A stretch of DNA of 64,000 nucleotides from Octopus sinensis (lineage: Eukaryota). Made by a program: the position numbers and the translations under genes. Shown in pieces: positions 1-64,000 of this stretch. Under the pieces are notes generated by a model. That model saw only the letters and a list, made by a program, of their open reading frames with translations. It searched no databases and was not told the DNA's origin. Each line of letters opens with the position of its first letter. The first letter of the stretch is position 1. The stretch lies in assembly GCF_006345805.1 (NCBI RefSeq), contig NW_021833428.1, positions 10,304-74,303 of the forward strand, read 5' to 3'.

Positions 1-1096
1 GCCAAAAACACATGAAAAACTTCTCAGACCTTGGGAGTTAGATTAGAAACACAAACCGCTTTTTCTGCCCACTATGTTTTTTCCATTCATAACTAAAAAT
101 ATTATTTAATCAACAGTTTAAATGATATTAAATTAGATACTTACTAATAACAGTAATTTCTTGAGGAATTATATCTGAGCTCATTTATTTAAACAAGATG
201 TTCCTATTTCGTTAGGAATTAAACGTGAGCACAATAACACAGAACAATTAATTCAAAATTTATAATTTATTTAAAATTAATTTTATAGTTATTAAAATTT
301 AACAAAATAATTTATGATCGATGAATATTTCTATTTTCAATAATTTTAATTTACTAACACACTTCCTATTTTTTTGCCAAATATTCAAACAGAAATTGAT
401 CAATTTTTTTAAATTCTTGACATATTTGACTAAATACATTTTTTTTCTAATTAATATTACTACTTTCAAACAGATTTGTTGACAATTATTTCAAGTTTGT
501 TGACAATTATTTATTTTGTTAGTATATAAACTTTTAAAAATCAATTAGTAAGTTCATTTATTCCTAAACTTATGAATACAATTTTGTAAATAACAAAATT
601 TGTATTTAGACTATCAGATCAGACTAAAATTAACAGGTGTATTATTGTTCTTAATTTTTGTATTTCGAATATAAAAACCACTAACTTAGATCTTAAAATG
701 AGTCATGACGTCAACAGATTTCCAAAAACTAGAATAAAGTCAAAATTCAATATAGCCTTTTCCATAGAGGCATACTATTTTATAGCTCCGCACAAGCAGG
801 ACACACACTTTATTTTAAATAAAGAATTTATTTTTAGCTAATCGTAGGTAGGACCGTGGAATGATCTTTACTGGTTTATTTATTTTTTTCCAGGATAGAC
901 AATCCAGTTCCGCAATGAATCTTCACTGATGACGACGTCACTGGTCAAGCAAAAAATGCAGTCTGTGTTATGTAAATTTAGTCCATATTGCAAAAACTAG
1001 AATAGTATATGAAATTTACGGTAACATTTTTCAAGTGATTTAATTACGAAATTAATAAATGATTATTTATTACTGATTTTACGTTTTCAATTAGTT

Positions 1097-2286
1097 ATGG
1101 ACTTACTTGAAGTTCTCAAAAATACTTTTAGAACTAAAAGGCAAGATGATTTCATCGACCGACTTAATCACTCATTCACTACTTATTTGATTCTCTTCTT
1201 TGTTACGATTATTACTAATCAAAAAATGAAGGGAGAAATATTTTGCATGTGCCCAAGGCATCTAGAAAGTATTTTTTATTAATAATATTAATTTAGGTAG
1301 TTTCCACGGATATATTTTAGATGTTTGCTTGATATCTAAAAAATATAAAGTTCCTATTAATCAGAGCATCCATGAATCAGAAATGTATTTGATTGAAAAA
1401 AATAATTATTACAACTGGGTCATCTGGATTTTAATTGCATGTGCAATTTGTTACCAACTTCCTTGGTTCTTCTGGACTGTTATGCAAAAAGCAGGAAAAT
1501 TAGTTTTAGCAGTCTTCTAGAAATTCCATTTAAGTTTGAAAAAGTAAATAATTTTCGAGACAACCAATTTTGTTTAAATTTTGCAACTAAACATTTTGAA
1601 CTAATATTAAATACTCGCAATTTATGCAAAAATTAGAAAATCGTGAAACAAAAATATTTGAAATTTTTACAGATAATTCCAATGGATATTATTTATCACA
1701 TGTCTATGTTGCAACAAAATTTCTCTACATATTTAATTTAGTACTTCAAATTTATTTGACCGACATTTTATTTTCGAATGGCAAAATTACATTTTATGGG
1801 ATGAATATTTTTAAAAGTTTTATTCAAAACAAGCATACGGATTATTCTGCATATTTCCCACATATTGTTTTTTGTGATTTTTATATTAGAGAACTTGGCA
1901 GTAAAATGGTCGATAGTAAATTTCAAGTTCAGTGCACACTGCCAATAAACATTTATAATGAGATAATATTCTCACTTTATTGGTTTTGGATGGTTCTAAT
2001 GCTTATTTTAAATTCTGTAAATTTAACCTTTTGGTGCTGGAATTTATTTAATAAAAAATCAATGGTTAACTACATTAAAAAATATATTAAAATACAAGAA
2101 AATAATTTTAGTCATAGTGACGAATCGATTCGGAAATTCACTATCAATTATTTAAAATCAGAAGGAATTCTTGTTCTAAGACTAATATCCCACAATTATA
2201 ACTGTGTGATCACTGGAGAGCTAATAAATGAATTATTTGACAACTACAAAATTAAATATAATATTAATAATTTTAATATAATTTAA
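1097..2286 (+). CDS. inx: Innexin (gap-junction protein); one 28-nt intron (1269-1296) and two apparent frameshifts
   Basis: DDFIDRLNH..TT, C-x-C-P, YYNWV..L..A..QLPWFFW, YFPHIVFCDF, QCTLPINIYNEIIFSLYWFW are innexin motifs. The GT..AG intron restores HLESSFHGYILDVC. Frame switches near 1495 and 1628 lie in A-runs. Confidence 0.9.
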
Positions 2287-2429
2287 TTATTTTTTAATAA
2301 AATTTGCCCTTAAATTTTCAATAATAGAAATTCTTAAATGAAAAACTTAAATTTTAATTGTTTTACAAGATATTTTGGGACATAATCCATCTGAAATTTT
2401 ATAAGTAGTGTGACCATTTTTATGTTCTT

Positions 2430-5291
2430 AGAATTTACCTTTGAGTAATGATACGATTCGTCGCCAAATTGACGAAATGGCTGAAAGCGTCGAAGATTCC
2501 TTGAAAAATATACTTAGAAAAACTGTTTTTTCCTTGCAGATTGACGAATGTCTGGTATGTGATAATAAATCTATATTAATGACCTATGTTAGGTAGGTAT
2601 TTTAAATAATATTTTGTTTAGATTTTTTGACAAACAAGTAGTTTTTTGTAAAGAGATTTTGTTTATCAGACCTTTGATAACAGATTCTAACCGAGAGTCA
2701 ATTTTTAATGTATTGAAAACGTATTTTGAGGAAAAACGAATTCCATTTTCCAATTTAATCACATGTGCTACAGACGGGGCAATGGCCATAGATGGGAAGT
2801 ACAAAGGATTTGCGTCTTTTTTGAAACAGAAATGTCCGAATTTAATTCATATTCATTGCGTATTACACCGCCTAAAAACGATCAATCGAATTAAAACAAG
2901 TCCAAAATCTGATAGGATCTTTAGGAAATTTTGTATAGATAGGAATGAAGATTATTTAAGACTCTTTCATCATACTGAAGTTTATTTTTGTTTTTTAGGT
3001 TCGCTGGTTGTCCAAAGGCACTGCTTTACAAAGATTTGTAGACCTTCTACTAGATATTTTGGAATTTCTTGAATCGGAAAATGAAGAGGAATTAGAAAGA
3101 TTGATTTTAGAAAATGAGAAATATATCTACAGTGCCTGACAAAAAAAATTGGATTTGTAAAAAATCGACTTTGTTTAAAAATAAATTATAATTTAATTTT
3201 CTTACAGCATTCTTAGTAAAATTAGAATTATTTTTTAATTTTTAAAATTATTTTTGGCTTTTAGAATTTAATTTTAAAGCAGAATTTAAAATTTGCTGGA
3301 CAAAAAAAATTGGATTTTTTTGTTTTTGAGCTGATCTCGTATAAATGAAGCGTAAATCAAAAATCCATTTATCTGATTTTACAAAAGGAGTAATAATTGG
3401 ACATTACTCTTCAGGAAAAACAATTGAAGAAATATCTAAAATACTGAAAATTCTCAGATCGACCGTGGGATTTGTGACAAGAAAATTTTCCAAAGAAAGC
3501 ACCACAACGCGAAAAATTGGATCTAAACGTTTACCGAAATTCTCTTCAGATCAAAAAAACACAATACAATTAATCTCAAGAGATGAACCCTCAATTTCTG
3601 CTGCGTCTCTTTCTGAGATAACAAAAACTCAATTTAATGTGGAGGTATTTTCCAGAACAATTGGTCGTATACTAAATTCATTTGTATTACATGCCCGAGT
3701 TGCAAAACTCAAACCTCTTTTAACATCAAAAAACATCGAATCCAGATGGTTAATTGCAAAAAAGTTTTTAGCCATATCTGACGAAGAATGGAAGAAAGTC
3801 ATGTTCTTCAATGAGTCATGTTTTGAGGTCTATATCAGCAAAATAAGGATCTATAACAGCAAAAAAACGGTACTGTCTATGAAAAGTCCAATATCGTATC
3901 TACTGTTGAGTATGGTGGAGGAAAGTTAATGGTTTAAAGATGTTTCTCATATGAAGGCGTCGGTAATCTTGTTATTATAAATGAAAAAATGAACAGTGCT
4001 TATTATTTAAACATTTTGTCAAATAATCTGGAGCAATCAACTTTAAAAATGAGGTTAAACTCATGTGTTTTTTAACAAGATAATGCTCCATGCCACAGTT
4101 CTCGAAAAGTTAAAGAATTTATATGCGATAGAAAATATAAAATTCTTGATTGGCCGTCTCAATCACCTGACCTTGATCTAATTAAGCATGTTTGGGCAAT
4201 GATGAAGAGCAAATTATTGCAAAAAACGCCGAAAAACTTGAAAGATTTGGAGACAAAATTAGTTGTGATATAGGAGTCAATTCTGAAAAAAATACCTAGA
4301 AAATTTAGTTATATCAATGAAAAAAAGAATTTTGGAAGTTTATGAAGCACGTGGAGGGATATCAACTTATTAAATTTTAATTTGTTTAATTAAAATAAAA
4401 AAATCCAATTTTTTTTGTCCGTCAAATTTTAAATTCTGCTTTAAAATTAAATTCTAAAAGCCAAAAATAATTTTAAAAATTATAAAAATAATTCTAATTT
4501 TGCCAAGAATGATGTAAGAAAATTAAATTATAATTTATTTTTAAAAAAAGTCAATTTATTAGAAATCCAATTTTTTTGTCATATTCATTAATAAATAAAC
4601 CATATTCATTCATTCATTCAATTTTTTTGTCAGGCACTGTATTATTTAAATTGGATTTTACTAAATTTAATGAAATTTCCTTTAAAATGCAGGGAAATTT
4701 TGTCAGAGTTACAATAATTACATTTTGTGAAAGTTAAAGAATTATAGACATAACTTTGAATCAGGAAAATACGATTGTCTATATCCAGTATGTAAAGCAT
4801 TTAATGAATTTGATATTGAAATTGTTGTTAACTATCTAATTAATTTGGAAAAGGAAATGACAATCAGATTTGAGGACGTTATTAATATGGAAATATCAAG
4901 ATGGATGATAAATCCTTGTTTGACTAGCACTGTAGAGATGCAAATGGATTTGAAGATGAATTTATTGGTATTTTTATCATTATTATTATTTATAGAAATT
5001 AAATATAATTATTCTTACATGATTTTGTTTGAAAACCAGGATTCGTCTACCTTTTGGCAAAAAAAGGAATTTCAAGAAAAATATCCAAAGATTTGGGAAC
5101 AAATAATTAAAATTTTATGTTTTCCAACGACATATCTTGTGGAATCAGGATTCAGCGTAGTAAACAGGATATTGAGCGATGAACATAAAGCTCGATATCT
5201 GCTCGCGAGGAGATGTCAGATTATTTTTACACGCTTGGACCCTGATATTCAGAAACTAATTAAAATGCATGAAAGCCAAGGCTCTCATTAA
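2430..5291 (+). mobile_element. hAT (Buster/SCAND3-like) transposase remnant with mini-introns, interrupted by a Tc1 element
   Basis: FSLQIDE, TDGAMA, HCVLHR, spliced HTE|VRWLSKG, FPTTYLVESGFS and C-terminal ..ESQGSH*. Coding resumes after the Tc1 at 4642. Confidence 0.8.
3130..4639 (+). mobile_element. Tc1-family DNA transposon with ~190-bp IR/DR-type TIRs; defective transposase (3345-~4372)
   Basis: TA|CAGTGCCTGACAAAAAAAATTG ... CAATTTTTTTGTCAGGCACTG|TA. Paired-like HTH, KPLL, WKKVMF, QDNAPCH, WPSQSPDL; stops and frameshifts present. Confidence 0.92.
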
Positions 5292-5369
5292 ATAGTTAGA
5301 AAAATATTTCAAGTCTCTAAATTTAATTAAAAGAAATAAATAAGTCTTTGTTTTTTTTGGTACACGAAA

Positions 5370-5745
5370 TAACTTGGTTTGGTACATTGACTTTTCTTTT
5401 TGGGACACCAAAAAAAGGTTGAGAATCACTGTTTTTGAGCATAGAACATGGTCTTTGAAAATTTTCAGGATTATTTCCAACTCCAATTTCCTGAGATGGC
5501 CAATAAATGCTACAATTCCGTTTCTTTCTGATTTGACCAATTTCTTGAAATGGACTGAAATTAATTCTGCTGTTTTTGCAGAATCTGCGATTCGTCTTCC
5601 ATTTTCTTCATTTATGAATAAAGGTTGTCAGTGTTTACGTCCTCGTAGTACTCTGATCGCTTCATAGTACTGGCTATTGTCCTTCAAAGCTTTCATTCCC
5701 TGGATCTGTATCTAATTTTCGCTGAGCATCGCCATCACCATCTAT
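5370..5745 (-). mobile_element. Degraded RTE-like LINE fragment (linker region before RT)
   Basis: Minus-strand YEAIRVLRGR..LFINEENGRRIADSAKTAELISVHF resembles the equivalent segment of the element at 38330-39960. Confidence 0.35.
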
Positions 5746-5807
5746 GGCTCCAAACAATAAACTAGGAAAACGTAAAAAAAATAATTGTAAATTTAAAGTA
5801 ATTGAAA

Positions 5808-6437
5808 TTAAAAAAATGAACAAGATGATTTATCAAGAAGTGACTTTCTCCACGAATTAACAATTTCCACCACATGTATAGCACCCAAAACAGAACATTG
5901 AACCAACTGAGAATGAGCTATCTGAAAGGGGGAATCAAAACACAAAATAGACTGTTTAACACTTTCAAAAACAACAACGACAATTTTATCATCGTTTGGG
6001 GCAGACAAAGTTACTTCTTGTCCATAGACTGAAAAACAGAGAGCAACAATTATATATTTCATCGGAATACATGCCAAGACCAGAGCACTAGATATTGCAT
6101 TTATGGCACACGCCAATTGGAAATTTCCACCATTTATTTCTTGAACAAAAATCTCAATACTGCAGCATGGAAATAGATCAGATTGTATAACTTGAATAAA
6201 TAAGGATTTCAAGTATTTTTCTAACGTTGAATTATTTTTACAGTTTTTTAGTGAATTATAGTGAAAAATGATGTTTGCCTTTCCGGGCTGTTCGGAAGGA
6301 GCATTTGTTTCATGAGGACCATAGACAGAGCAGGAAATTATAGATGATGCGTATAAAAATTGAATAGATCCAGAACTTGAGTTGTTAGAAATAAATTCAA
6401 GGCAAAAAGGGGAATCATCCACATTGAACTGAATCAT
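5808..6437 (-). CDS. EXOSC5: Exosome complex component RRP46 (RNase PH-like), apparently intronless
   Basis: 209-aa ORF with GS..F, SCSVYGPHE, LFPCCSIEIFVQEI, LACAINAISSALVLACIPM. Confidence 0.8.
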   Translation of the reverse strand: MIQFNVDDSPFCLEFISNNSSSGSIQFLYASSIISCSVYGPHETNAPSEQPGKANIIFHYNSLKNCKNNSTLEKYLKSLFIQVIQSDLFPCCSIEIFVQEINGGNFQLACAINAISSALVLACIPMKYIIVALCFSVYGQEVTLSAPNDDKIVVVVFESVKQSILCFDSPFQIAHSQLVQCSVLGAIHVVEIVNSWRKSLLDKSSCSFF

Positions 6438-6455
6438 AAGCCACGATAGTTTATT

Positions 6456-7257
6456 TATTTATTTTATTTATTTTAACCCAAGAATCACCAACAGTTAATT
6501 AGGGTAATTAATTAGGTGATTCCAACAATCCTCAAAATCTTTCTCAGCTTTTCCCGATGCTGGACTCTGGACCCAACGCAAGTGTGGGACGGGCGGGGAG
6601 CAGTTTTTGTGAGGAATTGAATCGGGGTGATGTGCTTCTGGTTGTTAAAGTCTTTTGGCAGGTGGTCTTGTTGAAAGGCTAAGAAACCCTTTCCATCTTT
6701 CTTAATAAGTTGGTCAAGCGGAGTTGGGGTAATGTCGTTCAATTTGGAAATTTTCGTTATGCTAGCCGCGGCTCGGCATAGTGTAGTCTCAATTTTAAGG
6801 CGGTTAGACCATGAGAGATTAGAACCCCAAGCGGCGCAGGCATAGCCAATTGTTGGTTCGATGAATTGTTTGTAGAGAGTGCCGAGAGCCGGGAACGGTG
6901 TCTTTAGTCCACCAAAAATCGATTTGATTAGTCCAATCTTTCTCTGACTGGATCCGATGGCCTTCTCTAAATGGGCAGTAAAACACATGTGGGTGTCAAA
7001 AGTGACCCCCAGAATTTTAGGGTTCTTCGTGAATGGGATCTTTTCGTTGTCCAGAAAAAGATCAATAGTAAGGCTTCCAAGTCTCTTGTCCGACGTAAAT
7101 AGGGTAGTGGACGATTTTTTGTGGGAGATGTTCATCCTGTTTTGATATAGCCAAGTTCGAATTTGTAATAAGAGATCTTGTGTTTTTTTGGAAGCTTTCG
7201 AGAGGTCTTGGTCACGTGATCCAATGAGTAGGTCGTCAGCGTAGGCGAGAATGATTG
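6456..7257 (-). mobile_element. 5'-truncated non-LTR retrotransposon (RT C-terminus, '...GIT*' family) with A-rich tail
   Basis: ILAYADDLLI, KILGVTFD, LYKQFIEPTIGY; tail AATAATAAAATAAAA; candidate TSD AGTTTATT at ~6448 and ~7258. Confidence 0.8.
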
Positions 7258-8539
7258 AGTTTATTGTATTAATACATATAGAACAAAGAATTAATAAATA
7301 TATTTTTAATTTATTTTTATTATTACTATTAGAAACGCATTATCAATCATACTAATGTTTAAATCCATTCCATGTTAAATAGCCTATTAAAGTTTTTACA
7401 CATTCCATAATATTTCTCTTTAAATTCTAAAAAAAAACTTTGCCTTCCTCTAATGGCGTCCCCTAATGTTTTTCTAATTTTTATTAGCATTTAGTAACAG
7501 TCGGAATATAGTAGTTAGTGTTCTAACTCATAAGAAGAATCACTTTCATCCATCCTTTGAGCAATCCTCCTTTTAAAACATTTTACGTAATCAATTTGGT
7601 TCCTAAAGAATGCCAGTTGCAGAGTTTATACTGCCCCCGAAGTAACACAAGGGAAGAACGTGAAACAAAAGAATGTTGGAAAGTTTAATTGCTTCTGTAA
7701 TTATGTTTTTAAAGCATTAATTGAATCATGAAGTTCACGTATGATTTTAGAAATAAAATTAGAAATAAAACTAAGATCAATCCTGATAGCCATTAATTAT
7801 TTTTTTCATTTTGATGCTTTTATAGGATCATTTTTTGGTCGAAAACCAAACCGCTAGTGGTTAAATGCTAAAGTTTTTAAATAATGCTAACTACTGGATT
7901 CTCCACTAATTTTGCGTCTCCATTCTCTGATTTCATTAATACTTCATCAGTGAGGAGATTAATCTGAGTTGATACTATATCTTTTCGCTAAGATCCACAT
8001 ACATAATTCTAATTTGTTTGAGGGCATTGCATTCGAGTATTGTTAGTTTAAAATCTAGATGGATGCATCTTAATTCTTAGACTTTCGGGTTTTTGCAAAT
8101 AAAAGTATCTTGGATTACTTTGATGATGATTTATATTTCTGCTCTATCATAACTTTTTGGCTTTTTGATTGCTCCTGATGATTGGAAAGCAGACAAAGTT
8201 TCTGAACAGTTTTTTAAATTCTTTATTTTTGTGCTTCTGTTCGTGTATTCGGTACATGTAACAAAAAATCTACAAAATATACATCTTTTGTTTCTTCAAA
8301 TTTTTTAAATATCTTTTAAAACCACGTCTTTCTTTTCTCTAAAAACGGTATTAAATCATTATATCTGCGACTCTCAAACAAAATAACTGCCGATGTCTTT
8401 TAACGACACTTGATTGAATATTATCTCATATGACACTTAGATACAGTAAATACCCATTCTAGTACTTGATAATCAGTCTATCTCATTTCATCACAATGAC
8501 GTACGCTTTGGACTGTTTCATTAATCATAGCTCTTCTCT

Positions 8540-9720
8540 GCACAGTTTGTAATCTATACTTTAATGTGATGTCTATTTTCCCGGTGAACTTAACATGCTT
8601 TACTCCTTCAGAAGCGCACCATACTTTCTGTATAAAAACATCTTCACTGATTTTGGAAACTCCCTTCGCTCGAAGATTGAATCTATATGCAATGTCGAAT
8701 TTGATTCTTTGGGTTGAAGCCAAGCATCACTCCTTATACGCCACGGAGGCCTAGGACTTCGGTCCCCGAATAATGTTGCACTGCCTGCGTACCTTTTGTC
8801 ATTTTCTTCATAGCAGAAACTCATGAGCACGGTTTTCTCAACTGACTTCAAATATTACGAGCCTCCTGAGTTATCATCGGCGGATCTGAAGTGGCACTCG
8901 CTTGGTCTTGAAACTCCGAACCTTCCGCAAAAGCAATTTGTTTGGGACGAAATTCGCTTTCAACCGCGTATTAAGTCATTCCGCGCATCCCTCGATCAAC
9001 ATCGTTTGACCTTCTTTGAGACGGGATGTCGTTCCCACAGCAGTTCCTGATTAAAGCCACTCCACTGTCAATTATTGGTAACCTTCTGGACAAGGAGTCC
9101 GTTAGGACAGGGGTTTGTTTACGCCTTGGTCTTCGCCTATGTGAGCCACATGTCTGCCGCTGTGGTGCGAAAATCTGTCGCTTTGGTCTGCACGCGCTAT
9201 CGTGTAGACGTAGCGCTGGCCGTATCCCGCGGCACGCTGCGCTAAATGATCTCATCATGAGAGCCTTAGAAGTTGCCTGAATCCGTTCCATACTCGAACC
9301 CACTGGGGTCGATCTAGAGGACGGGAAGAGACAGGACGGGATAACTGTGTTTCCCTTCAACAGAGGGAAGCCACTTACCTTGGACGCCACGTGTATGGAC
9401 TCATTCTCGCCCGAGAATCTGCTGATGTCCGCATCCGCCCCTGGATCAATCGCCACTAATGTCGAATGTAAAAAGATGCGAAAGTACTCTTCACTTGTGA
9501 AGAAGTACCAATTCCTTCCCATTCGCAGTTGAGACGTCTGGTTCTTTGGGCGGAACGGCAATCAGCTTCGTTCAGGAGATCGGGTCTCGGATGTCGACAG
9601 TCACATGCGACGCCCGCGAATCGAGATGGTTTTTTGAGCGGATATCCCTCGCGATAGTACACTCGAACTCTTTCTAGATCGTGTCAGCCTCTCGCCCAGT
9701 AAAGCATCACCTCTTTAATT
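8540..9720 (+). mobile_element. CRE-like RLE retrotransposon, 3' half, degraded
   Basis: RHGGLGLRS, C-RCG..HALSC..RH zinc knuckle, DGKRQDG, DATC.D, final 'RISLAIV..N'. Confidence 0.85.
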
Positions 9721-10019
9721 CATTAATATAATTGGAATGGAATGTCGTTTATTGATTAAAAAAGAAACCGAACTTTATCTACCATCTACTAACAGCCTCT
9801 TTTTAAATAAATATTTTTCTTCTTTGTTGAGGGGTTTATAGTATCTATGAACTATAAAAAGACTATCCGGCAGTAAAATATATATTATATGTTCCTCACA
9901 TCTACACATAGACGCACAATGCAGTGGTTAAGTACTTAAATACATTGTTGGGCAACTACTATAGATTAAGGTGGTCAAAATTTATCAAGTTCAGAAATAT
10001 CTAAAAACTTAAAAGAATT

Positions 10020-10860
10020 CCGTAGCTCGTGGAGTTCGAGAGAGGGAAATAGAACTAAGAAAACAAAATTTCTAGAAGCCAGGTGGAAAAAAGATCACAA
10101 GATTGGGTCGGTACAAGAGCGAACCTAATCCTCCGAAACGTGTAAATAGGCTGGCACGGGTCAAACCGTCATCAGTGAAACTCAAATCAAGATGGTATGT
10201 TAAAATTTCGTAGACAAGATTGTCGATTCTAAACAGGAAACTAGCGGAAACAAAACATACGGAAGAACTAAGTCAGTCTTGAACAAAAAATTCTACAGCA
10301 AGAAAAACGCCAAATGTGAGCCAACCCTACGGATCCGATCATAGGCAGCTTAATTTTCTTCATATTCAGACGATAGGGCTTTTACTAAAGCATGGTTGGA
10401 AATTGGCGAGCCCAATATAACTAGATCGGTGATAAGCCTTAACTCATCAATCAGGCAGAGAGAGGAAGATGTGTGGGAGAGAGCGGCAGGGGCAAGCGAA
10501 ATATTGACGAGTTCCATTTGCCGTCGTTTAAAGATAGATCGATCTTGGAGAAGCCAGAAGTGATCTTGTTTACGTCCTTCATAACGACTCTGGGAGTCCA
10601 CCAATCGTCACGTCATCCAAGTACCAAAAGTTAATACTGGATGTAAAGTTCCGTGCAATATGGTCAACAGAGAGGGCAAGCAGCAATGGGCCCACTGGGT
10701 CACCTTACTGAATATCGAATTCAGACATGATAATATGGTCGTAAATCCAAAAAACAGCTTGGAGAAGAATACGCTAGTGCTACAATTGAAAAGAGCTCTG
10801 GTCATCAAATAGAGACAACTTCAAGCCATTTTTTCTTCGGTCCCGAAAATGGCGAGCACC
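10020..10860 (-). mobile_element. CRE-like RT fragment, strongly degraded
   Basis: GDPVGPLLLAL, NFWYLDDVTIGG, ILGSPI, RFGGLG on the minus strand. Confidence 0.7.
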
Positions 10861-10875
10861 AGAGGTTTTACTGTA

Positions 10876-11108
10876 TATTTTTTTATATACAAAAAACAAG
10901 AAAGAAATTAAAGATAGCTAAGTTAATTAAAGGCCTCACGAGACACCCGGCCAGCCTCGCGAATGGCGAAGCCGTTCCCTCGGATCACAGCAATCAACAG
11001 ACGTTCCAGGAGCCAAGAAAACTCTCTTGGATCGTGACTAGTCCTTGAAATCTGTCGACCGAGCGAGCGAAGGAAGCGGAGTGTCTTGGGGCCGAAGATC
11101 CCGGAGGA
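10876..11108 (-). mobile_element. Short 3'-end copy of CRE family A
   Basis: Nearly identical to 53870-54068 (..IRGNGFAIREAGRVSREAFN* plus 3'UTR and A-tail). Confidence 0.9.
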
Positions 11109-11214
11109 ATCAGCAGATTTTGGTTTAGTTCAAATAAACTTTAATTTTTGAAAAATAAATATAAAAAACTTTTTTCATTAAAAATCTCAAAAAGTATATT
11201 TTATAGTAAATTTT

Positions 11215-11752
11215 ATAGTAAAAAAAACAATTTTTAATAAAAGAAAATATAAGTTAATTAAGGTTGCTTAAGAGCAGAAAGGATAGCGTGGCTATTACCC
11301 CTGACAACGGTTGTTGAAAGGCGTTGAAACAGCCATTCGGTCTCCCTTCTATCTTTCGTCTGAACCGAGATCAGGGATCCAAGTTTCCTAATGAAAGAGA
11401 TTGATTCCGGACCGAAGACTCCAGATGACTCCACAATAATCGGTTGCACTATGAACCTGTCCTTGAGCTCTGAATATTTTAATTTTTTAATTTTTTCGTA
11501 GTTCTGTGAAGCATATCCTGGAGAGGAGGCTGAGGCGATCAGGTTTGTCTCTGAGAAGGTGTCGGTGCAGGCGCAGTCCCAAACAAGGCACTTCCCGTTG
11601 GTGTACGGGAAAATTGTTATCTCATCAGGCCTTTTTCCGTCTGTGCGGATGAGACCAGGAGGCTCCAGCTGTGCCGGGAAACCAGTTGCATGTAAAGCGT
11701 TCTTGACAATTAGGTTCATTGCATGATGTCTTGGAAACCGGCCTGCACTGCG
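11215..11752 (-). mobile_element. CRE-like 3' end (RLE domain), a different subfamily
   Basis: SAGRFPRH, LEPPGL..DGKRPD, WDCACTD, E..K..KY, QRLSTTVVRGN. Confidence 0.85.
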
Positions 11753-11775
11753 TCATTGAAAATATTAAATTTTCG

Positions 11776-12751
11776 TTATAGTAAAATATTAAATTTCATT
11801 GAAAAAATATTATCATAATCTTCTTGAGTAACATGAAAGACGTCATTAAGAATATGGATATCCATATTGATGAGAATTCCAATTACGGAGATCACCTGAT
11901 TGTAGAAACAGAGACTGCTGTATCTCCGGATATGGATGTGTTCTAAAAATTCATCAAATACTAAAGAATTGACATTTTCAAAGTACGTGTTCGCATCTAA
12001 ATATAAATGTAGTATTTTAACCATATTCGCTCATTATTATTCTGTAAATTTGATGATAGTCAGAGGAAATAAGTGACATTATATTTAAAAACTCGTAAAT
12101 AGCTTTGAGGCTGAGTATAAAATCTGGCGGGAATATGTGGAAATTTAAAAAAAATTTCGGGAAACAAATGATAGGAAATAAGTAGAAAGATTCGAGGAGA
12201 AGCAGAGCTGAAAATCTATGTGACAATATAATTTTTTTATCTTCGATTGGAATTTCAATGTCAGAAATCAGTCCATTCTTAATTCTATTTTTGAAAGAGC
12301 ATTTTATTTTTTTAACAATTTTGTTGTCAAACAATTTTGTTATCAATAATAAAGTATCGTTGTTTTGGTCACAATCCTAATGTCAGTGAAATAATGATAT
12401 TTACCATTTTTAGAAATTATTACAAATCGTAAGATATTTATTTTATGGTAAAATCTACGTATTTACCGACCTGCGCAATAATGACGTCATTTACACCGCA
12501 TATGATTACGCGTTTGATCTATAAAGTATACATAGTTTTTATCAAATCCGATTAACAATCTTGGAAAACAACAAAAAACCTGTAAATTCTGGATGTGCGC
12601 CACCAGAAATGATTCTGTTTGTTGAACTTTTGTCATAGTATGTATTTGGCTGACTCTTTAGATCACTTCGAAAATCATTTAATGAGTTTCCTTGTTGAAA
12701 ATAAAAACTATAAACAGCATAAAAAGTATCGTTATAGGATACAGATAACAT
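11776..12751 (-). CDS. Unidentified multi-exon gene or gene fragment
   Basis: Three consecutive minus-strand ORFs separated by short GT..AG-like gaps; no family recognised. Confidence 0.3.
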
Positions 12752-12809
12752 TGTCTTTTATAAAAAAAAATTTTAAAAATAAAACAATTAATGATTAATT
12801 TCTAACTAA

Positions 12810-13165
12810 TGCATATGCTTTCAGTCGATTCTCCATCTCTTCAAGCCAGAGCATATCTCTTTGATGGGCATACTCACGCATCTCACAAGGCCGGCCTCGT
12901 CTGTGGTCATTCTCAGGTCCGATTGAATGGCCTTAGTCGGCAAAGCTTTTCTCGTTGTTGTACTTCTTAACCCGATCTTTTAAGATTCTTCATATGGGAT
13001 TATTCCAAACGTGTGTTCTGTACGCATACTCTCCAATGTTTTCCCAATAACCACCGGCTTAATGTAAGCTCGAGTGGGTTCTTCGAGACCGATTGAGTCG
13101 TAGAGATGTTTATAGAATTTACTCACAATACCTTCCCATGTCAATACTAATGGTAATATACATTG
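12810..13165 (-). mobile_element. R4/Dong-like RLE retrotransposon 3' end
   Basis: PLVLTWEGIVSKFYKHLYDSIGLEEPTRAYIKPVVIGKTLES, the same motif as the copies at 13290 and 31570. Confidence 0.65.
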
Positions 13166-13289
13166 GCGTAATGGATTACTCTTAGTTCACTGGCAGGCAA
13201 ATCGTATTAATAGAGCTTTTCCACCTCAACTTGCTTCAGGATTTTTGAGAGATGATCCAATAAACTTAAAAAATTCTTTATTCAATAAA

Positions 13290-15700
13290 TGTCAATTCTA
13301 TTTTGAAATATCTAAGAATCCAGATCGTCAGATGATTTCCCTTCTTCGCTTAAAAAAAGTTTGTCAATCTTCTTTTCTTTTCCCATTTCTGTGTCAAGGT
13401 TTATGTTCACCTGAGTGTCCTTGCGGCATGCCAACTCCGCAAGTTGATTGGTGGAAGAGACGTACTCTTTGTTGTCTATCTTCACTCCGTGTGAGTGTTC
13501 AATTAACATACTCTCCAGCGTCCTATTCAGCAAAACCGACTAGATGTATTTCTAGTTTCTTTTTCAATGGATAACTTATCAATGTGACTTTTAAAGAACT
13601 TTGACACAACTCCATCCCATGTCAAGACAATTGGAATAATCTTTATTTTTGCTTCTCGAAAGACCGACAGTTCTTTTACAAGCAGGTCTTATTTGTGAAA
13701 TTTCTCCACTTCAACTTGCTTAAAACGCTCTTGTAAGGTAATTGCTACTTCGATTAATTTATTTCTTTTTCCCTCTTGTCATACACAAAATGTCAGGTTT
13801 ATTGAATTGGAATTTCGTTTAAAACATAATTGACGTATCAACTCTGATTTCAACATTTTGGATCGACATTATTGAATGTCCTTTCAATTTCCTGCTTTGT
13901 TTAATTCTATACATTCGATATACAGTGACTCCTCTGAAATTGGCCACCTCTGAAATTGACCACACTTATAAAATTATCTTAAGAAAAATTCGAATTTCCA
14001 TTGAAAGTGGCCAATTCTCAAATTGACCATAAATTTTAAAATATATTTTATATAATTTGCAAATTAATAAAATTTCAGTTATTTTATGTCTTCGAACAAT
14101 TCTCGTGGTAATTATACTCGTCTCACTTTTTATCAAAAAATACAGATTTTAACTTATAAAAATCAAAATGAAGATGTTTCATGTCAGTATTTGGCTGATA
14201 GATTCGCGTCTGAATTAAAACTGGATAATTTTAAAAACTCAAATGGATACCTTCATAAATTCAAAAAGAGGCATGGTTTTCGAATGACCAAGTTACATGG
14301 AGAAATGAGAACTAATGATCCAGTAGATGTCGACTTATTTATCGAAAAATTCATAGAAATATCAAAGAGTTATAATGCCGATCAAATTTATAACTTGGAC
14401 GAAACGGGATTGTATTACAAGCTGATTCCTTCGAAGAGTATTTGTAGAAACAGATTTCAAGGATATAAAAATTTCAAAGATCTTGTTTCTATTATGCTAT
14501 GTTCAAATATGAGTGGAAATCATAAATTGAAACCTGTGATGATCTCGAAACCTAAAATGCCAAGATGCTTTAAATCTTATGACTATAAATGTTTCATTGA
14601 TTATTATAGCTCAAAACGAGCTTGGATGACAGGAACAATTTTTACTAACTGGCTTGGATGACAGGAACAATTTTTACTAACTTTGATTACCATCTCAAAA
14701 ATGAAAAAAAGCAAATTTTACTTCTCATGGACAATTGTCCTTCACATTGTGTTCCATCAAATTTGGATAACATAAAAATGTTGTTTTTTCCTCCAAATAG
14801 TACTGGTCTTATTCAACCTGTGGATTTGGGTATAATAAAAACATTTAAAACACATTTTACTCGACACAAGTTAATGTATTTGACTGATTTGTTGGAACAG
14901 CAAAATATTTCAGTATACAGTTCCTACAAAAAGTTAACTCTAAAGGATACTGTAATTTTCGTAAAAATGGCTTGGGAAGATGTGTCTGAAAAAACGATTG
15001 CAAATTGTTTTGGAATTTTAAGCAACCCATTCAAAAAGAATCATGTAGTTGAAGTTCAAGATATTGCAGTAGAAAAAACTGACATTTTTGATCCCTTAGA
15101 AGTCGAAGAATTTCTTAATTTTGAATATTCTGAAAATGATACATTTCAAGACGTTGAGGATATTGAAAATATAAAAAATGAAGAAGAAGTAGAAGCTGAA
15201 GTAGAATCCAATGAAGTAGAATCCAATGATTCAATTGACAAATAAGACATTGTGGTTAAGTTAACTAAAATTAAAAACGACCTCCTAAAAAACATTGAGA
15301 ACGAACATGAAGTTCAATTGATTACATCCATAAGGCGCTATAAGGAAAATGTCATTAAAACTCAAAAAAAGCAGATGGGCATCCAATTCTACTTTAAGAA
15401 CATTAATAATGCTTAATTACTTAAAATTTTCTGGATAAAAGTTGTTCTTATTCAAAATTTAATTTACACAAAAGATTGATTTTATTTCTCAAATTGGCCA
15501 TTTCTCGAATTGACCACAAAAACACGTGGAACCAAAAATGGCCGATTTCAGAGGAGTCACTGTAACTGAAGATGAATACACTTAACCACTTCATTATGTC
15601 TTCGAAAATAATCACTGCTAACACATCGTGAGGCTAGATGGTCAGCAGTCTGTTTCTATTACCAGATAGAGTGACTCGGAATCTGAATGTGTCAAATTTT
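13290..15700 (-). mobile_element. R4/Dong-like RLE retrotransposon 3' part, split by the pogo insertion
   Basis: DHLASRC..SDYFRRHNEVVKCIHL (15565-15640) continues across the TA site into EIRVDT, NKPD, LIEVAIT, EVEKFHK, PIVLTWDGVV. Confidence 0.75.
13923..15562 (+). mobile_element. pogo/Tigger-like DNA transposon (CENP-B HTH + DDE_1), defective
   Basis: TA|CAGTGACTCCTCTGAAAT.GGCCA ... TGGCCGATTTCAGAGGAGTCACTG|TA. SNGYLHKFKKRHG, YNLDETGL, AWMT, LLMDNCPSH, FFPPNSTGLIQPVDLGII. A ~32-bp tandem duplication at ~14620-14683 shifts the frame. Confidence 0.93.
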
Positions 15701-15749
15701 AAGAGGACGGTATCATTATTCAGATTGTCCGACTTCAGCGCGATCATTC

Positions 15750-15998
15750 TTAGCTTCCTATCACACAGAACGGGTGAGGAACTTAATCAATTATTTGCAG
15801 AATTTTGTTCATCGTACCTGGATGAAAAAATGATGAATAATTTCCTACAAATGAAAAAATGCAATAATTTAGAAGATTGTAATTTACTTTTTGAAACCAC
15901 TTCATTTCACCTTTCTAACCTTTACTATTCATACGGAAAACGTGTTGAAGAAATGGAATAAGAAACTAAACTTTCTTAAAGCATTTCTTGGAAACTTG
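15750..15998 (+). repeat. Unidentified ~250-bp dispersed repeat (inverted copy at ~29450-29700)
   Basis: Direct reverse-complement match with few mismatches. Confidence 0.85.
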
Positions 15999-16372
15999 GA
16001 AGACGCCAAAGGAACTTACGGATTAGAGTCTCTATACACCCAATAAATTAAACCAACAATTGTTTACGGATGTACAGTATGGGGAAGCAATCTAGCATAT
16101 ACAAATGTCAAAAAATTGACAATATTCAAATGAAGATTGTAAACCTCCTAGCGAATGTCACGGGTAATCAAATTCAACCAAAGGGACTAGAAGAAATTGT
16201 GAAAGAAAACGGTGGAGACCCCAGGAAAAAAGTCAATTTTCGGGATCCCCGACCTCTTAGACAATGCGCTGTAAAACAGAGAAAAGATGCGAAGGTTTCT
16301 AAAAGAGGCTGGGATCACCTGAAATAGTTAATTATTGTTATGACGGTGTTTTTGGTCCTGATAAATAAATAA
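15998..16372 (+). mobile_element. LINE 3' end ('GIT*' family)
   Basis: IKPTIVYGCTVWG; ends GGGATCACCTGA + short UTR + (TAAA)n, like 6456-7257 and 30898-31390. Confidence 0.7.
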
Positions 16373-16539
16373 ACGACATAATAAAGCAATTAGATACTTT
16401 CACGTTCGGCTTTGTCGTTGATATGATATTCAAAGATCAAAGAGGCTTAAGACATAGTCAGTAAATTCTACAGATGCAAATGATTTCCTAGAGATACGGA
16501 TGGATACCACAATAAATACCAATGTCTTTTTCTAAAATA

Positions 16540-16760
16540 ATAAACCTGTTATTTTCTTCAAAACGTAACTCCTGAGTTGCCACCGAAATATCTTTTAAGT
16601 CACTCTGCGGTCCGCAAGGTGGACAACACGATTCGCAGAGATATGCTTGCTAAATATTTTTTAACCTGCAAGAGTAGCGATAACTCGTTTGTGTTGTTCA
16701 GAACAGGGCGGACATCCTTTCGGCATACCCGCGTCAGTCAAGAGGATCCTGCTTTAGGTA
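16540..16760 (-). mobile_element. Fragment homologous to 28750-28900 (N-terminal part of an R4/Dong-like element)
   Basis: CCTGAGTTGCCACC...CTGCGGTCCG...AACCTGCAA..TAACTCG is shared by both loci. Confidence 0.55.
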
Positions 16761-17169
16761 TATTATGTACTCCTTTATTATTAAAAACTTTGGAAGAGAG
16801 TGAAAGAAAGATACTAAACCTGGAACAAGGAATGTTTAATTTTCTTTTGTTGTTTTTCCAAGATTGTTTAAATTGGGTTTTGCCGAATTTTACAAAAAAA
16901 TAAAGTTATAATTAGTTATGGAGAGTAGTCTGTACGGATCGCTCAGCAGTTTCCTCTAAATATTGCAACACTGAGCAGTTTCCTTTAAATATGGCACATT
17001 ATTTTCATTTAAAAGCGAGAGACGTTGTTTATGTAGAAAACTGGGCCTTAAATTCTTAGATTAAAGTGATAGAATAGTGGCATTAAATATAAATAGGAAT
17101 GTGCCCGCATTAACTTGATGAATCGTCAAAAATTTATGGATGTCCTTACAAAATTCCTTGACGAATCCT

Positions 17170-17475
17170 CTATCTGGAGAATTAAAACTATACTATAAAG
17201 GAAAGATCAATGTGGCGGCATACGCAGATGATGTGAATATTATTTCCTCCGACAGGAATGCTCTAGAATGCCTATTGGAAGTGATGGCAAATAAACTTGC
17301 TGAGTCGTTCCTAAATGTAAATGTGGAGAAAACAGAATTTAGTGAACTTGTCAAATAAAAGTCTAAGCTGGACGAACATTGGCGAAAAGTTAAGAAACTT
17401 AGATCCCTATTTAGAGGCGATCAAGACGTGATAATGCGTAAAACACATGCAAACAGCGCACTACACAGCCTAAAA
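17170..17475 (+). mobile_element. RTE-like RT fragment
   Basis: INVAAYADDV..LNVNVEKTE; closely similar to 46460-46760. Confidence 0.8.
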
Positions 17476-17590
17476 AATAATTTTGTTATGATCAACTACA
17501 TAGATTATTTACTTCCAATTTTCAAAAAAAAGTTAATTGAACAGGTTTTGTATTAAAAAACATTTATTTATAAAGAAAACTAACATCTTA

Positions 17591-18745
17591 TGTCACAGTC
17601 GGATAAATAAACACGCGAATAAATAGACACCTAGCTTAAAAATATTTAAAAAATATATAAATAGTTATTTTATACATCAATATTAACAATTAGTTAAATA
17701 TTTTAGAGAAATATTGTACTTTTTAATTTATAAAAAAAGCGTGGAACTATGCGTATTGTGAAGCTCAGCAAAGAAATTCTTGAAAAAATCAAAAAAATCA
17801 GAGAAAACCAAGAAGAAAACACATTATACGACAGTCCCAGCAGAAAACAACGATTTAGGCTAAAGCAGCTTGCGAAAAACATATGCTTTGAAAATGGAAA
17901 TGTATTCTTTATTAAAAATTCAGCCAAATTGCGATTGCGACCAGAACCGCTGAGTTAGGGCTTAATAGGAGTTTCTGTCAAGTTAGAGTTGGTTCTACAA
18001 AATTAGGATTTAGTAAAAGTTTGAAATACGTTAAGCGTTAGGGTTTGGTTAGGGTTAGGCTTAATTATTTTTAGCGTTAGGGTTTTGTTAGTGTTTGGGT
18101 TGGCTTTTAGAATGTCATTGAGTTGAAGCTGAGGTATTGCTTTGAAAATGGAAATGTATATACCAGATCTCATTGATCTATGCAGATATTCTGAAATTAA
18201 CGATAAATTCTCTTGGGTATTTTAGATGAGCTAACGATTTTGTTTAAAATTTTTCATCTAAATTTTTTAGCTATCTTTAATTTCTTTCTTGCTTTCATAA
18301 CAAAGATATAAAGTTTCAAAAAAAAAAAAAATTTTTTTAAGAATTGGAAGCCCGCATAGGGTTTGGGTTAATTGTTTAAGATTTGAGTTAGGATTAGGAG
18401 CAGACGAAGCTTTTATATGGAATCTAGAATTTTTTTCTATTTTCTAATGTAAATTTTAATTATTATCTCAATTTTAACAGATTTATTTACAATTTTAAAT
18501 CATTATTTTTTAATGGTTAACCAAAAATCAAATAGATTTCTCGATAATCAATAAAAATTGTTGATGTCAGTGGGATGTTGGTTTTTTCGAGACCCTGCTT
18601 TTTTCAACAGGTACCAAAATTATTAAAAATGTGTTTAAAGTGAGATTTGGAAAAAATTAACATGTATTTTGTATGGTAATATTGCTTAAAAATGAAATTT
18701 TGAAAGTGTCCATTTATTCGCATGTCCATTTATCCGACTGTGACA
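17591..18745 (+). mobile_element. Non-autonomous Ginger2/TDD-like element (TGT...ACA TIRs, 5-bp TSD TCTTA)
   Basis: TIR TGTCACAGTCGGATAAAT.. / ..ATTTATCCGACTGTGACA. The empty site is visible in the other arm (~21190). The short ORF resembles the N-terminus of the 23085 ORF. Confidence 0.8.
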
Positions 18746-18838
18746 TCTTATAAAAATTTATTTTTCAAATTATTTAAATTTTTAAAAATTTCGAGAATTT
18801 TTTTCACCATATAAATTAATTTTCGCCGTCCGATTTAA

Positions 18839-19665
18839 ATGATTTTTGGCCCTGCAGACATTGCTGTGTTTTCGTTAATTCCGATACTGCCTATTGTCCA
18901 AATTGTCATTGAGGCACTAATGCGGAAATTGCCAGTAATTGCACATCTTCAGCCTATATAGGGAAATTTTGAGCGGTATTTGGTCGGGGATCGGAATCTC
19001 CATCTAATTCCATGCACATTGTCACTAATCGCGAACTTTAAATCCGCAATTTTTATTACATGAGTTGTTTACGAAACCTTTATGACCAACTTCCACTTTT
19101 TCTGGCTTGCTTTGGGATACATTCTAGGAGCTCTTATTTCTGGAGAATTGTTAATTCCTCATTTTTTCAAAAATAAGATCTTAAACGGATTTCAGGTCCT
19201 CATTTTTTATTTTTTTAGATTTTTACAAATCGGTTCAATTCTGAGCTCATAGAACGGGCAGTCAGTGTGGTTTATGTTTTTCAAACTGTAAACACTACCA
19301 AGCATTTTATAGGTCGCTTATCTCTCTGTCGTTATGTATGTTCCTGCAAATTTTCTCCGTCTCAGTATGATTGACTAAATAATTTGTCAGTAACTGGATT
19401 TGATCTTTGGGTGTATATTCTGATCATTTCTCGGATTTGCGTAATCTACACGACAATTGTCAGACTATTCGTAGCTATATTAGGGAGGCGTCAGGTTGGT
19501 AATACTGTCCGACATGATCCAAATGATTTTCATTGCAATCGGAATTCTAGTTATTTTAGCACTGTCGACATCAAAAGTTGACAAATCGTTCCATCAAATT
19601 CTTAATGAGGCTGCTCAAAATACTGAATTAAACGGATTCGGGTCTGAATTGTTACTTATAGTTTT
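18839..19665 (+). pseudogene. SLC5 sodium:solute symporter (SMVT/NIS-like), duplicated 5' part
   Basis: Spliced YLVGDRNL..PCTLSL.ANF.SA, YTTI..GGVR.VILSD.IQ; in-frame TGA at 19061; truncated at the fold-back junction. Confidence 0.75.
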
Positions 19666-21101
19666 GCTTAGAATAATAAACGCAATCTGCTGAGATTGAG
19701 CGGTTCTAAGCATAGGTGTGAGGGACAGCCCTGAAACAAGCACTCCAAAAACAAAACCTATCATTATAAACTGAAATACATACACAAAATTCGCAAAATT
19801 AGAAGGGATTTTGAATCTTGGTTTTCTACATTCCACTTTTACAGAGATCACGGAGTTTAACCCCAAAGACAAAGTACTAATACTTTTCAAGAAAATTTAC
19901 CTTAATGCGGCTGAGAATAATGTCCCGATAAAAAGCCCAGCCAGTCCTTTATACTTTGAAAGAACGTTAGTTACAAGATAGAACAAGATCTAGAAATTTA
20001 TCAAAACTTTAAACGTCGAATTTTGTTAAATTTTGTTCCTTTAACATCTCCTCAGTAACTAGTTGCTTAGCCACGATCCCAATAAATCCACAAAGAGTAA
20101 AAAACGTACAATTCCCGAGCAAGTGTAAATACAACGCTCTTGAATAGAATATGATTCGTACCATTTAGCCTTCTTCACGGACCCCAAACCTAAGTAGCGT
20201 TGAATCATGGTCTGATTGTCCCATAAATGCTTGACGTGAGGAAAATTTCCAAAATCAATTTTTGGAATATTCTAAAACTATAAGTAACAATTCAGACCCG
20301 AATCCGTTTAATTCAGTATTTCGAGCAGCCTCATTAAGAATCTGATGGAACGATTTGTCGACTTTTGATGTCGACAGTGCTAAAATAACTAGAATTCCGA
20401 TTGCAATAAAAATCATTTGGATCATGTCGGACAGTATTACCAACCTGACGCCTCCCTAATATAGCTACGAATAGTCTGACAATTGTCGTGTAGATTACGC
20501 AAATCCGAGAAATGATCAGAATATACACCCAAAGATCAAATCCAGTTACTGACAAATTATTTAGTCAATCATACTGAGACGGAGAAAATTTGCAGGAACA
20601 TACATAACGACAGAGAGATAAACGACCTATAAAATGCTTGGTAGTGTTTACAGTTTGAAAAACATAAACCACACTGACTGCCCGTTCTATGAGCTCAGAA
20701 TTGAACCGATTTGTAAAAATCTAAAAAAAATAAAAAATGAGGACCTGAAATCCGTTTAAGATCTTATTTTTGAAAAAATGAGGAATTAACAATTCTCCAG
20801 AAATAAGAGCTCCTGGAATGTATCCCAAAGCAAGCCAGAAAAAGTGGAAGTTGGTCATAAAGGTTTCGTAAACAACTCATGTAATAAAAATTGCGGATTG
20901 AAAGTTCGCGATTAGTGACAATGTGCATGGAATTAGATGGAGATTCCGATCCCCGACCAAATACCGCTCAAAATTTCCCTATATAGGCTGAAGATGTGCA
21001 ATTACTGGCAATTTCCGCATTAGTGCCTCAATGACAATTTGGACAATAGGCAGTATCGGAATTAACGAAAACACAGCAATGTCTGCAGGGCCAAAAATCA
21101 T
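19666..21101 (-). pseudogene. SLC5 sodium:solute symporter (SMVT/NIS-like), longer copy, 3'-truncated
   Basis: NQTMIQRYLG, GLAGLFIGTLFSAALS|TLSLGLNS, several short introns; same in-frame TGA (20877-20879). Confidence 0.8.
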
Positions 21102-21341
21102 TTAAATCGGACGGCGAAAATTAATTTATATAGTGAAAAAAATTCTCAAAATTTTTAACAATTTAAATAATTTGAAAAATAAATTTTTATAAGATGTTAG
21201 TTTTCTTTATAAATAAATGTTTTTTAATACAAAACCTGTTCAATTAACTTTTTTTGAAAATTGAAAGTAAATAATCTATGTAGTTGATCATAACAAAAAT
21301 TATTGGAACAAATTGACTTTATTTTTAAAAATTAATTTTAG

Positions 21342-21654
21342 CTAGCAAACGTTTTATCATGCAGTTTTTTTCAATTATTATTATTAAACAATAACCGCTG
21401 CTCCTGTCACCACCTATAGGGATTTGGGATCTTTGTTGTTCATTTTTTGTCGGGAAAATTTTAAAGACCTCATTATCGGGGATATTCTTAATACGTTCGA
21501 TTTTTGGAGGGCCTCCTCGTTTTGGACTATTTCTCCGATATTAGCTAATTATAATGGGAAAGGATTCTGACAGTTTATCTGTATTTTGCTAATTTGAAGT
21601 TGGTGTGCGCAGACACATAGACAGACACACACCATACCAATTTATTATTAAGAT
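21342..21654 (-). mobile_element. Possible non-autonomous Helitron-like element with (GACA/CA)n microsatellite
   Basis: Minus strand starts A|TCTTAATAATAAA..GTGTGTGTCTGTCT and has CTAG near 21342; no convincing 3' hairpin. Confidence 0.3.
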
Positions 21655-21899
21655 TTAGGTTGCATTTTAATTAAAAAGCATATTTCATGAACATGGATCT
21701 TCTATGATTTTATAATTAGACAACGATAAAGAATTTAAAAATTCTGACATTAGGACGCTTACTTATGAATTGATTTAAGTCTGTATCATAAACACGCCTT
21801 CTAACAACACAAAGAGAAATATATGAAACAATCAATATCCTATTTTCTATCAAAAAAATTTTTGTATAATTTTAACTACCTATTTAAGTGATTCTAAAC

Positions 21900-22812
21900 A
21901 TTTAAATAAATATCTGAAACATTTATTAAAAAACCAAGATTTTAAGTAATCATTAATAGTTTTTTTGACTGATATTTTCTCTATTTTTTTGCATTTTTAT
22001 TAAACTTTCAAGCATATTCACATTAAAATGATCGTCATGTAAAAATGTTTTTGAGGTCCGAAACACATTTATCGCGTCTCGATGTGTGATACATTTGTTT
22101 CTTTGACAATCTTCTATAATTAAATTGTCCAACTTGTCATTTTCATCGTTATTGTTTTGTAGAAATTCATAAAGTTCGTATTTTCAGAGTACGTAAAGTC
22201 TATAAACTCCTCTTCTTTTATGGTGTGACATGGTTTGCGTGACACCTATGGGCCCTGGTCCATTTATTTTTCCTTTCTTTTGTGGCCGAGGAGACATCCG
22301 GTTTCGCAGTGAAATCACTGATGACGGTGTCACTCGTCAATCCGGTGCATTTAATATGAATGGAACCTTCAGGCGGAATGATAAGATTGAGATTCGAATC
22401 AGGGAGCTTTGCAAAACTGCCCAAATCCTTCAAGCACTGCATCATCCGGCCGAAAATTCCATTGCTCGCCAAATTCTCTTATTCGCCACGTTTTAGTATT
22501 AAAAAAAATAATAATTTATTATTACAAAAATAATTTTGTGAATATTTATACCGCGTATCTTTTTGTGTAACATGAGGAAGTGTTCTAGTTTATCTTATAA
22601 TCAAAAAGAGAAATTATAATTTATCTTGTTGATAACTCTTCTCTGAGTTTTTATTTTCTTATCTTGCCTGGAAAAATGCGTCGGTGGATACAATATCAAA
22701 ATGTTTTCAGCACGCCAAATGGAAAAAAAGCATTGAAGAACCTATTAAGGGAGACCATAAAATAAAAAATTTCGGACAAATTATAGATAAATTAATGATC
22801 CCAGATCCCATA
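21900..22812. mobile_element. Degraded pogo-like transposase in two oppositely oriented pieces (5' part on + at ~22500-22812; 3' part on - at ~21900-22223)
   Basis: AWKNASVDTISKCF..IPDPI joins KEEEFIDFTYSENTNF, matching DPLEVEEFLNFEYSENDTF of the pogo at 14658. Confidence 0.65.
22260..22451 (-). mobile_element. Probable tRNA-derived SINE (related partial copies at ~880-950, 27130-27275, 29700-29870)
   Basis: GGCCGGATGATGCAGTG (A-box-like) .. GATTCGAATC (B-box-like; GGTTCGATTC in the 29800 copy); shared core TGACGAGTGAC.CCGT.ATCAGTGA; A-rich tail. Confidence 0.6.
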
Positions 22813-24370
22813 TGTGACATGGTTTGCGCGATACCTATGGTTTGCGCGATACCTGACGTGACCTTGAAATGTACAATTATGACATTGATGGGATTAAATT
22901 ATAAATCTTTTAATTAGACCGCGACTCATTCTTATCATTTAATAATTTACTAAATTAGCTAAAGACTCTCTCATTTTGACAAAAAATTATATTTATAGGA
23001 ATTTAATTATCAGAAATTAATTTTTTTTTGGTGGAAAACCTAAATTTCTTGAATTATTTCTAGCGTGCAAGTATATTTGCAGCAATGTCCTCGTACAAAG
23101 GTTATGTAAAGAATAGTTTGGAATATCAAATTTTAAAAGATGCTTTACAGGATAAATTTCCTGAATATCTTACAAAGCAAAAAAAATATAGACTAGTTAA
23201 GAAAATTGAAAATTTTACTGTAATTAATGAAAGGTATCATACAAATTGTAAATGTATAGATTGTATCTTAAATGTGCGAATTCAGATCACAAGCTAGTGA
23301 TTTGTCTAGACAATGGATTTTAACGGTCATTGACGTATATAGCAGGTTAGTTTTTTTATCAATTTTTATAGATTTGCATTTGCGAGGCCGCTCTACACTA
23401 AGTCCTCAAATGAAGTTTGTGAAAACCTTAGATCATTATTTTTCTTAAATGGTCCGTGTCAATTTCTTCAGTCCGATAATGGGACTGAATTCAAGAATCG
23501 TGAAATGACCAATCTATGTGAGGAATTCAATATCAAACGAATTCACGGAAGGCCAAACAATCCCCGCTCACAAGGGATTGTCGAACGCTTCAACCAGTCA
23601 ATTACAAGAAAAATGGCAAAAATGATCGACAATGATAATAAAAAGTGGCTGGAAAAATTAGAAAATGCAGTGTACAGTTATAACATTTCTGTCCACTCAT
23701 CTTCTAATGAGAGCCCTTTTGAAAGATACCGGGGAATAAGTGGAATAAATACAATATTTTATGGTTGTAATTATAAAATTATTCCTTAGATAATTCAAGT
23801 AATGATTTGTTGAGTCCTGATCAAGTCGATGATGCAAACAATTGTCCGAGTCCAATTGAAAATTCATGTAATTTGAATTTCTATATGTAGATGATTGTAA
23901 TTATTCGTTTACAAGTCCGAAAAGATTTCAGTTCGAAATCAACCCCATTGATCCTAATTCTAATTATTACAAAGCGATGAACAGAAAAATGAATGTTCAC
24001 AATAGTAAGTATGAATTTAGTGTTGGTGATAAGGTATGCATAAAAATTAATGTTTAGGTTCGAGTTAAAAAAGACTTTGGAACAAATCCTTCGTTGCGAC
24101 TGGATAAGTTTGAATCTCCATATTATCCATCTGCAGAAATTATCAGTATTTTATCGAACAATCGCGTTGAGGTAGTTTAAACATTTAAATTTAATAGATA
24201 AAAAATTCGATGAGCGAAATTTCGATTGTGCCAATGTCCAGACTTAAAAAATAATTAACAAGTTATTATTCTTTGAAGTTTAATATTAATTACAATATTG
24301 ACATTAAGTTAAGCTTCAAGGTCACGTCAGGTAACACGCGGCCCATAGGTGTCACGCAAACCATGTCACA
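22813..24370 (+). mobile_element. Ginger2/TDD-like DNA transposon with a gypsy-like DDE integrase split by ~6 mini-introns
   Basis: TIRs TGTGACATGGTTTGCG.. / ..CGCAAACCATGTCACA. WILTVIDVYSR|FAFARPL, LQSDNGTEFKN, HGRPNNPRSQGIVERFNQ, YN..H; no LTRs. Confidence 0.85.
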
Positions 24371-24929
24371 TAATATATTGTTCTCATCTTGCGGCAGGGC
24401 TTGTTGTTAGTAAAAATGGCATTTTTTCCAAAAAAGTGGCGAGTTATAGAAATGGCGAGCAACAGAGGGTAAACTTAATGTATGTTGATTAGGGAATAGA
24501 TGAATTGCCATGATGACTGCCAGCAGGTTATGGTAAACAATTTGAGGTTCAAATAAAATCGTTTAGAACTAGAAGAATATCAGGAAAATAATGTAAATAT
24601 AATAAGTGGATTCTCAACTTTTAGTATGAATCGTTGCTAATTTTGTTGACAAGGGATTGGGGAAAGTACCTAAAAAGAAGAGGTTTATGTGTTCATTTGA
24701 CCTGAAATAACCATGTAATTTAATTAAATAATAGCTCCGGTGATCCAGAAAATTATTTTCAAAACCATCATTTTTTGAAGTTACTTCAGAAGCCAACAAA
24801 TTAGTAAAATTTTTTTACAACGGAAAATCATGTAGTCTCCCTTCGTAACTGAATAGTTATTTCCATGTCGTCGCTACAAAGGTGAACTACGATGATGGCA
24901 CTTTTCCTGTATGAACTAAGAATTCAAGA

Positions 24930-25790
24930 ATGTACGGAGAAAGCCCGTTCACTCTATTTTGTTTAATTGGTATGATGATTTGGACGTGGATCTGAAGGAA
25001 TTGTCTTGGTGGTTATCACATGGAAATAACTCACTGAGAACCAAGGGGCTGCCGTGTCTAATACGGGAACTTATTTATTTTCCGACAATGCTAGAGCATT
25101 GTGCAGTCACTTTAACTGAGTCAGAAAAACAGTTAATCATTTAGATGTGGTCAAATGATAAATAGTGACTACCTACGAAGACACAACGAAATAATGAAGT
25201 GTATACATCAGAATTAATGCAAGGAGTATGGAATTAAGAAATCTAGAAAATTGAAAATCCACTCTGTTGAGTCAGTGGCTGCGAATAACTCTGTGGAGAT
25301 TTGTGTTGACCTGACAATAAAGACAAGCCGCACATCTTCGTACTCGACAAAATGAGGAACATAATCATGCTTATAAGTCAGGTTGAGGTGGAAAAGCTCC
25401 ATAAATACGATTTGCTTTCCAGTAAACTCAGAGTAATTCACAACGCCAAGGTTACAGGTGCCATTTTTATTAACATAGACGACGTTTATAATGCGACTCA
25501 ATCGGTCTCAAAGAACATACACGAACTTACATTTAGTCGATGGTTATTCGGAAAAGATAGGAGAGTATGCGTAAAGAACATAAGTTTGAAATAATTCTGC
25601 CGGAAAAATGTCAAAAGTCTTGATTTAAAACAAAGGAGAAAGTTTGCCAAGTGTGGGTAGGTATTGAGTCAGACTTGATAGCGACCACAGAGGAGCCTGG
25701 TCCTGTGAGATGGATGAGTGTGGGCATTGAAAAGATTGGCTCTGGTTCAAAGAGGAAGAGAATCGACTGAGAGCAGACGCATTAATTAAA
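24930..25790 (+). mobile_element. R4/Dong-like RLE retrotransposon 3' fragment, degraded
   Basis: SWWLSHGN, KPHIFVLDK, QVEVEKLHKYDLL. Confidence 0.65.
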
Positions 25791-25906
25791 AATTAATAAT
25801 TAATCGTTTTGGTTAATTAATTTGTTTTTTTAAATATTATAATAATAAAAATATTATATGGCTAAACTAATTTTAAACTAATTTTTAAATAATTTGGTTT
25901 ATTTAT

Positions 25907-26628
25907 ATGGATAAGCGTTTGGTTGTTAATTCTGTTCAATTTCCTGTATCTTTAACTTGTGTAAATACTCGGTTAACTGCGCAAGAAAAGCTTCAGAAAA
26001 GGTAAACTAAAAGTATTAACCACTATATAGAAAAGTAAAGAACCGAATTGCTGCTCAAATAGCTCGTGACAGGAAAAAAATCTACGTGAGCTCTCTAGAA
26101 GAGCAGTTGTTGACCTTGGAAGAGACCAACGCTCAACTTAAGCTTCAAAATTTGCAATTAATGAAACGCAATCAACTTTTAACTCAAAAACTTTTAAACC
26201 CATCTGAGGGAACTAGGAGGATTGAGGAAGTGTCGTTTCCAAACAAGTCTGCAGAACTTGAATCTTCTCCGCAGTGGAAGATGACGACACTTTTCTCTCT
26301 ACTCCTTTTTGCCCAGAGAACTCAAAGGGATTGGGAGAGCTCGTTATATTGGACGAAGACCCTATTGGTGGAGACGATAAGATGTTTCTCAATTCGTCCT
26401 CTAATGAGCCTACTTTTTCATATTTGGAACCATTTGATAACATTTTTTATTCCTGGGATAATATTTTTGGGGGTGACACTAATTTTCCTCCAGTTGAGCC
26501 GGCAAGCCTTCAAATGGATGAATCTTGTGAAACAAATTATTTGGAGAGTCGTCCAGATTGGTCTGAAAACTTTGATTTTATTCGATTTGACCCACTTCAT
26601 TGGCCTTCTATTTGAAACGGTGACTTGA
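25907..26628 (+). CDS. XBP1: X-box binding protein 1 (bZIP): spliceosomal intron 26002-26030; IRE1-type intron 26252-26271; XBP1s ends 26615, XBP1u ends 26628
   Basis: LTAQEKLQKR|KVKNRIAAQIARDRKK..LEEQ..LEETN basic-zipper; twin CNG|CAG stem-loops; acidic shifted frame and hydrophobic unspliced frame. Confidence 0.92.
26245..26283 (+). promoter_or_regulatory. IRE1 cleavage twin stem-loop (unconventional 20-nt intron)
   Basis: CAAGT-CTGCAGA-ACTTG and TCTTCT-CCGCAGT-GGAAGA: 7-nt CNGCAGN loops on 5-6-bp stems. Confidence 0.9.
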
Positions 26629-27274
26629 CATATTTATTAATCGAATGTTATATTGGTTATTCTTATTAATTTTTATTGGTTTGGTCACATATGTTCCATA
26701 TGGCAGATATTGTGGCAATTTTTAAATTAATCAATATAGCTTATCACTAAATATTCCCTCGGGGATTTTTTAACTGCAAAGTTCCTTCCTTATATAATTG
26801 TCTCCTAATTAGGGTGCAGCATTGCTTCCTAACTGGTTTTAACACTGCTGTCTTACTCTAATGAATCTAGTTCAAGCTCATTAAAACCACTTGTCTTTTA
26901 AAAAATTATAACCACTTAAACATCCAACCATTATACCTATCCATGTCTAGACAAATGAAATATCAGACTACAGTTGTAACAACAACAAGCCCTGCCGCAA
27001 GATGAGAACGGAATGTTAACATCTCGCTTGGGCCAGCCACATAAGATCAAAACAGAGAGAGAACATGTTATTAAGAAACTAACTAATCCAAAGGAAGACA
27101 ATCCAAACGAAGACATGGGTCTCTGCTTCATCTATTTTTCTTTTCGAGTGTGGCTGAAGTAGACATCCGGTTCCGCAGTGGTATCACTGATAACGGCGTC
27201 ACTCGTCAATCCGGGGTGCATGTAATCCGGGGTGCATATAATATGCATGGAACCTTCGGCCGAAATGATAACAG

Positions 27275-27500
27275 TTGTAAACTTTGTCTAAGAAATTAAC
27301 AACTGTACCGCTTCAAGAAAGTTTGACGTAAATAAGAAACTGGTAAGAAATTGGAAACACAATGCAACATACCTATGCAAAGAAACAAATGTGCTATTAA
27401 AAAAGCTTCCGGGGGCCAGCACTTGAACAAGAACTTGTATACTGGGTCGAGAAGCAACAAAAGTATGGGCTTGTCGTCACATTAATTTTAAATCAAAACT
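27275..27500 (+). mobile_element. pogo-like transposase N-terminal remnant
   Basis: RTASRKFDVNKKLVRNWK and LEQELVYWVEKQ (HTH / CENP-B-like). Confidence 0.5.
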
Positions 27501-27549
27501 TGATTATCCACCAGACTAAACAAATTAAAGACTTAATTAAAAGTAATTG

Positions 27550-28080
27550 TTTTCAGATTCGCATAAGAATCCATTGTTCAGTTTAAAGCGTTTACTTTCT
27601 CATGAATCCAGGACACAACGCAGACTTAATAACTGTCCGCACAGGTTACATCCTATACGAGAAACTTCCCCTCGCTGTATGGAAAGACCGTCATTCTGTC
27701 CGACGCTTACCGTCTCCGCGATCAAGACCAGTGAGCTCCAGAACATAAGGGAAGCTTGCGCATTAAGGCCCCGTTTGACGACGTTGTTCAAATTGGGGTG
27801 TCTCGGAGTACGTCTAGCACTTAACCGGCAGGAATGAGGGTGGAGGGCATCAGAGTCTATCAACTGCCCACACTTGCACGGGTGGGGATGGCAAAGAGGG
27901 ATTCCTAGTCGAAGACAGGTACCGAGTCGAACTGACTAATCATACAAGAGTAAACCGGCTGAGGATAGTGGGACGGCATTTAACCAGTCCGCTGAGTGTG
28001 GTTGCGCGGCTGCGTTCATTGATGCGAGTTCAATTTGTAAAAAAATGTCGGATAATCACTGTCGGAGCAGACGAGTTATT
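27550..28080 (-). mobile_element. CRE-like RLE fragment with internal deletions
   Basis: QPHSADWLNAVP, CHPHPCKCG..HPHSC..RH, RISLNNG. Confidence 0.75.
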
Positions 28081-28089
28081 TACTTAAGG

Positions 28090-29190
28090 AATCACATAAG
28101 TGACCCCGGAAAATAACCTTTCTGGAATCGAGCCAGGGTCAAGTGCAAACTTTCAATTGCTCGAAACATACAATCATGAAGTGGTTTGCAGTTTTTTAGA
28201 AATAAATTATACATCTCATTGATCCCAATTGTCTTCCAGTGAGAGAAATGGGTTACTACTTCATTGAACTTCTAACGGATGTCAGACACCACAAAACTTG
28301 GTAATCATGAGAGTATCAGATATACAAAAGCAAAACGACTTACTCATAGTGGACCTGATTTCCACATACTTCCTCATGTGTCAGGCATTTTGGCCTCATG
28401 CGGGTAACCTCCTTCGTCTCTCCATGCAACCGCCAATAGAACAGTCTGGAATTTAACTGAGACAAGTTGTTCTCTCGCCTTCCCTGACACCGAAATTCGT
28501 GGGTTGAGAGCTTCTTCTGATAAAAAACAATCAACTCCATCCTCTTTGCCTGCACACATTTCAATTCATTAAAATTCCATTTGGCAGGGTGTGCTCGACG
28601 AAATTTCCATCAACTCTTTGTCCCAAGCTTCTGTGTGATTCCTTCATAGGTTGTCTGTGCCAAGTACAAATAGAGATAAATATCGTCCATTGTCTCTGGA
28701 GCATTACGCACGATCGCGTAAGATATTGCACAATTGATGCAACTCATAACGTCAGTCCTGAGTTGCCACCTAGATATATTTCGGGTCATTCTGCGGTCCG
28801 TAATGAGGAAAAAACAATTCTCAGAGAGTAGGGATGTCTACTTAATACCTTGCTAACCTGCAAAAATAGGGCTAACTCGCTACTCTGGTGCTCGTTTTGT
28901 TGAGAACATGAGCATCCTGACGGCGTAATCGCAGAAAAAGTTTTCCTTCGCAAGCCTGAAAAGAAGTTTTAGCCAGGTTCTTCAGTGCATTCAGAGACAA
29001 ATTCGCGCAAAAACGTAATTTGAAGCATTGAAGAAAAATAGGTCAAAAATTCCTGGACATCCTGGAAGCTCTTCCCAGCACTTGCGAAAGAGTAGATTTA
29101 ACCTAGTCCTTACGGGTCGTGCACTCAGTCCCTTTTGCGATGGCAAGGCTCTCCATCGAAGGTCTCCCTCTCCGACGCGTTTGTCCATCC
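28090..29190 (-). mobile_element. R4/Dong-like element, N-terminal to early RT region, degraded
   Basis: LAQTTYEGITQK..WK and HWKTIGINEMYNLFLK (WKAxG.D..N-like). Confidence 0.5.
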
Positions 29191-29952
29191 TGCTCTAAAT
29201 ATATTATGAATAATAACATTGTTATTTTCTCTTTCAGGAGGAGTTCACATCAAGATATAAGCAGGTTTTTTTTTAAAATGAATTTGTATAACTAAACAAC
29301 AACACGTAAGATTTCGCTTGTACCAGACACAGAATTTTTCAAGAGCAAGAGATAACAAGTAAGTTGGTTATTCTAATTAATTTCTAGTTGAGGCATAGAT
29401 AAATTTCTCTTGTCTTTTGAGTTTTCTTTTTATTCAAGTGTGGCTGTTCAAGTTTCCAAGAAATGCTTTAAGAAAGTTTAGTTTCTTATTCCATTTCTTC
29501 AACACGTTTTCCGTATGGGGAATAAAGGTTAGAAAGGTGAAATGAAGTGGTTTCAAAAAGTAAATTACAATCTTCTAAATAATTGCATTTTTTCATTTGT
29601 AGAAAAATTATTCATCATTTTTTCATCCAGGTACGATGAACAAAATTCTGCAAATAATTGATTAAGTTCTTCACCCGTTCAGTGTGACAGGAAGCTAAGA
29701 CGTACCGAAGTCCAGATAGTGCTTGGAATTCGCTTGTAATGGTATGTCAATAACGGCGTCACTAGTCAAACCCAATTGGAACTTTCGGTACAGACAGCTT
29801 CTGAGAATCGAACCCGGGACTAGAGTTTAGCAACGGATTTTCGACCATTTACCTGCCCGGTATAACTAGACCAAAAGCTAATTACTCAGATAATACTTTT
29901 TTAAATAATTTTAATGAGATAAAATAAATAAAAAGACATTATCATACTATTT

Positions 29953-30867
29953 TTACTCAGATTTTTTAGCCCGTCCAATACGTTCGGTCCCCACTTGTTC
30001 AAGTTTTGAAGCTTTGATATAGTTTGTATTTCCATTAAGAGAAGTGACAAGGTTAGGATTTCTCTGAGTCGTATATTTTTCACCAATCGAAGAATATCTT
30101 TTACTTAATCAGTTAAGTGAACCCCATTTCATACAATTGGCACTGATCAATATTATAACGTTCAATAAAATTCCAGACTTCTCTGTAGTTCCACGACAAA
30201 ATTGGATTCACTCTAATTAAAGGAGGCCAACCTTCATCACAAGGCATAAACGGAGCAATCGAATATTCTGAAAAAATTACAACATTTGTGTCTTTACCAA
30301 AGTCGTCTCCCCTTGTTCCCATAAATACGGCCTTTATCTTTCTGTTGTCTTTAGTAAACTGATATAGTGATTCCTTATAGTTCCCACAGTAGTGAACGTA
30401 TTTTAAATTAAATCTTTGTTTAAATATATTTATTTAACCTATTAACAGATTCTTGTATGAAATTTGTTAATTCTGGAAATTCGGGTCCAGTAGAAATGTG
30501 AAGAATTAAGATTTCTATTTTTGATAAAGAACCCGCACTAGAAGTTAAGTTTGTAGACTTTACTAACTGTCGCTTCCACGCACTCATGAATAAATATAGG
30601 ACAATTGTTGATTCCTTTCCTCCGCCAAAAGCTATGCACATTTCATCAAAACTATTCAAATTGACGTCAAATTTTAATTAGCTTAGGTAAATAAATTTTC
30701 ATTAAATAAAATTAAGTCAACCTAAAACGAGTAAAAGCCTCGTAAAAGTACGAAAGAGATTGCCGTATAAAGTTAGACTCCTTTTTATGTTCAGCATCAG
30801 AGCATATTTTGGAAAATGTATTTTCTTTAATATATACAAGTGAATTACCATCACTTTGGAGCAACAT
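29953..30867 (-). CDS. FLAD1: FAD synthase (PAPS-reductase-type domain), multi-exon
   Basis: CIAFGGGKESTIVL, AVFMGTRGDD, DEGWPPLIRVNPILSWNY, CQLYEMG|YSSIG, NPNL, ERIGR. Confidence 0.85.
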
Positions 30868-30897
30868 GAAATATATTTAAATTAATTCAGTAGTAAT

Positions 30898-31390
30898 TAA
30901 TTATTATTATTAAAACCAAGATCGCCGTCCAAAACATAGAACTAATTAATCAGGTGATCCCGGCTTCTCTGAGGAGGGTCCTCATCTTTGCCCGGTTCTG
31001 CTCCCTAGTCCCGACACAATTTCTATGAGAACGCTGTGGTGGAGTTTTGGGGCCTGTAGGCCCACCGAATTCGAAAATATCGACCTGCAAAAGGGGCTTG
31101 CTTGTCTTCCTCAAAATGCAATTAAAGCCGGCGAACAAAGAGCGGCTGTATTTATGCAGGAAAAACCTTTGAAAAGGATTAACGTCGAGTGTTTTTAAAA
31201 GTGAATTTATGCTATTCCAATTTTGGGTGGCCTTAAGAGAATGTCTTTAGTTTGCCTGAGGAGGTCGGGGATTCTGCGATCAATTAAAACAAATAAATTG
31301 CCCTTTCCATGATCGCAGGATTTCTAGCCCCAAATATGGTATTCAGAGCAGAGAAAGCATCTGTGCGAAGTCTATCACAACCGCCAACAT
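30898..31390 (-). mobile_element. LINE 3' end ('GIT*' family) with (TAA)n tail
   Basis: Ends ..RNCVGTREQNRAKMRTLLREAGIT*, homologous to ..HTCVGSRVQHREKLRKILRIVGIT* at 6512. Confidence 0.75.
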
Positions 31391-31399
31391 GAATTAGTT

Positions 31400-32350
31400 A
31401 ATCAAGAAAATCAAATGTAAAGCTCTGCATTCCATATTATTCAAATGTCTAAATGACCAGCGGCTGGCTTTAGAGAGGAAATGTTTCCCCCAGAAGTGAG
31501 GCACTATATTGTCTACTGGAGGATAGGAATCTATTCTTTTCAACCAAGGGAGCATTTTGCAATCATTGTATGAGAAGCAAAAAAACTGTTGGGCATTTGG
31601 CAACCCGGTGTTGAAAAATGCTCAAAAGTGATTACAACAGAAGACATAAAGAGGTCCTGAGATGTATTCATTTGCATCTATGTATGAAGTACGCAATCCG
31701 CAAAGTCAAAAAATTAAAGGTTTATCCTGTCCAATCAATTACATTCACACAAAATGTCGAAATACGAGTCGATTCCCAAATAATTACAGACTCGAATATT
31801 CAGTGCAACAAGTCTGACATATTTTCGTACCACAAAATTAAGAACGAAATTACTCTCATCGATGTGGAAATCATTTCTCAGGACCACCTAAGCAGGTCAA
31901 GGTCGAGAAATGCCATAAATAAGATCTACTGGCCGGGGAGTTGTCTATTCTTTACGACGCTCATGTGAGAATAATCCCACTGGTTTAGACCTGGGACGAG
32001 TTCGTTTACAGATTTTTCACGAAATACATCGAAAAGTTGGCTATCGATGACGGAACTTGGAGTTACATAAAATCAATTGTGTTAAAGAAAACACTGGAGA
32101 GTATAATTGTTGAGCACAAATACGGGATCAGAATCACTGATGAAAAGATAATTCAGCCAGTAGCCTCTTAATTGAAGCAAGTCATTTGTACGAAGAAAAT
32201 GTAGATAGTGTGGGAAAAAGAATCGCAACTAACTTGAAGACAGAGGATCAAAGAGTGGTGTTGGTTACTTCCTCCTCTAAAAAGAGGAGATTAATTTTCA
32301 GCAGACAACAATCAGATTAACATCAATGAAATAAAATTAACTTAATAAAA
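31400..32350 (+). mobile_element. R4/Dong-like RLE retrotransposon 3' end
   Basis: HLATRC..SDYNRRHKEVLRCIHLHLC, EIRVD, NKSDI, ITLIDV.I, IIPLV.TWD, VLKKTLES. Confidence 0.8.
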
Positions 32351-32753
32351 TAAATGGTAGAATAGACAAACGATTAGCTTAAATAATCTTTAAATTTGCT
32401 TCGATCAGTTAAAAATCATTAAGTTCGTGTTTCTAAGAATAGACATAACTGCTAGAATAATTTAAATACCGTAATAAATCATTAATATATTCGAAACCGT
32501 TACTAATTAATGAATTTCTTGTTTTTCGGTAAATTTTTGGCCTAACCGAGTAGAAAGAATTAAAAAGCGGTTAAATTGGAAAAGGCGAATCTATTCACAA
32601 TGTTCTAATGAATTAAAATTAATCGGTTTATTATTATTATTAAAACCACTTGCCACTCAATCGATTATTTAATTAATGTTCAATCGTTAAATTATGCTAG
32701 TTTAGAATAGCTATCTTATCTTTTTTCGCGGTAACCAGTCTGATTTATATACC

Positions 32754-33979
32754 ATGCTGAATTTGAATTCTGGTTCTATGATTTTTACAGAAACAACTTC
32801 ACTGGCGAACAATTGTTCTTGCCATCCACCTCGAGAAATTGACAACAAAACAAGAATTGCGAAAAAGAAACTTCTGATTGCTTTGATTTTGTCTGCTACG
32901 TTCACATTAGTTGAATTCATAGGTACATCAATGATTCTTAAAATAGGTGGAATTCTTTCAAATAGTATATCAATCATGACAGATTCTTCACATATGCTGG
33001 TTGATGTCATCAGCGTTGGGGTGAGCTACTTGTCATTAGTATTCCACTCACGACCTTCTACCAAAAAGTTCAGTTTTGGTTGGTATAGAATAGGTATTTA
33101 TACTTTTAAAACTCACAGAGGTACTTGCGTCACTACTTTCCATAATGTTACTTATCAACTTAACTGTCGTATTCGTATACGCTGCTGTTATCAGAATTAA
33201 GAGAAACGAATATGACATTAACCCAAATATTATGGTTATTATAGCATCAACTGGATTATTCTTCAATATAATGTAGAGTACACTTTATAAAGTGTTTAGA
33301 TTGGTTACAGTGTTGCATCACGGCCACGAACATTCCCACGAATTGCCAAAATCAGTCGATGTGATTCAACAGGGTAGTAAATTATGCTATATTCAGGAGA
33401 AGAACATTCACATAGAAGCCATGGAAAACATCTTGGACTCTCGGCTGCGTTCATTCATGTAATCGGAGACTTAATTCAGAGTATCGGTGTTTTTATTGCG
33501 GCTCTGATTATATATTTCAAAGTAATTGTCTTTAAATGATGTTAGCCAAATCTAAAAATCGTAGATCCAATTTGTACTTTTATTTTTTCAATTTTGGTGG
33601 TAATCAGCACTTATACAGTCATGAGAGACATATTTTTTGTGCTTATGGAAGGTATTTTGATTTTTCAATTTTAGCGGTCCCCGTTGGAGTTGACTATAAC
33701 TTACTTTGGAAATGCCTCAGCAGCGTTTCTGGAGTTCGTTCATGCCATAATATACGAGCATGGTCCCTTACACACTCTAAGCTTGTTATTGCAGCTCATT
33801 TAACTATTGGTAATTTATTGCATTAATTTTTGATAGACAGCGAAGTCGACTCACAAAGAATTGTAGCTGAATGTTCAGAAAAGTTAAGGATGGAGTTCAA
33901 CTTTTCTGAAATATATCTTCAGGTGGAAAACTATCATCATAGCATGGAGAGATGTACTGATTGTCTAGGACCATCATAG
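32754..33979 (+). CDS. ZnT/SLC30 zinc transporter (SLC30A2/3/4/8-like), multi-exon
   Basis: AKKKLLIA, IMTDSSHMLVD, RPSTKKFSFGWYR, HGHEHSH, AAFIHVIGDLIQSIGV, DPICTFIFS, LMEAVP, WSLT; start position uncertain. Confidence 0.9.
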
Positions 33980-34571
33980 CTTTAATTATTTTTGACTCTA
34001 TTTTTTTCTAATAACATTATGACTTTGTTTTTGTGCCCTCAATTTATTTTTTTCTACATGTCCAAATGAGTGAAACATTGAGATGAAGTCGTATTTTTTC
34101 CATTTAATATTAAATAAGCGCATTTCAGCTCAATATGCTATAAATGATTTTTTAATTGCTTGTTTAGACTAAGTTATGAGATGTGAAAACAGAAAAAAAT
34201 CGATTTGGAGCCATTAACCTTTCCCCATATCTTTAATATAACAATTCTTCAGTGATTGCCGCAGTGACATATGGTTTGGTACTTATCAGACAAATATGAA
34301 CTTGTCCTCGACGAGTTCTATAAAATCTAGGGTTACGTTCTAAATCCTTTTTCAGAATAAACCAATAAGCTCAATCCCCAAATTATCTTAAGTTTTATTT
34401 GTAAATTCTAAAGGTAGATTGTGTTTTTGAATATCTTTCCTCTGAACGTATTTATTTTTCATAAATTCAAATACTTTTGTCGCTTGATTGAAATGTAATA
34501 TTGCTTGATTATTTTTTTATTTTTAATATTTTGATTTAAAATTATATTTTTTGCTTTTTGTTGCAGCTACG

Positions 34572-37036
34572 ATGATTCCCAGTTTTCTGAGGAGGCCTAA
34601 GCAAACTACCTCTGTAGAAAGATTTTTGTATTATTTATTTTTTGACGATCAGCGAACTTATGGAATTGCTCTCATGTGGCAAACTCGCAGACAGCACAGC
34701 AATATCGAATACAATTTATGAAGTAACCCGCATATTCCTTTGGGGAACTAATCAGTCAGAAGGAATATCAAAGTGATTTTAAATATCCTTTAACATATGC
34801 AGCCAATTTATGCAGATGAACATTATTACGATAATGAAAGACATTCTTGTTGATAATCCTGAGATTGCCCTCTGCTTGCTTCAGAATCTTTGCATTATAT
34901 TTGAAAGTCTTACAAACAAACAAATCCTCTGTAATTAAATCTGATTATTTAGATTTACTTCTCTCAAACAACACAATTAATTATCTTATCAGCTATAATT
35001 TTGACTTTCGCGAGGAGGAGGTAATAATTATATTTTTGATACAAATATTCTTTAGGCTATTAATCATTATATATCCTTCTTAAAAGTACTTTCATTACAT
35101 TTTTCTAATGACACCGCCGGATTCTTTTACAACGAGGTGACATATTATCCATATTTAAGATTTCTAATGAATTTCCCTTATTTACAGAATCGGTCAAATT
35201 TTTTAATCACCCTGATACAATGGTTCAGGCCGTAATTCGGCATGTGCTTCTAAATATTTTCAGAGGTTGATTTTTGACTTTATTTTAGTCTCTGATCCAA
35301 TCATAGTTAAGCTACTTTGTGATTCACATCTCCTCACCTATCTTGGAGGGTTTACCCGTTTTATTAAAAATACAATTCTATCTGAGTCTTTTCACCTGGA
35401 ACAGGACAGAAAGAATAATTGCACGTTATTTTCGTCCTATATAGATCAGCTATGCTATATCGAAGACATTATTTTGTTAACATGTGTTGAAATATCGACA
35501 CTTTTCCGTGCTTATTTCAGAGAACGGGTTTATATTCCACTTATTTTATACTCCTTGGTTGTGGAATACGATTATTTTCACTCGAAAGTATATTTCTAGT
35601 CATGTCTTATAAGAACCAACCATTTGTGACTCCGAGTTGTGCTTTGATTCTTCTAATTCTCGTTGGTCCATACATTTATTCTTAATAATCCAGACTTTTA
35701 CTCACGTTGAGTCAAGCGAGTGGCGGGAAAATTTAGCTCATGCCCTTGTTTTTGAAAATTTGCAAGTCTTTAACGAGGTAAGAAATTGCAAATAAGTTTA
35801 GTTACCAATTGACAGGTGGATATATTCACAAATAAATAAAGAAAATCCTTCACACGCCGAGTTTTTAGGACAGAGAGTGTTTATGGAATCAGTGATTGTT
35901 CATCTTGCAAGTAGCTCGAATCTGTTCTCATGCTTGGCTGGAAATATAATTCTCTTTATCTGCCGGGAGACTTTTGTCCTGGTGGAAGACACTTTTAATA
36001 TTCGAGAAAATCTTTCCCACGTAGTCACAAATATATTAGAGGAGTCAGCATATCTTGGTTTTTGCTTTATATTTACTATTATGGTAGAAAGTGTTTGCAA
36101 AACTTTTTCTTTGCGGATATATTTGTTGTTGCTTTGTTCATTTTCTGGTTACAACAGTCTATACAAACTATACAGACTTTTCTGCTCAGAATTGGATAGA
36201 ATTAATCGAGTAATTACAGTTATAATGACTTTAGACATATAAACTGTCATGGATTGTTTTTTATCGACATTTCTTTCACTATGAGGTTTGTTTTAATATT
36301 CAGATATTTGAGGCCGTTGATTTTCATATTTGTTCATATGACGCGCCACTCAAAGAGGGTGATTTTGATGACGACAGCAGTGGGCATTCCTTTTCTGAAG
36401 AGGACTTGGTTGATTTGGTTTACAGTTAAAAAATATTTTGACAGTTTTCTCGTCGTTTTTTAATGGTGAGAAACTTTTGTCTCCATTTGGGAATTGTTAC
36501 TGGAAAAGTAACTTCAGAAAATCCAAAATATTTTGAAAGTCATCGAATACAGCGTGGTTAGTAATATTTTTGCACCTGTAAGGTGTTGCTCGGCTTGTTG
36601 TTGTTGAGATGAGCCAAGATGTCTTTGATCACTATGAACAAGTTCTTTACACTGTAAAGGACAAACACATACTTATTCTTAAACCAACTGAGATTACCGA
36701 TCAGTTTATAGTGGTTAAATCACTTTTTATTATGGTGTGGATTGGGTGATTTATTTATGTAGGATCTGGATGTTAAAAGAGCACTTCCAGATACAAGGAC
36801 ATTGTTGGTTAACTCTAAGTTTACTCAACAAGTTGGTTTCTATTGCTTATTTTAGCTTAAATTAACATTTGATACGGCTGTGGCCTGTTCTACTGCTCTG
36901 GCTATGTTTTCAGTTGAATTACAACGATTACGTCGCGTAGCAAAGAAACTGATTGTTTCTATTATAAATGAGGCTGGTGGTGAGAAATGTTATTTTTTTC
37001 ATTTTAGATGATATTTCTGCGCCTATTTTATATTGA
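34572..37036 (+). CDS. CLEC16A: CLEC16A / FPL-domain protein, many mini-introns
   Basis: IFLWG, LLSNNTINYLISYNFDFREEE, YISFLKVLS, EFPLFTESVKFFNHPDTMV..LNIF match the FPL domain; 3' exons are approximate. Confidence 0.8.
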
Positions 37037-37042
37037 TTGATA

Positions 37043-37292
37043 TTTTTCTTGTAAAAAATTATTTTGTAATTGGTTTATTTATTGTGGAAAGGACCGTTTC
37101 AGTTAAAAAAAACTTTTCTTGTAAAAAATTATTTTGTAATTGGTTTATTTATTATGGAAAGGACCGTTTCGGTTAAAAAAACTATTGAATCTAAAATCCC
37201 TATTTCGTTTTTTCGAAATAGAAAATTAGCGGTCTTGACTCAGAGTGATTATAATCTAAAAAAATTAGCGGTCTTGACTCAGGGTGATTATA
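37043..37292. repeat. Two local tandem duplications (~70 bp and ~40 bp)
   Basis: TTTCTTGTAAAAAATTATTTTGTAATTGG..GGACCGTTTC occurs twice; AAAATTAGCGGTCTTGACTCAG.GTGATTATA occurs twice. Confidence 0.85.
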
Positions 37293-38260
37293 GGTTTGAA
37301 TGTCTTGATGACCCGCGTTTCTCATTACTACGTAAAACAATCCTCCTCTCGAGTTCAGTGATCATACCCGTAAGAATTCGAATGCTACCGGCATGTATCA
37401 AATGTTACAGGCGTAAAACAGTGATGATCCGAGAGAATTTTGTACTTATTTTTGTGGCAAGCTCAGCGTTATTCGGAATGTGCCCTGGTCGTTCTTCCTA
37501 TGGGATGATATTTGAAGATGAGAACGTGTGCACGTTGTCTCTTACAAGAATGAAAGGCCTGCTCGAAAAGGAAATATAGTCATTTTGTTTGGTTTTGCTT
37601 CTTTGCCACGGTCTAGACCTGCTTGTTCAGAGATAGAAGGTATGCCAGCAATCTGGACGGTAAAGTATGGAGAGAAACTTAAGAGAAAAAGTAGTCTTTC
37701 CACGTCTTTTATGGTTATGCAGCGGCAGTTATAAACTGTGTATTGATGAAATCGAGTCGGAGAAAAAAACCAGTTCTGAATGAATTGTTTTCGAGTAGAG
37801 TCGCCGTTCATGCTGCTTGGAATGCGTTTAGCGAGGTACCGTTGTTTTCATGTGCAGTGGAGGTAGGCCACACTGTACATGTTAAGCAAGAGTTTCAAAA
37901 TCTTAAATAGTTCTGAAGCCAAGATTTCGTGCCAGTTAATTTCTTTAATTTGTCTGTAGTTAGCAAAAGGTTTGAATGAGTCCTAAAAACCAGTCTGCAA
38001 AATTCGTCATCTTTAAAAACAAAGTTTCGCCAAAATGCTTAAAACCCAGAAGGACAGTCCAAAAATGATTAGTCAATTGCCAGGTCGAAAAGCAAGGCAC
38101 CAAGAGAAATGTACTGTTTTACTCCAGTTTATGACCGATGTTTAGTCAAAAAACAGAGGATATATTTTCGGGTTCCCAAACAGCACTCGTCTACTAATTG
38201 TTAAATTCTAGTTGCAGGGGACAGAGGGAAGGCCCAAATCGTGAAAAATGAACTAGCGTT
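37293..38260 (-). mobile_element. Old degraded CRE-like element
   Basis: AGIPSISEQAGLDRGKEAKPNKMTIFPF is a decayed AGIPSILEPVGLDRGDGKRPDGM. Confidence 0.7.
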
Positions 38261-38329
38261 GTCGTAGACACGTAATGCTATTTTTGACAACTATACTAAG
38301 TGTATAAATGGTGACTCCTATTAGTAAAC

Positions 38330-39990
38330 AATTGAAATGATTGGTTTGCAGAGAACACTACGAGTAGATTACAGTCTTGTCTCTCCTACTGAACCCACTT
38401 TGTCCCACAGACAAGAATTTGTCTACGATAATAGAGATTCTGTGAAGAACAATTAACGAAAATAGTTATCGTAAAGATATAAGAGAATTATAAGTCTGAG
38501 ATTTTTTTACTGGTCCAACCGATTTCCCTGGTTTTTGTCCCTTTGGACTCCTTGTCCATGTGAAACGTTGGTATATGCCGTGAATATGCCGTTTAGTATG
38601 TCGCATAACTGATGAGCGAGTAAGCTTGGCGAATATTCTAAAAGTTCTCCATTAATGACATCAATACCCAAACTCGTACCATTATTCAATTTCCGTAGAG
38701 AAACTTGCATCTTTGTGATAGTAATTGGAACAGTTAGACATTTATGATCTCAAAAAAAACTGAGATATATGCTCAATGTCATTTTTGAAAAGGGATTCAA
38801 AGTAGACAACAATTTTTCCGGCCATCTCTTTTTTATCAAACATTTTTCTTTCATAGTCATTGTGTGGAATTAACTATTTAGGCCTGTTCGTTCTGTTTAG
38901 CAATCAAATATCTCGGAACATTTTTGGGCCATAATTGAGCTGTTCAACTTTTTTGCCATACTCTTCAAGTGATCTTTGATAAAGCAGGCGTACTCTACTC
39001 TTTATATCCCGTAGAATGGAGTTCCTCTTAAATTTAGTTCTGTTTTGATCTTTGCATGCTTTATATTTTCTATATGAAGTCTAAGCTTTTTCTGTTTCAT
39101 GATAGAATGCCAATTTTTGTAATATAGATAGGCAGTTTTCGGTTTTCTTGAAACACTCTTTAGCAACGACCAAGCATGTTTTTAATTCTGTCTGATAATC
39201 AAGTCCAGAGATCATCAGGTTTATATTTAAATTTAATTTTAAGACAAATTTATCGACTCTTATTAAATCTATTGTGCGTAGAATCCTTTGCATGTCAGTT
39301 TGGCACGGTTAGATTTCCAGAGGAGTGTTTCTACTGTTTTTTTGATCAAATTCTAACTTAAATGAAATTTAAATCAAGTGAAAACTGCTTTATGCCCACT
39401 CGATAGAAGTATTACTTCGTGAAATTTGAGTCCATCAATATGCATTTGAGATTACGCTTACAAATGATGTAATTAATTTGATTGCAAATAGGTACAATCT
39501 CCACATTCTGGTTATGTATTTATCCCACGCACCTTGTCATGTGTCTTGTTGGGTGGTTAAATGCCGTGCTCCACAACAAAGGTCCAATGCACTGCAGAAA
39601 TTTGCCAAACCTGCGCCATTTGAGTTGCTTGTTCCTCTACTATGAACTCCGATAAAATTTTCATCCTTAGGACGTGTTCCCACTTTTTCATTCCCGTATC
39701 TGCAAAGGAAAATGAGAGGAGGAGCATGCATATCGCCTATAGCCATGTCAAGATTCTAGTAAAAATTTTCGACTTCTTCAGGACATTTTATTGCTATATC
39801 CATTGTTGGTCATATACGTTCATGACCGTCAGAAGCGTTTTTTCCTGCATTAGTATTAAGACTGATATCGTTTTATTGATTTTTCCAGCATTTGTAAATT
39901 TAGTTGTTATAGCGCTTGCTGATCAACATTCTGTTTTTCGTTTTGTTTGCTCGGTCGACGGATATAAATGATAAGACACGACTTAAGAAA
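38330..39990 (-). mobile_element. RTE-like LINE remnant (APE endonuclease and start of RT)
   Basis: VMNVY, IGDMHA, NSNGAGLANFC, LRKLNNGTSLGIDVINGELL. Confidence 0.7.
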
Positions 39991-40078
39991 GTCATTTTAA
40001 CTCTTGGAACCTTTGTCGATCGCTGTGAGGAAATGGCTTGCTATTCGGAGGCTAGTCGAGCGTATCGTGAAGTTTTTA

Positions 40079-40355
40079 TTATTTATTTATTTATTAAAGA
40101 CCAAACACGGGCAAAGCCAGTTAATTATAGTTATTCCCGTGATCGCCGATCCAAACGAGGGAGATCCTTCTGAAAGGTTCGATCCTGTCCGCATGATCGA
40201 CCTGAGACGACGATGTCCCAGGGTCTGAGAGCTAGAAGTCCTTCTTCGGTAGGCATTAAGTGCCTCCTGAGCGTTGCCATATCCGATTGGAATTTTCCAA
40301 CTGACATGGTGGACCCCATAACGCCACGCTAAGACCGGAAGGTAAGAGATCCCCA
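40079..40355 (-). mobile_element. Short LINE 3'-end insertion with 12-bp TSD GTGAAGTTTTTA
   Basis: TSD at 40067-40078 and 40356-40367; (TAAA)n tail and 3'UTR similar to the 'GIT*' family. Confidence 0.7.
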
Positions 40356-40479
40356 GTGAAGTTTTTAACAAACGAATAACTCCAAATAGTACGACTATCT
40401 AAATCAAATATTTCACAGGTCAAAAATTATTGTTAATGTAAAAAAATTATAAACAAATCCGAAATTGTGAGCATTCATC

Positions 40480-40980
40480 TAAATCCAACTCTGTTCGCAC
40501 TCGCAACTTCCATATGCCGAAGTATTCTTTCCGACGTTTAAATTACAGCCAAAACGAATCTGACGATTCTTGGTGCTCCCATGGGTCCTTCCATTCTTCA
40601 CGGGTCACTGTCTGAAAAAATCTCAAATCTATCTAAAGACATCGAGCCTCATGTGGCTTTTTTCCTTTTCCGAAACTATTTTTCCGCCCCCAAGATCCTT
40701 TACACGTTAAGATATGCACCCTGTTTTCAAAGGGGTGACCTTCTGTCAAACTTTAACCATATCCTTGGGCTCGGTACAAGCTCACTTTGCAATCTGATCT
40801 GACTTTCGACGATCCCGGCTAGGCATCTCTATCGATGCGCTGAAGCGGCCTTGGCATGAGCTCCTATTCCGATCTGGGCTTTCCGGCATTCCTATCTCCT
40901 CGCTCGGCTTCTCGTTATCTCTCTGACATTATTCTCTGAAATTTTCCCGAACGGAAATGGTCTAAAGATTACTCGCTAGT
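40480..40980 (+). mobile_element. CRE family A-like internal fragment, diverged
   Basis: ILGAPMGPS..IEPHVAFFLFRNYFSAPKILYTLR; homologous to 62580-63020. Confidence 0.85.
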
Positions 40981-41259
40981 TTGTGGAGGATACTAGCTTT
41001 AAGATTACGCCGTTAAAAGAATTAAATTAAAACTGAATTAAAAGTTGTTGACTCCAATTGTCAACTTTTTTAAATTCAAAACATTATCTACACCCCTCGT
41101 CACCGAAAACCGGACAAGCCATTTTTTATGATTTTATTAATTAAATACGAAAAATAAAAAACTTATGCTTAATATTTTTACTTAATAATAATTGTGTATT
41201 AATTATTAATTATGCTATTATAGAACTAATATTTAAAGCAGAATTTCAATTTAATTATG

Positions 41260-41340
41260 GGAACAGCTGTTCCATCCGGCTTGCTGGCCGATTAATTTCT
41301 GATTAATTTGTTTTAACATTGATTTGAAATTTAAAAAAAA
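41260..41340 (+). mobile_element. ~80-bp CRE-like 3'-tail insertion in the left Tc1 IR (TSD AATTATG)
   Basis: Absent from the right IR; encodes GNSCSIRLAGRLISD* followed by a poly(A) run. Confidence 0.65.
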
Positions 41341-42532
41341 AATTATGACATGTAAAACCGGACAAAACTTTTATAGATCTAAAAGTCGTTGAAAAGAAGC
41401 TAAAAATGTATAGTTAAAGAAGAAGTCACCTTTTAGATTTCCTGAAAGGACAAATTATTGCATTTTATAATCATAATGTGACTTATCGAATGATTCCTGC
41501 AAGTATAGGAGTCTCAAAATCAACTGTATCAGATGTGATTCAGAAATTCAAAAAAACTGGATCAATTAACAGACATCCGGGAACTGAAAAAAAAATATCG
41601 ACAGAGGAAGAAATTTTGATTTTAGTAGAACTATCAAATAATACTTCTAATAAAAGTGCCAAAACTCTTACTATCAAAATTAAAACTATGTTCAAAAAAA
41701 ATTTCAACAAGAATAGTATTTCGAAATTTAAATAAGAAAGGATTATATGGCCGAGCTGCTAAAAGAAAACCTCTTTTATCCACAAAAAACATAATTTTAA
41801 GACGTAAAATTACGAAATCATTTTTAAGCATTTCCGACGAGACATGGAAGTCGGTAATTTTTATTGATGAATGGTCTTTTGATATTTTTAATACCAATAA
41901 GCATCAAATAGTGTATAGAGAAAATGGTTCTGCATACAAAAAATGCAATATTATCCCAACTGTAAAATTCGTTGGTGGAAAAGTAATGGTCTGAAGCAGT
42001 TTCTCATATAAAGTAGTCTGTAATCTTGTTTTTATTAATGGAATCCTAAATAGCGCAAAATATACTAATATTTTATCCAATAATATATTTGAATGTGCCA
42101 AAAAATTCGGGATAGACTAATTAATTTTATAACAGAATAATGCACTTTGCCATAAATCTAAAATAGTACAAGATTATATTAAAAAAACATTATTTTACTT
42201 CAATGGCTGGCTCAGTCACCGGATTTAAACGCCCATAGAACATCTATGGGCAGAAATGAAGAGAGAATTATCAAAAAATGTAGTCAAAAACAAAAATGAA
42301 CTAAAGGACAAATTAACAGAAATATGGAATAATATATCACCAGAATTATTGAAAAACTAGCAATGTCTATGAAAAATAGATGTTACAAAATTTTCAGTGC
42401 AAATGGTGGGCATATTAACTACTAAATGACTTGTTTTTATTTTTGTCCGGTTTTACATCTCATAAATAAATTGAAATTCTGCTTTAAATATAAGTTCTAT
42501 AATAACATAATTAATATTATTAAGTAAAGATA

Positions 42533-42660
42533 TTTTTTTTTGAAACACAAGTGTTTAAATTAAAGTCAAAATGTTTAGGAGGACAAGATGGAATGGCAAT
42601 TCCCACGCAAGATGGCTATTGATATGCGTTGGAAAAGCCATGTCCGTTCTCGATGATCGT
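42533..42660 (-). mobile_element. ~130-bp CRE-like 3'-tail insertion in the right Tc1 IR
   Basis: DHRERTWLFQRISIAILRGNCHSILSS* followed by poly(A). Confidence 0.8.
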
Positions 42661-43056
42661 TTTAGCGTAAGTTTTTGATTTAAGCGTAAGTTTTTGATTT
42701 TTCATATTTAATTAATAAAATCATCAAGAATAGCTTGTCCGGTTTTCGGTGACGAGGGGTGTATATTGAATATCGGAATAATTAAATTAAATATTGCATT
42801 GTCAAATTTGAATATTGTTTTGTGGAAATTGATATAAAAATGTCAGAATTGAACTGAAAATGGTATAGATATTGGCAAAGAAAGTGATAATGTACTTCTA
42901 AGAAATCTTTCTTTTTTTAATCTTAAAAAAACTAGAAACATCAATTTTTTATTTAATTTGAATTTACATAAACTAGCAGAATATTTAAATTAGTTATTAA
43001 TAATTCAGCGATTCAATAACTGGCACTTTAAATCATGTTTCCATTGGTTATATATA

Positions 43057-43427
43057 ATGGTTGGAATAGGCCTACAAATAATTGTTGTTGTTTGGAGTCT
43101 GACAATTCTAACTGCTCTATTAGCTGCACACTTCAACAATACAAAAATAAGGTTGTTTTCAATATTTAACTAATATAGAAATACATCTTTTCTTTTATTT
43201 TTATCATCTCTTATTGTAACATTATTTTTGGTTTTTATGAAATGTGAACAATCAAATTCGACAGTTTATGTTTTTCTACTTATTTGTACTGTTAGACTTA
43301 CGACAAATTTCTTCCTTATAAAATTGCGACTGCGGTCATACTCGGGTTCTTTATGATTGGAATGCTTATTACTACATTTTTCATGCACACACGAGTCATC
43401 AATCACCCGAATTATAACTATCGCTAA
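43057..43427 (+). CDS. TMEM218: TMEM218-like 3-TM ciliary transition-zone protein (introns 43152-43178, 43264-43295)
   Basis: Spliced ~103-aa ORF: MVGIGLQIIVVVWSLTILTALL..SFLLFLSSLIVTLFLVF..TYDKFLPYKIATAVILGFFMIG. The pattern matches TMEM218 as recalled; not in the ORF track. Confidence 0.65.
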
Positions 43428-43540
43428 ATAATTATTGGTGTGGATTTATTCCGATTAAAATTTACATTTTGATTAAATAAGCAATCGTTAAGTAAATATT
43501 ATTTTAAGTTAGTCCGTTGTTCTCAACAAATCATTTTCTC

Positions 43541-44621
43541 ATTCATTCATTCAACTGGGAATCATTGTAGCTGCAACAAAAAGCATTTGCAGCGGAGCAG
43601 TGGGGATTCCGACGAAAAAGATCCTGTGGTGATTGTTTCGGAGAACTCGAGAAAGTCATCTCGCTTAGTCTTGCTAACAATACAGCGACTATTGCTATCT
43701 GCCTCGATGTCTCAAAAGCTTTTGACAGCGTATGGCACCTGGGCCTCTTGGAAAGTGTCGCCAAAATCAAACCCGGGTCTAGAACGGTCAATTGGCTGAA
43801 GACCTATTTATCAATGAGGAGGTCATAGCGGAAACCGTTTGTCGGAATCTGTCGATCTTAAAAGAGTGGTACCTCAAGGCTCGGTATTGAGCCCTCTGCT
43901 TTTTAATATTTACGTTGCTGATATTCCAAAACTGAAAGATCCTACCAGTCGTCTCATGATCTACGCGGACGACATACTAATAACGGATGCTTTGTGGGAA
44001 AAGACATCTCGTGGAGGAAATTAAAAGGATACGTGACAAGAGTCGAAGAGTGGTGCATTTCAAAAGGACTGACGCTCGCAAAAGAAAAGTGCACCGCCAC
44101 TTGGATTGCAAAACAGGGAGCTAAACGAAAACCCCCGAGAAACCTCTATGGGTTTACAGCAACGGAGAACCTGAAATACCTTGGGGTTGAAGTTGGATCC
44201 AAGGGCTCTTACTTCAGATACATCGACTCAAGGAGAAGGAAATGCGCTCAAATTCTCAGAAGCATAATTCACTTCCAGCTTTGTCCGGAAACGTTTTTAT
44301 ATGTTTATAAAACATGCGTCGAACCATTGCTTACCTACCGGTTCGAGGGATGGTACCCTACTGCTGAGAGGGATGGCATTATCACTAAGATCGAAAAGAC
44401 GAGACGATATGCCATCAAATTGGCAAATGGACTCCAGCTAGACCAACCCATCCCTCAAGAGATGGAAGACGGGACGGAAACGGTTGGAAGTGTTATTGAG
44501 AGAGCCTTTTCCTCTCGAATTAAAAAAAAGAGGGAAACAACGGAGAACAGGCATACGTTGTCTCATTAACTTTCTCTCTATTTTTTCGGCTTTTCCGTTT
44601 TAATAAAAAATTCATTCATTT
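43541..44621 (+). mobile_element. 5'-truncated LINE RT with (ATTC)n ends and 12-bp TSD AATCATTTTCTC
   Basis: QWGFR, CLDVSKAFDSVWH, VPQGSVLSPLLFNIY, YADD, KYLGV, YKTCVEP. Confidence 0.85.
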
Positions 44622-44639
44622 AATCATTTTCTCTTAATC

Positions 44640-45540
44640 GATGACTTAAACGTCTCAAAAATGAGGATGTTACTGTTCCAATGATGGAAAAGGTGAATCG
44701 CTATTTCCGTGCAGCTGGGCTGGAGAAAAATCTGTAAAAATCAACCGTGAACACTGCATTGTTAACAACGGAGGTAAAAGTTTTTGACAAAATTGATTGA
44801 TATAAGTATCTGGGAGTACTTGAAAGTTAAACTGGAAATCCTGAAAATAATCCTCGATTTAAAAGGTTAGCAAATACAAAGAAGTAATCACGGGAATTAA
44901 AAGGCTAGCAAATACAAAACTGAATGGAGTGAATCTGGTCAAAGCAATTAATGAACACCCTCTTTGACTGTAAAAATATTACATTGGACTAGTTGATATT
45001 GTGCCATTTGAATATGAAATGGTGGACGATAGAATCCGAGCAAAATTAATAGAATACAAGATGCACTTTCGACCAGCCAACAAACAAAGATTATACTTTT
45101 CCCGTAACAATTTTGGAAGACGATTGAGCTCAATTTTTGTTTTATGTGAACTTATGCTTCTTGGATTCCTTATGGACTTAAAACACCGAAGTGGTGTCTG
45201 CAAAAGAAGTTTTTTCGATTCTTCATGCAGAAATGCTTACAATATCTACGTTTGCTTTATATCAGTGAGAGAACACATGCATACATACAATCACTTACTA
45301 TAAAGAAAACTCTTGAGAGGATGATTGCTTCTTATAGGAGCAAAGTTAAACCGTAGGGAAGACTCTTTACTGAAAAGAAGAATAAAGGAGATTTATCACC
45401 AAATAAGAGTGATTACAACATCTCCAGTGTTTGTCAGCACCTCGAAAGGAAAAGAGGAAGTCGCTACTTCTGATGGAGAAGATTATATAATTAATATTTA
45501 CTTATTCAAGTTTTTGGATTATTCACAATATACTAGAAAG
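44640..45540 (+). mobile_element. R4/Dong-like RT C-terminal fragment, degraded
   Basis: YKYLGVLE, TKLNGVNLVKAINEH, HFRPANKQRLYFSRNNFGRRL. Confidence 0.7.
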
Positions 45541-45964
45541 TAAAAGAGCATGCAACAAATAGGAGGCCAAATAAAATGACACTGTTAGGGAGTACAAAAT
45601 AAATAATTTATTGAAAAACTCTATACTCCCAATTAAAAGAGGTTTGGAAATGACGATTAAAACACAGTTGACAGAGTTGGATACGCATATAAAACGACCT
45701 ATCTCAACTCTTGCCAATGAAAGCAGAAAGCTATCAAAAATCCAATTTTTTAATTATTTACAAGCTTATTTTCAGTCAACTGTTTTTAAGAAGACTCTTG
45801 AAAGCATCTCGTTTGATGCTCACCGATCCTGTCCTTTCTTGAAATTTAGTCAGCAAAAACAGAGAACTGCACCTTGACGAAAGCTTGCAGTCTGAAGAGC
45901 ACTTATTATAGGCACTTTTGCGATGCCATGAATCACGACAAAGCTTGTGCAGCACAGGAAACAA

Positions 45965-46797
45965 TAAGAGTAATTAGTTTATTCTATTTCCCGCGATCTT
46001 AAGTGACGTCCCGCAGTGTATCGAGATCGTCTCCGTCTTTCAATTCTTTACCAGCCCTCTTTAGGTCTCTATCCAGCGTACCCGGGAGAGTATTTCTTAG
46101 TCGTCCACGGAAACCATGACCCATAGCTTCGAAATAGTCCTCCATAGCGGCGTTTGCCGGTGCATTCAAATCCATTTTTAGAATGTGTCCAAACAGCCTT
46201 TATCTGCATTCGGTAATTTCGAGCGAGATTGGTTTGCTTGATGTTCTGGCATAAACTGTTCTGTTACTCAACCTTGAATGCCACTTGGAGGCTAGAGTAC
46301 GTCGGAGATGATCTCTATGGAAAGAGTCTAGGTTGTCATTGTCTGTAGCGGAAAGTCCCCAAATTCCGGCGTTATATAGGAGTATTGGCTTCACTAGTGA
46401 ATTGTATAGTCGTATCCGTGTTTTTGTGCTAAGTCCTTTGCGTTTTAGTCAATTTTTCTTTAACTGCGTAGTGCACTGTTTGCATGTGTTTTTCGCATAA
46501 TCACGTCTTGTTCGTCTCCCAATAATGATCCGAGTTTCTTTACTTTTCTCCAATGTTCATCCAGCTTAGACTTCTGTCTTGCTAGTTCAGTAAATTCTGT
46601 TTTCTCCACATTTACATTGAGGAACCACTCAGCAAGTCTATTTGGCATCACCTCCAGTAGGCTTTTCAGAGCGTCCCTGTCGGAAGAAATAAAATCCACG
46701 TCATCCGCGTGTGCCCCCACATTGATCTTTCCTTCATAGTATGGTTTTAGTTCTCTCAATACAGCTTCCAGATATATGACAAACAGTATAGGAGATT
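45965..46797 (-). mobile_element. RTE-like LINE 3' part
   Basis: SPILFVIYLE, HADDV, KKLGSLL, RIRLYNSLVKPILLYN, LFGHIL, RGRLR. Confidence 0.85.
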
Positions 46798-46921
46798 ACT
46801 GATCTAAGAGCACTTTCTGGGAGTTATTCTTTAATAAATTTAATTTTACTAATTCTGATAATTAATTTTCGACATGATATTTTTTATTTTTAAATTAACA
46901 TAACTTGCAATAAAATAAATT

Positions 46922-48397
46922 ATGCAATTCAGGTGTGGAGACATTATCGAATCCTCATTTCCATTTGTACACATATTAAAAAAATCACTGTTGAAAGTTA
47001 ACTGCTCGTGGTGCTTGAGAAATGATAGGTAATTTAGAGTAATATATATTCTAGACCTTTAAAAAAGTGCAGTGCTTGCAATATCCTTTATTTCTGTTCC
47101 AGCATGTGCCAAGTATTAAAAACTATTTATTCACAGAAAAAATCGTGGAAAATCCATAAATACGAATGTTCTCAACTTAAACTCGTGCAACACTCGTGCG
47201 ATCTCCCTTCTGACTCAACTCGTTTATTTTATCATTTAATTATCAAAGTATCTATTTAAATTATATAAAAGGACAAATTGGGATTATTTACCAAACGAGA
47301 GGGCCCGGATGGGAGATGTTTTTATGACTTAGTGTCTAGTAATCGTAAAATATCACAATTGGTTAGATTTCGAGTATTTATCTGACCGAATGAAAAAGAA
47401 TGTTGAAATTGCCGAAAAATATTGTTCGAATGTGCACGATTTACAAGATTTTGCACAACTTGTGGAAATTTACTGTCGAATGCAAACAAACAGTTTTGAA
47501 ATTTTGAATTTTGACGAGAAAATAGGAGTTGGTCTTTATTTAAAGTAAATATATTCATACGTTAAATTCAGTACATCAAAGTATGACCATTCTTGCATTC
47601 CCAATGCAGCCACAAATTTCAATGGATTGCAACAACGAGTGGTCGCCATGAAGGACATTCCTCGCAATACTACTATCACGATAACATATATTGACGTCAT
47701 GAATAGCCACGAGGAGCGACAATCCTTGTTAAAGCCCTATTGCTTTACTTGTCGCTGTCCACGGTGCAGCGACGATAAATTTGAGGCACTCTTATCATCT
47801 ACAAATTGTCCCTTTTGTTCTAAGAACTCTGTGGACTCATCAAACACGTGTACTGAGTGTTTTTCTCATATGAATAATGAATACATCTATCGGAGAATTT
47901 TGATGCTCTCGGAATGTAAAAAAAATATTACGATGATGTATTTTGGATTATTAATCTCAGGAATAACCAAGATAATGAAAAAGGGATTGATGTTCGAATT
48001 TTTATTAAGAAAATCGAGGATTTAATTTCCAAATGGAGTCCATCTATTCTCCCCACGACACACGTGAATTACACAGCGTTGATGTTTCTAAAGTCTGGCT
48101 TCCAATTCGAAATAAACGATTATGTTGGAGGTCTTGAAACTTTGGAGCTGATTTTTCCCCGCATGAAGTGAGTTTTGGAAGAATAACGAAAAGGTTTATT
48201 TATGAAATGTCTCCGGCTGTGTCAATGGCTGCGATGAGAATTATTAAGACCAGGGCATTTTTGGGTCTTCCAGTTAAGGGAGAATTCTACACAGAGGTGA
48301 TTTTTTGATGTGGCAGTCTTAGACGCTGCGTAGAATGATGATAACTCATGGGCTGGATAATGAGCAAACCAAATATTTAATGGAATACAAGAATTAA
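46922..48397 (+). CDS. SMYD-family (SET + MYND) lysine methyltransferase, SMYD3-like
   Basis: CSWC..CSAC..FCSSMCQ..W..HKYEC (MYND); NSFEI, GVGLY, DHSCIPNA, ITITYID, YCFTCRCPRC (SET and post-SET). Confidence 0.9.
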
Positions 48398-48824
48398 TTT
48401 TTTTTGTGATTTTTATAGTTTATATCTAAGAGTTTTTCTCGAAGAAATTTTTAAGATACTAAAATCGCTAATTTAAAATGAGGCTAATTTAATAGGCAAC
48501 AATTATAGAGTACAGCCTTCTTTTCTTATTTGTTGAATCGAATTAGATTTTAGTTCAATTTTAAACGATTAAAAGGTCCTTTTAAATCAATAAAAATACG
48601 TCAAATTGGTAAAAGGTCAATTTCCTAGGTAAACAACCATATTAAAAAAGACAAAAGTAGCCCATCGATACTGCGACGGGATCTAATAAATATGCGGTAA
48701 CTACAAGCAGTGCAAAGAAATTACGTTGTTTTACATAATTAAAATTACAAAATTATTAAAATGATTATTGATTTTTAAGTATTTTATTTAATAAATACTG
48801 ATCGGAAAAATTATTATTTTTGGC

Positions 48825-49582
48825 ATGTGCGAACATTTATTTCAGCTTATCCTCACACGGCAGTATATTCTTAGCGAATAATCAATTTAAGTGGACGGAC
48901 GGAAGCAAACGAGATGGGATTGTGTCAAGGCTTATAGTAAATTTATTATATTTCCAGGTCAAATGGACACACATCTCTCTAAACTAGGAATAGACCAGGC
49001 CGAGAAAACAGCAGTTGAACTAAGTGACGTCCCAATAATGAGAATATATACAAGCGATTTAACACGTGCTAGCGAGGTTAGTGTATATTTCTAAGAATTT
49101 TAGACAGCTAGAATTATTGCCGAAGGAAATAGATATTATAATGACACCCCTATACGTTTAGAGTCTCTTAGAGAAAGGGTTAGACATAAAAATGATTTTT
49201 ATAGTATTTGGGAAAGTACCAAGGACTGCCATATTCACAAATAACCAGATCAAGTCTTGCAGGAGTCGAATCAGAGGAGGATGTGAGTAATTTTTCTTTC
49301 ACAGATTAGTTTCAACAACGATGTAAAAATGCTATAAAGGAAATACTCAAATCTCAAATTGAGGAAATTGGGAATAGCCCATATACGATTGAGGGACGAC
49401 CGCCTGTTGTTTTGGTGGTAACACACCATGGAGCGCTCAAAATTATCCTCAAGTCGATTACCGACGAGCAAGTGCCCTTGAAATTATACAACTGTGCCCT
49501 ATCGATCTTTAGTGTTAATGCTGTGGAAGGAGAACCCAAAGTTAAATCGCTTTCAATTTCTGACATTAAACATTTGGCATAA
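48825..49582 (+). CDS. Histidine phosphatase superfamily (PGAM/TIGAR-like)
   Basis: Spliced LTRH|G, QG.MDTHLS.LG, YTSDLTRA.ETA, LRER..G, LVTHHG. Confidence 0.85.
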
Positions 49583-49810
49583 TTATTTCTTTTTTCAAAC
49601 TAATCAAATAAAATGGTGAAATTAGGTTTATGTTGACCTTGTAAAATGTTTTCAATTTACATTTAAATAACTTTTAGTTTATTCAATATATCAATGATAT
49701 CATTTTCATTGATTAAAAATAATATTTGATTATGAAGATAATAAGTCTTAATATATTTAAACTTTGTTTATAAACATATTTAATAAAATGAGAAACATAA
49801 ATAATTTTAA

Positions 49811-51049
49811 ATGCCTCCGTTTATCTCGACGTGCAGATGTGAGAAATTAGAGTTATTAAGGAAAATACTAAATTCTGTAAATATAAATTTTTGCTATGTC
49901 ATAGAGTAAATACACTCCCTACAAATCCATAAATATTGTCGGTCCTCAAGGCTGTGGAAAGTCATGTACAGTGGCCTACCTGATAAAAGACAATCCCCTC
50001 AATTCAGTATATCTGGATTGTGCCCAATGCTACAGCGAGTCTATATTTTGGAATGTTCTTTGTGGGACATGCAACGATTCCGGGGAAACAGTCTCTGACT
50101 TTATTAGCATAGCAGGAAAGACAGGACAACATTTTACATTGGTGTCCCCTGTCATGTAAGGTTGCAGATTTTTGACTCAGCGGATAAGCTGTCGCCTCAA
50201 ATATTGTCAATTCTGAGCAAATTAAACGATTATAGTCCTCAAATAGACGTCTCTTGTGTGTATATTAGTGAAAATCCATGTGATATGTCAGGACTGACAA
50301 TACACTTGCCTCATTACACAATTAGTATGTACTATGTATACATTTCAGATGAAATCAAGACAATTTTAGAGGCTCACCTGCCTCCTTCCTCTTTAACTGA
50401 ATTATTTGTAGACATTCTTGTCAGTGTTATGAACGTGTGGACGTTTAATCTCCACGAAATCATTCAAATTGGTCTCAAATATTACAATCTTCTTCCTAAA
50501 GATGTGACTGCTCATTCAATGTGGAAAATTCTCGAACCTTCTCTACTTATGGCTCCACAATCTATTTTTCTAAAGACCGATTGTGAGTCTCTTAACAATG
50601 ACTTGGTGAATCTTCCAGAGAATACTAAACTTGTCCTTATTTGTGCCTACATTGCATCCTACAATCCAATTTCGACTGATGTGCAGTATTTTATTAAGAA
50701 GACGTCAAAGAAGGCTATGCCAAAGACTGTGATGATTATTTAAGAATGTTTAGACCACAACTCAAACGACAGGACCTAAGTTGTTTGAATTGGACAGACT
50801 GTGTGCTATACATCACGTGGTTAAAGAACACATGTCAAACATGTTGGAATATGATGTTAATAGTCATGTTGTTGTGGTTTAAATGACTCGTAGTTGTCTA
50901 CTTTGGTGTGTCTTCGACTGCTGAGTACGACAGGAGGACTTGACTCTCCCAAGTTTAAATGTCTTGCCACTTACGACCAAATGAAACCCGTTGCCAGTTC
51001 TATAAATCTCAATTTGAAAGCATATTTATATAATCTCGATAATAAATAA
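49811..51049 (+). CDS. ORC5: Origin recognition complex subunit 5
   Basis: Walker A GPQGCGKS; IFDSADKL; LPENTKLVLICAYIASYNP..D..YF; GPKLFELDRL; LDSPKFKC. Confidence 0.88.
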
Positions 51050-51193
51050 TTTTAATTTCCTTAAAAATAGCTAAATTCGATGTCCGCTGAAGGAGTAGAT
51101 ATTCTGTATTTTACTTGGTTTTTTGGATTAATAAATTTTTTTAATTATTTAAAATTAAAATTATTTATTTAAACAATAAGATATCCTATTTTC

Positions 51194-51519
51194 ATGAGTG
51201 ACGTGGAGAATATTAAAAAGGAATCTAAAAGATATTTCATTGGTAGTAATTATTAATTGTTAATTTAGCTGGATTTTTCTTTCTTCCAATTTTATGGATA
51301 TTGAATATTTGCTTATTTCATAATCGTGGTAATGAAGATAGGGAAATTTTATATTGTGATTCTCAACCTTATTTTTTAGACGTGAAAATGTCGTTTGTGT
51401 CCCTTCTCGTATTTTTGATCGCATTAATTTCTTGGATAGCCATCTTCCAGTCTAAAAGACTTAGTTGGGGCCTGACTGGGGACCGTTTGATGTTTGCATT
51501 CTTAGCTGGAAAACTTTAA
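51194..51519 (+). CDS. PSENEN: Gamma-secretase subunit PEN-2
   Basis: KRYFI|AGFFFLPILWILN..Y|YVKMS..SWIAIFQSKRLSWGLTGDRLMF..G; introns ~51243-51268 and 51356-51379. Confidence 0.88.
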
Positions 51520-51589
51520 CTTATATTTTTTCCGAAAAAATATTTTTAATCTATTAATTATATTAAAATAGAATTAAGTTTGCCTGCAC

Positions 51590-52401
51590 ATGACTGATCT
51601 TGTGATTAATATAAAATCTAAAAAACAACTTAAGAAAGAGGCTAAGCTTAAAAAACGTCAAGAAAAAAAACAAGAACGAAAGTGAATTTGTAAATTTAAT
51701 GTTTTAGAAAAAATAAACGTGAAAAAAGAATTCAAAAACGTAAACCTTGTCTTATTACTCGAATGAGTAATTCCCAAAAACTCTTTCACGTAGTTATAGA
51801 TTGTTCATTTAGAAATTACATGTCCGTTAATGTTAAAACCATTTAAATTATCAAATAGGACTGTAAAAAACTGTCGACTCAGTTAGCCGGGTGTTACAGT
51901 TACAATCGGCGGTCTTTAAATCCTTTACAATTACATTTTACAAGTATGGATGAATATATGACTCAATTAATGCCTCATGATTATAATAAGTGGGATATAT
52001 TCACTCATTCTGATTATTTTTTGAACTGTTTTGTTGATAAATCTATCACTTATTTAACGGGGGACTCTCCAAACATAATAAATGAGTTATGTGAAGGAGA
52101 AGTGTATGTAATTGGTGGTCTTATCGATCACAATCATCACAAAGTGAACATATTATTGTTAATATGTAGAATTTGTGTTTTAACATTGCTTGTGAGAAAA
52201 ATATAAAACACGGACGTCTACCTCTCAGTTCAGAGTTGATTAAACGCGAGTGTAATTGGATTTTGACTGTTAATCAAGGTATGTTTAATTACTATGTCAG
52301 TTTATCAAATATTGGTCGAATTTGCTAACATGGGGGATTGGACTTCAGCTATATTAAAATCACTTCCTGCCAGAAAACGAGCTTGTGTAGACTCCAAATG
52401 A
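51590..52401 (+). CDS. TRMT10A: tRNA m1G9 methyltransferase TRM10
   Basis: SKKQLKK, VVIDCSF, QL..CYSYNRR, YLTGDSPN, VYVIGGLIDHNHHK, RLPL, LTVNQV, P.RK. Confidence 0.9.
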
Positions 52402-52494
52402 TTATTATTATACTTTGAAATTTTTTTTGAGTGAGCTTAATAGATTATTTATTTTGAGCCTTAATATACAAATAATTTAAAGATATGATGTTAA

Positions 52495-52960
52495 TAACTT
52501 TTAATTGATTCGATTTTCTTTTTTTTTACTGTTCTTTTGAGGAATGGAAATTGAAAAAAGGCAGTGCGAAGACTAAGGCAGAAAAGTCTGCATGTAAGTT
52601 TTGGAGTTTGCAATCCTGTAGGATAGTAAATTGTAGAGCACTGCTGAGGACCACAAGAACAATGCATAGGCCGATTCGTAGACTGATCGATCGTGTATAA
52701 TGTCCAGGATTTTGTTCCATGCCATTGGAGGGTGGTTTTGAGAACGCTAACATTAAGGATTTCGATTTTAGTGACGTTTACTAAGAGTCCCAGACTGTTC
52801 AGTGACAGGATCGGGACCTTAGATAATGGATCAATAGGTCTTCTAATTGTGGTGTCGTCAGATATCATGGGTTGAATGGTGATCCGACTGAGCAGACGAC
52901 CTGGTCGATGCCAAGAGAGAAAAACACGAACTTGTTTCAAAGTACCGAAACGGTTACTTA
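52495..52960 (-). mobile_element. Highly deleted CRE-like remnant
   Basis: DDTTI..LNSLGLLVNVTKIEILNVS and SISLRIGL. Confidence 0.5.
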
Positions 52961-52999
52961 AGGCAGTTAGTTGTAGATTTTATAGACTTATATCATAAA

Positions 53000-53720
53000 A
53001 ACTATTTTTAAAAAGATTCTTTTGATTTTCAATCTGTTTAAAACTTTCTGAGCATCGGAAGTTTCAAATGATTAGCATACTTTTGAGAGTTCTTTTCAGT
53101 AAAATGGATTTGATGTAAGTTCTCGTTGCTTTTCAATTTTTATTTTATCTATATAATTTTTAAAGCATTTCAAGACAATTCCAGCTCACGTCAAAATCAC
53201 CGGAATAGTTTTTACATGTGCTTCATCAAGTATTGAAAGGTCATTCATTAGCCAGTAACTCATATTTGTGAAATTTCATGATTTCGACTTGTTTGAGGCG
53301 GTTTTGTGAAGTAATGCCTACCTCAATTAAAGTTATTTCATTCTTTATTTTATTGAAGTTTTTTTTCAATCTTAATTTACGTATCAATTCACATTTTAAC
53401 ATTCTGCGTCGGTATTATAGACTGAATCGAGTGAGCTTTCATTTTCTTTACTTTTTTAATACCATAGACTCGACACAAATAAAGATGGATATAGTGTACA
53501 ACTTGATTTTTCTCAGAAATAATCACTTTTTAATATTTACCACACTGACAATTTTCCTGCTATTTTTGCAATAATTGCATCAAGACCCGATGAATGCGAA
53601 AAATAAATTCCTATCCTGCCAGAGACAGTACAATGCCTAACTCCGTGGACAGTTGCTTCTTTTAGATGACCACTCGAGGACGTGGCTGGGTCAACATTTT
53701 ATTTGAAAAGCAACGAGTGT
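53000..53720 (-). mobile_element. R4/Dong-like RLE 3' fragment
   Basis: IHLYLCRVYGIKKVKK, ITLIEVGITSQNRLKQVEIMKFHKYELLANE. Confidence 0.75.
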
Positions 53721-53840
53721 AACACCTTTCTTAGTTTCAGCATGAGCGGAGGCAGATCTAGGGCGAGAAACAGAGTCCATGAGCGATGACGAAGAAAACG
53801 AGTCGACACCGAATACATCCCATACGAGAGTAAGTCCTAT

Positions 53841-56800
53841 CTTTTTTTTTTTAAACAAAAAAGAAATTAAAAATAGCTAAGTTAATTAAAGGCCTCACGA
53901 GACACCCGGCCAGCCTCGCGAATGGCGAAACCGTTCCCTCGGATCACAGCAATCGACAGACGTTCCAGGAGCCAAGAAAACTCTCTTGGATCGTGACTAG
54001 TCCTTGAAATCCGTCGACCGAGCGAGCGAAGGAAGCGGAGTGTCTTGGGGCCGAAGATCCCGGAGGACTCCACGGCAATTGGAGTAAAGAACAGCGAGTT
54101 GGAGAGGTGGCCGTACTTGAGAATCTTTCGCTCCTCGGCCTGCCTCGAAGCGTGCCCAGGATTTCCCAACGAGAACGTGTCCGAATCCCAAATAAGGGAT
54201 TTCCCCTGCTCGTAGGGGAAGGTGGACATGCCGTCAGGGCGTTTGCCATCCCCTCTATCCAATCCAACAGGTTCAAGGATTGACGGGATGCCTGCTGAAG
54301 CGAGGGCTCTCTGTATGACTGAGTTGAGTTCACTGTGACGGGGGGCACGACCTGCACTCCGCCGGCAAGCGAGGGGATGCAAACCGTACTCGTCAACAGT
54401 TCCCCCACAACGGCATTTGTGCGTCTGGCAGATTTTCAGCCCGACACGGAGGGAGATTGCAATTCTTAGGCATTCCTTGTCCAACAGGTTCCCGATGGAA
54501 GGGAGAGGGAGAGCCTTTAACCAGACACCGCTGCCTTCACAGCGACCTGCACTGCACGGAGGCAAGCGACACGGTGTTGATTGGAGACAGGAAGCAGGCC
54601 TTCGAAGATTGCCTGACAAGAGATTTCGTCCCATTGACGCTGTGAAAATTGAGAATTGGGCAGCTTCGAACCAAACCGAGCCTCCCACCGACCACGGGCT
54701 GCAGAGTAAACTTCAGACAATTTCCGTTCGGGGAGGTTTCTAAGAACGATGTCTGAGAGAGTACGAGAAGCGTGATGAGCGGATAGGAATGCCGGGAGGG
54801 CAAGATCGGAATAGGATCTCAAGCCAAGGCCGCCCCAGCGCACAGGCAGGGATGCCTGAGTCCAGCCTGGATCGTCGAAAGCCAGATTGCAAAGAGAGCT
54901 CGTACCGAGCCTGAGGATATTGTCAAGGTCGGAAAGAAGGTCGTCTCTTTGAAAGCAGGTGCGCATCTTAGGGTGTAAAGGATCTTAGGGACGGAAAAGT
55001 GGTTTCGGAGGAGGAAAGAGCCACATGAGGCTCTATGACTTTAAGCTTGTCGATCATTTTGGATAAGTGGGAAATTTTTCCAGCGAGTGAGCATTCGAGG
55101 GCAGAAGGCCCCATAGGGGCACCGAGGATCGTAAGATTTGATTTGTCCGTAATCCGGACATCTGAGAGAATGCCTCGGCACGTGGAAATTGAAACAGTGA
55201 AGTCACTCGGATTTAAGGCAATGTTCACGATTTCGGATTTATCGGCGTTTATAGATAGGCCGATGTCCGAGAGGGAAGGGAGGATAGAACGAAGGTCGTC
55301 AAAAACAGCATCGGGGGGACCACAAATGGTTGCGTCATCCAGATACCATATGTTAACTGGGGATCGAACAGAGTGAGCGATACTGTTAACGCCCAAGGCA
55401 AAAAGGACAGGACCCAGGGGATCTCCCTGTTGGACCCCGGTGGCCGAAGAAATAGGTATATCGTTGAACATAAGGATACTTGAGGAAGCATAAGAGAGAT
55501 GCACAAGGGGATAGGCGAAAGGGACTAATTCACGACAGCACTCCAGAAGGTGGTCCCGCCTGATGGAATTGAATGCGTTGGAAACGTCCAATTTGACCAT
55601 AATAAACTGCTCAAATGATTCGTTAGTTCACGAATTGAATGAACACCGCTTCGCAGCCGTTAGGAACGCCGACCCCGAGTTGGACAGGCAGAAACACTCG
55701 AGACAAAAAGGGGACAATGGCTCGACACAGAAGTTTAGCAGAGAGCCTCCGAAAATATTGCCCACGGCGATGGGCCTCACGCCGTTGTCCTTTTTCCCAA
55801 GGGCAGTAAGGTTGGCGGAAAAGAAAATATCACGAGCAAAATCGGGGAGGGAACCGGAGATGAAGCGGTTGCACAGGTTGGTATTGAGCGTAGGAGTTTT
55901 CGACCAGCTTCGGCGGTAGTGGGAGACGTCAGGTCTTTCAGATGACCTGGTCTCAGACAATCTACACCACCACTGCTTCCAGGTGAAAAGTCCCTCAGGG
56001 CTTTCAGTACAAGAGTTTCCGAGACAGCAAAAGGATTGAGAGCGAGGGTGTCAGGGGACGGCTGAGGCCTGAAGTCGTTTGGCTGAGGGGATGTTTTTTC
56101 CTGAGGGAATTCAAACAGCAGGGGTCGTGGGCAAAAGGGGACTTGTCGAGGCAACCAGCCTAACTGCACCACGAACGTCGCCGTCCAAGAGTTTACTATT
56201 AATCTTTCTGTTGAGGTAATCGACGTCATTCGCGTGAGAGGACACATTATGGGATGGTGAACCAGAGGGAAATTTGGAGCTAGCGAGGTGGTCCCGCAGC
56301 CAGCGGATGAAAAAAAGTTCTTATCATACAAGGCCAATTCTTGTTTGACGGTTGTAGCCAGCGAGATGGAGGAGGTTTTCACACGGGCTCTTAATGGGGC
56401 AAAACCGAGACCGAAAGAGGCGAAGCAAAACAGCTTAAGCCAATCGGAATGGCATCAGATGCCAAAGCCTTATCGATTGCGGCGGACAAGGAGGAGGCTG
56501 CAAAGATACGCGCAGCTTTTGGGATTCTGGATGGGATTTTCCGGAGACGGCGGAAGAGCTTGATAGATTTGAGAACTTCCTCGGCAGACGGAGATGTTGC
56601 GAGTGGCGCTTTTTCGGGGAGTTCTTGCGGGCTGGAACACTGAACCGGCTGGCAAGTGCGGCAGGAAGGACAGTCCCAAATTAAGAGAGAGGCAGAAACG
56701 CGCCTGGAAAGACGCACGCAAGAAAGGTGGAAGAATCTGTCGCAACTAGAACAGACTCTCCCTTTCTTGCGGTTGTTACTAACTTCGCAAGTAGAGCATA

Positions 56801-59800
56801 GAACAGAAGTGGGTTGGAAACAGAAAGACATAAAAAGAGAGCAAGATAAAAACAATGAACAAATGGATGACAAAAAGAAAGGGAAAGAGAGTGAGAATTA
56901 TTGAATTATTGAATAACATACGCGCGCGCGTGTTCTTGTGGTGTTTTTCTTTGTTTGTTTTTTGGTCTATATTAGTGAAGAAAAGAAGGTTTTTTCTGGC
57001 ATTTCTGATTGTTTTTTTGTTCTTTCATTTCTTAATGACTACCTGCTCCGTTTGTAAATCCGTTAATAATCGGAAAAAATCTATTCGGTGTGATTCTTGC
57101 TCTTCTTTGTTTCATATTTCCTGTATCAAGCTGTCAAAGAAGTCACTTTCCGGCCTCTCTCGTTGGGTGTGCTCTTCTTGCTCTTCCTTTCCTCCTTCTT
57201 ATTTAAATGATGGTCACCACTCCGTCTCTCCTCCCTCTCTTGACAATCCTTCAGATCCATTTTTATTGGACTCTGAATCGGTCCTTAAATTGGTTCATGA
57301 TTATCGTGTTTCTTTCCGCATTCCCATCCGAATCCCAAAATCAGCCCGTATTTCGGTGGCCCTAAACCTTTCTTCTTTAATTGAGTCTGCCATTTCCGAT
57401 CCATCCATTCATAATTGGAATCGTTTGTTTTTTTTCCCAACTTTTGCGTTGGGCTCCCCTGTTCGTCGCCCCGGTGCCGGTGCCTCCTTTGTTTCTCTTT
57501 TGAAAAAGAATATGAGTCAGTTTATGACTGGCTCTTTCGCTCCGTCTCCCTCTCATTTACCTTCTACCGCTAAGCCCTCGTCGAAGGACGGTTCTAAACG
57601 TTTACGGTCTCGGATTAACTCCTGCTTAATGTCGCATGATGTCATCGCGGCTGTTCGTCTCTTGTCATCTTCTGATTCCGTCCGTACAATCACCCCCGAT
57701 GTTGTTCGCATTCTCAAGGAAAAGCACCCTATTGGAAAACCAGTAACTTTTGATGTGGCCCAATCGTCCTGTTTTCCCTTTTCTGTTTCTCCCAAACAAC
57801 TTTTGGACGCCTTAAACTCCTTTAGGGGTAACAGTAGTGGAGGTATCGACGGTCTCCGTCCTATTCATTTGAGAGACTTAATTTCCGCCAATGGGGATAC
57901 CGGGAATCGCCTCTTGAATGCTTGCACTAACTTGTGCAATTTATTCCTGAGCGGCAAAATTTCTGACCATGCTAGAATTCTGTTCTTTTCCGCGAATCTT
58001 ACGGCCTTGGGCAAGAAAGATGGCGGTATCAGGCCTATTGCTGTTGGAAATGTCTTTCGCCGTTTATTTGCGAAAGTCTGTTGCAAGTCCGTTATTCCTT
58101 CTATTGGCGAGCAACTGCAGCCCATTCAGTTGGGTGTGGGTGTTCCTGGCGGTTGCGAGTCTTCTGTCCATGCCTGTCGTTGTTTTATTCACGGTTCTAC
58201 TCGTTCCAATATTTCCCTTGCCTTATTGAAACTGGATGTAACTAATGCTTTCAATTCTCTGGACCGTGGTCATATGTTGGAGGTCTGCCAAGACCGTGTT
58301 CCACACTTGCTTCCCTTTATATCGCTTTCGTACTCGCTTCCATCACTTTTAATCGCCGGTAGTTTTTCATTTCTTCGTCCTGTGGCGTCCAACAGGGTGA
58401 TCCTTTGGGCCCATTACTGTTCGCTCTTGCCGTGGATGCCATTGCCCGCGTTAACGAATCACCCCTTAATCTTTGGTATCTCGACGATTGCACCCTTGGC
58501 GGTCCGCCTGATGTTTTGCTAAAGGACTTAGCCAGTCTAATTCCGGCTTTATCCGACATTGGTCTGGTTATTAATTCCAGCAAGTCCGAGATTGTCAATC
58601 TCTCTGTAGAGCCATCCCTGTTTAAGAACTCCTTCTCTCTTTTTTGCAAACTCCTTCCTGAGTTGAGACAGACACCTCTGTCTGATCTGGAAATTCTGGG
58701 GTCACCGATTCTCACCGACTCAGCTACTCGAATCCTCCTTGCCAAGAAAAATCTTATTGCTCTCTTTGTGAAAAACTTTCTGTCATTGATCCTCATCCTT
58801 CATTTTACATCCTCAAGAACTATCTTTTGATCCCAAAATTGTTTATATCCTGAGGAGCTCACCTTGTTTTTATGCAACCCAAATGCTGGAATCTTATGAT
58901 TCCTTGGTTCGGAGGTCTGCGGAGAAAATTCTCAATGTGCATTTCGACGATATTGCCTGGTGTCAGGCTAAACTTCCTGTGAGTCACGGGGGTCTGGGCC
59001 TCCGTTCTAGTATGGATTTGGCTCTTCCTGCCTTTCTTTCTTCGGCGTCTGGATCATATCTTCTTGTCCAAAAGATTCTGGAAAAAACTACTGAATCATC
59101 GTTGGACTCTGATATTGATTCAGCCCTCGCTTTTTGGAAAGGCAATTTTTCTGAGGTCCCTTCCGATGTCTCTTCTCAGCGAGACTGGGACAAAATTCTC
59201 TGCCGTCGTTCTTCTACCGACTTGGAACCACTCCTCGACCAACACAGACTGGCTTGTTTCCGATCCGCCTGTCAGCCATACTCAGGCTCCTGGCTGAATG
59301 TTCTCCCTTCTCCGCTTTTGGATACTGTCCTCGATAGGGATTCACTCCGTTTTGGTATCTGTAATCGCCTTGGACTCCCTGTCTGCAGACCTCATCCATG
59401 TCGTTGTGGGGATAAAGTTGACGCCTTTGGGCTACATCCTCTGTCTTGTCGAATGAGCGCCGGCCGATTTCCTCGGCACACCGAAATCAACAGTCTAATT
59501 CAGAAAGCTCTGGAAAGAGCTGGTTTCCCTTGTATTCTGGAACCGACGGGCCTTGTTCTTGATGATGCAAAACGTCCGGACGGCTGTACGCTGTTCGCTT
59601 TTGAATCCGGGAAACAGCTCGTTTGGGACGTCACCTGTTCCGACTCCTTCGCCAAGGGTGCCTTAAATGCTACGGCTTGTCGTCCCGGCTCGTCGGCCGA
59701 GAAGGCCGAATTTGCAAAACTTTCGAAATATGTTGATTTACTCGATCGATTTTGCTTTTGGGCAATTGCTGTCGAAACCTCCTGTGTTTTTGGGGCCAAG

Positions 59801-60044
59801 ACGCTTGCCCATCTCAAGAAACTTGGCCGCTTGTGCACCCACCGCTCCAGAGATCCGAGGGAATTTATATTCCTCATTCAGAGGATCTCGCTGGCTGTTT
59901 TACGCGGGAATTGTCTTTCAATCCTGCGAGCCAGTTCATAATAGCTAGTTTTTTTTTTTTAAAAAAAAAAATTATTGAATTGAATAACAAATAGCAAGTG
60001 AACAAATGAATAGAAAAAGTGCACCACAACAACAACGCGCGTGC
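53841..60044 (-). mobile_element. Full-length CRE-like element, family A (PHD-RT-CCHC-RLE; ORF ~56831-53882, frameshifted), with its 5'UTR split by the family B insertion
   Basis: PHD C4HC3, RPIAVG, QLGVG, KLDVSNAFN, GVQQGDPLGP, WYLDD, GGLG, CRCG..H..C, RPDG, E..K..KY; poly(A) at 53842-53852; 5' piece at 59990-60044. Confidence 0.9.
56919..59970 (+). mobile_element. Full-length CRE-like element, family B (ORF ~57035-59941, a few frameshifts), ~20-bp TSD
   Basis: CSVC..CDSC..FHISC..WVCSSC PHD; same RT/RLE motifs; T-run/poly(A) tail; AATTATTGAAT(TAT)TGAATAACA on both sides. Confidence 0.92.
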
Positions 60045-60379
60045 AAATAATTGTCTCATCTTGAACGAGGATTAACTAGACCCGTCAGATGTTTCCCGTT
60101 TCCACGGTCTAGCCCAGGGATCGGCAGGATGTTTGTCTTCGCGTGGCAAAATTTTATTTTTGTATGCGATCCGGGCCAAACGTGAAAAGATCCTTATCGG
60201 TTGGAAAAATAAGAATATACGAGAATCACTTGGCTGAGACAGAGGATCTTGATTCGTTTACAATCGTGAGCGGTAACATACAAACTATCTTTTTTGCAAG
60301 GAACTAACCGTTCCAGGTAAAGCTTGCGAGTTTATTAGTTAAAAATGATTACAAGGAAGTGAATTTATTTTATTTATTA

Positions 60380-60940
60380 ATCTGACTAGTCCTAAACGTA
60401 ATATATCGTTAAAATGTAAATCGGTAATTTTCGTTCTCAGACAATTTTTTACATTATTCATAGTGGAGAATAATTGTTGATATAAAAATGTGTTTCCAAA
60501 TATTAGCATTGTCGGTTAATTGTGATATTTTTTAACACATACAAAATTTTTTAGAAACTCAAAATTACCAATTCAGAAAAATATTTTGATTTAAGTTTAG
60601 TGTCGCATTGACTTTAAAGTAATTCCATTTTATAACAACCTGGTACTGTCTCAGTTTCAACATCAAATGAGATTGGAAAATGTTGAAAAGATTTTTATGA
60701 ACCTAAAAAATTATATATAAGTATTTTACTCTTAAATCCATAAAACGTGATGAAAATTCTGATCTTAATTCGTATATTCCGGGCCATCAGTCGGATTCGT
60801 AGAAAGAAAATTCACAAAATACGTCATATTTCCTTTTTGTAACTGTAATTCCTACAACTCAAATTTATTTTCAAAAGTAGTTATTTCGGTATACATTTGG
60901 TTTATTAATTTATTACTTCCTTGCAGTTTCAAGTTTAAGT
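60380..60940 (-). mobile_element. hAT (SPIN/GTF2IRD2-like) transposase C-terminal remnant
   Basis: FDVETETVP..MELL..QCDTKLK and FGNTFLYQQLFSTMNNVK..RTKITD. Confidence 0.6.
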
Positions 60941-60946
60941 CATTTA

Positions 60947-63928
60947 GAAAGGGAGAGTCTGTTCTAGTTGCGACAGATTCTTCCACCTTTCTTGCGTGCG
61001 TCTTTCCAGGCGCGTTTCTGCCTCTCTCTTAATTTGGGACTGTCCTTCCTGCCGCACTTGCCAGCCGGTTCAGTGTTCCAGCCCGCAAGAACTCCCCGAA
61101 AAAGCGCCACTCGCAACATCTCCGTCTGCCGAGGAAGTTCTCAAATCTATCAAGCTCTTCCGCCGTCTCCGGAAAATCCCATCCAGAATCCCAAAAGCTG
61201 CGCGTATCTTTGCAGCCTCCTCCTTGTCCGCCGCAATCGATAAGGCTTTGGCATCTGATGCCATTCCGATTGGCTTAAGCTGTTTTGCTTCGCCTCTTTC
61301 GGTCTCGGTTTTGCCCCATTAAGAGCCCGTGTGAAAACCTCCTCCATCTCGCTGGCTACAACCGTCAAACAAGAATTGGCCTTGTATGATAAGAACTTTT
61401 TTTCCATCCGCTGGCTGCGGGACCACCTCGCTAGCTCCAAATTTCCCTCTGGTTCACCATCCCATAATGTGTCCTCTCACGCGAATGACGTCGATTACCT
61501 CAACAGAAAGATTAATAGTAAACTCTTGGACGGGACGTTCGTGGTGCAGTTAGGCTGGTTGCCTCGACAAGTCCCCTTTTGCCCACGACCCCTGCTGTTT
61601 TAATTCCTCAGGGAAAAACATCCCCCTCAGCCAAACGACTTCAGGCCTCAGCCGTCCCCTGACACCCTCCTCGCTCTCAATCCTTTTGCTGTCTCGGAAA
61701 CTCTTGTACTGAAAGCCCTGAGGGACTTTTCACCTGGAAGCAGTGGTGGTGTAGATTGTCTGAGACCAGGTCATCTGAAAGACCTGACGTCTCCCACTAC
61801 CGCCGAAGCTGGTCGAAAACTCCTACGCTCAATCACCAACCTGTGCAACCGCTTCATCTCCGGTTCCCTCCCCGATTTTGCTCGTGATATTTTCTTTTCC
61901 GCCAACCTTACTGCCCTTGGGAAAAAGGACAACGGCGTGAGGCCCATCGCCGTGGGCAATATTTTCCGGAGGCTCTCCGCTAAACTTCTGTGTCGAGCCA
62001 TTGTTCCCTGCTTGTCCTCGAAGTTTCTGCCTGTCCAACTCGGGGTCGGCGTTCCTAACGGCTGCGAAGCTGCTGTCCACTCAATTCGTGACTTAACTGA
62101 ATCATTTGAGCAGTTTATTATGGTCAAATTGGACGTTTCCAACGCATTCAATTCCATCAGGCGGGACCACCTTCTGGAGTGCTGTCGTGAATTAGTCCCT
62201 TTCGCCTATCCCCTTGTGCATCTCTCTTATGCTTCCTCAAGTATCCTTATGTTCAACGATATACCTATTTCTTCGGCCACCGGGGTCCAACAGGGAGATC
62301 CCCTGGGTCCTGTCCTTTTTGCCTTGGGCGTTAACAGTATCGCTCACTCTGTTCGATCCCCAGTTAACATATGGTATCTGGATGACGCAACCATTTGTGG
62401 TCCCCCCGATGCTGTTTTTGACGACCTTCGTTCTATCCTCCCTTCCCTCTCGGACATCGGCCTATCTATAAACGCCGATAAATCCGAAATCGTGAACATT
62501 GCCTTAAATCCGAGTGACTTCACTGTTTCAATTTCCACGTGCCGAGGCATTCTCTCAGATGTCCGGATTACGGACAAATCAAATCTTACGATCCTCGGTG
62601 CCCCTATGGGGCCTTCTGCCCTCGAATGCTCACTCGCTGGAAAAATTTCCCACTTATCCAAAATGATCGACAAGCTTAAAGTCATAGAGCCTCATGTGGC
62701 TCTTTTCCTCCTCCGAAACCACTTTTCCGTCCCTAAGATCCTTTACACCCTAAGATGCGCACCCTGCTTTCAAAGAGACGACCTTCTTTCCGACCTTGAC
62801 AATATCCTCAGGCTCGGTACGAGCTCTCTTTGCAATCTGGCTTTCGACGATCCAGGCTGGACTCAGGCATCCCTGCCTGTGCGCTGGGGCGGCCTTGGCT
62901 TGAGATCCTATTCCGATCTTGCCCTCCCGGCATTCCTATCCGCTCATCACGCTTCTCGTACTCTCTCAGACATCGTTCTTAGAAACCTCCCGAACGGAAA
63001 TTGTCTGAAGTTTACTCTGCAGCCCCGTGGTCGGTGGGAGGCTCGGTTTGGTTCGAAGCTGCCCAATTCTCAATTTTCACAGCGTCAATGGGACGAAATC
63101 TCTTGTCAGGCAATCTTCGAAGGCCTGCTTCCTGTCTCCAATCAACACCGTGTCGCTTGCCTCCGTGCAGGTCGCTGTGAAGGCAGCGGTGTCTGGTTAA
63201 AGGCTCTCCCTCTCCCTTCCATCGGGAACCTGTTGGACAAGGAATGCCTAAGAATTGCAATCTCCCTCCGTGTCGGGCTGAAAATCTGCCAGACGCACAA
63301 ATGCCGTTGTGGGGGAACTGTTGACGAGTACGGTTTGCATCCCCTCGCTTGCCGGCGGAGTGCCGGTCGTGCCCCCCGTCACAGTGAACTCAACTCAGTC
63401 ATACAGAGAGCCCTCGCTTCAGCAGGCATCCCGTCAATCCTTGAACCTGTTGGATTGGATAGAGGGGATGGCAAACGCCCTGACGGCATGTCCACCTTCC
63501 CCTACGAGCAGGGGAAATCCCTTATTTGGATTCTACCTGCTCGGACACGTTCTCGCTGGGAAATCTCGCTCTGTCCGCCGCCAATCCTGGGCACGCTTCC
63601 AGGCAGGCCGAGGAGCGAAAGATTCTCAAGTACGGCCACCTCTCCAACTCGCTGCTCTTTACTCCAATTGCCGTGGAGTCCTCCGGGATCTTCGGTCCCA
63701 AGACACTCCGCTTCCTTCGCTCGCTCGGTCGACGGATTTCAAGGACTAGTCACGATCCAAGAGAGTTTTCTTGGCTCCTGGAACGTCTGTCGATTGCTGT
63801 GATCCGAGGGAACGGCTTCGCCATTCGCGAGGCTGGTCGGGTGTCTCGTAAGGCCTTTAATTAACTTAGCTATCTTTAATTTCTTTCTTGCTTTCATAAC
63901 AAAGGTTTTGAAATTAAAAAAAAAAAAG
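60947..63928 (+). mobile_element. CRE family A copy 2, 5'-truncated within the PHD region, near-identical to 53841-56767 in inverted orientation
   Basis: 621-aa RT-RLE ORF 61937-63802; stop at 63864; poly(A) at ~63917-63928. Confidence 0.93.
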
Positions 63929-64000
63929 TCATTTAGATGTGATTTTATGTCTACCAAAATGTCTCATTTTGAGATATTAATAGTATTTCGGAAATATACC

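What the first reader, a model, noticed from the sequence alone, without database searches (positions are those of the whole stretch)
26245..26628. XBP1 with a minimal 20-nt IRE1 intron and a ~340-nt dual-coding region
Seen: two adjacent hairpins, CAAGT[CTGCAGA]ACTTG and TCTTCT[CCGCAGT]GGAAGA. Cutting at CNG|CAG removes 26252-26271 and shifts PNKSA into an acidic tail (VEDDDTF..FDPLHWPSI*); the unspliced frame stays open and is hydrophobic. Known: the intron is 26 nt in mammals, 23 nt in fly and worm, and 20 nt in many filamentous fungi. Inference: an unusually compact animal version in which the two stems are almost directly adjacent, paralleling spliceosomal intron shrinkage.
Basis: partly seen in the sequence, partly recalled or inferred. 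Interest (0 to 1): 0.72.

Follow-up and report, generated by a model that had tools for sequence, protein, structure and literature searches.

The report
Ordinary XBP1 stress switch, tiny-intron parasite
This is the standard animal XBP1 stress-response gene of a tiny-intron organism assembled along with its mollusc host (likely a dicyemid parasite), and its predicted 20-base stress intron is an ordinary length that the host's own XBP1 gene and many related animal genes also appear to have.

Summary
The window has a transcribed bZIP gene with two CNG|CAG 7-nt loops 20 nt apart on a long exon-exon stem (Rfam RF04247, E 3e-4, below the cut-off). Two frames overlap for 344 nt: hydrophobic if unspliced, acidic if spliced. 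The contig belongs to a short-intron guest in a mollusc assembly, probably a dicyemid, with its own IRE1 and RtcB. But 20 nt is neither minimal nor tied to intron shrinkage. The host XBP1 also has a predicted 20-nt IRE1 intron, while the spliceosomal intron that both genes share is 11,995 nt in the host and 29 nt here. In 80 metagenome XBP1-like loci, 20 nt was the commonest predicted length (26 of 58 with twin hairpins) and 6 were 17 nt; a paper predicts 17 nt in moths and beetles. No spliced molecule was seen: the contigs hold only the unspliced form. A residual oddity: the unspliced tail lacks the arrest-peptide spacing and is the most hydrophobic of those compared. The scan noted XBP1/HAC1-type introns before on other DNA, including a dicyemid-like gene. 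Verdict: new member of a known kind, low interest.

The parts
25907..26001 (+). Exon 1 coding part (32 aa). The ATG at 25907 is predicted.
   Evidence: Open into exon 2. Transcript contigs cover from 25936 and 25953, so the start codon itself is not covered.
26002..26030 (+). 29-nt GT-AG spliceosomal intron, at the same codon and phase as the host XBP1's 11,995-nt intron
   Evidence: Left out in contigs of runs X1 and X2; host comparison
26031..26190 (+). bZIP domain, XBP1-type
   Evidence: Pfam bZIP_1 E 1.5e-7 and bZIP_2 E 1.6e-7, both over cut-off; 46% identical to the host XBP1 bZIP over 50 aa; best library hits include proteins named XBP1
26215..26237 (+). 5' arm of the predicted central exon-exon stem S1 (26224-26237, distal part 26215-26219)
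   Evidence: Fold with both loops held open; Rfam RF04247 alignment 26226-26294
26244..26260 (+). 5' splice-site hairpin: 5-bp stem, 7-nt loop CUG|CAGA
26252..26271 (+). Predicted 20-nt IRE1 (non-spliceosomal) intron, ends CA..CG; carries a TGA in the spliced frame at 26259-61
   Evidence: Excision inferred; only the retained form is seen in contigs.
26262..26282 (+). 3' splice-site hairpin: 7-bp stem, 7-nt loop CCG|CAGU, one base from the first hairpin
26283..26306 (+). 3' arm of the predicted central stem S1
26254..26628 (+). Unspliced-frame tail (124 aa; whole XBP1u 230 aa), hydrophobic, without the arrest-peptide spacing
26434..26490 (+). Strongest hydrophobic segment of XBP1u (aa 167-185, Kyte-Doolittle 19-mer mean 2.59), 45 aa before the C-terminus; candidate HR2 or transmembrane anchor
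   Evidence: survey comparison
26272..26615 (+). Spliced-frame acidic tail (113 aa; whole XBP1s 219 aa), predicted activation domain; 344-nt dual-coding overlap

Best explanation
This is the XBP1 gene of a tiny-intron animal co-assembled with a mollusc host (likely a dicyemid): its mRNA is made and loses a 29-nt ordinary intron, and under ER stress IRE1 would cut both hairpin loops and RtcB would join the exons, removing 20 nt and swapping a hydrophobic tail for an acidic, predicted activating tail. The unspliced protein likely brings its own mRNA to the ER membrane through the hydrophobic segment. The 20-nt length is likely a common invertebrate state, set by the two hairpin arms and the need to shift the frame (2 mod 3), and it did not shrink along with the spliceosomal introns. 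Shown: gene, transcript, 29-nt splice, hairpins, dual frames, genes for IRE1 and RtcB. Inferred: cleavage, ligation, ER targeting, activation, dicyemid identity.
For: Element and frames. Transcript with the 29-nt intron removed in 2 of 4 runs laid. Machinery: a compact IRE1 with luminal, transmembrane, kinase and RNase parts and 8 introns of 24-54 nt, and a compact RtcB. Each sits beside a long-intron host copy on a chromosome-scale contig. Host is a mollusc: 37 haemocyanin-domain matches. The window carries an innexin. Among 51 animal genomes, introns this short were found only in myxobolids and Dicyema (PMC13644364). Length is not special: host 20 nt; survey 26 of 58 at 20 nt and 6 at 17 nt. 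The prediction rule gave the exact excision in the two clusters that held both forms (both 23 nt). A second, diverged hairpin pair in run X2 matches 26244-26281 without a gap.
Against: No spliced form of this gene was seen; the contigs retain the 20 nt, though contigs drop rare forms. The Rfam score is below the gathering threshold. The twin-hairpin fold is slightly less stable than an alternative that pairs the two loops. No surveyed cluster shows a 20-nt excision directly. The host cut could be read as 23 nt at the next CCG|CAG, but that site has no 7-nt-loop hairpin. IRE1 and RtcB lie on other small contigs and are tied to the same organism only by their compact gene style. The dicyemid assignment rests on intron size, host class and innexin; no named dicyemid sequence was matched.
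Confidence: 0.9

Rival explanations
1. One reading: the IRE1 intron was shortened to a minimum along with the organism's spliceosomal introns.
For: The organism does have tiny spliceosomal introns: 29 nt here and 24-54 nt in IRE1. 20 nt is shorter than the 26 nt of human (PMC11077094) and the 23 nt of D. citri.
Against: The host has the same predicted 20 nt with flanking spliceosomal introns of 11,995 and 1,710 nt. 23 of 54 survey clusters with a call are 20 nt and 6 are 17 nt. 17 nt is predicted in Lepidoptera and Coleoptera.
Confidence: 0.04
2. The element is a relic that is no longer spliced. XBP1u acts as a membrane-anchored bZIP released by proteolysis (ATF6/CREB3-like), or the hairpins are cut for decay only.
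For: Only unspliced contigs are seen. The unspliced tail is the most hydrophobic against 58 survey loci (2.59 vs maximum 2.29). Of 4 variants in the overlap, 3 are silent in the unspliced frame and change the spliced one (very small sample).
Against: The spliced frame is open for 113 codons and acidic, against 169 of 20,000 shuffles. Both loops, both arms and S1 are intact. A diverged relative in X2 keeps the gapless hairpin pair and, read by eye from its 30-letter loose ends, both frames. Host XBP1 contigs are also unspliced in all 4 runs, so that result is uninformative.
Confidence: 0.05
3. The frame switch is made by the spliceosome through a tiny GT-AG intron, as this organism splices 24-30-nt introns.
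For: A latent 28-nt GT..CAG (26247-26274) overlaps the element.
Against: Of 28 GT/GC-AG pairs of 18-80 nt around the element, no GT-AG pair reaches the acidic frame; only two GC-AG pairs of 68 and 77 nt do. The 28-nt one gives a stop after 74 aa counted from the exon-2 start. Contigs that lose the 29-nt intron keep this stretch.
Confidence: 0.01
4. The gene is a diverged paralogue or copy belonging to the mollusc host.
For: It lies in the same assembly, in three near-identical copies.
Against: Runs X3 and X6 hold the host XBP1 with no differing letters but nothing laid on this gene. Runs X1 and X2 hold a diverged host XBP1 (14 listed substitutions) at depth 274-343 and this gene about 99% alike at depth 8-9. 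The assembly has two gene styles and two IRE1 genes.
Confidence: 0.02

Closest known systems
Metazoan XBP1 mRNA (IRE1/RtcB splicing; bifurcated stem-loop of Peschek et al. 2015, PMC4687415; Rfam RF04247)
   Same: bZIP followed by two 7-nt loops with G at position 3, arm stems S2 and S3, long central stem S1, predicted zipped stem after splicing, frameshift from a hydrophobic to an acidic tail, overlapping frames.
   Different: Intron 20 nt against 26 nt in human. Loops end CAGA and CAGU, not CAGC. Very short N-terminus (32 aa before the bZIP exon) and short acidic tail (113 aa; survey median 257, minimum 136, some contigs truncated). No W-x6-W-x-P-x-M arrest spacing.
XBP1 of the mollusc host in the same assembly (L023, G000:C26)
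   Same: Predicted 20-nt IRE1 intron, RF04247 match (30.1 bits, E 0.006), same first-intron position and phase, dual frames.
   Different: Spliceosomal introns of 11,995 and 1,710 nt; overlap 249 nt; arrest-peptide spacing present; hydrophobic maximum 1.80; acidic tail 306 aa.
Aspergillus niger hacA (20-nt intron; PMC6627864, passage read)
   Same: Same intron length; IRE1-type splicing.
   Different: Fungal gene, ligated by Trl1-type ligase; regulated through transcription start and 5' UTR structure. The window's gene shares its intron position and best hits with animal XBP1.
Plant bZIP60 (PMC11077094, passages read)
   Same: The unspliced form carries a strongly hydrophobic segment lost on splicing, and lacks the XBP1u arrest peptide sequence.
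   Different: Activation domain is N-terminal and the intron is 23 nt in Arabidopsis. The resemblance is functional only; membrane insertion here is untested.

Membership tests
Metazoan XBP1 | XBP1-type bZIP domain upstream of the element | tested here: met
   shared intron position
Metazoan XBP1 | Two hairpins with 7-nt CNG|CNGN loops | tested here: met
Metazoan XBP1 | Central exon-exon stem S1 and extended stem after splicing | tested here: met
   Predicted folds only: -32.1 kcal/mol with loops open, 0.9 above the minimum; spliced form -27.4
Metazoan XBP1 | Frameshift from a hydrophobic unspliced tail to an acidic spliced tail | tested here: met
Metazoan XBP1 | IRE1 and RtcB genes in the same organism | tested here: met
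   Compact IRE1 (L001/L031) and RtcB (L003/L004); same-organism link inferred from gene style
Metazoan XBP1 | Spliced mRNA lacking the intron exists in vivo | tested here: inconclusive
   Only assembled contigs were available; they show the unspliced form for this gene and for host XBP1
Metazoan XBP1 | Cleavage by IRE1 and induction by ER stress | not testable with these tools
   Needs a bench assay
Rfam RF04247 (bZIP non-canonical intron) | Score at or above the gathering threshold of 41 bits | tested here: not met
   33.2 bits, E 3.1e-4, full-length model match. The host XBP1 also falls short (30.1 bits), so I read this as a model limit for invertebrate genes.
Human-type XBP1u with arrest peptide | C-terminal arrest peptide (W249, W256, P258, stall at M260; PMC6624018, PMC11077094) | tested here: not met
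   Spacing absent here, present in host and in 31 of 58 survey loci with twin hairpins. Not a defining feature of XBP1 as a whole.
Dicyemida (source organism) | Spliceosomal introns mostly under about 30 nt | tested here: met
   9 introns measured: 29 (RNA-supported) and 24, 24, 24, 26, 28, 29, 30, 51 or 54 (predicted); Dicyema median 27 (PMC6543705)
Dicyemida (source organism) | Placement by a marker gene against named dicyemid sequences | not testable with these tools
   No named dicyemid protein was returned

The most novel reading that the evidence does not exclude
Probability: 0.25. Interest if true: 0.4.

Novelty: new member of a known kind. Interest (0 to 1): 0.17.

Why it matters
Little as first framed. 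It shows that a highly reduced parasite likely keeps the IRE1-XBP1-RtcB branch; a full-text search for 'XBP1' with 'dicyemid' found 0 papers. It also gives a neat contrast: one shared spliceosomal intron differs about 400-fold between guest and host while the IRE1 intron stays at 20 nt, so the two splicing systems are under separate length constraints. The side survey suggests 20 nt, not 23 or 26, is the commonest length in this sample of unnamed XBP1-like loci. The hydrophobic unspliced tail without an arrest motif could show another way to bring XBP1 mRNA to the ER.

Tried and rejected
No RNA holder was listed for the gene; X1 and X2 behave as RNA only because the 29-nt intron is missing. 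Laying contigs showed no 20-nt joint for the window's gene or the host gene; contigs cannot show rare forms. A genome-wide Rfam RF04247 search found nothing, not even the window's own element (77 of 49,091 candidates scored). My degenerate twin-loop pattern found the three copies of this gene and two unrelated host hits, and missed host XBP1. The flank of the second hairpin pair from run X2 is not in G000. A word-based protein search with the window's frame gave no hit; the innexin search gave one unnamed hit; the Atlas gave only general innexin clusters. PDB searches with the unspliced tails of guest and host both gave 0 hits, so that test of the arrest peptide was uninformative. NCBIfam gave nothing. 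No UPRE- or ERSE-like motif (motifs recalled) lies in the 306 nt upstream apart from one ATTGG. Selection for extra hydrophobicity is not shown: synonymous shuffles with guest codon usage reached the observed GRAVY in 2,759 and the observed 19-mer maximum in 1,489 of 20,000. Hooks and Griffiths-Jones 2011 is not held. Paper searches for 20-nt XBP1 introns listed fungal HacA or unrelated papers; searches for mollusc, oyster and planarian XBP1 splicing gave nothing relevant. No structure or complex prediction was run.

Full report
1. Observation. The two hairpins, the 20-nt spacing and both reading frames are exactly as reported. The gene starts further upstream: a predicted ATG at 25907, a 29-nt GT-AG intron at 26002-26030, then a bZIP domain over Pfam's cut-off. 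Unspliced, it encodes 230 aa with a 124-aa hydrophobic tail. With 26252-26271 removed it encodes 219 aa with a 113-aa tail holding 25 acidic residues. The element matches Rfam RF04247 over the whole model (33.2 bits, E 3.1e-4; gathering score 41). The two loops are the only plus-strand CNGCNGN loops of 113 with stems of 4 bp or more, and 0 of 300 shuffled windows gave such a twin. With both loops held open the region folds into the bifurcated stem-loop described for metazoan XBP1 (PMC4687415; passages and part 1 of results section 5 read), at -32.1 kcal/mol against -33.0 for the minimum-energy fold. The 61-nt core alone is not more stable than shuffles (z -1.31). The 344-nt double open frame is unlikely by chance: 21 and 169 of 20,000 shuffles, and 232 of 20,000 with the guest's codon usage.

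2. Whose gene it is. The window lies on a small contig of a 2.72-Gb assembly that holds two gene styles. There is a compact IRE1 with luminal, transmembrane, kinase and RNase parts and eight predicted introns of 24-54 nt, and a second IRE1 match on a chromosome-scale contig. RtcB likewise has a compact copy and a long-intron copy, plus a broken match. The large contigs carry 37 haemocyanin-domain matches, so the host is a mollusc. The window has an innexin and LINE-type reverse transcriptases. Runs X3 and X6 hold host XBP1 with no differing letters and nothing laid on the window's gene. Runs X1 and X2 hold a diverged host XBP1 at depth 274-343 and the window's gene, about 99% alike and with the 29-nt intron removed, at depth 8-9. 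This fits a parasite living in more than one host species. Among 51 animal genomes, such short introns were reported only in myxobolids and Dicyema (PMC13644364; part 1 of 3 and passages read). Dicyema sp. has a median of 27 nt (PMC6543705, passage); D. japonicum has 36.7% GC and 49% repeats (PMC6736024, passages). A dicyemid is therefore likely, but no named dicyemid sequence was matched. The locus occurs on three contigs at 99.7-99.9% identity over 3.2 kb, probably alleles or redundant assembly.

3. Orthology. The best hits among 1.84 billion representatives are weak (20 at E up to 0.001) and limited mostly to the bZIP. The 29-nt intron falls in the same arginine codon and phase as the first intron of host XBP1.

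4. Is 20 nt special? No, on three lines. (a) Host XBP1 (L023) has loops CCG|CAGC and CTG|CCGC 20 nt apart on a long stem, with an RF04247 match. Its spliceosomal introns are 11,995 and 1,710 nt. The shared intron thus differs about 400-fold while the IRE1 intron is the same length. A 23-nt reading of the host site keeps the frame but has no 7-nt-loop hairpin. Twin hairpins were called in 58 of 80: 26 at 20 nt, 21 at 23, 6 at 17, 3 at 26, 1 at 29, 1 at 44; 22 had no call. After clustering at 85% identity there were 72 clusters: 23 at 20, 20 at 23, 6 at 17, 3 at 26, 1 at 29, 1 at 44, 18 none. Among 28 clusters with the animal arrest-peptide spacing, 17 were 20 nt. In the two clusters that held both forms, the missing stretch was exactly the predicted 23 nt; no 20-nt pair was available. 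These loci are unnamed, and the sample leans towards the query alignment. (c) PMC13027231 (passages read) sequenced a 23-nt intron in Diaphorina citri and predicts 17 nt in Lepidoptera and Coleoptera from alignments. I recall that Hooks and Griffiths-Jones 2011 give 20-26 bases as typical; I could not read it.

5. Mechanism. Shown: transcription, removal of the 29-nt intron, the unspliced mRNA, both hairpins, both frames, and genes for IRE1 and RtcB. Inferred from the known pathway: IRE1 cuts after G3 of each 7-nt loop, the exons zip into an extended stem, RtcB ligates them, and the acidic tail replaces the hydrophobic one. Not seen: the spliced mRNA. Contigs keep the 20 nt for this gene and for host XBP1 alike, so the blank says little. 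A spliceosomal route is unlikely: of 28 GT/GC-AG pairs near the element, no GT-AG pair reaches the acidic frame. Run X2 also holds a second contig (depth 20) that matches only 26244-26281, gap-free with 4 differences. Read by eye, its flanks pair with each other and keep both frames for the 30 letters shown. It looks like the XBP1 of a related species, and its flank is not in G000.

6. What differs. The unspliced tail lacks the W-x6-W-x-P-x-M spacing of the human arrest peptide (positions from PMC6624018 and PMC11077094, passages read); the host has it, as do 31 of 58 survey loci. The tail is more hydrophobic than all 58 (19-mer maximum 2.59 vs at most 2.29; GRAVY 0.62 vs at most 0.24), and survey hydrophobicity does not follow GC content. 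But synonymous shuffles with the guest's T-rich codon usage reach these values in 7-14% of cases, so selection for an anchor is not shown. The acidic tail is shorter than all 58 (minimum 136 aa). These points form the novel case.

7. Novelty. A search for XBP1 with dicyemid found 0 papers; searches on 20-nt introns and on mollusc, oyster or planarian XBP1 found no animal 20-nt report, but the library lacks most subscription papers and the key survey. No supplements were read; those of PMC13027231 and the dicyemid genome papers might list XBP1 sequences. Earlier notes of this scan describe XBP1/HAC1-type introns elsewhere, including a dicyemid-like gene with 26 nt (unchecked). Verdict: a real, expected XBP1 orthologue; new member of a known kind; interest 0.17.

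Noticed in passing
whole window; G000:C9899: The contig belongs to a short-intron guest (likely dicyemid) assembled within a mollusc genome; gene calls here should not be credited to the host.
   Followed up: yes
window 26244-26281, run X2 record 3: A 554-nt contig shares only the twin hairpins (38 nt, 4 differences, no gap) and has different, self-pairing flanks: probably the XBP1 of a second parasite species in that sample.
   Followed up: partly
window 26247-26274: A latent 28-nt GT..CAG overlaps the IRE1 element, within the organism's intron size range; using it would truncate the protein after the bZIP. It is retained in contigs, perhaps hidden by the hairpins.
   Followed up: partly
L006, L007, L008 (G000 C9550, C9899, C12641): Three copies of the locus, 99.7-99.9% alike over 3.2 kb; the only difference within the gene is at window 25935 in exon 1.
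   Followed up: partly
L023 (G000:C26), host XBP1: Predicted 20-nt IRE1 intron with a CTG|CCGC 3' loop, arrest-peptide spacing, and a Ser/Thr/Asn microsatellite-coded stretch between bZIP and hairpins.
   Followed up: yes
L035-L114: Predicted XBP1 intron lengths fall almost wholly on 17, 20, 23, 26 and 29 nt, with 20 nt commonest. A group without a called twin (e.g. L071, L077, L085, L087, L089, L093, L099-L101, L106) reads 'EHAS/EYAS' at the 5' site, hinting at a variant loop sequence in one lineage.
   Followed up: partly
L005 (G000:C2292): A third RtcB match with six stops inside, probably a pseudogene.
   Followed up: no
window 1600-2286, 5808-6458, 32706-33700, 47549-48025, 50108-50743: Guest genes: innexin, RNase PH (exosome subunit), cation efflux transporter broken by apparent tiny introns, SET-domain protein, ORC5.
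   Followed up: partly
window 53900-64000, 11258-11752, 27600-27935: Several copies and fragments of a GC-rich non-LTR retrotransposon (RVT_1, with an upstream Cys-rich PHD-like stretch by eye); transposase-like fragments elsewhere and an integrase-core fragment at 23343-23789.
   Followed up: no
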